DNA of 62,947 nt, filler included, from Diploschistes diacapsis (lineage: Eukaryota), in assembly GCA_023645945.1 (NCBI GenBank). It is 22 parts of 22 records of this genome, joined end to end, with 100 filler letters (N's around TTAATTAATTAA, not from the genome) between each part and the next. Parts side by side here need not be neighbours in the genome. Positions count along the whole stretch, not along the records: positions 1 to 19,102 come from JALAIB010000382.1; 21 more parts are not named here. One strand, 5' to 3'. Every line of letters starts with the position of its first letter. Within the stretch, counting starts at the first letter, position 1. A program made the translations under genes and the position numbers. Under the pieces are notes generated by a model. That model did no database searches. It saw nothing but the letters and a program-made list of their open reading frames with translations, and was not told the origin of the DNA. Shown piece after piece: positions 1 through 62,947 of this stretch.

Positions 1-878
1 CTCCTGCCACCCCCCCACACCCCCTCGGGATCATCCACGAGCCAGCGACTGCCCGAGTTCGCGAACTCCACCGGCTTCCTCCAGTAGAGCTCCTCGCCCG
101 ACGCCTCGACCGTCTCGCCCGCGGCATCCTCCCTCGCCAGAAGCTCGTCGTAGGCGCGGAGCACGCTGCGCATGGGGGTCAGGTGGCCCGCGGCGGCGAC
201 GGCGTCGCGCGTCGAGCCGGGCGGCAGGCCGGTGCTGACGAAGGCCGGCAGGATGGCGTTGACGGCGACGTCGTCCTCGAGCAGGAAGCGCGGGCCGGCG
301 CCGCGCACGAGGCCGACCACGCCGTGCTTGGTGGCGCAGTACAGGGGCTGGAAGGGGAACGGGTAGATGCCCGTTATCGACGACGTGGCGACGAATTTCT
401 TCTGCCGCCACGCCCTCTGGGCCTGCGCGGCAGGGCGTCGCTCGGCGCGCTCCTTGCGCGCGTAGTGCACCATCAGCTTGAGCCCGTGCACCACCGCGCC
501 GAGGTTCACGTCGATGGTGTGCAGGTTCGGCGCCGTCGGCTCGGCCGACGTGGGCGACACGGCGTGCAGGGCCTCGCTGTCGACTATGCCGGCGTTGGCG
601 GCGACGAAGTCGATGTGCCCGCCGTGGGCGTAGGCCGTTTTGAAGAGGGACGCTTGCGAGGGCCAGGAGGAGACGTCGGTGTGGACGAAGGTTGGAGCGT
701 CGGCGGTGGAGCCGGTGGTGGTGGTGGGGATGGAGGCGGCGGCGTCGGGGCCCTGGGGCGAGATGTCGGCCATGAAGACTTTCCAGCCTAGGGAGTAGAG
801 ATGGCTGGATAGAGCGAGGCCGATGCCGGAGGCGGCGCCGGTTACGATGGCTACGGGAGGTTCGGAAGTGGAGGCCAT
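1..878 (-). CDS. Classical short-chain dehydrogenase/reductase (15-hydroxyprostaglandin dehydrogenase-like), 3' end runs off the window
   Basis: The ATG at 878 opens one uninterrupted frame to base 1, so it has no stop and is absent from the ORF track. Motifs: VAIVTGAASGIG (TGxxxGxG), FVAANAGI, VNL, ATSS and catalytic YCATK (YxxxK), then VNAILPAFVST. Confidence 0.92.
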   Translation of the reverse strand, partial: MASTSEPPVAIVTGAASGIGLALSSHLYSLGWKVFMADISPQGPDAAASIPTTTTGSTADAPTFVHTDVSSWPSQASLFKTAYAHGGHIDFVAANAGIVDSEALHAVSPTSAEPTAPNLHTIDVNLGAVVHGLKLMVHYARKERAERRPAAQAQRAWRQKKFVATSSITGIYPFPFQPLYCATKHGVVGLVRGAGPRFLLEDDVAVNAILPAFVSTGLPPGSTRDAVAAAGHLTPMRSVLRAYDELLAREDAAGETVEASGEELYWRKPVEFANSGSRWLVDDPEGVWGGGR

Positions 879-1089
879 TGCGGGTGGGCTTTTTGGTCTA
901 GGCTGCGGTGTTGAACTCGATGTCAAGGCGGCTTGGAGATATGGTCGAGCAAAGGGCCAGGAAACATGGAAAGTGGTAATGCCATGCTATCGAAGCATTC
1001 TCTAGGCGTCTGCGGGGTGTAAGTGCGGGGCAAGTGTGGGGTATTGCACTTCCAGCAAGCAGAGAGAATTTAAGACATCTTTACAGTGG

Positions 1090-2976
1090 TCCTTGATCGT
1101 TATCCGTGAGTGCGCACAGTATTATTAGGAGAGATGTGACCAATGCACCAGTTCCCTCATGTTGTTGCCGGCCTTGCTGACTAATATTCTGTTGACGGTA
1201 CAAGAAAGTTCTTGTGGACGAATAAAAAAAACGGGGCGTCAGCAGGGTCGATGATCTATACCACGTCTTCTTATTTCGAGAGGAGCAGCAACGGGATTAT
1301 GTTGCTGCGGTATCCTCGTGGCTTCGTATTTTGGTTGCCGACCGGTCTCAATGTTTGAGACACAGTTATGGGTTAAAGACGAGAATGAGGCTCGTAAGCC
1401 TGCCGGCCATCCAGCGGCTGCGGAAATATGGTAGTGAAGCCTAGGACGTAAACAAGAATATGGACTGGACGGACGATGGAGCTACACTTATCAAGTTGGA
1501 TTGTGATCTTGATACAGATGACAATGCTAGTACGTATTACAGTAACAATAGTGATAGCAGAACCGACGATGGCGTTGATGCACGTTGCTTTAATTATTGC
1601 TTCTAACCGCATTCCCGGGGCGCCTATTATCTCATTCGCCAGGGTCATTTCCATTCATACAACAGGAGAAGATAATCGACCCGGGAGTAAAATCTCTCCT
1701 TAACCCTGTGCAACTTTGATATCGTCGCTAAACTATTTTGGAACAGGAAGACTTTTTCTCGAGCGAGAAGATGACTCTCTCCTTTGCCTTCTCGACCAAT
1801 TATTTTCCATGGAATATCAGCCATATATTTGGCGCCAAGGTGCCCTCTGGGAAGAAAAGTCTCCACTTAAAAATGAAACGTAAAGTCCTCGATATTCCGG
1901 TCTTCGTGAGCCCGGACAAATCCTAGATGGGTATCGCACATCGCCAAGGCAGCCTTTGCGATCGGGTACATAGCTTCGTTATCTTCGATAACTGGGTCGA
2001 AACTCCGGGCTGGAGCACTCCTTCACGCAGTATTGTGCACGACGGGGCTTAGTCAACGCCGTTAACAGTAAGTCGGCCCTCCCACCAATGCGACCCCGAT
2101 ACTAACAACCGAGATTACCGCAGACAAAGCGCCATCATCCATCCGGGACCAGGTATTCGATCACCAGGCTAACGCGGTCCGATACTATCTAGATCTGGAC
2201 GTTCGATTCAATACGCAAACAGCCTTTTTGGGCCGTCCTGTCGTGCACAAGTTGGCCAGACTCATTACATTGACCGTCAACCTCGACGCCCGGATAAATT
2301 GTCCGACAATCTGTCAAAGAAATTGGCAACAACAAGCGAGTATTTCAGCTCGGTCGCACGAGCAAAGAGCTTTCCCAAAAAAATCAAGGAGAAATATCAA
2401 TTCGTCCGGCTGACTCCTCCCAATGATCCGCTGCTTTAGCAAAAGAAAGAGGCGGATGCCGCCTTTCACCGAGAAAAATCCAATCGTCGAAACCGGATGA
2501 TCGAAAAGGCCCGGAAGCGGCATTTTCGAAACGCTGACACGGCAACCCTCGAGGCTCAGTTTCTCGATTCATTCCATTGCATTGTCCGATGAAGATGTTA
2601 AGCCCCGGCAACGCTTCGATACGAAATTCCTAAGCGAAGTGACATTGTCCTGTTGACCTGCAAGCCGATTACGGACCTTACGGATGACGAGAAGCAGACA
2701 CAGAGAATCTAGGCCCTTCGAACCCGGGTAGCATTGTGTGGTCGACAAGAGAGCCGACGCTCTAGTCAAAGACGGTCAATTGATCAGTCGCGCGGATTGA
2801 TAACGCCGACGAAAGGGTCCTTTGAGAGCTCTGAAGAGGACAAGATAGAACATTTTCCACTGGTGTGCAAGCCCACGCAGTATATCTTCTGCCTTGGCGA
2901 CGAACGCAAGTCTTACGAAGGGTGGACGTTTAGGTATGCTCGGCTCAACAAGATGATGGATGAGGTCGAGAGGTAA
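1090..2976 (+). pseudogene. DUF3435 tyrosine recombinase (Starship 'captain') pseudogene, copy 1
   Basis: Manual translation across frameshifts and stops gives VDDLYH, IASNRIPGAPIISFARVISIHTTGEDNRP, LDIPVF, LRYLR*LGRNSGLEHSFTQYCARRGLVNAVN, an intron at 2068-2123, NKAPSSIRDQVFDHQANAVRYYLDLDVRFNTQTAFLGRP, and a C-terminal FPLVCKPTQYIFCLGDERKSYEGWTFRYARLNKMMDEVER. These match DUF3435 motifs as I recall them. The N-terminus appears to be missing. Confidence 0.85.
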
Positions 2977-3280
2977 TCTTTCTCACACCCCTGTTGCTTA
3001 TTTAATATCCCTTGTGTTGTTGGTCTTCCACCTGTTTTCTGAATGGCGTGTGTTCATGATGGGTGAGTAATCGGTACTCTCTGAGTGTGCGTACCTCCCA
3101 AGTGTCACTCTCAAGCGTGCATACCTTTCCGAATCCCTATTGCGGGGCTCACAGATCTGTATTGGATTTGGTTGTGCACTCATATCCCTTTGATTTAGGA
3201 ATTATAGACGGACCTCATCAGCCCATCCCCGAAACTCAACCACAAGTTCCTATTGCATTACAGATGCTGTTCCAGACAAT

Positions 3281-3994
3281 TCACCAGCATTCGATCAGAA
3301 ATACACTCAAGAACTTGTTCTTCTTCGCCTCATCCAAGGGATATCTCATTTTCCGATTCTTTTTCATGAACGCCGCCAAATCGCTTCTGGAACCAAAACG
3401 GTGCGGGATTTTCCCGGTCTCTTTCGCATGAAGTAAATGATAGATGTTGATGTACACGTTTTTTAGTGCCTAATAAGACAGAAGGACATGTCAGCATCAG
3501 TACGACCAACAAGTTTCCGGCCGGGCAGATTGCTGGGAAAGCTGTACCTTTTTACACTGCTTGATAGATGGTGGTACCGGATTGATTCCACAGTCCTGAC
3601 AAAGCGTCTGCCATTTCTCTAGGACACTGTCGTTACTGCCATAATGTGTGGCAAACTGGGTGGCAACCCTTTGAATTTTTGCACTTCTCTTGGTAGTTCT
3701 TCCCTTAAGGTCAAGGCTTTGAAGCGCGCCCATCAAAGACGAAATATCGGCATCATCCATGGCATACTGAGCTCTAATGTAACCTTCTTCCTTGTCGATG
3801 TTGCAGCCAACAGGAACATCTGGGCCAAAACACTGGTACCAAGCTTTCTCAAATTTCTGGCTATTCGACCCCTGTTTCCATTTACGATTCTCCGCCAAAC
3901 GATGAAACTCGGTATAAAGGGTGGCGCGAGGCTCAAAACCATAATCATATTGTTGAAAGAACACCGCTCTGGTCGATGCTAATATGGGTTCCAT
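3281..3994 (-). CDS. Uncharacterised conserved fungal protein (WQxLCxxxGI..PxSIxxCKK..VNI family), 2 exons
   Basis: ATG at 3994, exon 1 3994-3548, intron 3547-3470 (GTACAG..CTGAC..TAG), exon 2 3469-3281 in frame to TGA. Reads FATHYGSNDSVLEKWQTLCQDCGINPVPPSIKQCKK|ALKNVYINIYHLL...YPLDEAKKNKFLSVFLIECW. Confidence 0.8.
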
Positions 3995-4499
3995 AATCGA
4001 TGCGGTAGGTTTTAGGAAATACAAAGTTTCTGACTGCCGGATTCCGAACCAATGCAAGGAGACCCCGCAGCTAGTTATTCAGGAAGATTATTAATAAAGT
4101 GGGATCAATAATGGACCGGGAAATGTGTAACTAACAACTTCCCCCAAACGGAGGACGTATCATTTTTGCTATGCTTTAGAGACTTGGTCCCGGCTGCATC
4201 TGCAACGCAGACTTCAGGAAGCGGAATTTGTTTCAAACTTTTCAAAGAAAGTCGCCCATTGTACGAGATAGGTGCGGTAAAGCGAAGGTGGCGGGCTGAA
4301 GCTATGGATCCCTCGAGGGCATATAGCATATCTCTCTTCTCGTCTCCGTTGCTGCCTCCTTGTCAATTGTACAAAGTTAACATGATGGATTTGCTCCAAT
4401 CGCAGACGATAGGATCCTGAACCCCATCACTAGTTAAGACCATTGCCACCTACAGACGTCTCCGCTGAAATTTCAATAACTCAGACGACATCATAGGTG

Positions 4500-6125
4500 C
4501 TCAGAGTACTAGTTCCCCGGCAGAGCTTGATACAACCTCATCTCTCGAAGGTCTACAGAGCGATGAGCAGCATCGTGTACTAAACATTTGTCGACCAACT
4601 TCGTAAATCTGGGCTCGAAAGTATTGGAGCTTCGAAGAAGGGCCGAGTTCGTTCGCAGAACGCAACATGTCTGAGGCCCTATACTTCCGAAGATCCATTT
4701 TCAAAACCCTACCTCCGGAGGGTGTCGGTATAGACGCTTTAAGAGTTCGTCTCAGTCAACTGCTGTTCACAAACGTAGAACACGAACTGTCCAAGCTGCG
4801 AGAAGACTTAGAAACAACCTTGACCGATTCCAAAAACCGGTTGAACACCATGGGCAAACGCCGAGCAACACCGGAAGAATGCAAAGCATATTTGTCACAG
4901 CACAGCCTTAACCTTTATGGGACTTGCAAAGCAGCAGTGGGTAAGTGACTATGAGGGTGAGTACTTCAACCACCGAATCGACAAGGCTTTCTTGATCAAT
5001 TCTTCGGCCACCATTCGCAGACTACTTGCAGTCATCCAAGAAATGTACACCACATTTTCCGATAACCTTCGTAAGAGAGGCCATAAGTATCATATCGATC
5101 GTTTACAGGCATTAACAGGAGTCGGGGATGTACTGAAAATAACGAGCTCAAAATTCGCCGACGATGACGTTTTTGAGGTTGAAGCGGCAGGCGTTGATTC
5201 TGTATCGGTCCAGCCAGCGGACCTCGACAGAACTCCACAAACTGGCATTCCGACCAAACTTATCCTACTCAAAAACGATTGAATGGGTCACCCAAGTGCT
5301 TAAGAGAACTCGTGGAAGAGAGCTCACCGGGAACTTTAACCCCCTTCTCGTTGGCGAGCTCTTTTGGGAACAGAGTTCAAAATGGCAGTCCCTCGTAATG
5401 GAGCATGTTGAAAACCGTTGCGCACGTTCGCAGCCAATTCCTTGCCACTCTACTCCAGGAAAAGTCTCCCAACGACACTCGTTCTCGCCTTTGGTTGTCT
5501 CTTATTCAAGATGCTCTGAAAATGCAGGCATGATGCTGTCTGTCAAGGAGCTTGAATCGATCATGATGGATATCAAGAGCTATCCAGTCAACTACAATCA
5601 TTATTACACCAACACGGTCATCAAGCGGCGTCAAGCTAGAGGAAAGAAAGCTCTCAACTAGTATATCGCAGGTGCCACCGACCATACGCGTCTCCCAGAG
5701 TGCAACTCCAACCACTTGTCCGCCAGTATCGACGTTGATCAAGCTATAGAGCATTACTCCCAACGCATTGACCCCAACATGGAGAGACACAGCTGCGAAG
5801 AGGCTCTTGACTGCTTGTTCGCCAGCTATAAAGCGAGCCAGAACCCAACACTTTTTGGTCCTTTCCTTGGGCGAATACATTCGTCTTTAGGTCTCGTAGA
5901 AAAATCTTATCGCTAATATTACAACCCACATCGTTCGCAACCTGGAGGAGATATTCTCACCCGTCGTGGTCGATGCGCTCTCAGACCTCGAGACTGAGGC
6001 CATTGCGTCGGAAGTTGCCAGGGCCCGGAGGCAGAGAAAATATGTTGGAGGATAGGATCGGGATATTGAATGAGGGGCATATTGTTCTTCGAGATGTTAT
6101 CAGGAGCGCTTCCTTCTCGGTTTAG
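4500..6125 (+). pseudogene. Dynamin-family (Mx/Vps1-like) GTPase pseudogene with the GTPase domain deleted
   Basis: N-terminal LEGLQSDEQHRVLN..DQLRKSGLESI jumps directly to post-GTPase GVGIDALRVRLSQLLF..ELSKLRED, then TRGRELTGNFNPLLVGELFWEQSSKW, YPVNYNHYYT and GED-like IVRNLEEIFSPVVV. Several frameshifts and stops. Confidence 0.8.
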
Positions 6126-7523
6126 ATTCTGGCCAATAGACCAATCGTTTGAATCTTTGCATAAATTTGATCTCATGCTCAGGTTGTCATACTTGGTAAA
6201 GTGAAAGCCTTCGAAGGTAGAGGGAGATGGACGGTGACATCCACAAGCTTGAGACATGGTGCCGTTCGTAAACCGGCGCCCGCAGCCTCTGCTTCAATTA
6301 CCGCAATACTCGGTCGAGCGAGCAGCAACTTCGATCAGGCTAAAAAGGCTGTGATAAACAGTCAGTCGACGTGTTAGTAGAATACAGGAGGAGTTGGGAG
6401 AAGTAGCTCATCGGGGAGGCATGGGAAAGGAAAGGCAAAAGTTCAGGATGCATGCCAAGCCACACCTTACCCCAACGTGGCGGCCGTTTTGATAGAATCG
6501 GCTTGCTTTTCACCATGGTTCGGCATTGATGTCTGTCCTGTCCAGATTAGCAGCGACCATGGAAGAGGTGTGGAGGCCTTTTCTCGCAGGACCCAAGATC
6601 TTCATGGGCACTATTTAAACACACGACCAGGTGAAATCCGAACCCCAACACCCGCGTCACTTCCGCCTTTTTCGAGGGCCGAAGAAGCAAGCACCCCGGA
6701 AGAAATCAGTCCTTATCCATTACACTATGCCATGTATCGTATTCCCCAATTTTGTACTCTTCCCCGTTTTCTTCGGTCGCCTCCTCTAACTTCTTTACAG
6801 CCTTTGTGTCCAAGCGATAGTGTATCCACAGGTCCTCAACCACAGTGTGGACTCCCCATCTAGCCAGGGACTTCAGTTGACCCAACTCCTTCCCACAAAC
6901 ATGCCGTGCGGCTATGATCAGCGGCCGCAGCGTGTTGAGAGGAGGTGGGTGCCCGAATTGGAGCCCAAGAGATTCTGCAAAATCGTGTTGATACGCATCT
7001 AGAAGAGGAGCAAGAGGTTAGGACATACCCATGGAGCGGAACGAGACACCAATTGGATGGCTTTGACCTCAATTTCCTACTGCCACCCCTGGTACCTCCG
7101 AGTCCTCCTTTTCCATTCCTTGCGACGACGTAGCGGGGCACGCTTATCCATGAAACAACATCCAGTTAACCAGAAACCCTCCGAATCCCCCGAAGTCTGC
7201 ACACTTCCGAGGAACTGCTTTAGAGTGTACAACAAGGCCTCTTCACTTTAGCAGAGAAAGGGAAGTTTTCGCCATTTAAATGGCAGATTCTATAACTACA
7301 CCCAAGCAAGGTGTCACGCAACCGACACAACCATCCAATAGAATTTCTTAGTGCCAGTGCGGCAAAGGGATACTGGTAAAGTATGCACTCTGCATCCGTG
7401 CTGTCGCTGTCTTATATTAACGACGCTCGACGGACCGCATTGGCACCGTTGCTACTACAGCCTTCTTCCCTTGGAAACACATCGTAGACTTCCCTCTTTG
7501 TATTAGCCACTAAGTCATCTGTA

Positions 7524-7646
7524 TTGACTCAAACGGATGTTATGATCATGGACACTGCCACCACCCTTCTGTCTTTCCTCGATAACCTCATCAGCATCGC
7601 TGACGATCCTCCCTCGCTGTACCTCGACTCGGAAGGAGTTAATCTG
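7524..7646 (+). pseudogene. N-terminal fragment of a fungal 3'-5' (DEDDy-type) exonuclease-domain protein
   Basis: DTATTLLSFLDNLISIADDPPSLYLDSEGVNL resembles the ExoI motif PPSLYxDxEGVNL. Similarity stops immediately afterwards. Confidence 0.55.
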
Positions 7647-8764
7647 TACCCCATGCCGTCCAGAAACGATTTGCTGTCTCTAAATCACTATCGGCCTTCG
7701 AAAACTAGCGTATAGCCTCTGAAGGACGGCATTGCTCCACGCTTTATTATCCTGCTCTTTCAACCCGTTTCAGCGGAGAACGTCGATGTGACTCGCAACA
7801 AGTGTCAGGAAATCAGAACGCGTAGCTGTTGTCGCGCTGCATTGGGCCCGGGGCATCAATCAGACGTGGCCAGGTCTATGCGCCCAGATCGGCCATTGCG
7901 AACCGAAGAAGGTTAATAATGCTAGGATAGCAGCGTGCATGCTTAATGTGGCGAGCCAGTTGCATCGGGAAATCTGCTTTGGTGCAAGGACACAACATCT
8001 CCCATTGCACATAGATAAGATGGCGACATGATGTCTAACAGCAAGTCAGTAGATATCGGGCGTAGTTTTCCACGAAATCAGAAATGTGCGAAGCTTCCCG
8101 TAACCACGGTGCGGATCAGCCGGCTAATCTAGATGGTGGCGTCAAGTAGGCCTAACCACCGATTATGCTTCTCACGTCCCACATAGCTGCATTGATCTCC
8201 TACGAGCTCAACCTGACCTCACGATGGCAGTCGCGGGTGCTTTGACTTGCGGATGAACATTGCAATCCGTAGGTGTGCAATGTCTCAACGGACACTTTCC
8301 CCAAGATGGAGATCACATGACCTGGCTTGGCTCCAATTATCCCATGGTTGCTTCCAGGAGAAACCGTGTCTCCGGTACACTCCTTTCAATGGACAGACTA
8401 CCTCTGCCATGTCTCGGTGGAAGGTGACTAACGCAACAACTTGCCTTGGACTCTTTTCCCTGCATTCTACCTATGTGCTGGTGAGGACTCAGTATATCTC
8501 AAAAGGACATTTCGCTTCAAACGCGGTCCCCACCGCATCGGCTTTTGGCTCCGACAGGCAGCTGATATCCTGCGCACATCAGCGCTATCGGGTAAGGGAT
8601 TATACAAAGGCTGGAGCAATGCGGTCTTGCTACTGAAAGTGACCTCGCAATCCACGTTCCACGTTCCAGTATTTCATGGACCAGCTTTCTAGGGAAATCA
8701 TATGGAATACATTGCAACCGATCCTTTGCCGAGACTATCTTTTCAATAGCTGAAGTAAATCCCG

Positions 8765-9128
8765 AGCGAACAACGCCTTCAGAAGTTTGCCAATGCCGCC
8801 CAAAACGCCTCGCTAGGGGTGGCATCCGTCTCAATGAGAAATGGCTGTTGTTCGAGCAGGGCAACGAAAGCAGTTGTCGCTAATCGACGAGACTAACGGT
8901 AGTGGAGAAGGCGAAAGTGATGAGATTGCTAGGACATTGTGAACGCACAAGCGAAACGCGATACGAAAGAAGCTGCCGTGGTCAAAGGAGAGCCTGGTCG
9001 GAAGCGTAAAAGCTCTGAACCAGTAACGGCGCAGGGCCCAAGCGCACGGAGGATTGAGGTAGAGGTTGCTCTGCGAGGAAATCGAACTGGAGCGAATGAG
9101 AGATTATTGCTCTGTGCTGCAGTCTTGA
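8765..9128 (+). mobile_element. pogo/Fot1-type transposase C-terminal remnant
   Basis: Frameshifted RLQKFANAAQ..LLFEQGNESSCR*STRLTVVEKAKVM..AQAKRDTKEAAVVKGEPGRKRKSS..EVEVA..DYCSVLQS*, which resembles a fungal pogo tail. Confidence 0.65.
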
Positions 9129-11025
9129 TAGTACTTACTTTGGTTCTGCATACTGGAAAAGACAAAAAAGTTCGCATTCTCTCACAGCGATCTGTTGCAG
9201 CCAGCAAACTGACAGTGACTTGTCATTAACAAATATCTTCCATATTCTTTTCAAGGATTGTATTGTAGTTCTCTTGTATTTTCTCTCTCTCGCTACCACT
9301 GTATTCTGCCAGGTAGTCGTACCTATCTCTTGCATCCAATTGATCCCAGTATTTGTTCCTGGCGTCTCTTTCGGTCTGCTATCGATCAGACTAGTCCAAG
9401 TAAAGCCGTGTTAGAAAACTTGCCTTCCTCGACTTCTGCGTGGTTTCTACTTTTGACAATTGCCTCGTTGGGAACAGGATGGAGGCAGAGAAAAGTTCCC
9501 CGAATATGTTGTATAGCGCTGCTCGGGAAGTTCAGATCGAGCTCTTTATTAAATCGCTAAGCTTAAAGAAGCGGTACATGCTCCTCATTATGGTCGTATC
9601 AAATGACATGTGGAGACTAATCGCGCTCTGGGCTTTTACGTCCTCTCCAAGACTGCTCGAGAATCCCAGTTTTCGGCGTGCTCGCGATCTGACATGGGAG
9701 AGATAATCGGCAACTCCACGTGAATTGGTTTTCTATATCTAGCTTGTTGGAATGTTATCAATTCGTAAGTACCATAACTTTCATCATATCCGCAGCAACG
9801 AAACCATCCAGGCTAGAGAAGGTTGTGCTGCTTACTAGATAGTGAAGTCGATAAACGTCATCAGGAGGTCAAACTCGGAACATATGTATACGTTCATGGT
9901 GATATCCTTCTATCCCGAGATAGAGAGACCACTTTCTGCTGTCTGTCTGCACTTCAATTCTCGGATAACCGTTGCGAGGCACCCAGAGGGATTCTTGAAA
10001 GCTTTCCATCACAAGAAGCTGAGCTGCATCACAGCTGACTTCGTGTCACCTGTCTATTGGGTAGCAGCAAAGTATTGTGGTTACACAGCATATCTGCCAT
10101 GTCAATGTCCAATGTGGACTGTTCAACTCACCCGCCCAAGGCGGTTGTGCTGTTCACCGATCATTTCTCCTATGCTCAATTGAAAGTCAAACTAACACGT
10201 TCATGACACTCCTAATACTATGAGTCTCCGTTGCGTACTTTGCGCTGGATCTTTCGACCGAATTACCCTATTATACTTATATCGAATATTTGCCGCAAAA
10301 CATCCCACTTGGGAAAAAAAACCCAATGACACTTTTAAGTATTGCCACACAAGCATCTTTTTGTTCACTAACACAAGCATTTGTACGGCGCTGGATTCGA
10401 AAGCCGTATTAGGGTCAGGCCAGGATGCCGAGCCTGGAGTGAAGAATATTCAGTGATAAACAGTGGGCACGACTTTCAAAAGGTTCCGCCAGCAGTCGTC
10501 TTAGCCATTCAACCAGATTGCCCACTTATCTGTTTGAAGAATCAATATCTTATATTAATCTACTCGGGCTAACGGTAGTGATCCGATCCCCGGATAATTC
10601 CTTAAATTCAACTACAGCTGGACTGCGCCCAACCATCCGTTTTGCCTGTCTACTCAACAGATATTATCAGTAACATAAGTTCATATAAGATATATGATTA
10701 CTAAGAAAAGGGTTTGAGGAAATATATATATCTATTATATAAAATCTAAGTCGGCGTCTGCGTAGTCTAATTGACAACCTTACGAGGTCTGTATGGACAA
10801 AACGGGGGAACAGGTGATGCTCCCAAATCTTCCCAGGTCCCGGGCCCTAATCGCTAAGCTTTCGCTTTTTAAGAAAAACGCGGTTGCACTGGAGCCTTCC
10901 CCCTCTCTTCGCTGCTCACTTTCTCCGGCTATCACTTGGCCATGTAAACTCCAAGCAGGCTTAATATTAGCATACGCCGAATCAGCTTGCTCTAGATTAA
11001 CAACCAACAAACTGGGTATACTACA

Positions 11026-11430
11026 ATGACATCCAACCTATCCGTTTGGGAAGAGCTGTGTGGAGCTAGTCACGTGGGTTTCGATGCAGATGCGGTCATT
11101 CCCCTTCAGCGTTGGCGAGTCCTCAGCGAGACTGACATTTACGAAACGTTATGCGATAGTACTGTACTTGCATTAAGCACGTACCCTACACGGAAGGAAC
11201 TGGACTCATGGTGCGAAATGAGATCAAGTTGTTGAAGAAGCTGCGCCATAAGCATATCATCAAGTTTGTAGGGACGTACACGTATCGGGAGTGTCTCGGG
11301 TTATTCTACTGGCCCGTTGCTCTTTCCCACCTCGCCACATTCTTGGAAGATATTAAAAAGCTTAAAGAACAGGTTGAGGAACAGCATACTGCAGCAATGG
11401 AAGATATCATATCCTCGGTGGGCCGTGTTA
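11026..11430 (+). pseudogene. Ser/Thr protein kinase N-lobe fragment (HET-associated fungal kinase type)
   Basis: SHVGFDADAVIPL..IYETLC, a frameshift, then RNEIKLLKKLRHKHIIKFVGTYTYRECLGLFYWPVALSHLATFLED (subdomains III-V). No catalytic loop is present before the AT-rich TE nest. Confidence 0.7.
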
Positions 11431-11833
11431 ACCTAGATCGCCAGTGTTGTGTAAAGTTGATATCTGGCGGGAAATCTACAACAAATTGTGATTGTAAATA
11501 ATCCGTATAGAATTTATTTTAATCTTTTTCTAAATTATAAATATTAAAAATATAGCAGCGAGATAGAACAAGATGTTCGGTTTAGAAAGGAGTAGAGAGA
11601 AGCAGGAATCCAGAGAACAGAAGATTAGGGATATGGATGTGATTTTAATTTCTAGAAGACTCGGTTGAAAACGAGTAGCGCTTTTTAATTACTTTATTTC
11701 AAAACGAGCTGAATGCGATATTAAAATAAGTATATATCTTAGCAATACGATTTAAAAAGTATTATTTATTTTTAAAACCGGGGAGTCGTAGAGCGTTATT
11801 TGTTTTTAATATATTAGAAACGTTAATTTAAAG

Positions 11834-11993
11834 TAGGCTGGCCGTTTCGTGCCACGGTCACTAACACGGACACTATAACAAAATTTTTTAAAACACGGAC
11901 ACTGACACGGACATCGTAATTAAAAAATTTAAAACACGAATATTAATACGGATATTATATGTCCGTGAATTCACTGACACGGACATTATATTA
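11834..11993. mobile_element. MITE family 'TAGGCTGGCCGT', one end only, interrupted by an LTR
   Basis: Terminal TAGGCTGGCCGT plus ACACGGACAC arrays, matching the copies at 50740, 52856, 55929 and 62727. Confidence 0.75.
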
Positions 11994-12427
11994 TGTTGAA
12001 AGTGGTGGAAGTTCCTAATAGATAACTGATGACTAAGAGTGTATTCTTCAGCTAGTCCTAACTAAGGAATAATCCTAGCCTGCCTAGCCTGGTAGCTGAC
12101 TATTGTTCAATGATAATATATTGAAGAGGTTGAAGGTTATATCCAAGAACAATGGAGGGTGAGAGGCCTTTTATAGGCACATTTCACGCTAGTAATCATT
12201 ATTCTAGAATGTTTTTTATCCTTCTAACTCATTCCATGTATTAGTAAGCCGAATATTCTAGAATATTCTAGAATATTCGATGATATTCGATAATCTTCGA
12301 TGATGTTCTATTATGTTCTAGAATATTCTAGAACCTTCTAGAACCTTCTAGAACCTTTCAGCATATTCGAACATGCTAGAAGCTTAATAAGCAATCTGAC
12401 AAACCTATTTAGGTTAGTATTCTGACA
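11994..12427 (-). mobile_element. Isolated LTR (434 bp) with a heat-shock-element array and TATA box
   Basis: TG..CA ends (minus strand TGTCAGAA...TTCAACA) and TATAAAAG on the minus strand at 12175-12168. It sits between a MITE end and a pogo TIR, with no matching TSD. Confidence 0.7.
12251..12370. promoter_or_regulatory. Array of heat-shock elements (nGAAn inverted repeats, 10-bp period)
   Basis: Twelve in-register 10-mers (consensus GAAYMTTCTA). Perfect runs are GAAtaTTCtaGAAtaTTCtaGAAtaTTC (12251-12278) and TTCtaGAAtaTTCtaGAAccTTCtaGAAccTTCtaGAA (12316-12353). Confidence 0.7.
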
Positions 12428-12759
12428 CCCGTCAAACACGTTATAATTTATTAAAAAACGTATATTTTTTCGTTTTTATTAATTTACGTTTTATACGATT
12501 CCGTACGCGTTATTCTCGAGATTTTTAAAATTTATTACGTAAAATGGATCGAAAAATATCGTAAATCTATATAATCTTCCGTATAGAAGTAATTTAATCA
12601 GTTTTCATTAATTTAATAACTAATAATAACCGTCTTTCTTGCTAAGTATCAATTAATATAATGATGGTTGAGATATATGAAGTTATAAGTTAAAAACACG
12701 TAAAAGAGAAGGAGGTGGGCGGATGACTTGTGTGGGCGGATGACTTATGAAATACGTTA
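12428..12759 (-). mobile_element. Two pogo/Fot1-type terminal remnants
   Basis: CCCGTCAAACACGT+TA (12428-12443) is the terminus of the family at 40484 and 46065. GTGGGCGGATGACTT x2 ..AATACGT+TA (12714-12759) is a second ACGT-ended TIR with an internal direct repeat. Confidence 0.65.
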
Positions 12760-12873
12760 ACTCTAATGTACAGAATGCTCTGACGCCAGATAACAACGTC
12801 TATTACCCAGCACGTTTATGCTAATTTAGGGCTTTCAAGAAAGCTTGCCGTGTAAAATTATCTATTTCGCAAT

Positions 12874-13995
12874 CTATTTCGCAATCTCCACGCCTCCAGT
12901 TGCGCCTGGGCTTCGTTAATATATATATCTCGCACACAGAAGAGTAGTGAGCTTACCAAGAGCCTTCTTTATATCGCCGTAGATGGCAAATTGGCCAGCA
13001 GTGAGTGTCCCGACCATCACGAGACGTGCGCCAATACCCGCAAAAGAGCCTCTGAGACCGAGTTCCTTGCCAATCTTGAACAAGCGGCTCATGGTACCTT
13101 CACCTGGGAGACCCTTGGTCTTATTGATCTTGCTGAGCATAGTGTCGGCCGGCTGAGATACAAGAGCTGCGGCAAAGCCAGCGATAAGACCTGAGCCTAA
13201 GTTAATAGTAGTTTGCATGCCACCGGATGCCTGCGATTTATCGATTCGCTTGTAGACTGCTTCGGCGACCTTCTCGTAGACCACGAACTTTGCCATTGTG
13301 TACGGAACCCTGTGAAAATCTCAGACACGGCGCCGAAATCGTGAGCTGGGTTCTACCTACTGCTTGAAAAGAATTGGGCCAAAACCAGAGTAGAAGGCTC
13401 CAAAACCTTCAGTGCGGTAAATCTTACCAAAACCACCGATCAGACCGTTTGCAAAGGTTGGCTCTGACACGAGACGGATACGCGTCGCTTCCAAGGGGCA
13501 TAGTGCAATATCGGCGAAAAACTCTGCAGCAGCTGAAGAGGCCAGGTAGACGGCAGTACGGTTGTCCGATGCAGCCTCATAGCCCAGTCCGCTGATGGCT
13601 TGTTGCTTGAAAAACTCGTAGCCCCCAAACTTGAAAGCGCCCTGGAGGAAGTAGCCAGCAAAGGTAGGACCAACGCCAGTCAAGAGAGCGGATGCACCCT
13701 CGTTGGCGATAACCTTGCGAAAGCCGCCAATCATGCCATTATTGTAGGTTGCAGGGTCGAGCTGTATACGAGTCTTGACGCTGTGGAAAGATTAGCAAGA
13801 TCGAAAAGGCCGATTCAGCTGTACCACTCACACATCGACTGGTGTCAGAGAGCCATGAGTAACTGAGCAACAGATGGCACCGGCAAACGCGAACCTCGAG
13901 TACAGGCCAAGGCCGCTCAGCTTCGTCTCTGCCTTTGTTGTCTGGATGGCAGCGTCAAGCTTTGTCGAGCCAGTCGAGCTTGTTGGCGATGCCAT
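12874..13995 (-). CDS. MIR1: Mitochondrial phosphate carrier
   Basis: Exons 13995-13832, 13780-13361, 13309-12957 and 12905-12874 with canonical GT-AG introns. Carrier signatures [22 protein letters not shown] and [11 protein letters not shown], plus [11 protein letters not shown] and [16 protein letters not shown]. Confidence 0.95.
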
Positions 13996-14729
13996 GAAGA
14001 GTAACGTAGCCGTAGAAGGTGGAAGTACGCAGTAAGATAAGGGATTGAATATCGTCGTTCGTCTGTCGGTCGATCGGTTGGTCGGTCGCAGCTGATTTTG
14101 CTCACTCTTTTCCTCAGCGAAAAAACCTTTCCGGGAGAATCCGACTAAACTAAATCCTTCCACGCCGTTACTGTCCGGTCTAGCCTAGCAGCTCTTATAG
14201 TCCCCGGGTGAGCAGCGATGGCCCCGGGGGAGTCTGGTGTACATAAGTGTAAGTAAGTGTGACGGCGGCCTCTTGACCGCCCGATTCGCCGGGGGTTTAT
14301 TGGGGGTTTATTGAGTCGGGCTCTGAATCTGTCTGACAGTCTTCTCAAGAAATACTGGGGCAGCAGCTCATCCAGTTCTCAGCAAAACTCTTGTATCTCG
14401 ATTCTGGACAGAATCTGACGCGGAGGACACAGGGCCGCCTTCTCGTTCATCATCAACCACAGCGCCATCATGCGGGCGATTGAAGAATGGAAAGCTCTTA
14501 GTCAACGATATAGCAGATGTTGCAGCAAATAACCGCATTCGGAAAGCCCATCGCTCGGTGTGTGCAGCGTCTGAAACTTACTCAGCCACAGACTCCAGTG
14601 TTTTAAGTGATTGAGTCGTAACCTGCGGCTGTTGCTTCCTCACGTTTCAGAAGGTACTGCACATCACGGATCTTGTTGACGAGCAGCAGCTCAACAAGAT
14701 GCTCGATCATTCCGAAGGTCGCCGAATTC

Positions 14730-14915
14730 ACTGACTGACTGACTGACTGACTGACTGACTGGCTGCCTGCTCATTCATAGGCAGAGGCTATATCGAGACT
14801 AGCCCACCAAGATTATGTCAGCAGGGAAAAGTCTTATCACTATATCTATATCTATATCTATGTCTACATCTATGTCTACATCCATATCCATACCTGTATC
14901 TGTATCCGTATCGAT
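14730..14915. repeat. Microsatellites: (ACTG)n and a degenerate (TATATC)n tract
   Basis: An ACTG tandem run at about 14730-14760 and a TATATC/TATGTC/TACATC hexamer run at about 14841-14915. Confidence 0.85.
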
Positions 14916-16958
14916 ATTCGTCTTCAAATCTAAATATCGTGATAGCATGGGACTACCTCCAGACTCCAAAGTAGCCGCAGCCCCCTGGTGTGCCCGCCTC
15001 CGCATTTTCTCCAGACTTCGTAGGGTGGCTGTGTCGGCGTGCAACCCTTACAGAGAGTTCAGGGTGTGTTTCATGTTTTGGCGCACTGCATGACATGACG
15101 GTCTGGAGAAACGATCTCTGTAAGCACTGGCAGGGTATGCGGTGACGTTAAGGTACTTCTAGAAGGGTGACTAGCTCTTAGCTTGCTCGATTGGGCACGT
15201 AGATCTCAGGCGATGCATCTGCCGTAAATGGGATTTGTCGGCCGTTGGGATGCGACCATGAGTGAGAAAGTAAAAGTATCGAATGGCGACGACAAGGCAA
15301 CGACCACCACCGATCACCAGTACCTAGTCACAGTTTCCATCAGACTTCTGTACATGAATAAACATTACTGTATGGCCCCCCGAATTAGTACTCCCGGGTG
15401 GGTTTCGGTCAAACACGAATCCACAATATATACGTGAAGTATGGGATACCGATTCCGTACACGTGCGTGTGCGTGTGCGTGCGTTGTAGACTTACAGTAA
15501 GTAACTTATCTAGATACTAGATATAACTCCACCAAGGTGCTAGCTAGATGGATATGGATGATGAATCTTGAATCTACGTTGTACCTCGTGGGCTTGAAAA
15601 GTGCAGCTTAGGGTCCCGGGCTCCCACACCACACCAATAAGCAACCAGTCAACGCCAATTCGCTAGCATTGTGTCAAACTCTCTCCTCGGCGATTTGATT
15701 TGAATTCGTTGTTACATCCTCTCGGGTCAATCAGCCTCATTCCTAAGCGGATTCAAGAACCCCAGAGCAAGTGACAACTACAACTACAACTCCTGCGGCT
15801 GTTCTGTTTCGGTGCCCATGTGTCAAAGGCCAATGCCAATCAATCCAAATGTCAATGTCAATGCCCAATGCCAATGCCAATGCCTCGAGACGGGGTGCAT
15901 AGCTTTTTTCACACAGCCCGAAGCATATGCTAGAACTAAGTATTGACTAGCAGTAGGTAGTAGGTAGCTATACTTTTTTCAGTGCTCGCTCATCATACTT
16001 ATATCGCCCCATCAAATTTTTCGATCTAGATACTAGCCAAGCTCTGCAGTGATGCTAGTAAGCTTCCTTGTTCCCAACCTCTCTCTCTCTCTCTCTCTCC
16101 TCCAACCAACCCTTCCCCCCCTCTCCCCGATCGCCCTACTGTTCGTTACCCAAAACGTACACAGTAGCCAGTGGAGGAGGAGGGGGGGAGGAGTGTGTGA
16201 CTGCCACTGGAGCTTCCACAATCCCTGCACATAATTCTCGAGTCATTCATTCAAGTCATCCATCTCGCCATTATGGTTTCGTGTTCGTGATTTGCCTTTT
16301 AATGCCTGCTCATGCTATTCCAATAACCTCCGTACCATACCGGAATGGCTTGGCTGAGCACAAATGGAATCTGTGGCAGAGATACAGTCACGGTGCTAGT
16401 AGTAGAGTGGGCAGCCCTATCAGCCTACTATCGGCCTGCTATCAAGCTTTATACCTACCTACAGCCTACAGTCTACAGAGTCGTATCGCTACGGTACTAC
16501 ATAGCCAGGCCCATCAACGCTGTGACCTGCTTTATACTCTGGACGTTTCTTTGCTCGCCTCTAGTCTCGACCACCTGGTCCTCCCCCAACAACGGTTTTT
16601 ATTGTTGGCTAGATTGCCGAGCACCTACCAGGTCAACTACTAAGTTCTTACGCACCCGTAACAACCAGGGAGTGGCAGTCCAGCTGTGCCCCGTTCAGAC
16701 CTGCAGGACTAGAGCTTCTTGCTTTTCTAACCCCAGTCCTCCGCTCTGCCAAACGCCTCTTACTTTCTTTCAACCCACCTTGAAGAGTTTCGCGCCAGAG
16801 CTTGGAGGGCACTGACCTTCCTCTCCTCCTGTGCTGCGGCTTTTACGCCTATGTCTTATGGCTTGCTACAGCCATAACGGGATCCTGTCGTCTATAACTA
16901 CGACACCCCCTCTTTCAACCCGCAGCGTGGCACCTCATACCACTATTCGAACCTTTCC

Positions 16959-18977
16959 ATGCAATCCGTCTCGAAGATGCTACTATACACCCGGAGGGCG
17001 CCAGTCAAAGAGCCTAAGCGCCGTTCTCGAGCTGGTCAGTCCAACTTCACTCCTTCCCCCCGGCACTTTACACTGACTTTCTCTAGGCTGCGTACAATGG
17101 TATGGAAAATTGCGGTCCCCCTCTCTTGCGAGGGCTATTGCTCATCAAGGTTCTAGTAAGGAGAAGAAAAAGAAATGCAACGAGGCACGCCCATCTTGCG
17201 AACGATGCCTGGAGCGTGGCTTGCAGTGCGAGTACACTCCCATCAAGCCTCGCAAACGCAGACGTGCAGCGTCACAAATGACCCCCTCGCTCCATTGCCC
17301 CACCCAGCTCATACGAGACTACTCGCTCAAGGAGGAAGCCTTCAGATCCCGACTGGACTCACTTCGCCATGCCACCAAATCAGACATGCCTCCGTTTTGC
17401 TTGATGACGCCTAACCTGGAATTTCCCGTGGACGAGCTTGAAACGCGCAGCGCGCTGGAAGATCGCTCGGGCCCCAGCTGGACAGACCATCGTTCGGACT
17501 CGCCTCTGAGTCCTTTCGACTCTCTGGATCCTTGGTCGGGATCCTCCTCTCGTGGCCTCTCGGCCGACTCGTTGAAAGGCTTCCTAGATCCCGGGTCAAG
17601 AAGCAGCCTTTCGAGCGTGTCGCCGACCCCAGACTTTGGTGGCCCAGTTCCACAAGGTCATCCTCCTACGACTTTTCCGCTCAATCCCACCAGCATCCCC
17701 ATCGCTCCACAGCCCTCGGCCCTACCTCCTTTGCCGCTTGGGCCGTCCCGGGAGCTGTTCGATCACTTCTGGCATCACCTCGCTCCCCTGCTGGTACTCA
17801 ACGACAAATACAACCCCTTTCTCGACTACCTGACCCCGCTTACGGCTTACTCTGTTGTGGAAACCGCTCTTCACGCTGTTTCAAGTGCTCAGCTTGAGAA
17901 CTTGGAAGGCCATACGCTAGGCAGACCTCTTGATCTACATTCGAGGGCCCTTCAGAGTCTCGCAATGTCGATTGGCACCGAGGATCAGAAGGATGAGGAT
18001 GTCCCCTTGGCTGCTACGCTTCTTCTTCTGCATTACGAGGTGAGTAAACCCCCCCCAAATGCCCTTAAGAGGGGCCGCGACTGAAAAAGAAAACGCAAAG
18101 GTTGTGAAAGGATCATCCTCGACCGCTCTACGATCGCACCTGAATGGCGCTCTGTCTATGCTTCAAGGGCGTGCTACGGCCAAGACCCCAACAACAATCT
18201 TCTTGGAAAGAGTTTGGGTCACCAATTCCTTGGTTGCTGACATGCTGACCTGCTATCTAGTCATTCAAGTACTTTGACGTTGTTTCTGCGCTAGCATCAG
18301 GAAGGGCTCCCCTTGGAGAGTCCTTCGTTCTGCCCCACCAGCCGCTCCACCTGACGCCGTCTATTGATCCCATATTCGGTCTGCTGGAACCCCTGTGGCC
18401 CATCTTGCACAGACTGGCGGTGCTAGTGGATATCAAACGCCAGATTGCAACCAACAGTCACCGGCGCGAGAGCATTCTACAGATGAAACACGAGTTGGAA
18501 GAGGACTCTCGGAACATCGAGCTCTTCCTCCTCGGATGGAAGGCCGAGATGCCCCCGTCGAGTCAGGGAGAGGACCCCGGGCTTGCTTCACATCAGCAGT
18601 CGGTCCGGAGCCACGCAGAGGCCTGGAGACTGGCTGCGCTGGTACACGTTCGGAGCGCCATCCTGAACCTACCGAGGTCGAGCACGAAGATCCACGAGCC
18701 CGTCAAACAGATTCACCAGAACTGCCTCAAGGTGATCATGTTTTCTGGGCCTTCCAAGGGCCTACTGTGGCCGCTGTTCGTTGGAGCGAGTCAGACGGAG
18801 GACAACATGGACATGGATGTGGCGCGCAACTGCTTCCGCCAATTGGCCAAAGGTCGGAGCATGAACAATATCACGGTTGCTTGGGAAAAAGCCGAGGAAA
18901 TCTGGAGTGGTCGACCTGGGACAGGCACCAGCTTTGCGCTAGCGCCAGATGTGCTGGAGGAAATTATCGCAGATTAA
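16959..18977 (+). CDS. Zn(II)2Cys6 transcription factor with a Fungal_trans_2-type C-terminal domain
   Basis: Exons 16959-17034, 17087-17099, 17157-18039, 18101-18211 and 18261-18977 give [37 protein letters not shown]. C-terminal motifs: HLNGA, FKYFDVVSAL, IDPIFGL, AEAWRLAAL, LLWPLFVGA. Confidence 0.92.
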
Positions 18978-19102
18978 CAGAAAAAACCAATGGGGTGTTC
19001 TACAGGGTAGGGGAGGGGGGAGAATTTGACGGTTGGACGATACGGGGGAATTATTGGCTGGAGACCGGGTTCCATTTTCGTTCTGGAAGGTAGGAAAGGG
19101 GG

Positions 19103-19202
19103 NNNNNNNNNNNNNNNNNNNNNNNNNNNNNNNNNNNNNNNNNNNNTTAATTAATTAANNNNNNNNNNNNNNNNNNNNNNNNNNNNNNNNNNNNNNNNNN
19201 NN
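19103..19202. other. Artificial contig linker N44-TTAATTAATTAA-N44 (first of 21)
   Basis: An identical 100-bp spacer with stops in all six frames recurs at 38280, 39519, 40758 and onward to 61718. Confidence 0.98.
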
Positions 19203-19550
19203 CCCGCCTTCTCCCCCCACGCCGCCACCAGCATGCAGCAACCGCAGCAACCAGACCCCATGGGCGGTGCGACGGCCGGCTTCCCCATGCCGCCGCACGC
19301 TTCCGCCGGCGTCGGCGGCGCAGCAGGGATGCCCGGCGGCCCCGGCTCGACGTTCAGCGACGGGCAGATGCTCGACCCGGCGCTGCTGGCGAGCATGCCG
19401 AATCCGAACTTTGAGTATCCGTGGGGGGGGTGGGACCCGGCAGTGTTCCAGAACGTGCAGATGATGGACGCGAATCAGTTCGGTGGGATAGCGTTCGGGG
19501 AGATGAGCATTGAGGATGCACAGGTGCAGCAGCGGCGGTATGCGGCGTAG
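19203..19550 (+). CDS. 3' end of an unknown gene (low-complexity Gly/Pro/Gln/Met tail, possibly a transcription factor)
   Basis: GC-rich frame open from the contig start to TAG at 19550 (..FEYPWGGWDPAVFQNVQMMD..), followed by UTR-like sequence. Confidence 0.55.
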   Translation, partial: PAFSPHAATSMQQPQQPDPMGGATAGFPMPPHASAGVGGAAGMPGGPGSTFSDGQMLDPALLASMPNPNFEYPWGGWDPAVFQNVQMMDANQFGGIAFGEMSIEDAQVQQRRYAA

Positions 19551-20074
19551 GAGTGTGGGGGTTGGATGGTGGTGTTTTGTTTTTGGTGGAGGGAGGATTA
19601 GAGGTTAGGTCGATGTGCGGCTGTGCGTGGAGGGTGATGGGAGCGGAGGGCCGAGTTCCGGCGGTAATACTAGTGGCAGGGACGAGGGGGGAGGATGAAA
19701 TGCTTGAGACGGAGAGCCTGTTGGCTGCTGGATTGGATTCTTGTTCATATTGGACCCGATAACACTTCGCACCCCTTTTTTCTCCCAGTTCTCACACGGT
19801 ATCCTTCAAATGGGGCCTGCTCCTTGACATTAGTGGTGTCCCTAACATATGTTATGATCTAGTATTATTGAGCATCATATTCCCACTGGAACGTGACTCG
19901 ATAACTCGTCGCGATCTTTCGTTTACGGGAAGGGACTTACTGGGTGAATACGCGTACTGGGTAAGGAAAGTAGCGCATGTAGGTAGCCAGTTGCCTAATG
20001 CTTGCGGCTCACATTCTGCTAGCGGTGTAGAGCGTATGATGCTGTACCCGGCTTTTACCCACGCTGTTCCTTGA

Positions 20075-20077
20075 CAT

Positions 20078-20102
<25 letters not shown>
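20075..20102. repeat. (CA)n microsatellite
   Basis: Directly visible CA tandem run. Confidence 0.95.
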
Positions 20103-20109
<7 letters not shown>

Positions 20110-20435
20110 GCGGAGGACTTTCTTCGCACCAAAAGAGGACAGAAATGTGCCCCGAGCTCAGTTTGCGGGCACCCAAGCTGGGTGACGCCGCACCCACGGT
20201 GCTCTGATTTTCGGCTCTAACACCTGAACTTCTGACAGCGCTTGCACTGCTACTCATCCACTCCGATCATGTCGTATAACAGAATGGCGGTTCGCCATTT
20301 TTGGCTTCTACCCGCCGGCGCCTTCGGACACTTACCATCACCTTCTGTTCCTACTTTCAGAAGCCTAATTCCAGTTCCTCGCATAATCACCAGCTTCCGG
20401 GATTCCAGTCAAAGTAACTCAGCTACCTTGTCGAA

Positions 20436-22597
20436 ATGGCTACAAGAAACCTCTCTGGAGAGGAATTGTTAGCCCGAGTCAAAGCCAAAGGTTACAATCA
20501 TGGTGTTGATCGTGAAGACACCGTCAGGGATATTAAAACCTACAAAAACAAGACGCTCAGAGACCAGGACGGGGCATTGAGGCTTTATGAAAGGTAAAGG
20601 ACATCGCGGTCCCGTCGAAGCATGCTCACGCAATGGATTAGATGGAGAGGAATCGACGAGGAGGACCACGACGGGGCAGAACCGTGTACTGGCAACGTTC
20701 CTAGGGTGGCGCCACGCCTCGAAGAAGGCTCATGTTCTCCAGACATTGGCACGTTTATGCGCTGTTTTCGGCGATAAGAGGATTCACGATGGCGGTTTGA
20801 TGACCGCCGATTCGTCGAATACTTTCATGGAGTAATTCTTTGCTAAGTTCGCCCGAATCACCGTCACACAGATTGACGAAGAGGATAGAAAGAAAATATA
20901 TCAAGTAAGTATCTGTTAGTTGATAAGTTCTGTAACTGATGTATCTCGTTATAGTTAACTCGAACCGTCTTGGTCGAAAAGGGAATAATTACAAATAAAA
21001 GAAAAAAGAAATACCTGTTTAACAAGATTGAGTTGGTTTAGTTTAATACAACTTTCTGGATTATTGACGACGATATTTTCGTACAGCCACGTAATAAAGT
21101 TCAGATATCCTTTATAATTTCGGTCTTTTATTAAATAAAAGCTAGGATAGGTACCTTCTTTCCTAACTTTAGTAATAAAGACAATAAAGGGCTTTAATAT
21201 AAAGTACGTCTTAAACTAGTAATTGCGAGAAATGTATTTATTTACTAGTTGCAGGATATCGAGATTGTATTAAGGCGAAGACCCAGCAATGGATAAAAGG
21301 CGATATACCACCTTAATCAACTCGAGATTACTTGGTCCTATATCGACCTGAAAAGGAATCCGTCAACGGTCTCTACCCGGCGAAAAGCTGTAACCTAACG
21401 ATGGCCAGGTGAGTGTTTCTACCTATAACACATACACCGAATGGATCTAACAGTAATAGCCTGCCTAAACGGCAACGAAGTCCGCACATTCATAAATGTC
21501 TCCAAGACGAACTGGCAAGCACACTGCATCGTCAGCCTGCGGAATTGAAATACTGCTTTCTTTACTTTAGTGGTTCGTCGAAAAGAAATGAAAAAAGCAT
21601 TGCAAGCCAAATCTCAAATCCCTCTCATCGAAACGGTGCGGTCCTATTACTTATTACGAAACACGAATCCGCCCTAGCTTTTATCCTTTCTATTTTAGCA
21701 ACGAAGACCTTGACGCAGCATCCAGACTAGGATCATAGACTAAAAAAACCAAACTACGCAACCACATCAGATCACACGCATCGAAAGCTTGTTGGCCACA
21801 CAAATGCCCCTTTTCTTCATATACTCTGCGGCTTGACACCGAAACCTCGTCCCTCTACTATCTCAGCGACGTACATGGCATTGCAATAAGTCAACCTACG
21901 AGAAATAGCAAGCCAGATGACACCATCAATCCCTTGATCGACTAGAATCCTAACTCGATCTCGCGAAAGCGAAAGAAAGAAGAGAATAACTCCACAAAAA
22001 TCGATCTTAGCACCGAAAAGAGCTACGTAACAGACTCAAAAGCTCCTAACCTTGTACAGACGATGTCCCCGCGTTCGCTATCCATTGCTTCGCCATCAGA
22101 TACCAGCCTACCCGACGTACACGAGCTGCTTCATTCCAAACAAGCCTTATTGCCAGATGCTACTCAGCTAGGCCTAGACGATGCTCCGGATCTATCGAAA
22201 ATTAATCCTAATGCCACTACGCTCAACGACGACGCCCGCAAAATCCATTGAGCGCGATGTGATCGAGATTTCAGATAGCCCACCGCAAACGAAAAGACCT
22301 CACGTCATTCTGCGACTGCACCCACGAACGGAAAAGGCGAAACCAAAGATAATACTGCGAGTGAAAAAGTTAGAGGCCAAGTCTTCGGTCAAGCAGTTGA
22401 AGAAGGGCATTTTCAAGAGAGATGCGGAAGGTCACAACGAGCCAAAGAGAAGGCAGAAAAAACCTCGTCGTCAGACTTCTCGACCTCTTAATCATGGAAA
22501 AGCAGCGGCAGAACTTCAGGCTACTATCTCTAGACGAACACGCACCGCGCGAGCGATCAAACCGACCAAAAAGGCCGCCGAAGCTGAAAACCGCTAA
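20436..22597 (+). pseudogene. DUF3435 tyrosine recombinase (Starship 'captain') pseudogene, copy 2, divergent from copy 1
   Basis: ATG at 20436: MATRNLSGEELLARVKAKGYNHGVDREDTVRDIKTYKNKTLRDQDGALRLYE, intron, TADSSNTFME*FFAKFARITVTQIDEEDRKKIYQ, intron, TTFWIIDDDIFVQPRNKVQISFIISVF..KARIGTFFP..GL*YK, intron, DIEIVLRR. It then jumps to a Cys/His-rich C-terminus (VLYRPEKESVNG, SKRCGPITY, LRNHIRSH..WPHKCP..LSDVHG). Confidence 0.8.
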
Positions 22598-22834
22598 GAT
22601 TACCCTGGCCATGAGGACGAGTCTCTGTCATCCAATGAAGAGTTTGTTCGTGGAACTGACCCCGAAGGTCAGGGGAACTTGCGTGTATGAGTGCATAATG
22701 GCATGAGGCTTAGAGTTGTGGATAGCTATGTATATAGACTCCCACCTCCCCATTTCCAAAAAGTAGGAGCCATCTCTCGCACTCATTTTCGGTACTTGCT
22801 TTGCTCTCCTTTCAAACATCTCGGCATCAAAGAA

Positions 22835-23930
22835 ATGGCTGCATCGGTCATCTCCACTAATTCCTTCGATGATAGAACGGGCTTCACAGAACTTGACTCC
22901 CTCTTCGCTCCTCTCTTTGACCCAGGGGCCTCGCTGTCAACGCAATTCTCTCGAACATCCGACGAATACGTTTCCAGATGGGATCCAGCGTGGGACGTAT
23001 ATTTCGAGCTCAACCCTGGGCCAGAATCGACCACCGTTGGTCTTCAGACCAACACATCCCGCGATCACGACCTTTCCTCTGCAACGTCGCCCCAGCTGTC
23101 CGCGTCTCAGCCTCGTTCGCTCGAGTACGTAATTCCCAAGGTGGTAAATGCTGGTAAGACGCTGGCCGCAGATGCCGGCAAGATTCACGAAACTATAGAC
23201 ATTGGCAAGCCGCAAGAAGCGGTATCCTCCGACCCATCCTCCAGCACGGCCGAATACCGCTCAACCCGTCTTAGAGCCGAGCGAGCCTCAGCTCGACAGC
23301 CCAGCCGACAGCCCAGTCAGCAGTCCAGTCGGTAGCGCCACGAACCCCCATCGTCGTCAAGAATACCAGTGACGAAGAGAGCGGCGTCCCAATTCATTCG
23401 TCGCCGAGCCGAAGCGCCACGGGCAATCCCTCCCACCTAAAGCGCAAGCGCTCGACCATCGGCAATGACGGAATAACCCCGAACAAAGACGGTGCGAGAA
23501 CGAAGTTGCATAACCCAAGCTCGCCTAGCCGCAACACCCGTCCGAATCCGAAACGAACCGCTAGGCCGGGCTACACAGATTGGGTGACCGTTCGAGAAGA
23601 TGTTAGCAGATCTGGATGATACTGCCTCCGGGGAATCCGATGATGCGAGTGAGCGCGAGGTCGAGGCGGGGAGAAACCGAAAGCCGCGGAAGCTGTATGC
23701 CAGAAGGGACAAGCTTGTAAACGAGTTGGCGGACGTCTGATGCGAGATAGAAGAATTGGAAGGCAAGAGTTGAGCAATCTACAAAATGAGGGGGGCTTGG
23801 GATAAAGAAGCCATTGCCCTGGATAAATGAGGTGGTGTTCGGTTTGGATTGAGCAAGGCATCTGGCCAGCTTCCCTAATCGGGGTGCCCCGCAATTTCAA
23901 ACTCTGCCTCGACCAACCAACGTGCCGAGC
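22835..23930 (+). pseudogene. Disrupted low-complexity hypothetical gene
   Basis: ORF MAASVISTNSFDD..(to 23335) is continued by Ser/Arg/Glu-rich frames broken by stops, with a WIEQGIW-like segment near 23845. Confidence 0.4.
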
Positions 23931-23997
23931 CTTTGATTCAATGTAGACAGCGAGACAGCTTCAAATTCTTATCTGACATATCATCTTCCAAAGAACG

Positions 23998-24465
23998 ATG
24001 CCTAAAAAGTCATCTAAACGACCCTGCTCCGCGTGCGGCGACAAAAGATGCCCTTCTGCTCTAGGAAATGGTGCATCCATCCTTCGCGGCTTTTCTAGGT
24101 GCGAGATTGCGAGGTGCGATGCCGATGAGTCCGTCGGTATCAAGAAGGAGTGGAAGAGGAAGAAGGTAGGCTCCATGAAGCCATTAAAAGTATCGATTTC
24201 CGGGCCGTCTCTGCTGGCTCCGCCTGTCGAGATCATTCTCAGCATCATTCAGCATACCTCAGAAATTGATATATTTTCACTGCGCTTGGCTTGCAGAGCC
24301 TTATTTAAGCTCTTATATAACCAGAAACCAAGAAGAAGAAAATTCGCTGTGCTGTATCAGGCTGCCTTACCGAGCTTTTCTGGTCACGTGGGACTTCGTG
24401 GTCAAAGGTGTGGTTTTTTGAGGAAGTCCAGTAACCCAAAAGTACATGACCAAAAGGTCGACTAA
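23998..24465 (+). CDS. F-box-like protein, probably truncated or degenerate
   Basis: PSLLAPPVEIILSIIQHTSEIDIFSLRLACRALFKLL resembles an F-box motif. Confidence 0.55.
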   Translation: MPKKSSKRPCSACGDKRCPSALGNGASILRGFSRCEIARCDADESVGIKKEWKRKKVGSMKPLKVSISGPSLLAPPVEIILSIIQHTSEIDIFSLRLACRALFKLLYNQKPRRRKFAVLYQAALPSFSGHVGLRGQRCGFLRKSSNPKVHDQKVD

Positions 24466-24688
24466 AGAACCTTCAGGTTCTTTACTGCTGGAACTTCACT
24501 ACCACAAAGGGAGCCTCATGGTCACGGAGTCCTTGGAGCTCGCATCGCAACGAATCAAATAGATATGAGGCTGTTCGATGTTTCAACATAAAGCGACCAG
24601 ACGAATCCTCTTACCTTGCACAGCTTGTCCTGGCGGAAGAGTAGGTCATCCCTGAACTGAAGGAAATTGAGATTGCATTGTCCAGCTT

Positions 24689-25397
24689 TTAAATAACCTG
24701 TATTGGCTGATAAAAGTTTCCCGCAGTATTTAACTCGAGTTTTAACTTGCTAAAACAGTCGTCCACTGACTTTGTCATTGTGGTTTTTATTTGTAATAGG
24801 CCTTGCTTGGCTGCCTCCACCACTTGTACTAGAGCCTTCAACCGAGTAACTTCTTCTTCGCAACGTTGTCTGAGCTCAGTCTCCTTAGCTGCTCGGTCAC
24901 TGACTTCACATAATTCAGCCGTCAGTCTATTGTTGTCTGCCGTCAGTCTATCGTTGACTGCCGTCAAATCATCGATTGTTGCATTGAAATTGCTTTCAGG
25001 TTTCCAAATGTCCTGCTTGTGCGTCAGTGAATCTCAGGTACTCAAGGGCCCACTTACTTCAGCTATGCTCGTCTCAGGCTGCGATCCGGTCGCTAGGACA
25101 GCTTCGAGCGAATCGCCAACTGCTCGATATAGATAGCGATACGCTCCGGTAGAATGTTTGCTGAGTTGTTTCCTGAGAATCTCTTTCTCAAAAGAATGCT
25201 CCTTCTCCGGCACGATCTGCCAGACATATGAGTGGTGGGCGGTAGTAATCAACCGGACTTTCTTCGGTTCGACAGTAATTCCGAGTTTAGTCCCTTTATG
25301 GATTAGCTTCCCACGTGATAAACGAGACCTTCTTACAAATACGACACTTCCTTCGAGACTCAGCACGATTCAAATTACTTGACTTTGATGAAGCCAT
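24689..25397 (-). pseudogene. Coiled-coil hypothetical protein, frameshifted with an internal stop
   Basis: ATG at 25397 (MASSKSSNLNRAESRRKCRICKK), a frameshift into KLGITVEPKKVRLIT..LSKHSTGAYRYL, TGA at 25036-25034, then the same frame continues as heptads (LTAVNDRLTADNNRLTAEL). Confidence 0.55.
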
Positions 25398-25719
25398 TAC
25401 TTTAGAGAAAACCCGCTCGGTCGTCAAAAAACCACACTGATCAGGCCCCGTATCTTTGAAGTATTAGTCGCCTTCACTTTATATATGACTGACTCCTCTT
25501 GCATGGACGCCATTTCCGGCTGCGTTTGTACCTCGGTTTTGCGCCTCCATTTTTCGCGTTCAATGGCAGCCCTTTTTGGCTGCGTTTTCGAGGCGCGACA
25601 TCGCTTTTCCGCCGTCTTACGCTGATCCAGTAGGCGCCGAGCGCATTGATGTTATCTAAATATAATGCACTGTCTCAAGTAACCTGGTGGCCGTCATTGA
25701 GTAAGGGCCTACATCGTTA

Positions 25720-26300
25720 ACTGCTGTTAATCAACAATTTAGAAGGATAAACGATCATTAATCCGTATGCTTTATTATTATCTCTCCGACTAAGCCATGC
25801 AAGTTTTGCTATATTAACCTTGTTCTCTTTTTCTAAAGCTTCGCATATTCCAGTCTTGATCGTACTGTCTTGTTCTAAGATCGCCGTGCGATCTCCCCCG
25901 TCCATCTTAATAGAATATAGTTGATCTCGCATGATACGTGCACCCGTTGTTATTACTTTTTAAACTACTCCCTTGATCTCATCAAGTTCCTCCTCTTTTC
26001 TGCACATGAACCTGATCCGCTCTTAATATTCCTAGGGTCTTTAGTGACCCCGGCACAATTCCAGCTCGTGTTCTTCTCTTCAGTCCGCACATGTTGTTCA
26101 ACTATCTTCCTTATAATCGCAGGGTTAACTACCTCTCCATGCCCCCCCTCCACTCTTGTGGTGTCGATGATACGTATATATTTGAGGGTCCTGATGGAGG
26201 CTTGATTGTCGCTTCTTATAGCCTGACTATGAGTCTGGCTTCGATTTCCTCGATTTGCTTGCTGTCTTCTATCTTCAGTACTTCGGTACCTATCATTTAA
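25720..26300 (-). mobile_element. Non-LTR (Tad/I-like LINE) ORF1 gag-like remnant
   Basis: WNCAGVTKDPRN, MRDQLYSIKMDG.DRTAIL and ENKVNIAKLAWLSRRDNNKAYGLMIVY resemble fungal Tad-type ORF1. Frameshifted. Confidence 0.75.
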
Positions 26301-27139
26301 CCAGTCGGCTCAGTACGTTATGATTGGATGGAGGAAGCGAGCGCAAGGTCGACTCCTCGTTGAAGCTAAAAGTGCAGTGAAATCCACTTAATCAAGGCTT
26401 CCCGATTGCCAGTAATGGACATTGGAAGCAGCTGCAGAGAATTTTATCTGTCGCTGCTTAGTCACCTTGCTCGCCAATAGAAATCCATCATCTATCGTCC
26501 AAGTACGACCACACCACAACAGCCTCTCACGAGCTTGCCTTCTTTCCCTGTATTATCAAATGCAAGCTTTTCCTTGCTTTGGTATTCACCAAATAGCATT
26601 TCTATTCGATCGGCAACGCGAAGAGGCTGTACCACGCCGCAGATACAGAACGTTGCACAGGTTCTTTCGTGCCTGCTTTCGAAACGCTCCCTGCATACTC
26701 ACAATCTGCTCACTGTCCATTTAGCGACGACTTAACATCTTCATCTTCTTGTTTGCTTGAGTATCTTCGCGTAAATTGGCCGCCTTCAGTTCCCCTTTTC
26801 AGTCTGAAGGCTTCCTGCCTCACAGCCTCGCCTGTTGCGCAAGGAGATGGTCTCAATCATGCAGGGTTGAGGATAAATCCTTGGTTATTGCTCGATTTCC
26901 ATCATATGATGCGCAGACTATCGAGGCGCGGAGGGCTTGTGATACCAGAGAATACGAAGACATAATTTGAGCCTTATTGTTGAATACTTTTGCCTGACTT
27001 CTGCATGCTTGCTGATTCCATATCTGCGCCATGCCTCAGAAGAAGGCCGAATCACTTACTTTATAAAGTTCTATAAAGCAACAATCTCCTACACAGTGTC
27101 TTTTATCTGCTACACAAGTCTCGCCTTAACTAATGAAAA

Positions 27140-29026
27140 ATGGCTCAAACTCTGGCAGATTGCTTTCGATGGTTCCAGCCTGCTTCTTTGTGGCATACAG
27201 CCAAGCAGCAGATGCGACACTTGGGAAAGGTCATGATCCCGGCAATTTATTCAAAAATCAAAAAATTCCTCAGCAAGATCGCGACAGTCCTGTCGCCTTG
27301 GCTTGAGGAGATCGCTTACATTGCTCTCAGCGTCGCTCTCATGACAACGCTTGTTGTCATTCTCAAAACCTATAACGGTCGTCCGCTGACTGATTGGCAA
27401 GGTGCCATTTCCATGGGTAATATGTCAGTCAATATATCGCTTAACTTTATTGTTGCAGTACTTGGAACCATCAGTAAGACGTCTGTAGCCGTATGTATCG
27501 AAGCAGGCCTTTCTCAGAGCAAATGGATCTGGTTTAGACTCCGAAGGCGTTCGCTGTTGGACTATAAAAGGTTCGACGCAGCAAGTCGTGGCCCGCTAGG
27601 TAGTGCTCGGCTTCTACCTATCACCAAGTTAAGGTTAGTGGAAAGCTATTTCCAGTGAACTTACAGGTCTGACTACTTGGATAGGGACTTCGCTTCTCTG
27701 GGTGCTCTTGTGGTCATTCTTGGACTAGCCTTTGATCCATTCCTGCAGCTTCTGGTTTCGTACGAAGGCATGATGGGTGTTGATTCCAATGCGAATGCTT
27801 CTCTCGCATTCACGTCTTTTTACTACGATGGAGTTCAGGAGCCAAATGGCATGACCGGTGTGTATTTGTGTCGTTTTATATTATAAATGTCACCTTAGTC
27901 ACTAATTTGGTTGGTAGTCACGAATGCTTATGATAACGCTTTCAAGGTCGCACTCAGTGGCCCACAAGAAGTCATGGAAGAAGCCATTCGACAAAGCATG
28001 GAGACTTCCAATTCGAGTAATCTTTTCAAGCCCAACTATTTCTGCACTTCCCAAAACTGTACTTGGCCGCCATTTGCTTCCCTAGCAGTATGTTCAAGCT
28101 GTGTAGACGTGTCTGCACACATTCTCAGCAAGAAGAATTCCAATGTCACTTTCCACACCGACGTAGGAGCTCCCTTCAACGCCCCAGGTGTACAATACTA
28201 TATGCTCGCAGATCCAGCGACTGGGTCCTTCTCCATCTGAATGGATTGAGGACACATACATAGCTCAACTGCCTTACCCTGTTCTTGAGAACCCGGAAGG
28301 ACCTCGGCTCAAGTACTCAAACTATAGCATAGAAGTTATGGCAACTTACTTGACGGCTCATCCCAACAACACATTCAGTTTCAAAGACTCGAGCAACCTG
28401 CTGCAATCCCTACTTGTGATGTATTCGACCACGCCCTACATTGACAACGCAGCAGATTGGGAATCCCAACCTGTCAGTGCCGTGGAGTGCGGGCTAACGC
28501 TTTGCACAAACGTATACAACAGTGCAGTCATCAATGGGACTTTAGTGGAAACCATCAGTAACACAGCTTCCTCTCGAGTTCCGGGTTCCTATGCTCCAAT
28601 ATCACTGTCAGCAGTCAACGCGTCAGATGCATCGATTGGCGCGATCAGTATTAGAAATCTGACGGACCCAGCATTCAGCAACGACATCTCGACACCGGCC
28701 TTCCAGCCATATCCCGTCGCACGGACGGATCTAAGCTTACACGCGCCGCCAGGTATGTTGGGGATGTTCAACATCACACAAGCGTCGATAGAATGTCTTA
28801 TTTCCGCACTGCTGGAGCAGTTCTCACGCAACCTCTTGGCTGGCTCCCCAGACCCGCAGCATGTTCCCCCGAATACCACGAGCAGCGATTGGCAGCTATT
28901 CGACGAAGAACAGGAGATCACCGGCAACTCCCACGTGACGCTTAGCTCCACCAATTTACCCTCGAGCAACGCCCGACTCGCAGCCATGTATTTCTCTTGG
29001 ACAAGCTTCGATTCCACCCAGAATAT

Positions 29027-29068
<42 letters not shown>

Positions 29069-29477
29069 CGGGTCTTCGGCTCCTTTACCTTTGCAACCAT
29101 ACGTCGATGGCATCGCGCACTCCATCTCCTCCGTGTTGCGCAATTCCGGCACGCCGCCGACCTTTCAATCCGGCACCGCGCAGAACTGGGGCGTCTACAT
29201 TCAGGTGCGCTGGCCCGTCATCACCGGCCCTGCAATCTTTGTGCTTGGATCCCTCATTTTCATGGTTAGCTGCATCTGGCGCACCAATCGCGAGGGGCTG
29301 CATCCCTGGAAGGACAACCCTCTGCCGGCGCTGATCGCGGGCTTGAAGGGCGAGGCGCTGACTGATGCCGTGGCGAGGCTGGATAGCGGCGGCTGGGAGG
29401 AGAAGAGGCTCGAGAAGTTGTGTAGAGAGATGGAAGTCGAGCTGAAGGATCGGCGGCGGCTTGAGTTTATGGCTTAG
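27140..29477 (+). CDS. DUF3176 membrane protein
   Basis: N-terminal TM block with YNGRPLTDW, ISLNFIVAVL, GLSQSKWIWF, FDAASRGPLGS and FDPFLQLL, then CTSQNCTWPPFASLAVCSSC and VECGLTLC, and C-terminal YIQVRWPVI..PWK. Introns near 27634-27685, 27858-27917 and probably 28163-28211. The start codon is uncertain (27140, 27212 or 27233). Confidence 0.85.
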
Positions 29478-30907
29478 GGTATGGAGCGGAGCGGAAGAAG
29501 CAAGGCGTAGAAGGCGCATGCATGCGATTTGGCGCGCTGAGGTGCAAATTCAGATGATACATTATGGCCTTGGGATAAAGATTATATGGAGTGCAAATAC
29601 ATATGGGGGAGCTGTCCTGCGATATTTCAAGCCACCGCTCTTTTGCCGGCTTGCTAATGACAAAGTTTTCTTTTAATAACGCCCTTTCCTTCAAGGGAAA
29701 TTTAACAGTATTGGCTAGCCAAGCGCCGAGCGCCTTGAGGGATATGATAATGAGATATGTACTCCAAACGGGGGATGGCGAATGCAATAAAAACGAAAAT
29801 AGAACCCGAACAACTTCAGTATTGAACTGGTCTTGGGTATCATGCGAGCCGTTGTGTAGCTTGATATGTTGAATATGAAAGGATGGAACAATTGGATATT
29901 CAATGCCAAATGCTATGGCTGCGAAGAAGCTTCTTGCAATGCCACACTTTTTACCATCGAAAGGAACAACCTCCGGAATGCCTGTATAGCTTGTCTCCAA
30001 TTATTGTCTTTTTTTTTAATAAAAAAAAAACTTCCTCTGCCACCAAGAATGACGCTTCCGCAAAATATAAGATTATCCACAAAAAAACATATTGCCTCCC
30101 AATTTCATCTGCCACGCGGAGGAAGTGTTAAGGTTACTTTTAATTTCAGGGTCCCACAAGCACAGAGTAGACTTGTCAGAGACATGACGGCAAGACCGTT
30201 GAAAGATTGTCCTAAAACAGGTGTCAGTATCGGTGGCGGATGTAGATGCGGCCGATAGTAAGAAGTACAGCCAAAGAGATGATCAACCATGCCAGGGCCT
30301 TTCTTCTTTCAGTTTCGACGAAGTGAGTCGATGGGTATACATACACGTCGGATCTTCATCGGTAGATATACACGGCATGGCCATGGAGCCACCATGGAGA
30401 GGGCGAACGGACGATACGAAGCAAGGTAGTGGGTAGGACCGATCGAACTAGCGGTGACTATTTCAAAAAGTGGAGAATAGAGATTGTTAGGCAAGAGCGG
30501 CCACGTAGTCACCACTCATATATTGGCCCACGTCCACCTTTCGGAAGGACAATGAATTGATTTAATGAACTTTCTTTACAACGTTTGTCTTCACCACAGA
30601 GATCCGAATCGACGCGAGTGCCGAGTTTAGAATAAGCGGAAGGGAAAGCCATCGTCTAGTTTATAGCTCCCCAAAATACGTATGGGAAAGCCTTCGTTCG
30701 TTTTTGAAGTCATGATGACACGAAGTCCTCGTGCAATGCTTTCCATGCAAGACCATCGACTTTGCTGAAGCAAGCAAGCATACATACCAACCATTTTCAA
30801 GACGCAGGAGCAGAAACTGCAGTGGGTAGGGGAAAGCAGACTTGACACTCCGATGTCGACTGCATATGTAAGTCGATCCGCGCCTGAGGCGGAAGAGCCC
30901 GTAAGGC

Positions 30908-31606
30908 GGCGCTTAACGCGTCTATAATTTTCCCCCAAAAACTTCCTTCAAAACTCATAATCTCATATTTCCTTCCTTCCCCCTTCTCCTCCACCTCCTT
31001 TCATGCCCCACCTTCCGTGCAAACTTCAACGCCGCCTTATTCGCCCTCATCCCCGAATTACATGCATATACCCTAATAGCCCCCTGTATCGCACCGCTCT
31101 CCCTCGTCTTCTTTATTAACACATTCCCCAGCGCCAGCGGCCACGGGTTATGGCAAAACTCGAGATACGTAATAGGGTGCTCGCTTGCATGGCGAGCACG
31201 TTCAAAGTGGTGGGATGCGAGTGCCCGAGAGAGCAGTCGACGATTTTTGTTGTAAAGTCGAGGTAGGAGCGGTTTTCAAGGTCGTGAAAAATACTACCGC
31301 GGCCGGGAGAGAAGAGGAGGGGAGTTTTTGAGTTGGTGCTGACAGTGTAGGGTGTGTTTTGGGTGAGGAAGATGGTTGTTTGCGAGAGGAGGGAGGGCGG
31401 AGGCGCGCTGGTTATCAGAGAGTAGTGTTAGGAGAAGTAGAGAAGGGAGAGGATTAGGCGAGGGAAAGGACTTTGAAAGGAGAAGGGCGTACCCTGGCTT
31501 CTTGTCGCATCTTCTCGCACGTCAAGGCAGTGGGCACGGCGATGGCGGATGAGGCAGAACGCCGCTATTGTCGTTGAAGAGGGATGTAAGGTGAAAATGG
31601 GCGCAT
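30908..31606 (-). pseudogene. ARG8: Partial acetylornithine aminotransferase pseudogene (5' third)
   Basis: IFHDLENRSYLDFTTKIVDCSLGHSHP..HNPWPLALGNVLIKKTRESGA..CNSGMRANKAALKFARKVG..KYEIMSFEGSFWGKIIDALSA aligns by eye with ARG8 (YLDFTAGIAVNSLGH, CNSGSEANEAAIKFARK, SFHGRTMGALSA). It has a stop and frameshifts and ends before the PLP lysine. Confidence 0.8.
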
Positions 31607-32862
31607 TATGGGGAGGCGAGCAGCGCAAAGGCGCTTTATAGGATATATCGCAGCCATTGAAGCTTGAGGGAGTATAACTGCACTTTCAAAGGGCTAATTG
31701 TAAAGTTCTCACATGGTGTGCCAAAAGTCTTTAGAAGTTGAAGAAAATTGACTTTAAAAACTATATAGAGCGCACGGTGCTCCGATGACGGAGGTGCGGA
31801 ACGCCTTTTAAAACTCCTATCTACCACTCACGTCTTCACAAAGGCACTGGATACTTGAGGCCCGCATGTCAGAACAGGAGCTTCGTTGCACCGTACACTA
31901 AGTACCTCTCTCATGTCAAATGTTGAATTTACGCTAGCCAACAAAAACTAGCTTTCAGACCCACAAAAATAGGCCGGCTACAAGATCAAGTACAGGATAG
32001 ATTCACAATCTATAAGGAGCCGTTTCCTTTCGTTTGCGTCGAAACAAGGCCGATGCATATATCGCACACAATCTGTGGAGCAGCTCTAGCTCAAATCCTA
32101 GCTAAACACAGCGACGACGAAATGCATGTCCGCTCCAAAGGCTTTTATCGTGTGGACTGATGAGGGATACATTCACGGCTTACTCTATCTCTGCGTGGGC
32201 GATAGGTAGTATCCCCTCGCTCCCCCATCTCTTCGAATATTATATCCAGATAAGCAAAAAGCACTTTCGTTGCGCCTTTGCGATGGTACTTTTTGGATAT
32301 AATATTTGAAGGATAGGGTACTACCTGTCGGACACTGAAAGTTAGTGGTAACTGTTTGTTCGTTATCAAAAATAAAAGATACTGTACCTAAGTTTACAGC
32401 AATAAGAACCCGCATTATCTGTAAAGTAAAGCTTGCAACATTCATGTATCTAGGTACGAAATACACAATATATCTCAAGATCTTCTAAAGACTTGTCCTT
32501 TGCAGCTATGAAAGGGGGGCTGCGGGCCGAGACCAAGAGGAAACCGGGCCGTCAACTCTTATATTCAAGCTGCTCCAGTGCTTGTTTATAGCCCATCAGT
32601 GCTTGTGTAATTCTGTATAATAGTATCTGCACGCTGTTACAGCTCCTTTGATACGACGGCCTTCTAGTCTTGAACCTTCAGCTTCTTTCCCGTCTTTCTT
32701 TCACCCAAATACTTTCATCTGCCGTTATTAAATGATTGAACCGCTTCTATAGAAAATACCCCGGTTCAGTCTACGAGAAGAGCATCTCAAAACACTAATA
32801 CTTCGGGCTTCCTTACGAATTTCGCTTTACCGCAACACGAACACGCATTTCTGTTTAGATGA

Positions 32863-34570
32863 ATGCTCCAATTCCTTACCCGCTTTCTCTCGCCTCTACG
32901 CCTTGTCATGGTCTCCGTCCTGCACCATAGCCCACTGGCTTCTGATACCCCTCCCAAGAAGCCCCTAATCGCCATACTTGGTGCCACCGGCACTGGTAAA
33001 TCCGAAGTACTTTACCATAATACCGCTTCCCCATTACTTGCTCTACTTTCTCTACTCAGCTAATCACCCGTAGCTCGCTCTTCACCTCGCAAATCATCGC
33101 TTCGCAGCCGGTAGCGCCGAAGTAATCAATGCCGACGCCCTCCAACTCTACGCTGGTCTACCTATTACAACAAACAAGCTCCTTGGCTCCGCGCAGCGGG
33201 GGATTCCGCATCATCTGCTCGGCTGCGTTGACTTGAACGAGAGTCCGTGGACCGTGGGACGGTACCTTACCGAGGCCGGAAAGGTGATCAAGGAGGTGAG
33301 AGCGAAGGGAAGGTGGCCACTAGTAGTTGGAGGAACTGGATATTATGTCGAGGGGCTTACGCTGAAGGGGAGGCTGGTTGTCGATGTTGGCATAGGTGAA
33401 GGGGCAGAAGGGGCGGAAGGAGAAGGAGAGACGGTCAGTTGCTACGAGGTACTGAATGCAAAAGCGGAAGAGGAGAGATGGCCTGTTCTGAACGAGAGCA
33501 CGGAAGTGCTCCTAGATGAGCTAAAGAAAGTGGATCCAGACATGGCAGCGCGGTGGCACCCCAAGGACAGGCGAAAGATTCGGCGATCCTTATCTATCTA
33601 CCTACAAACAGGTCGAAAGGCGAGTGACATTTATGCAGAACAAAAGGCTGAACGAGCACGTATGCAGCCTCCTGAAAGTGTTAATGGCAATGCCATCGCC
33701 TCGAACGCCGGTCCCGCATCAGGCTTCTCTGGGTCAGGAGCACTCAAGCACGACGTCCTTTTTTTCTATCTTCATTGCCCTGTCTCTTCTCTCGAGCCCA
33801 AGCTCGAATCTCGTGTCCAGGAGATGCTGTCTCGCGGTCTTTTGGACGAGATCCGTTACCTCCGAAAGTTTCACACCTCTCTTATCGCAGCCGGTACGCC
33901 CCCTGATCTAACGCGTGGTATATGGGTGGCGATTGGCTACAAAGAATTCGCACCCTACCTGGACGCTCTGGAAGCCACCGAAGCAAGCAACGGCGACAAT
34001 GATACGGCCGAGACGAAATCGGAACTGGAAATGGAATTGGCGAAGCTCAAAGCCGAGAGTATCGAGCGCATGATAATTGCAACAAGACAGTACGCAAAGC
34101 GACAGGCCAAGTGGGTGCAAAGAAAGCTGCTTCCAGGTTTGCGCAGTATCGGTGCGCAAGATCGACTGTTTGTGCTGGACGTCAGCGATCCAGCAAAAGT
34201 GGATAAGGCGACAAACGTTGTGCGGCGGTTTCTTGCTGGTGAGGAGTTGCCGCGCCCAGAAGAAGTGGTTGATGGAGTGAGGGACGTGCTTGTGATGGGC
34301 AATGATGCAGGTGAAACCAAGGATGTGAGGACCTGTGAGAGGTGCGGTGTGACTGTTGCGACCGTCAAGGATTGGGAAAGACACTTGGTGAGCACGAAGC
34401 ACAGGCGTGCCCTGAAAAGGGAGAGGGAGACTGCTAGGAGGACGGCAGCGAAGCGTGAAGGTGTTGAGGAAAAGGTCGAAACCGATAAAGCTGAAGCAGA
34501 GACATTTTTACCGGAGGTGATCGCAGTCGAGAAGGCCAAACCCGAAAAGGCTGAACATGGCAAAGTCTGA
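32863..34570 (+). CDS. MOD5: tRNA dimethylallyl (isopentenyl) transferase
   Basis: Exons 32863-33006 and 33074-34570. P-loop GATGTGKS, INADALQLYAGLPITTNK, IPHHLLG, VVGGTGYY, HPKDRRKIRR, AIGYKEF, TRQYAKRQ and a C-terminal CxxC..HxxxxxH zinc finger. Confidence 0.95.
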
Positions 34571-35671
34571 TCATAGCGAGTCAAGACTGTGGAGATTGAG
34601 TTCGAAAAGATTGACGATGACTCGAATATGAATTGGGGAGTCTAGTCTTAAGACCTGATATAAACATAAATCATCGACCAAAGTCACGGTGCCGGGTACA
34701 TGAACTCAATAGTCGATTCAGGAGTTCCCATGGTCATTGAAGGAAGGAAGATATATTGGATACTAGATACTCTGCAGGTGCCCCAGGTATATATACAAGG
34801 TAGCGCGCCGGCATGGTGACATGGCTATACTGCTCTATTTACGCTAACAATTGGCGAGTTCTGAAGCCTCGATGCTGAATCTCAGATACGTTAGAAACAG
34901 GACCGTGAGGGAGCTCACACACCGCGCCTATGTCACACATTACCTACAGCAAGTAATGGACTACCAGATCAAGGTCCCAAAAAGTGGGCCAAGAATATGA
35001 GCTCTGATGTGGAAGCTTCTCCGTTACCACTAAGTCTCTTGGTACAAACCAGGTGCTCGCAGAGATTTCCGAAAGCGGAAAAGGGGCGCTACAGGCAGAT
35101 TATATGACCGACTTCGGCGATTGATATTACCGCTGTTGTCACTACACGAAGTTTGGATGAAAATTACTCTTGCAGTCATTCGTCTTAGCCAACTCTATTA
35201 GTATATGCTGGGGGTAGGCTACATAGTCTTTGACCCACTAACAAATATCAATAACATGGTTTTCCTGCAGGCATGGTTGATCAGCATTTGCAAATGCAAT
35301 CTTCGTCTAATTGAAGCTCACAGAGAGCGGAATTCTGCCACTTCAAGAGTAGTCAAACCACATGCAGCAGCTTTTACAATCTCAGAAGGAGCTTTGGGCC
35401 GTCAATATCAATTTCTTCCTCAGCTTCCTCTTTTTCGAAGTGTACTAATGTCACGTGATGAGTTATGCTGACATAATCCTCTTGACCCTCGCTTAAAGTT
35501 CGCGACCACATCTCAAAAATGGCTTTTGCGATCCCCCTCTGAAATCCGTGCCTGCATCTCAAGATACTCCAGGTTTCCCATCCTGTTAGCGCGCCTGTGT
35601 CTTCAAGCACTAGGCACTTGTTGCAGTAGCCGACTTCATCATCTCCCTCCCCTTGAACTGCTGTCCCAACT

Positions 35672-36435
35672 ATGCCTCCCAAATTCGATCCCAGTGAGGT
35701 CAAGGTCATCGAGCTTCGAGCCACAGGCGGGGAAATCGGTGCCAGTAGTGCTCTCGCCCCCAAGATCGGTCCCCTCGGATTGAGTCCAAAAAAAGTTGGC
35801 GAAGACATCGCAAAGGCGACAGGAGACTGGGTAGGTGACATCCTCACAAATGCGCGCAATTTTGTCGCTGACTGTCCATGTTATAGAAAGGATTACGGGT
35901 TACAGTCTGCCTAAGTGATCGTTGATATACGGATAGTCCTATCTAACTAGCGCCAGGTAAAATTGACCATACAGAACCGTCAAGCCACAGTTTCGGTCGT
36001 ACCAGTATGTTAACGTCCTCCACGTGCCGTGCCGAAACTGATGATGCGATAAGTCCGCCTCATCCCTCGTCATCAAAGCGCTCAAAGAACCCCCGCGCGA
36101 CCGCAAGAAAGAAAAAAATATCAAGGTATATTGGACATGGCATTTATCTCAGAGAAGTTGGGCTTACAGGAACCTGTCCTAGCACACCAAGTCTGTCCCT
36201 CTTGACGAGATAATTGAGATCGCACGAAAGATGCGGTTCAAGTCAATGGCCAAGGACTTGAAAGGGACTGTGAAGGAGGTTCTGGGAACAGCGTTTAGCA
36301 CAGGCTGCCAGGTCGACGGTAAGAGTCCGAAGGATGTTAGCGATGCTGTTGAGTCGGGGGAGATTGAGAGTATGTTACTGCTTCATAAAACATGGGACTG
36401 GAGGTGCTAATGCTACGGCAGTTCCAGATGAATAA
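35672..36435 (+). CDS. RPL12: 60S ribosomal protein L12 (uL11)
   Basis: Six exons (35672-35830, 35887-35904, 35957-36004, 36054-36125, 36183-36369, 36422-36435) give [77 protein letters not shown]. Confidence 0.97.
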
Positions 36436-38877
36436 TTAACTGGTCGATGGAGTGAAATAGGGTGCCAGCCGGCAGAAAACATTTTGTACTGGGCTGTCAT
36501 ACATAGTCAACGGTGATGCTAGGCCTTGGAGCCTTCGGAGATCATGGGTTTGACTGCTCATTTGAGGAAATATCGAAAGAGCTGAATGTGAATGAAGACT
36601 CCCTGCAGTGGTTGAAGTAGCTTGAACGAATTGAAAGATTCTTCAACAGACCTACAAGCTTGATTCCGTTTTCTTCCCATCATGCGGCAGTGTAATTAGT
36701 TTTGTCTTGCGCGATCTCGTATGCTCTATGTGACTACTACCAAGCCTGCTAAATACAACAGAAGAAGAAAATTTCTCCGTCCAAAGACCAGCACAAGCAA
36801 GGAATGCTCAAGTCGATGGGGGTGAATAGAAGCCATCTAGCCAGTTCTGTATCAAATAGAAGATAAGCAACCTACAAAAAAGGAAAGTGGGTCATCCTCC
36901 GCTTTTTCTAGTGCCTGTAGGATTAACAAGAAGCAGATTTCTAGCAATACAACATGGTGGAAGTTCTCAGATGCTAGGCTCCTATTGTGAGCATCATTCA
37001 CCCGGAACGGACGCAAATCTCTGTCTTGCATTGCGACCTTTGAGCCTCGGGTAAGGATATCTCAGAGTATGATAGCCCAACACGAAACAAAGATACAACT
37101 TCTATTTGATGGCATACATACTCCAAAGCATCTTGTCAAAATTCTAGTCACCAGAAGAGCTATTCCAAGGACCTCTCCAACTTCGCTTTCACTTTGGATT
37201 CCAATGAACCCTGAACTTGGTCGCCACGGGAAACCAGGAGCACTGCTACAAGGCGTGGAACTCACGAGCCCGAGCTCGGCCAAGACAAGGTGGGTTGGAT
37301 GCAGTGGGAAGGCATAGTCGTTTGCATGAAAAAACGTGGTAACAAGCAATGTTGATTGTGGTGATGGAGACAAACAAAGCAGGCCAGTGGGCGTCCAACT
37401 GCATGGGTTTTCTTGGGGGACATATTTCACTCTTACGACCGTTTCCACTAATGCGATTCCCGTCCTCAGTCTTCTCCCATGCTAAAACGTCTGATGCATT
37501 CTTGAATCTTCTGTTTTCCAGCTAATGGTGTTGTGTCTCCTCAGGATCCACTATCGCATACACGTAGAACAATCCATACCGGTATCGTGTCATATGTGAA
37601 CATTAGGAATAATGCTTTCTTCACACACTGCTTTCTTGTTTGTTTGTACAAGATCGATCTGATTCGTGCCTCCTGATTGCACGCACTAGCTTCTGGATCA
37701 CTTCACTTAAGGTCCTTGTCCTTCCGTTCAGAACTTTCAAGCAAAATACAACATGCACTTAATCACCATGAAAGCAGTCTTGTAGGCTCTCTTCTTCTTG
37801 CTTAATGTCTTACTACTTTTGTATCGTGTCATTCTGACGCCCTTCGGTGTTAATATGTTCGACCATCACGATGGTGTAGCATGTGAGACCAGCACTATGA
37901 ATGCAACAGGGACAACAATTTCAGGCTTGAGCAAGAGGGAATCCTCCCATAGGTTGTCACGTCGGGAACCTCGGGATTATAGAGATGTATGTCAGTCTTG
38001 CACACAATCAATAACGACAAGCTCAAGCCTCTTACTAACCATTAGTCTTATCCGATAGTGTGTCATCAATGGCATCTGTGCGATGGGCCAGCTGAAGTCC
38101 GGGGACGAGCCGCCGAGCATCTGGACCGCATACGCCGACCTCGAAGGGAGTGGATGGCAGGAGCAAAACACAGAGCACGAACTCTTTCCCAGGCTTCTAA
38201 ACCTTCTTGAAACCGAAGGCTGGCACGAAAGCGACTTCACCTGCGTCCACTGGACGGTCAGACCCCCTATTCCTCCATCNNNNNNNNNNNNNNNNNNNNN
38301 NNNNNNNNNNNNNNNNNNNNNNNTTAATTAATTAANNNNNNNNNNNNNNNNNNNNNNNNNNNNNNNNNNNNNNNNNNNNGGGCGGTCGGGGCGCCTGTAG
38401 TATTGTTATCGTGCTACTAGTACATTGTGGACCAGTATTTTTATGTACGAGGGGGTGGGGGAAATTTTTTAAAAAAAACATTGAAGTGTTCTTTTTTCAT
38501 CTCTCTGTTGAAGGGGGTAATGCTGCACAAAGCAATGTTCCCCCCTGAATCTCGTGTGATAAAACCTCAGCTGTTACACTTTGTTCATCCGGAATACCTA
38601 AGAACATTTGTATCCCCGCGTTATGTCCAAAGCCATCTGCAATTTCTGGGAACGAAAAGCCACAACTTGAAATTTAAACAGTTTTGTACCATTTTACGCT
38701 AATTTCGCCTATTTTATACGTTATAAACATCCTCTGCTGCCAGAATTCTTTCTGCTAGTAACTTAACTGAGCACCTTTTTCGCATTCGGCAGCGCATTCA
38801 GACCTTTCGATTATAATCCAGGTCTGAACCACCTACGCCAGCACCTCCAGCACCCGGGCGCAGTTATTCTGACGGAA

Positions 38878-38940
38878 ATTTTTTTTTTTTACCCCTTTAA
38901 GCTTAATAGGGTAGGTGGCTCTCGCGCACCCGCGGTATCT
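38878..38940 (-). mobile_element. Possible 3' tail of a non-LTR retroelement
   Basis: The minus strand ends in a hairpin (CCCTATTAAGCTTAAAGGG) followed by poly(A), next to RIP-like AT-rich DNA. Confidence 0.35.
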
Positions 38941-40483
38941 TAAAATGTATATAAATCATATAAAATTATAAATATTCTTAATTTTTTTATTATATAATTT
39001 CAATTATTTAAAAAATAAAGCTATTTATAACTTTATTTTATTAATAAATATATAAATAAACGCGATATAATCCCGTAAATCTTTTTAATCCTTTTTTATC
39101 GTTCTAACGCTCGTTTCTGTTGTTAATTTTTTTTCGTACGTCGATAGTTTCGTTTAATTATTATCGATAACGAATTCCTTTTAATCGGCCCCCGCGTTCC
39201 TTCTTTTCGTATCCGGATGCGTTTTAAGGTAAACGGCGTCGGCGTTACGGATATCGTAACGAAAGAGTTATTTATCGCCGACGGTCTCGATAACGATATA
39301 GAAATCGAGATCGTCGACGTCGCGAAATTATCGGGCGATATCGACGATCGAGAAATTTAAAAAGATTTATCGAACCGCGAGATTTATAAAGATATTCAAG
39401 ATTTTAATGCGATCGGTTTTTTTAAAATTATTAACGTAAACGTCGACGTATTTATAAATACGCGATAAAACGATATCGCCGTTAAATATATAAATAATTT
39501 TAATTATTATTTTATATTNNNNNNNNNNNNNNNNNNNNNNNNNNNNNNNNNNNNNNNNNNNNTTAATTAATTAANNNNNNNNNNNNNNNNNNNNNNNNNN
39601 NNNNNNNNNNNNNNNNNNTTTATATTTATATACGACCTTCTTTTTAATATTTCGCTGTTCTATAGCGAACTTCACACCAGCTTTTACGGCAGGAAATCGC
39701 AAGCTTACTATCTTTATATCTTAATATAGTTCCGTACCTTTCCGATAACTTAAATACCCAAAAGATCATTATCTTTAATATTCTTATTCCGATATAACCG
39801 CGTTTCTGGACCTATTTCCACAGTATTTCATTTCCTTAAAAACAATTAGACAAAAAGGCGATGACTATTTAAAGATATTCTTAACTTTTATAATATTTAT
39901 ATTATCTATGAATGTTCATTTAGACAGTTATAACCGGTAGCACGTCCTTTCCTTTCTTTTCTTCTATCTCCTTCTTCGTTACATTACGCCTCTCGAGCAG
40001 GCAATAGTAAGTAAGCAAGCAGGACAACAGGCAAGCAGATTAATATATAAATAACAAATAAATAAAAAGCATCAAGCAGAAAGGTTGATCATATAAAAAA
40101 TCTACAAGTAAGAAAACAACAAGCAAATAGGTACAAAACAAGCTTATTAAGAAACCAATAGATAATCGAATAGCTATATAAACACGTAAACTGTTCTCTA
40201 TCATGAATCCTTAAAGTTTTATAATATTAACGCCTATTTTCAACACTTTATCCCCGAAGTAACTTTACTCTTAAATATATTCTACCATACGTCCTTAATC
40301 ATGTTATCCATCCCTTTCCGTTCTCTTCTTCCTCATCCTTCCTAAATTTTATCTCCTTTAGGCTAAAATCTAGATCATTATCCTCCTTCTCGTCCTCCTC
40401 TTCCTTATCCCTTTCTTTTTTCTCGTCAGAAGGAAGCGTAAACCTTCCTACTTCTTAATAATTTATTTCTTCTTTTTTTATTA

Positions 40484-40695
40484 ACGTGTTTGACGGTGAG
40501 TCCGGCCACCCCCAGAGTCCGGCCACCTTAAATCACTGTTTTCATCTTATATTCGATTTTTCTCAATAATAATTACCTCGTATCGCAATAATTCGATTTT
40601 AATAGAATTTAATATCAACGACTATTTATAGGCTTTAAAATTATAATAATATATCAGCATTCGAGAAGCTGCCCGCGTATTTAAAGTATCTCGAT
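40484..40695 (+). mobile_element. pogo/Fot1 element left end (TIR plus HTH start), interrupted by an LTR-like start at 40696
   Basis: TA|ACGTGTTTGACGGTGAGTCCGGCCACC with an internal direct repeat, then SIREAARVFKVSR (HTH_psq-like). Confidence 0.75.
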
Positions 40696-42411
40696 TGAGA
40701 CAGCCCAGCCCAGGGGCCTGCCAAGCCACGGCAGGGTTAGTGCCCAGGGGCCTGCCANNNNNNNNNNNNNNNNNNNNNNNNNNNNNNNNNNNNNNNNNNN
40801 NTTAATTAATTAANNNNNNNNNNNNNNNNNNNNNNNNNNNNNNNNNNNNNNNNNNNNGATTAATAGACACGAAATATAGGTACGAAACGGATATATTAAA
40901 ACCTAATTAGAAACTAAGATCCGGAAACGATCAAAAAAACGTAATAATAGGTTCTATTACGGATTCTACTAAAAGCGTCATAACAGTCGGAAAAAGACTA
41001 AAAGAATCAAAATTAAACATAAATAAAAAAATAATCAATATATATCGCTTACGAGATCTACCACGGCGTTAAAAACGGATAACAGGCTTCCTCTTTATCG
41101 TCTACACGAGTTTATTTATAAGCGTATCGCCTTTAATCGAGAATATCGTTAAAGACGTATTAAAGGCTTATTCGGACGTATTAAAGATATATTCTATTAT
41201 TTTAATTAAGAAGATATAAGGGGCGAAACACCGGTAATAACGAGAAATAAAAGTTAAAGACGAACGAGGAGCAAGAACGAGCGACGATATTAATTAATTA
41301 ATAAGATCTATAATATGAATTAAAAGAATCAAGATTAAAAAGATGAAAAAATAAGGTATAAAAGTGTCACGAATAAGATAAAAACATTATAATAAAGCTA
41401 ATATCCGAATAAAAATATTATTAATTTAATAAACACCTAATTTATAAATAAACAGTATCGATATTAAAATTCATTTATATTATAATTAATTATTAACGAA
41501 CCTTAAAATATATATATAAAAACGAGAATAAGATATCAACACGTAACTTACGCGGGAAGCGCGGATTTAACGTACTAATTAAACTGGACCTATATAACAT
41601 CACGAAAAGTTTTTAGCGGCGAAACACCGCGAAAATCCGCGAGGTTAGCGAAACTGACGAAACCGGCGAAACCGGCGACAAATAATGCGTTCAAGCGACT
41701 TGCCGTGTTTCGCCAAAAGGTTTGGCGAAACGTGACGAAACTGGCGAAACTAGCAAAACTAGCGAAGATAGCGAGGCTAATCATTTTTTACTAATATATT
41801 ACGTAAGCAAAAAAAATTAATAATTAACGTATATCCATAACGAACGAACATTTATAACGAGCGGACATCCTTCTCGATTCGTACGAATTACAATTATATT
41901 TACGCAAACAATTCTTACGATAATTCACTATATTAATTATTAATATCTTCTTTAAAAGTTATAGATTCTATTTCGTAAATTCGCGTATTATACCNNNNNN
42001 NNNNNNNNNNNNNNNNNNNNNNNNNNNNNNNNNNNNNNTTAATTAATTAANNNNNNNNNNNNNNNNNNNNNNNNNNNNNNNNNNNNNNNNNNNNGGCCTA
42101 AATATTAAATCTAATCTGCCGTTGTTGCTTTAAGATATATTTCTTTTTAAATTCTCGTTCTAATTCCTCGATATTTATCGGCTATTCGTAGTTTTCTAAG
42201 ATCTAACGTACGGCCTCGTCGTAAAATTATAAACCTAAAACTTTGTTTTTATTTTTTAAATAAAATCGAAGTTTTATTGTTTTTTAGATTATTATATCGG
42301 GCCTATTTTCTTTACTTAAAAATAACATAAGCAATTCTAAATCTCATAAGACCGAAAGAAAGCTATTTTTTAAATCGATTCTATTCAGATATTTAAGCTC
42401 AGTCGTAGATC

Positions 42412-43231
42412 TGTCGTCACAACTCTACTATCAGTTCAGTTCAGAAAATCTAATCAGAACTATTAACTACTCCGGCAAAAAGCGTGTACAAGACAGCAAG
42501 ATCAGACAGCTAGTTAAAAAAATAAACGAAATGCTTAAACACCAGATCCCGATGCTATCTGATTATACAAAAAAAAACAACAAAATTTCAAAAGCAAAGT
42601 GCAGTGAAAAGCTGGAAGGTAAAGAAAAAGCAAATTTTCCGAAGTCCAAGCTTCAGAAGCAAGATCTGGTCCAACAAATAGAACTAAGTAAAGAACCAAA
42701 CTCTACTAATACTAATACAACATTAAGACAAGAGGGATCAAACCATGCTCGTTACTACCAATTTACTAAGCAAATCATCTATAAAATCAAATATAAGAAA
42801 TATGTAGATTCGTAGCTAATCTAGAACAAAATCTACTTATATACAGTAGATGCCAAGCGCCATCGTCATAGATGATGCCTAGACAGCGAGGTCGGCAACA
42901 CCTGCCCCAGCAGCAACCCACAAGCAAGCCCAGCAACTACCACAATTTTAGCCGAATATATATAACGACTGAAGATGAAGAAGTGCGAATTTCAAAGAAA
43001 ATTTATATTCGGAATCGTAACGGATCGTAACGTTTAATAAATTATTAAACGTACGATTCCGTTGATAATCCGGATCTATAAATATGTTAAACAATTTATT
43101 TTTATTAGTATCGAGATAATAAAATACGACGTTATTTTAAAAAATTTATGATTAAATATTTATAATTTAATAATTAATTTTAAAATACGGATTTTTAAAT
43201 TAAACGGATGTGTATATATTAACATATCCCG
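42412..43231 (+). mobile_element. Ty3/gypsy gag-protease remnant
   Basis: A gag-like charged ORF (42531-42815) is followed by a RIP-degraded protease-like segment YDVILKNL*LNIYNLIINF (compare YDVILGMPWL..HNP.IDW). Confidence 0.45.
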
Positions 43232-43379
43232 NNNNNNNNNNNNNNNNNNNNNNNNNNNNNNNNNNNNNNNNNNNNTTAATTAATTAANNNNNNNNNNNNN
43301 NNNNNNNNNNNNNNNNNNNNNNNNNNNNNNNCCCTTTACTCATATCCCCCAAGCTAACCACCCGCCTCCCACCCCTCAG

Positions 43380-43816
43380 GCGGCAACTGGACCGCAAACT
43401 GCATAACCGAGTTCCCCATGTTCACCATCTGCTGGGTGCCGTTGATCCCCATGGCGCTGCACAAATACAAGCTCGTCGCTTGCCCCGTGTGCAACTACAA
43501 GCAGGATCTTGTGTACGTGTCTCCCTACCCTTTGGTCCCTTGTGTCTGTCTACTCGCGATGCGCTCGGGTGTAGTGGGTTGGGAACGGGATGCCTGGGGG
43601 CGGAATGGGTTGGAAAATTGAGGATATGGGCGGGACAACGATAGGCCATAGGCTGATAGATACTACAGGACGAGACCGGACGTACAGAGCATGGGGCACG
43701 GTGGTGGAGGCGGAGGTGGCGGTGGAGGCTTCATGCCACCGCAGCAGGGTCAACCGCCGCCTGGAGGACCGGGACCGGGAGGGCCGCCGCCGCATGGGTA
43801 TTATGGGGGTAAATGA
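43380..43816 (+). CDS. Small zinc-ribbon protein, last two exons
   Basis: Exon 43380-43512 (C)GNWTANCITEFPMFTICWVPLIP..VACPVCNYKQDL, intron 43513-43668, then a Gly/Pro-rich tail to TGA. Confidence 0.75.
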
Positions 43817-46064
43817 TGAGCAGAACTGTGCGATAAGCTGCATGACGAGAGGCGATGCAGAGGCAATCAGGCACCGTGGATCAATCTGTTAGTGAGGAAC
43901 GAATAGGTGGGTGACAAGCTTCAAGACACTTACGGGGCGTGCCACGCACAGGCAATGCCCCAGAAACGAGGAGGATCTGAAGGGGAATGAGGGAGCTTTT
44001 GGCTGCTAGAGGAAAGCTGGGGTTTGAATACGTATCACAGACTGGAGCGAGGACACGCTTCTCCACAACCGGAGTGTATTGAAGAAAGAAGCGCCTTTGG
44101 CTTTCACACCGATGTATTTTTTGGAAGGCTGGGCCGAAACAAGAGGTCTGTCTGACAAGCTTCTCTGTTTTACATGCAAATGTATTCGTATGAGAGGCAT
44201 TTTCGTGGCTTCTACTGCCAATCTCAATGTCACGTTTTATCTTCCATGGCCCTAGCGCGCTCGTGGAGAGCTGAAGCCTGAACCAAGAGCAAATTGCAAG
44301 CCAGAAGCACTGCCCGCCAACTTCATGCCCCCTGTGCACGTCCTTTGGAGCACGGCCATTGGCCGAATAGGCTCCACTCATCCGCCGAGCAAGATTGCTA
44401 AGCGCCAGGATCTTCTATCCGAACCGATCCCCGCACCCACCACCGCACCCTACCGCCTTCCCTCACTGNNNNNNNNNNNNNNNNNNNNNNNNNNNNNNNN
44501 NNNNNNNNNNNNTTAATTAATTAANNNNNNNNNNNNNNNNNNNNNNNNNNNNNNNNNNNNNNNNNNNNGATTTAGATAGACGGGAGAGTTTATTTGCGGG
44601 TTCAGTTTTACGTTAATCTGGTTATAAATTATTTATCAAGAAAATATTGTTAATATATTATTAGATTTGATAGATTGTATAATTGTCGAATTGATTTATT
44701 TTTATTATATATTAATCTTGTTATGTATTTAGATAATGTAGGCTTATATTAATAATAAGTAAGAAGTAATGGCATTTAGGTCGAAAGAATCATTCCTTAG
44801 ATTATATAATGCGGTTTAAAAAGATAATTCAGGAAGTTTTTATTTATAACGGAATGATAGATTTAATATTTAATTATGCTCGCAGTCTAGTGGAAGAAAC
44901 GATAATTTAAGATATATGATAAACAACGTGGGGTGTTTAATGTAAAAGGTTTGGATTAGAATATAGATGGATTTCTATGTATTGAAAGAATAAGAAGATG
45001 AATTGTCCAATATTATCGTTTATAATGAAGATGATTGATAGATTCGGGCGAGGAATACGAGTTACCGTTTATAATATATATAATTAATTAAAGGATGTAT
45101 CTCGATATATTATCGTTTATAATTAATTTAATTGGCTTTACGATTGAGAACGTCGAATTATCGCGATTTTTAACTTATAATACACGCGCATAACCTAAAC
45201 TCGTTGTAAAAGATATGCAAAGTTAATTAAATGAAAATACGCATAATGCGTTTGCTCTAGATACCACTTTTATGGGGTTTATTGATTGATTGCATGTATA
45301 AACTGAATGCGCATTTGCGCGCTGATATGGGTTCCGCAATCTTGAAAAATTCTAAGTCCTTCACTTTCTGACCTAAACCTAACCCATCTCCCACCAAGGA
45401 TTAGAAGAGCGGTGTTTATTTAAAGATATCCTTATTTCCGATTGTATTTATATCATCCGTAAATACTCCGCCCGACAGGTATAATTAATAGCACGTCCTA
45501 CAGCTTTCTTCTTTTTCCTTTATTTTCTTTCTTTTCGTCACGATTAGTAAGAATTCAATTATAGATAAGTATGCAGAAAGGTAGGTAAGTAAATAAATCA
45601 TATAAAAAAACAAATAAGTAAATCAAGCGGAAAAGCAAGAATGCTATAAAATTAGCAAATAAAATAAATAACCGCGTAAGTAACAAACAGTTCCCTATTA
45701 TAGNNNNNNNNNNNNNNNNNNNNNNNNNNNNNNNNNNNNNNNNNNNNTTAATTAATTAANNNNNNNNNNNNNNNNNNNNNNNNNNNNNNNNNNNNNNNNN
45801 NNNCTTTAATTATTTTAGATTTAATTGAATATTGGTTTAATTATTATTATTGATTATAAATATTTAATTTAAGGATATATTAGGATTTTCGAATCAATTC
45901 GTACGGTAAGTCTTGCCGGCGAAGATGTTTATAAATAAAAAATTTAGCCGTACGAGCTTATTAATTTAATCATTATAATTTATTCTCGATTATTAAATTA
46001 CTTAAATCTCGAACGAAATTTTTTTAAATTATTCCGATAACTTTTATCGTAATAATTATATTTA

Positions 46065-46288
46065 ACGTGTTTGACGGTCAGCTCGGCCACCCCCAAAGAT
46101 CGGCCACCTCACATTGCGATATTCATCATTCTTTCGGTTTTTTTCGATAATGACCGCTTCGTATCGAAATAATTCGATATTATTAGAATCGGATATTAAC
46201 GACTGTTTATAGATTTTAAATTTTTAATAATATATTAGTATTCGAGCGGCCGCCTGCGTATTTAAAGTTTCTCGATCGACCGTTATAG
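46065..46288 (+). mobile_element. pogo/Fot1 element left end, interrupted by an LTR
   Basis: Same TIR family as 40484 (TA|ACGTGTTTGACGGTCAGCTCGGCCACC) with the HTH start. Confidence 0.75.
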
Positions 46289-46938
46289 TGTAAACATAAA
46301 AGTAGGCTGTTGACTTGGTGTGGGTGGTCGCCTCGGGACAGCTTCATTTAAGGAGGCCTGCTAGGTAGCTCTAGACAATTCATGCATCCTACACTTCACC
46401 AATTCTCTACCTAACTATGCTCTTAACGACTAGATCATACTATCATTCTCTAATACACTACCTACGACCATTTATCTATTACAGTAAGGGAAGTCTCCCT
46501 AGACAGCGCGCCTTGTATTTATAATGGGGCTAACCTGAAGACTTGTTTAAGGACCCTTCCACATCTTACGAAGGGTAAGGAGAAGGTTACGATATAAAAA
46601 TTTCCAAATATAATAAAAAGATATTGTTTATAAAAGCATTAAAAGAGAAATAAAAAGGATGTTTAATTATTTCTAAAAGAACCGCCGGCATTAAAGGAAT
46701 AAAAGAATAAAAATTATTTACGATGCATTCGGAAGGTTAGGTTATAAACCGATGGAATGTTAAGAAAGAAATAGAAATTAAAAATTATCGATATTAAAAA
46801 TGACAGGTATTATTAACACGGGTTACTCGATACCGAATAAAAATTAAATTAATTAATTAGAAGTACGCGAATACGAACGTTAAAAAAAAGAGATCGAATA
46901 CGAGATTAAATACGAGATTTAAAAAAGAATAACGAAAA
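46289..46938 (+). mobile_element. LTR retrotransposon 5' end (195-bp LTR, 46289-46483, plus degraded internal region)
   Basis: TGTAA...TTACA inverted ends, followed by AT-rich degraded sequence that is not the pogo continuation. Confidence 0.6.
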
Positions 46939-47337
46939 NNNNNNNNNNNNNNNNNNNNNNNNNNNNNNNNNNNNNNNNNNNNTTAATTAATTAANNNNNN
47001 NNNNNNNNNNNNNNNNNNNNNNNNNNNNNNNNNNNNNNTAAATTAAAATATCCGAAAAACGAAGATAACTATTAAATATCGTAAATTTATCGTACGTTAA
47101 ATAAAGCGTTATTTATTTAAAAAAAAGTTAATAACAAATTTATCTATTTATTCCGCGAGCATTCGTAAAAGATATTATAAGACGAGAACCTGTCGATATT
47201 TTATCTATAAAAAAACCATTCGATTTAATACGTACCTTATATAACTTATAGCGGACGGTTTTATTAAAAAAATATTTTCTTTATCGCAACGCATCCGTAT
47301 TAATATCGCAGCTAAAACGGTATAATATTATGATAAT

Positions 47338-48085
47338 TGTAACAAGGACAAGGCTTGGTGGATGAATTATTGATAGAGGAGGATGGGCCCTTCCAAATGA
47401 CTATAGCCTCTTAGCCCAAGCAACGCCAAGCCTATAATCCTATCAGGACCACATACCGGTCCCGTAACAGTACCCCCTTCTCAAAAAGCCATTACCCTAA
47501 TAACCTCTATATCCTTACTTTCTAAAAGTATATCTATAATTATAGACAATCTAAAAAGTAACTCGATAATAACTTTCAAGCCATCGCGCGACACTTACAA
47601 TTCCGAAAACACTAAAAACCCATATAAACTTTTAATAACAAAAATCTAAAAGCCAACGTTCAAAACATACCTAATAAGTTCTTTATAACAATCCCCGAAA
47701 CTATTTTATATCCCAACTTTATATTAATTAGCTTTAAAGCCGCCTATTACCTTCAAATATAGGCTCCTATCTATCTAACATCTTAAAATCCTATCTTCCA
47801 TCTTCCTATAATAATTCCTTTATAAAACCTTTAGATCCTCCTTAAATAGTTACCTACTATAAAACCTGTTACTATTCATACCTCTACATACGCTCGTAGA
47901 TATCGATAAGCTCTATAACATACCCCAGCTCTTTAATATTAATCCACATATCATCCTCAAATAAATATCCCAGTTATCTAATTAAATATTTCATAATATA
48001 AACTCTACCTCTTTTATACCTCTTCTTTACTAATAACTTCTCGATCTCGAAATATCCCTCTTACTTATCCACTATAATAGATTAA
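47338..48085 (-). mobile_element. Chromovirus (Ty3/gypsy) 3' end: chromodomain, polypurine tract and 132-bp LTR
   Basis: The minus strand reads EGYFEIEKLLVKKRYKRGRVYIMKYLIR*LGYLFEDDMWINIKEL (chromodomain). PPT GAGAAGGGGGTAC abuts TGTTAC...GTTACA (47469-47338). Confidence 0.8.
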
Positions 48086-48272
48086 AATTAAAATAAACGT
48101 CGCTTATACGGATCGTTTCTTTATAAAAAGGTTTCGAGGTGGGCAATCGATACGACTAAATAAAACTTAATANNNNNNNNNNNNNNNNNNNNNNNNNNNN
48201 NNNNNNNNNNNNNNNNTTAATTAATTAANNNNNNNNNNNNNNNNNNNNNNNNNNNNNNNNNNNNNNNNNNNN

Positions 48273-49240
48273 AGAACAGTCACAGATATTAAATTATCTC
48301 TAGAAAGAAAACTCTTTAATAATAAAAATAAACGAATATAGATTAATCCCGAACAATAATTAAAGATATTTATAAAAATAAACACGCCCTAAATTCATAA
48401 AGACCATAACGACGTTCTTATATAACTAACAACTTCTTTAGCAGAATAGATGAGTAGATGAATAGAATTATCGTTTTTCTCTTCTACCTTTAGTAGGGTA
48501 GAATGGTCCCTCAGACCTTCTACTCATCACGTGACCCGTGTCACCCTGATTGGACTATATATAAGGAATGGTTGGGAAGTGTCCGACCAGCTGTTGCGTG
48601 CCAGGCACTACCGACTAGTAACCTGGATCGTAACAAATAATCGAACGAGAAACTTTAAATACGCGGACAACTTCTCGAACGCTAATATATTATTTAAATT
48701 TTAAAACCTATAGACAGTCGTTAATATCCGATTCTATTAATATCGATTTTTTTCGATCCGAGGTGGCCATTGTTAAAAAAAATCGAAAGTAAGAAGAAAA
48801 TAATGATTTGAAGTGGCCGGTTAGGGGGGGTGTGTTATGATCTCTATTTATACAAGATATACACGAGTAAGATCAAGGTGGGTTTGGTCTCTGTTAGAAG
48901 AGGAGTGTGGCAGGAGAAGAAGATAGAGCAGTTATAGGTCTTAGATTATCTCTAAAAAGAAAGTTCTTTAATGATAGAAATAACGAATATAAATTAATCC
49001 CGAATAATAATTAAAGATATTTATAAAAATAAACACGTTTTTTTCCACGAAGGTAAAGTCGTGCTTATATATAATTAATTCGCTCGCCGCTTACCGCAAA
49101 CTTAACGAACGATATTTTTAAAGTTCGCCGTTTATAAAAATAAACGCGACCGTCGAACGATAACGAAAACTCGTTTACCGCTTACGAAAATAAACGCGAA
49201 TAATAAACGTATCACGTGATTCTGGGCGTAAATCCGATAA
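48273..49240 (-). mobile_element. Nest: two LTR-family-A copies flanking a pogo left-end fragment (48636-48832)
   Basis: One LTR end is ..GGATCGTAACA at 48635, followed by pogo HTH/TIR sequence on the minus strand. The second LTR starts TGTTATGATCTCT at 48833. Confidence 0.7.
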
Positions 49241-50739
49241 CGAATCTCGAAGGATTGTTTTATAAAATCGTTTATATCTTTTTTATTTATCGAATCTGAT
49301 TCTGTAGTGGATCATCGTGAGAGCGCATCTATTATAACATAATGTTTTTTTAAAATATGTCGTATTTCGAAATCGAAAAGCTGAATTTACGTAAACTAAT
49401 TATTAANNNNNNNNNNNNNNNNNNNNNNNNNNNNNNNNNNNNNNNNNNNNTTAATTAATTAANNNNNNNNNNNNNNNNNNNNNNNNNNNNNNNNNNNNNN
49501 NNNNNNACTTTACTTATTCTATAAATTTCTTTTCGATTAGCTTTAAAATTTTTCGTAATTTCTATATCCGGGCCTTATATTCCATTAATTAAAAAAAAGC
49601 TTTCGCCTTTTTTTCTCTTTTAATTCTAATCGAGATTCCGTTTAAACGCGCATCTTATTTATAACCTTTTAAGATATCGATACACAATTCTTCCGTTTAA
49701 GACGAGCACATCTTTTATAGCGAGAAGAAATGGAGGGCATAATAATATGAAAATAAAAAACTAAATAATAGAAGTAAAGGAAGTCAGCGGTTTTACTTAC
49801 TCGAAAAATTCGATCAATAAACTTGTAATTACGAAAAATTAAAGAAGATATCGTTGTCCTACGACTTAAACTTCTCTTTTATTTAATATTTATACTTATT
49901 TTTCGGTATTTATCGGGCCGATAAGGTTAAAAGAAAAAAATAATATTACGATTTAAAATATTAAATAATTATTTAACACGTTATAATTAATCGGGCACTT
50001 CCTAAACATTCCTTATATATAATCAACCACGGACGTTAAATTACGTAACTAATAGATATTCAATAATAAATATTTATTAAAGATAAATCTATTTAAATAA
50101 CTATTTATTAATAATAATTCTATCGTAATAGTTTTATTATCGGCAATTAATTATCGTCTTAAACTATATAAAAATACCGCTATAATTTCTTTAAATCACG
50201 TCGTGTTTATTTTCATAAACATCTTTAGCGATTGCTCGAGATCAATCTATATTCGTTACCTTTTATTAACAGATAGTAATCTTTTTAGAGATCAGTACAG
50301 ACCGATAACCAATCTATTTCTTCTCCTTCCTATATTCCTCTTCTATACGAGACCAAACCCACTGTAAAGGGTGGAATACGACAATGTGACAAGATGGCTG
50401 TACGCAGGGCAGATTCATGCTAGGACTAATTACTGAAGAAGAGGAGAGAATAAGCAGGACAAAATCCCCCTTCAAAGACCCGCACGCCAAGACCCTGAGT
50501 GCCGCCTGTCCGACTCTTGGCATACTCCTTATTTAATTTTACAATTATCTCTACCTTTCTTGTTTTAATATTCTAAAGCCACCTTTATAATCCTCTTTTT
50601 ACTTATTAAAATAAATTAGATAATTAACTTAATCTATATNNNNNNNNNNNNNNNNNNNNNNNNNNNNNNNNNNNNNNNNNNNNTTAATTAATTAANNNNN
50701 NNNNNNNNNNNNNNNNNNNNNNNNNNNNNNNNNNNNNNN

Positions 50740-50862
50740 TTTTAATCGTAATGTCCGTGTCCGTGCTTTTACTATAGTGTAGTGTCCGTGGAAGTGTCCG
50801 TGCCGAGAAAATTTTCGCGGTAGTGTCCGTGTCAGTGACCGTGGCACGCAACGGCCAGCCTA
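50740..50862. mobile_element. MITE family TAGGCTGGCCGT, one end, adjoining copia gag
   Basis: ..GTGGCACGCAACGGCCAGCCTA terminus with GTCCGT arrays. Confidence 0.75.
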
Positions 50863-51403
50863 GACCATCGCGCAATATAATATAAACTCGCTAAAGAGTT
50901 CAGACAAATGGTCATCGCAGCAAAAGACAAGAAGCGGGAGAAAAGAAAAGAATCCCGAAACATCCGCGACAAGAAAGGTAAGAACAAGCGCGCCTATAAT
51001 GCAAAAGGTTTAGACGATAAAAGTTTAGAAAGTTTAGAATTTGAACCTGAACCTAAATTTTAATTATATAATGATAAAGTTAGTAATATAGCTAAGAACG
51101 TTATTATTAAAAGTAAGATTATTTTTATTAAATAAATCGGTGATACCGGCGCCTTATTATATATAACTGATTAGTTATATTTATTTAGAAACTTGATTCT
51201 TATTCGAAGACGACGAATTAAAATCGGGGGAGGAATGCTTTATTTAGATTATACTAGAAAGGTTAGGTTAAAGTAAGGTAATAGCTTTTTATATTTAGGA
51301 TATATGATGTATATATCTAAACTGAAAGCAAACCTTATATCGGGGTAAAAGTTATATAAGATAGGATTACGGGGGAATTTTAATCAAAAGAGCTTGTATC
51401 TAT
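50863..51403 (+). mobile_element. Ty1/copia gag-protease remnant (RIP-degraded); homologues at 58200-59030 and 61254-61717 on the minus strand
   Basis: *IGDTGALLYITD*LYLFRNL..IKIGGG..YISKLKANLISG restores by transitions to WIxDTGASxHMT..NLIS, the copia protease pattern. Confidence 0.75.
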
Positions 51404-51864
51404 TGTTACGATCCAGGCTGCTGGCCTGTCACGTCCCAGCCACTCACTAAGAAACACTCACTGACGTTCGGGTCACGTGAGTTGTTGGAGCGAGCGGCGC
51501 CGTTCCATACGCTCTATAGGAGCAATGGGCGGCGCTCCTTCTGTTCCGTGAGAGCTATCGCCGGCGCTCCCTTCGTTCTATTAGAGCATAAAGAGCTAGC
51601 ACTGGTGCTTTATAAAAGATTTAAGTATATAATCTTTCTTTTAAACATACCTTATTCGATATGTTTATTTTTATAAATATTTTAAATTATTATTCGGGAT
51701 TAATCTATATTCGTTATCTTTATTATCTTAAAGCCTTCTTATTAAAGATAATTTAAGACCTATAACTGCTTTATCTTCTTCTCCTATCATATTTCTTTTT
51801 TAATAAAAACTAAACCCATCTTGATTTTACTCGTGTATATTTTATATAGATAAAGATTATAACA
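51404..51864 (+). mobile_element. Complete LTR, family A
   Basis: TGTTACGATC...GATTATAACA. The distal half is shared with the copies at 48273, 48833, 56480, 57267 and 60799. Confidence 0.75.
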
Positions 51865-51972
51865 TTTAAATANNNNNNNNNNNNNNNNNNNNNNNNNNNN
51901 NNNNNNNNNNNNNNNNTTAATTAATTAANNNNNNNNNNNNNNNNNNNNNNNNNNNNNNNNNNNNNNNNNNNN

Positions 51973-52855
51973 TGCATATAGATAATAAAAATAAGGATTA
52001 TTTATGTATTAATTAAATTTTTAATTACGAAAGTAATGTCTAGTTTAATATAGATTATTATATATATAATATTATTAATTATTTCTTGATACTGAACCCT
52101 GTCCGTTGATTTAGGCGAGTCGCTTTGTTTAATACCGCTATATCTATTAAATAAGAATTTTTGACTTTTATACGTGTTCGTTATTATCTTAAACCGGTCG
52201 AGTATCTTTTCAGCGTAAGTTTTTTGGTCAAGATTCAACTAAATTATTTTTTAACGTTGTCGCTGAATTCTTATTTCTAGGATCTTTTTAATCTTTTTTA
52301 GATCCTTGATTTTATAGCGTTCAGCGAGGGTTTTTTTAAATCAGTTTACGTTTCGTAATTTAAGTGTTGTTACGATAATATCGTCGACGTATAGATTAAT
52401 TAATAGCTTTCGACCTTATAGGGTGAAGATATAAGGATCGGCGTCGCATCTTTTAAATCCTAAATTTAAAATTATATTGCCGTATTTCTCGTGTCAGTCC
52501 TTTATTACCTATTTTAGTCCGTATAAGCTTTTATTAATTTTTAAGATAATATTTCTAAAAACGTTATATCCTTTAAATAACGTTATATAGATCTAATGCG
52601 TTAACGACATTTCCGTAAACGTATTATTGATGTTTATTTAATAATATTCTAGATCTTTTGTTGCGATGATCGTTAATAGGATACGTAGAGAATCCGCTCG
52701 AATAATAGGAATAAATGTCTCGTTAAAATCGATTTTTTTCTGTTGCGAGAACCTTTTTACGATTAATCTAGCTTTGAACATCTTAATGTCTCTATTAAGA
52801 TTATATTTTACGTCGAATATTTATCTTGAACTTATTATGTTGGTATTCTTTGGTT
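51973..52855 (-). mobile_element. Ty1/copia reverse transcriptase remnant
   Basis: The minus strand reads RFKARLIVKRFSQQ, KSLYGLK*, DADPYIF, LINLYVDDIIV and KKILEIRI, with heavy transition damage. Confidence 0.85.
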
Positions 52856-53104
52856 TAGGCTGGCCGTCACGGACACTGACACGGCCGTGGTAGTATCCGT
52901 GTTTTGAAATTTTCAACCGTAATGTCCGTGTCCGTGCTTTTATTATAATGTAATGTCCGTGAAAGTATTCGTGTTTTAAAATTTTTAATCGTAATATCCG
53001 TGTTCGTATTTTTATTATAATATAATGTCCCTAGAAGTGTTCGTGTTTTAAAATTTTTAATCGTAATATTCGTATTAATAGATTTATTATCGTATCCGTA
53101 TATT
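52856..53104. mobile_element. MITE family TAGGCTGGCCGT, one end, adjoining copia RT
   Basis: TAGGCTGGCCGTCACGGACAC terminus followed by 72-bp internal units. Confidence 0.75.
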
Positions 53105-53889
53105 NNNNNNNNNNNNNNNNNNNNNNNNNNNNNNNNNNNNNNNNNNNNTTAATTAATTAANNNNNNNNNNNNNNNNNNNNNNNNNNNNNNNNNNNNNNNN
53201 NNNNGAAGAGGGGGGTTCAGCGGAGGAGGGCCGGTCGGGTGAAGGGCTGTACGTACGGGACGGAGTGGAGGAAGAGGGGCATGCTGTTTTGTAGGATAGT
53301 ACTTGGTATTCTGAGATGTGCTTCTGCCTTGTCTGCTGGGATGCAGCTCCATGTGCACAGAACGCTGTGGGTCGGAGAGCTGAGGCGCGGGCAGATGGAG
53401 GACTTGTACCATGCAAATGATGTCGGTGCTGGTGGACATCTTTCTAGACTTCGTGGAGCTAGGGAGGTCGGAAATGGCATAATGCTAAACAGCGGCATCC
53501 TGCTATTTATTTCGGTAGTAATTAGCCTCTACGGGTGGAGCGTTGCCTTATAGTTTTTTCCCTTTATAGCTCCTTTACTCGTGTTGATTGTTTCCCACGC
53601 TTGAAGCGAGATTTGCTATGGATGTAGTGCCAGTATCTGTTATTGAGTACTCCGCAATCGCCTCCAGTGTGTCTGTATTTGAGGAAAGTGTTCAAAAAGT
53701 AAAACGCAGGTTACTATCTTTAGACATACATCTAGTAGATTTGGGAGATCCTGTACCTCTCGGAAGCGATGCCAAGAAAGCCCCAGCCTTTCTTCTTTGC
53801 GTTCCGCTCGGGTGAGCGCTGCAAGAGGTAACCTTACGAGGTAGATTGCGCCCATCAATCAACCAGGACACATCATCCAATCCCACAAA

Positions 53890-54335
53890 ATGCCCCCAAA
53901 ACGCGCCTCAGACTCCATATCCCAAAAGACCAAAGCTTTTAAGCCCCCACGACCAGCAACCAAAGCCGCCGCCACCTCCTCAAAGCCTACCCCCAAAACA
54001 GGCCCCAAAACAGGCCCAAACGCACGACCCAAGAAGCCAACAGTTCGGCCCGCAACACCAAGCGATCTCCTCGGCTCCGAAGGCTCCGACATCGATGACG
54101 AACCGCGCCGTCGCTCGCGCCCAGCAGCCGAGTCGCCCGCGGCAGTAGTCCCGGGGGATCAACCGCCCGTCATCCCGGAAAACCTACTCCGCGTCATGCT
54201 GCAGCAGTTCTACGAGGACAGTGCTACGAGCATAGGCGGCGAGGCTCGCAGGCTGGTGGCTAAGTACATGGAGACGTTCGTGCGGGAGGCGGTGGCGCGG
54301 GCGGTGGTGGAGAGGAAAGGGGCTGTGGATGATGA
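53890..54335 (+). CDS. MHF2: CENP-X/Mhf2 histone-fold protein, 3'-truncated by the contig end
   Basis: A Lys/Pro-rich N-terminal tail is followed by PVIPENLLRVMLQQFYEDSATSIGGEARRLVAKYMETFVREAVARA. Confidence 0.8.
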
Positions 54336-54672
54336 NNNNNNNNNNNNNNNNNNNNNNNNNNNNNNNNNNNNNNNNNNNNTTAATTAATTAANNNNNNNNN
54401 NNNNNNNNNNNNNNNNNNNNNNNNNNNNNNNNNNNCTTGGAAGGTGTATTGGAGTTGAATTGGCGGAATGAATTATATAGGATTCTTACATGCATGGTTT
54501 TTTGGTTATGGGGATGGTTGTTACATGAAGACGCTGGGTTGGTTGTAGAGCCAGGTAGAAACACGTGTTTCGCGGAGGAAGTTGTGGGTGAGGGGACGGG
54601 GGGCAGAATTTGTGCACAAGATATGATAAGTTTTGAGATAAAAGTTTGAGAGAGAAGTCGAGTGGTGGGCCG

Positions 54673-54703
<31 letters not shown>
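54673..54703. repeat. (GAT)n microsatellite
   Basis: Directly visible tandem run. Confidence 0.95.
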
Positions 54704-54704
<1 letters not shown>

Positions 54705-55928
54705 GGGGGCTTTTTTTTTGGCCCGACCGTTGACGTCGATCCCGGAGGCGTGGTGGGTAGGGGAAATCAGGCTAGCAGGAAGGAGAGGGCACGGTGTGCT
54801 GCTGTGGATGGATTGTCGTACGGTGGACGAAGGGATGGTGGTATGGTGTTACCCGGGGCGTTCCAGAGGCCGTGGAGGTGGGAGAAACATCTACACGTGT
54901 CGATAACCACGACGGTTTGTGCCATGTGCGAGGACAACAAGAACGATGCGAGAAGGGAATTCAGAATCATGCATTTCAGGAGCACTTTGGTCTTTTTTTT
55001 TTTTCATGTATTTGATTTGCTTCAATCCAACTATGTAGATCCAAGAACCACCCCCACGGGCCCAGCAACTGGCCAAGCTCGCGACGCTCCATCATCAACG
55101 AGACCCCAGAAGCTTTTCTCAAAGGGGCTCGCTGCGAAAGGCACACTCGACGACAAGTACGGAGACAGTGTGGGGGCACCACCATCCCCCAACAAACAAA
55201 ACGACAGATACGAAGCGGAAAAAAAAGAAAATAAAAGGAAAACAAGACACGAAAAATCATGCCGGATCGTATACCAGAGTCGAATAGATGTGCGGGACCC
55301 CATCTGACTCGTCAAGCGTGTACTGTACGAAAAGGGGGGGTTGCGCGAAAGGGAATCGAGGCGCCGAGGACATAGAAGCAAGAACTCGCACGCGCAACTC
55401 GTTGGGTATCGATCGAATCTGTCCAAGGGGCGCTCTCTTCGAATTTCCTAGCCTGCCTGCCAGCCAGCCCCGTACCGCCAACCACGCCGATTGCCCCCAT
55501 GATGCGCGAAGAGATTGCCCCTTTAAACCAATGTCTGTGGAACCGTTTTCGCTGTGTAACTGGTCGNNNNNNNNNNNNNNNNNNNNNNNNNNNNNNNNNN
55601 NNNNNNNNNNTTAATTAATTAANNNNNNNNNNNNNNNNNNNNNNNNNNNNNNNNNNNNNNNNNNNNTGTCGTCCGTTGCTTAAGAATCCTGTATATTAGA
55701 CGTTATTAACGTGGAGTTGACGGATATTATATGCGTAATCGGATTATTAATGACGTATATAACGCTCGTTATTGACGTAATAAACTTTAATATATTCGGT
55801 TTAATAAATTTAAATTTAGGTTTAGATTTAATTCTTTTTCTTAAAACCTTAATCCGTAAGAATCTCTTTATTAACCGTCGGTTATCATTATCTGGCTCGA
55901 GTTAATTATATGGAATAAAAGTAGGGAC

Positions 55929-56250
55929 TAGGCTGGCCGTCACGGACACGGACACGGCCGTGGCAGGGTCCGTGCTTTGAAATTTTCAGCCGTAATGTCC
56001 GTGTCCGTGCTTTTACTGCAGTATAGTATCCGTGGAAGTATCCGTGTTTTAAAATTTTTAACCGTAATATCCGTGTCCGTGCTTTTATTATAATATAATG
56101 TCCGTGGAAATGTCCGTGTTTTAAAATTTTTAGTCGTAATATCCGTGTCCGTGCTTTTACTGCAGTGTAGTGTCCGTGGAAGTGTCCGTGCCGAAAATTT
56201 TTTCGCGGTAGTGTCCGTGTCAGTAACCGTGGCACGCCACGGCCAGCCTA
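55929..56250. mobile_element. Complete 322-bp MITE with 12-bp TIRs and three 72-bp internal tandem units
   Basis: TAGGCTGGCCGT...ACGGCCAGCCTA, with units starting near 55979, 56051 and 56123. The 8-bp flanks GTAGGGAC and ATACGGAA match at only 5 of 8 positions. Confidence 0.85.
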
Positions 56251-57266
56251 ATACGGAATATCCACGATTAAAAAAAAGATTTAAATTCAATTCAATCTAA
56301 AAAGTATTAATATAATAAACACCGAATCGTTACCTAAACGTAACCGAAACTCCACCGACAAACTAAAAAACCAAAACCAAATCTCGACCCAAAAAAACAT
56401 ACTTCAAAATTCTAATTCCTTACGCGTTATTCGTAACAGGGGCGAACCCGATAAGTTAACGAAACTTAGCGAGCTTAACTGTTACGATCTAAGTAACTAG
56501 GTGGTAGTCCATTTGGTACTTCACAGCTGATCGGGCCTAACCCAACCATTCCTTGTATATAGTCCAATCATGGTGACACTAATTACATAATAAGTAAAAA
56601 ACCTTGGAGGCTATTTTACTTTTTGTAGGTAGAACGGGAGAATAATAATTCTATTTATCTATTAATTTATTTCGTTAGGGAGTAATTGATTATATAAAAA
56701 CGCGTTATGGCTTTTATAAGTCGGGATATGTTTATTTTATAAATATCTTTAGCGATTACTCGAGATTAATTTATATTCGTTTATCTTTATTATTAAANNN
56801 NNNNNNNNNNNNNNNNNNNNNNNNNNNNNNNNNNNNNNNNNTTAATTAATTAANNNNNNNNNNNNNNNNNNNNNNNNNNNNNNNNNNNNNNNNNNNNCCG
56901 GGATAAAGAAATAAAAAAGATATCTATTAGAATGAAACGTCGAAAGGGTTAAGTAATTACTTTACGCTATAAGAATATTTATATAAAGGCCCATTTCTTT
57001 CATATTAAAAATTTAATCTTACTTTATAATAATAAATATTAAAATGGACTATTCTATATCTCGAAAATTAAACTTTTAATAGCTCGATTTTTATAAAATA
57101 ACTTACTCGAATTATTAAAAATCAATATATAAGCTTACCGAGCTTAATAAAACGGACCTAAATAGAACTTTTGTTAGAGATCTTACGGAAGACACTTTAT
57201 AACCTGAACCTAAACCAGAATTAAAAGAAAACAGTGAAACATTTAACAAAAAAATAGACGAAGATA

Positions 57267-57720
57267 TGTTATGATCTCTATCTCTACAATGTAGACACGA
57301 GGTATTAATCAAGGTGGGTTTGGTCTCTGTTAGAAAAACAATGCAAATAGAAAAAGAAATAGATCGGTAACAGGTCTATTTTAATCTTTAAAAAGATTAC
57401 TATTCAATGATAGAGGTAACGAATATAGATTAATCCCGAGTAATCGTTAAGGATATTTATAAAAATAAACACGTTCCGATTTTTAAGAATTATAACGACG
57501 TTTTTATATAATTAACTACTTTTTAGCGGAGTAAATCAGTAGATAAGTAGAATTACCGTTCTCCCGTTCTATTTATAGAAGGTAAAATAGCCTTTAAGGT
57601 TTTTTATTTATCACGTGATCAGCGTTACCATGATTGGACTATATACAAGGAATGGTTAGGTTAGGCCCGATCAGCTATGAAGTGCCAAGTAGCTACCACC
57701 TAGTCACTTGGATCGTAACA
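57267..57720 (-). mobile_element. Complete LTR, family A (454 bp); another copy starts at 56480
   Basis: TGTTATGATC...GATCGTAACA. The reverse complement matches 56480-56797. Confidence 0.8.
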
Positions 57721-59357
57721 CTCTATAAGGTACTGGTTGTTATTAAATGACTTTAAAAAGGATTTATAGATGTCGATGTTTACCAAATTTAGGATGTTTT
57801 GCTTATACTTAACTAAAATACGGTCAATTTATTGTTTAGCTTTTATTAATTAGCATATTTTATACGTATAAGGTGCGATACGGATAACATTAGCGAAAAT
57901 TATAACTTTATACAGGTTCTAGAACTTCTTGGGTCCCATATGGGCCATACGTACGTGTTATAGCTAATAATTATTTTTATTAGACTGAACTTTTAGGTTT
58001 AATTTAGGTTCAGGTTTAGTTATTAGGNNNNNNNNNNNNNNNNNNNNNNNNNNNNNNNNNNNNNNNNNNNNTTAATTAATTAANNNNNNNNNNNNNNNNN
58101 NNNNNNNNNNNNNNNNNNNNNNNNNNNAAGGATAAAAGTCTGCAAAGTAGGATAACCTCCTAGATAGACCTCTAGACTTCAATACATCCATTACGTTGCC
58201 AAACAATTCCCTCGTAATTCTATCTTGTATAACTTTTGTTCCGATATAAGGTTTGCTTTTAATCTAAACACATATATCATATATCTTAAATATAAAACGT
58301 TATTGCCTTATTTTAATTTAATTTTCTTAATATAATCTAAATAAAGCATTCTTTTCCCGACTTTGATTCGTCGTCTTTAAATAGGAATCAGGTTTCTAAA
58401 TAAATATAATTAATTAGTTATATATAATAAAACGTCGGTATTACCGATTTATTTAATAGAAGTAATCTTATTTTTAATAATAACGTCTTTAATTATATTA
58501 TCAATTTTATTATTATATAATTAAGGTTTAGGTTTAGGTTCAGATTTTAAACTTTTTAAACTTTCATCGTCTGAATCTTCTGCATTATAGGCGCGCTTAT
58601 TCTTGCTTTTCTTGTCGCGGATGTTTCGGGATTCTTTTCTTTTCTCCCGCTTCTTGTCTTTTGCTGCGATGACCATTTACCTGAATTCTTTAGCGAGTTT
58701 GTACTATATTACGCGATAATCATTGTTTTTATAAAGTAGATATCCTCTTATTGGACTAGAATGGCGGCGTCGTCTTTCGTCGAATCGTCCTTGGGAGCGG
58801 GAGCCCCTAGGGTGCTGTGATTTATTATAACGTAAAAAATATGTTATAATTTTTTCTATCAGCTTATTTTGCTTATCGGTAAGCCTGTTAAACCATCTAT
58901 CAAAATCGATATTAACGGATAAAACATTATCGATTTACGTGTCAATAACGTCGATAATGATTTCGTAGTCAGGCGGCAATACCGCAAATAATTACTAAAA
59001 AAGAACTTTTAAAGCGTACTCGGTTCGTTGTTATGATCTCTATCTCTACAATGTAGACACGAGGTATTGATTAAGGTGGTGTAACAGGTTAATACTATAG
59101 TGTGACAATAAGGCAGATAAGTGGCTATTCGGTGGCTAGATCTCTGCTAGACGATAGATGTACTGATGAAATAATTTTTAAAGAATTATTTCTATCTACG
59201 AAAACTCAGTTCTTATATAAGAACACGCTAGCGGGCCTTGATATATGCTTGATATACNNNNNNNNNNNNNNNNNNNNNNNNNNNNNNNNNNNNNNNNNNN
59301 NTTAATTAATTAANNNNNNNNNNNNNNNNNNNNNNNNNNNNNNNNNNNNNNNNNNNN

Positions 59358-60087
59358 CTTTCTACGTATCTTATTAACGGTTATCGCAGTAAAAGATTTA
59401 AAATATTATTAAATAAACGTTAATAACGCGTTTACGAAAACGTCGTTAACGTATTAGATCTATATAACGCCATTTAAAGGATATAACGTCCCTAAAAATA
59501 CTATCTTAAAGATTAATAAAAGCTTATACGGATTAAAATAAACAATAAAGAATTAACACGAGAAATACGATAATATAATTTTAAATCTAAGATTTAAAAA
59601 ATGCGACGTCGATCCTTATATTTTTATCTTATAAGGTCGAAAATCACTAATTAATCTATACGTCGACGATATTATTATAATAAAATTTAAATTACGAGAC
59701 GTGAACTAATTTAAAAAAACCCTCGCTGAATGCTACAAGATCAAGGATCTGATAAAGATTAAAAAGATCTTAGAAATGACAGTTTAGCGACAACGTTAGG
59801 GAGTAATTCAGCTGAACCTTGACCAAGAAGCTTACGCTGAGAAGATGCTCGACCGGTTCAAGATGGCAACGGACACGCACAAAGGTCAAAAGGTCCCACT
59901 TAATGGATACAGCGGCATTGAACAAAAGCATATCGACATTGCCTATCATCATGTACGGGACCTAGTTAAACGAGGCTGTATTAATGTTGCCTACATACCT
60001 ACAGACAAGATGGTTGCCGACGGATTAACGAAACCACTGAACTACGCCAAACACGATATGTTCGTTAAAGGATTTAGACTAATATAG
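59358..60087 (+). mobile_element. Ty1/copia RT-RNase H remnant with an internal deletion
   Basis: LYVDDIII, then LDQEAYAEKMLDRFKM joined to KHIDIAYHHVRD..YIPTDKMVADGLTKPL. Confidence 0.85.
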
Positions 60088-60798
60088 AGGGCATTTAGCT
60101 GGATTAAATAAATATGCCGATGGTTCCTCCCGTGGAAAGGTATTGAGCAGGTAAGTAAAATACATAGCTAGAAAGTTTAATTAAATTTTAGGTTTAGGTT
60201 CAGTTTAGCTGAACTTACTAAAGTTTCTATTAATCTTAATCGGGAATAATGCAAGTCTATAAAGCTTAATAGATCCTATTGGTATAAGAGCTTGCATGTA
60301 GATTATTCCTTCTAGGAAGACTTGAAGACCTCGAGACTTCAATATATCCATTGCGTTGCCCAAAACTCTTCCTTTTTCGAAAGAATAATTGGTTTAATTA
60401 CTTTTTAAATAACAGAGATATAATCCTTTTTATTAAATTTAATATAACGAACGCATTTAATAAAAATAAAAAGTATCCTAATACAATNNNNNNNNNNNNN
60501 NNNNNNNNNNNNNNNNNNNNNNNNNNNNNNNTTAATTAATTAANNNNNNNNNNNNNNNNNNNNNNNNNNNNNNNNNNNNNNNNNNNNATTTATCGTTAAA
60601 AAAATAATATTTATAAAAAAAAACAATAAGAATTTTATAATAAGCGATAAAACGAGAAAGATAGAGTCGTTCGACGGATCGATTACGAGAAATTAAAAAA
60701 ATATCGTTATTTCACGATTTAAGATTCTTTTTTATTTAATATTTATATTAGACCCTTCGGCGAATCATCGGGTCGATAATATTAAAGAAAAGGAATAG

Positions 60799-61253
60799 TA
60801 TTACGATCTAAATATTAAACTTAATACGTCTTAACTTTATATATAGGTTAATTACGGGATTAAAGGTCACGTAATGCGCTTATTATTCGCGTTTATTCTC
60901 GTGAGCGATGAGTAAGCTTTCGTTACCGTTCGACGGTCGCGTTTATTTTTATGAGTGATAAATTTCGAGAATATTACTCGTTGGGTTTACGATAAGCGGC
61001 GAGCGAGCTAATTATATATAAGCACGACTTTATTTTCGTAAAAAAGGGTCTGTTTATTTTTATAAATATCTTAAGTTATTATTCGAGATTAATTTATATT
61101 CGTTATTTTTATCATTTTAGAGCCTTTTTTTTAGAGATAGTTTAAGATTTATAACTGCTTTATCTTCTTTTCCTGTCATATTCCTCTTCTAACAGAGACT
61201 AAACCCACCTTGATCTTACTCGTGTATACCTTGTATAGATAGAGATCATAACA
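60799..61253 (+). mobile_element. LTR family A copy (5' end RIP-altered)
   Basis: TATTACGATC (from TGTTACGATC)...GATCATAACA. Confidence 0.7.
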
Positions 61254-62335
61254 TCATCGTCTGAATCTTCTGCATTATAGGCGCGCTTGTTCTTACCTTT
61301 CTTATCGCGAATATCTTAGGATCCTTTCCCTTTTTCTCGCTTCTTATCTTTTATTATGATAACCATTTTTCTAAACTCTTTAACGAGCTTATATCGTATC
61401 GCGCGATAATCATCGCCATTATAAAATAGACATCCTTTTCTTAAGCTAAAATGGCGGCGTCGTTTTTCGTCGAATCGTCCCTAAAAGCGAGAGCGGAAAC
61501 CCTTAGGGTGCTGTAATCTTTCATAACGCAAAAAATATGCTATAATTTCTTCTATTAGCTTATCTTATTTATCGATAAGCCTATTAAACTATCTATCGAA
61601 ATCAATATTAACGAATAAAACACCATCGATCTAAATATTAATAACGTCGACAATAATTCCGTAATCAAACGACAATATTACAAATAATTACTAAAAAAGA
61701 ATCTTTAATATATATTCNNNNNNNNNNNNNNNNNNNNNNNNNNNNNNNNNNNNNNNNNNNNTTAATTAATTAANNNNNNNNNNNNNNNNNNNNNNNNNNN
61801 NNNNNNNNNNNNNNNNNCTTTTACTTCTATTATATAGTCTTTTTTTAATCTCGAATCAATTCAATTTAGATTTATCTTTATTATATAATTCTTTACCAAA
61901 TACGATTGAACTGCGAAAAATTAATAAAAAATTTATTAAACGTTACGAGCCGTTTTAGAATTAATTAATCCGATTCGACGTTATTTAAATCGAGTAATCC
62001 GTATATTTAAATTAACGTATATTAAATATATAACGTTTCGTAAAGAAACCCGAAAGTAAAAAACGTTTCTTAAAAATCGTAAAAAATATAAATTAAATAA
62101 ATAAATCGAATTAAAGATCGTTTTATATTTAATACAGACGAAGATTTTAAAATAATAATTCGGGTTAAATCGAGTCGGACAGTTTCGAAACTATCTATAA
62201 CGCGTAAAAAAACGTTATCGCATTTCTGAAATCGAGAAAGATCAAGAGGAAGAAAATAAATTCTATTTAGATCGATTAGATTCTAATTACGACGAACAAA
62301 TTATATCTAAAAACCGTAGAATGTTGGCGGTAGTG

Positions 62336-62726
62336 ATTTGAGGGGGCCGGAATCTGGGGGTCGCCGGAATCCCCGTGAAACACGTTGAAAATAATAACAT
62401 TATTCCGTTCTATATATCTGCTTATTTATTGTATATTCTTCAGCCTTTTAATATCGGATGTTTTAAACCGCTTAAAATTACGTACGATAAGTAAATCGAA
62501 TAAATAATACGTACGTAAATTACGTATATTATTAAAAACGATTTCTTTTTTATCTTTAAACGAGTTTTTTATGTACTTATAAATCTAAAAAACGTACGAA
62601 TAAGCTTTAAAATTATTAAACTTATTTCGTACGATATAATTAAAATTTTAGATTTTAAATTTCGTACGTTTACGTCTTCGAACTCTCGTTCGACGAGTTC
62701 CGCATTTATTAATCTAAACACACCCC
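62336..62726. mobile_element. pogo TIR and RIP-degraded DDE transposase fragment
   Basis: ..CCCCGTGAAACACGT terminus at 62385, then plus-strand ISAYLLYILQPFNIGCFKPLK (compare PAHSSHILQPLDVGCF.PLK). Confidence 0.7.
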
Positions 62727-62947
62727 TAGGCTGGCCGTTTCGTGCCACGGTCACTGACACGGACACTACAGCAAAAATTTTCAAAACACGGACACTAACA
62801 CGGACACGACAGCTAAAATTTTAAAATACGGACACTGACACGGACATTATATTATAATAAAAGCACGGACACGGATATTATTATTAAAAATTTAAAATAC
62901 TAACACTGACACGGACACTATATTTCCGTAAATCCACGGAGAGATTA
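62727..62947. mobile_element. MITE family TAGGCTGGCCGT, one end (same subtype as 11834)
   Basis: TAGGCTGGCCGTTTCGTGCCACGG terminus with ACACGGACAC arrays. Confidence 0.75.

Follow-up and report, generated by a model that had tools for sequence, protein, structure and literature searches.

In the genome of Diploschistes diacapsis, a dispersed family of Ty1/Copia LTRs carries a long, phased array of HSEs upstream of a TATA box, and we consider it probable that the LTR of this family is a heat-inducible promoter driven by the host's Hsf1. This reading is drawn from the build of the array, from the TATA box that follows it, from the host's heat-shock factor (HSF), from the recurrence of HSE clusters in related elements and from likeness to plant and flatworm retrotransposons. 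The mechanism would be of the known ONSEN kind; what is new is that HSE clusters of different build are found in related Copia LTRs and leaders of other genomes. The copy studied lies in a window of 62,947 nucleotides (the whole stretch of DNA that was analysed). An earlier note on this DNA had described it as a TG...CA element containing a phased array with perfect runs of eight and six nGAAn units, a proximal site and a TATA box, and every one of these features was found again in its place (Table 1). The note had named heat or desiccation as the possible inducing stress; there is no pointer to desiccation in particular.

Table 1. Features of the LTR and its surroundings (positions in the window), and leader HSE runs in related metagenome loci
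Feature	Position	Strand	Remarks
Solo LTR, Ty1/Copia, 434 bp, TG...CA	11994..12427	-	5-bp TSD absent; linkage to gag and RT-RNaseH from other copies
Phased HSE array in U3	12250..12369	-	24 pentamer slots, 18 canonical
Perfect run, 8 alternating nGAAn units	12315..12354	-	
Array centre	12280..12314	-	GAA every 10 bp, TTC slots altered; fits step-type HSE pattern
Perfect run, 6 alternating nGAAn units	12250..12279	-	
Proximal HSE dimer	12202..12209	-	TTCTAGAA in window copy; commonest form in other copies a GAA-TTC dimer
TATA box TATAAAAG	12168..12175	-	Kept in the family and in sister LTR families with different U3
Upstream flank	12428..12760	.	AT-rich, CpA-poor dispersed repeat, MITE-like; 41 genome matches
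Downstream flank	11834..11993	.	Terminal part of another dispersed repeat (CACGGACAC-rich), truncated by LTR; 63 hits in 21 records
Protein-kinase gene remnant	11160..11498	+	Antisense to LTR; Pkinase E 4e-5, under Pfam cut-off
Broken DUF3435 (Starship captain-like) remnant	1926..2562	+	Two frames with stops, E 1e-6 and 5e-5
Host mitochondrial carrier gene	12916..14184	-	3' end ~490 bp before LTR; promoter ~1.8 kb off
Leader HSE runs after primer site	L151:124-260, L155:1-200, L167:33-280, L174:344-368, L214:850-864		

The window element is almost certainly the solo LTR of a Copia retrotransposon. Its sequence is a dispersed repeat with sharp ends and at least 79 matches in its own genome, and the family counts given below are based on 26 whole LTRs recovered from the loci examined. 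A 5-bp target-site duplication (TSD) is exact in six of these and agrees at 4/5 positions in three; twelve are without one, the window copy (0/5) included, and 5/26 adjoin a primer site or a purine tract. Downstream of the LTR in L032 and L033 there is a primer-binding site (PBS) followed by a Copia gag-protease stretch (Retrotran_gag_2, E 4e-14; Pol_BBD, E 2e-12), and upstream of the LTR in L112 and L113 there is a Copia reverse transcriptase (RVT_2, E 3e-45 and 8e-43). The RNaseH end and a purine tract stand before the LTR in L012, L020, L112 and L113, with GGGGGTG in L012 and L020. Since gag lies behind the LTR and RT-RNaseH before it, the reading direction is fixed as array, then TATA box, then primer site; the earlier note had assumed this direction, and its view of the element as the LTR of a gag-pol retrotransposon is borne out by these linkages in other copies. 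RT-RNaseH comes last in the HSE-LTR family, and a sister family has the order gag-protease-preintegrase-integrase (L105). The proposed comparison of the LTR with the genome yielded a shared array but no full-length parent: no whole two-LTR element occurs among the contigs examined, and the gag and RT stretches linked to the HSE LTR contain many stops.

A 14-nt stretch of the PBS is complementary to the anticodon arm of the host's tRNA-Met(CAT) (L046), which we take by its hallmarks to be the initiator tRNA. Half-tRNA priming has been described for copia and Ty5 (PMC1181622), and in the accessible part of that source the hemivirus-type Copia elements (copia, Ty5, 1731 and Osser) share a PBS that pairs with the anticodon arm of the initiator tRNA, a likeness by primer site alone. 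Membership of GalEa or of FunCo1, as these are defined in the available portion of PMC5445492, was considered and rejected, the PBS being that of an iMet half-tRNA versus a conserved hairpin site in GalEa and a tRNA-Lys PBS in FunCo1.

Both the array and its phase proved to be traits of the family, as the reading of a single copy had implied. The array is in register in 23 of the 26 whole LTRs, and its length varies between 5 and 115 bp by increments of 10. Perfect runs of four units or more persist in 20/26, and the TATA box, also singled out beforehand, is intact as TATAAAAG in 21/26. Among the 23 in-register copies GAA is present in 157 of the 178 slots, with both spacers variable, and the distance from the end of the array to the TATA box is 75-85 bp in every case (75 bp in the window copy). 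In the centre of the window array, whose 24 slots run from 12368 to 12253, four TTC slots are changed and the GAA slots retained, the step-type pattern being understood here as it is defined in the available text of PMC4552642. The proximal TTCTAGAA is a variant of the window copy; the commonest form, GGAACATTCTAGATTA, is present in 8 of the 23 copies read. When the window LTR was shuffled 20,000 times with its dinucleotides preserved, the longest nGAAn run was of four units (3 shuffles), a run of three arose in 124, and none was longer, a test that is weak when taken alone because shuffles ignore tandem duplication.

Perfect four-unit sites number 116 in the genome, versus 10 for a control pattern, and among the matches listed (50 of the 116) all but one, 49, belong to the HSE-LTR family or to close variants; sites with a spacer type foreign to the family number only three genome-wide. 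In a sister family, whose LTR ends and TATA box are similar, only one GAA-TTC dimer is present, and four units are present in a third LTR, which suggests that the array may have grown from a seed. The other Copia LTR types of the genome have a run of at least three units in 0 of the 16 loci shown and in one further copy, L108. We propose that a GAAnnTTC seed in U3 would have been duplicated in tandem until it formed a high-affinity HSF platform upstream of the TATA box, that trimers of the host Hsf1 would have bound this array cooperatively while the element was active, and that under heat or proteotoxic stress the bound Hsf1 would have driven the synthesis of full-length RNA from the 5' LTR, in the manner of ONSEN, with selection on the element lineage presumably favouring the Hsf1-driven array.

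An array whose length changes in steps of 10 bp could also be a by-product, a palindromic 10-mer that was amplified by slippage of replication or of the reverse transcriptase, hardened by RIP and never selected for Hsf1. Phase-keeping is what slippage yields anyway, the sister LTR families are rich in other short palindromes, and TTCTAGAA is itself both a palindrome and an end product of RIP. After insertion, moreover, the decay is neutral: in the 23 in-register copies (the 3/26 out of register being left out) 12/205 HSE cores (5.9%) and 78/1334 other CpT sites (5.8%) are changed (Fisher p = 1), so that nothing points to selection on the cores once an LTR has inserted. The mutation bias of the family is mild (CpA 9.6%, CpT 5.8%, reverse 1.6%). 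We nevertheless think it unlikely that the array is such a by-product, first on the ground that, when 32 trimer classes are ranked by the number of LTR clusters with a run of at least four units, GAA/TTC comes first (2/21); of the four clusters with a GAA/TTC three-unit run, one depends on the single copy L108. The evidence from related elements bears on the same question.

Relatives were found with a 30-protein gag alignment, which gave 79 loci in metagenome contigs; a search for gag relatives in viral_contigs gave 107 pattern matches, none of them confirmed. The same primer site is present in 54 of the 79 loci, and perfect runs are present in 12. Across all 79, runs of at least three units occur 30 times upstream of gag (81.8 kb) and not once within the gag matches (59.0 kb). 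The upstream GAA runs have a spacer of 2 bp in 30 cases, other spacers giving 0-2, and all 11 loci with an upstream run exceed third-order Markov simulations (0-2 of 300). When upstream runs are counted by trimer over 32 classes, the AT-only ATA (47) and TAA (32) stand ahead of GAA (30), as is expected in AT-rich DNA. In most run-bearing loci a TATA follows the end of the last run at a distance of 11-116 bp; this, and the confinement of the runs to non-coding, promoter-side DNA, speaks against a mere by-product.

The clusters are of several builds. In loci L150, L156, L157, L181 and L217, blocks of three to four units recur with a period of ~64 bp ahead of the TATA; this L150 group, which need not be fungal, lacks a RIP signature (substrate index 1.12-1.45). 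In L151 and L155 there are sites in the LTR and again in the leader, before a second TATA, and in L167 there are sites in the leader; L178 has two runs in its LTR, and a single leader run is present in each of L174 and L214. The second TATA of L151, L155 and L167 lies between the leader HSEs and gag, an arrangement that possibly constitutes an internal stress promoter. The window LTR matches the HSE-bearing metagenome loci almost only via the HSE cores. Slippage and RIP would accord with the absence of HSEs from most relatives (of the 39 metagenome loci in which 250 bp or more precede the PBS, 36 have no HSE run within 600 bp) and with the strongly RIP-like substrate indices, 0.31-0.46, of L151/L153/L155/L166/L167 and L174/L178/L182/L183; they accord poorly with the recurrence of the same trimer and the same 2-bp spacer in LTRs that cannot be aligned, including the group without a RIP signature.

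A single clade of HSE bearers was rejected on a quick gag tree (p-AU 5e-8; the label needs 4 changes). This test was made with 28 chosen rows, 11 with HSEs and 17 without, under corrected labels that were set after the first tree had been seen; the first gag tree had 83 rows, with 5 loci dropped for a short or missing gag match, and L153 and L166 have only dimers. The rejection fits gains, losses or LTR swaps alike, and an exchange of LTRs among families could look like several independent gains. The differing builds of the HSE clusters, together with the lack of a single clade, favour a repeated recruitment of Hsf1, as with ONSEN in plants, over slippage alone. That such clusters recur in related lineages suggests a general way in which heat could activate the retrotransposons of fungi. 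A wider proposal can be made tentatively, and with somewhat more doubt than confidence: a half-tRNA-primed Copia lineage that is widespread in filamentous fungi may have repeatedly built strong Hsf1 promoters (10-bp arrays, 64-bp blocks and a second HSE-TATA module in the leader), which families would have exchanged and a miniature parasite would have acquired; in the present genome one family would then hold nearly all the perfect long HSEs, enough for warming to trigger retrotransposon transcription directly and possibly to draw Hsf1 off host promoters.

The host possesses an HSF (L122; E 1e-23 to human HSF2) with an identical recognition helix, SFVRQLNMYGF. A perfect three-unit site was found upstream in only one of the nine host HSP70/HSP20 loci scanned, that of a cytosolic HSP70, at ~170 bp upstream of its Pfam match, and the host's own use of HSEs is therefore thinly shown. 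Hsf1 might bind the array for a purpose other than heat, either in constitutive or developmental (spore, germination) transcription or in keeping the promoter open against silencing. According to the accessible part of PMC13418487, the Hsf1 of Saccharomyces cerevisiae binds HSEs without stress, and the HsfA of Aspergillus flavus, which binds nGAAn elements, is present on promoters at 29 C and drives the genes of germination; a second repeat, moreover, has inserted into the array at L093, L024 and L067, perhaps because the chromatin was open there or just because TA is dense. HsfA occupancy, however, was higher at 37 C (PMC13418487), and perfect elements of the 4P type are strongly heat-induced in plants and flatworms, as reported in the available portions of PMC5059998 and PMC12801592; by analogy with these we regard a purpose other than heat as quite improbable.

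If it is a heat-inducible promoter, the family LTR can be set beside several known systems. The element MAGGY of Magnaporthe is reportedly activated by heat. In the parts of PMC9942834 and PMC12810828 that are available, TCN12 and TCN3 of Cryptococcus are likewise fungal LTR elements with putative HSEs and are mobilised at 37 C, but they have one imperfect step-type or two putative HSEs as against a long perfect array, and the action of Hsf1 is putative there too. The second of these sources, a 2026 paper, states in its accessible text that HSF-driven TE activation 'remains undescribed in fungi' (PMC12810828). A literature search that excluded most subscription journals, Repbase and supplements turned up no description of a perfect HSE array in the LTR of a filamentous ascomycete.

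Among plants, ONSEN/COPIA78, TERESTRA, COPIA37 and ROMANIAT5 of the Brassicaceae are, in the available text of PMC5059998, alike in being Ty1/Copia elements whose LTRs have perfect nGAAn runs, in the growth of these runs by duplication of a proto-element and in their gain by several families; for the 4P elements an induction of up to 1000-fold is given there. Two sequence hallmarks of the ONSEN type are present here as well, with at least four perfect units upstream of a TATA in 20/26 LTRs and a conserved recognition helix in the host HSF. The fungal family differs from the 4P elements in its phased array of ~120 bp, in which as many as 8-10 perfect units are consecutive, and from the Brassicaceae elements generally in its fungal host, its half-tRNA primer site and its RIP-damaged internal parts; the likeness to COPIA78 is one of design. 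The LTR retrotransposons of the flatworm Macrostomum lignano also have canonical HSEs upstream of the LTR start and several independent gains, but the induced families described in the accessible part of PMC12801592 belong to Ty3/Gypsy and have 1-4 motifs, and there was no induction of two Copia families that have a single HSE apiece. The Helitron HSE clusters of Caenorhabditis are alike in that one repeat family supplies most of the strong HSEs of the genome (PMC6927752, available portion); they differ in belonging to a rolling-circle DNA element for which HSF-1 occupancy and gene rewiring were shown, the Diploschistes copies lying mostly among other repeats. HSF-driven activation of LTR retrotransposons has in these sources, as far as their available text goes, been shown in plants and a flatworm, and the fungal sites described are one or two weak putative ones. 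The present family offers a strong and cheap test case, a 434-bp LTR with a perfect array of 8+6 units, and it has built-in controls in its natural short-array variants, such as L032, and in an HSE-poor sister LTR (L071, with the dimer alone) that has the same TATA.

A miniature element resembling a TRIM accompanies the family. It has the primer site and the purine tract of the family, a body of ~150 bp and a 72-bp LTR whose two ends are those of the HSE LTR. It was observed at L002:957-1184, L027:584-1140, L030:1270-1500, L039, L043, L045, L065 and L070, has matches in ~20 contigs and is in tandem in L027. At the start of its body the host tRNA-Met is matched a second time, here by way of the D-arm; an Rfam scan of seven loci with the element gave a single chance hit (E 0.73). 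It differs from Helenus, as the latter is described in the accessible part of PMC10886601, in that no tRNA-like part was recognised in its LTR. Chimeras were also seen, with an HSE LTR before a miniature body in L002 and L030 and a 72-bp LTR before the gag of the sister family in L064, and they suggest an exchange of LTRs between co-packaged families. LTRs of the HSE-LTR family or of its sisters are nested in one another in L026, L028 and L104; in L026 one LTR lies within the HSE array of another with an exact 5-bp duplication. The TA-flanked, CACGGACAC-rich, MITE-like repeat that adjoins the window LTR at 11834-11993 lies within the HSE array in L093:1015-1175, L024 and L067, and in L093 two 5' halves of the LTR lie on either side of it in inverted orientation.

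The window copy is 86-94% identical to the other 25 whole LTRs outside the array and has 6/107 C>T/G>A changes (range 0-19 across the 26 copies), and it is therefore an ordinary old solo LTR, not an unusually pristine one. Its retention of CpA/TpG dinucleotides, remarked upon in the earlier note as a contrast to its neighbours, holds good: its RIP substrate index is 1.17 versus 0.62 and 0.53 in its two flanks. A recent insertion was rejected on this identity and on the lack of a TSD, with the proviso that copies almost identical to one another may have been merged in a short-read assembly. On its two sides the copy abuts different truncated repeats, without duplication, and the upstream one has a resemblance, but no more, to the 'Fot1/pogo-type'. 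Either an ectopic LTR-LTR recombination or a mis-join in short-contig assembly would account for the missing TSD, and the copy is a non-mobile relic and probably a recombinant. Judged by its sequence, it may still be able to bind Hsf1, with no intact gene to drive.

The earlier note had gone further, with dispersed LTRs adding promoters to genes and with this copy transcribing into a Starship relic. The first of these ideas is weakly supported for the family, in that 34/50 flanks (of at least 60 bp) of the whole LTRs are themselves repeats and the array decays neutrally; for the window copy, promoter donation is not supported because it is old, without a TSD, set between truncated repeats and directed antisense into gene remnants. 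The second is only loosely true: a Starship relic to the left of the LTR is plausible on sequence grounds; the DUF3435 remnant is 9.4 kb off and on the opposite strand, and transcription would meet the truncated repeat first and then the kinase remnant in antisense. It is accordingly very improbable that this copy was co-opted as a heat-inducible promoter or enhancer of the Starship-like region or of the carrier gene, even with its TATA and both runs intact, its place at the border of host genes and a region of DUF3435, dynamin and kinase remnants, and the precedent of Helitron HSEs that rewire genes in Caenorhabditis (PMC6927752, in the part available). Six-frame scans found no minus-strand Pfam match in 901-12002, the plus-strand matches there (kinase, dynamin, DUF3435) are broken remnants, the copy decays in the ordinary way, and the carrier gene ends upstream of the LTR with its promoter well behind that end.

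Some minor features of the window may be recorded. Positions 19103-62947 are not on contig C3135, and after 38280 the window consists of pieces of ~1.2 kb, mostly AT-rich and CpA-poor, whose adjacency is not genomic because they are joined by N spacers. In the Starship-like region, positions 3497-4078 (minus strand) hold an open frame of 193 residues with no Pfam match. The same 18-bp repeat end adjoins the LTR at window positions 12428-12445 and in the 3' flank of L003, in opposite orientations and in both cases without a TSD, and it is possible that it marks an insertion hotspot or a recombination scar.
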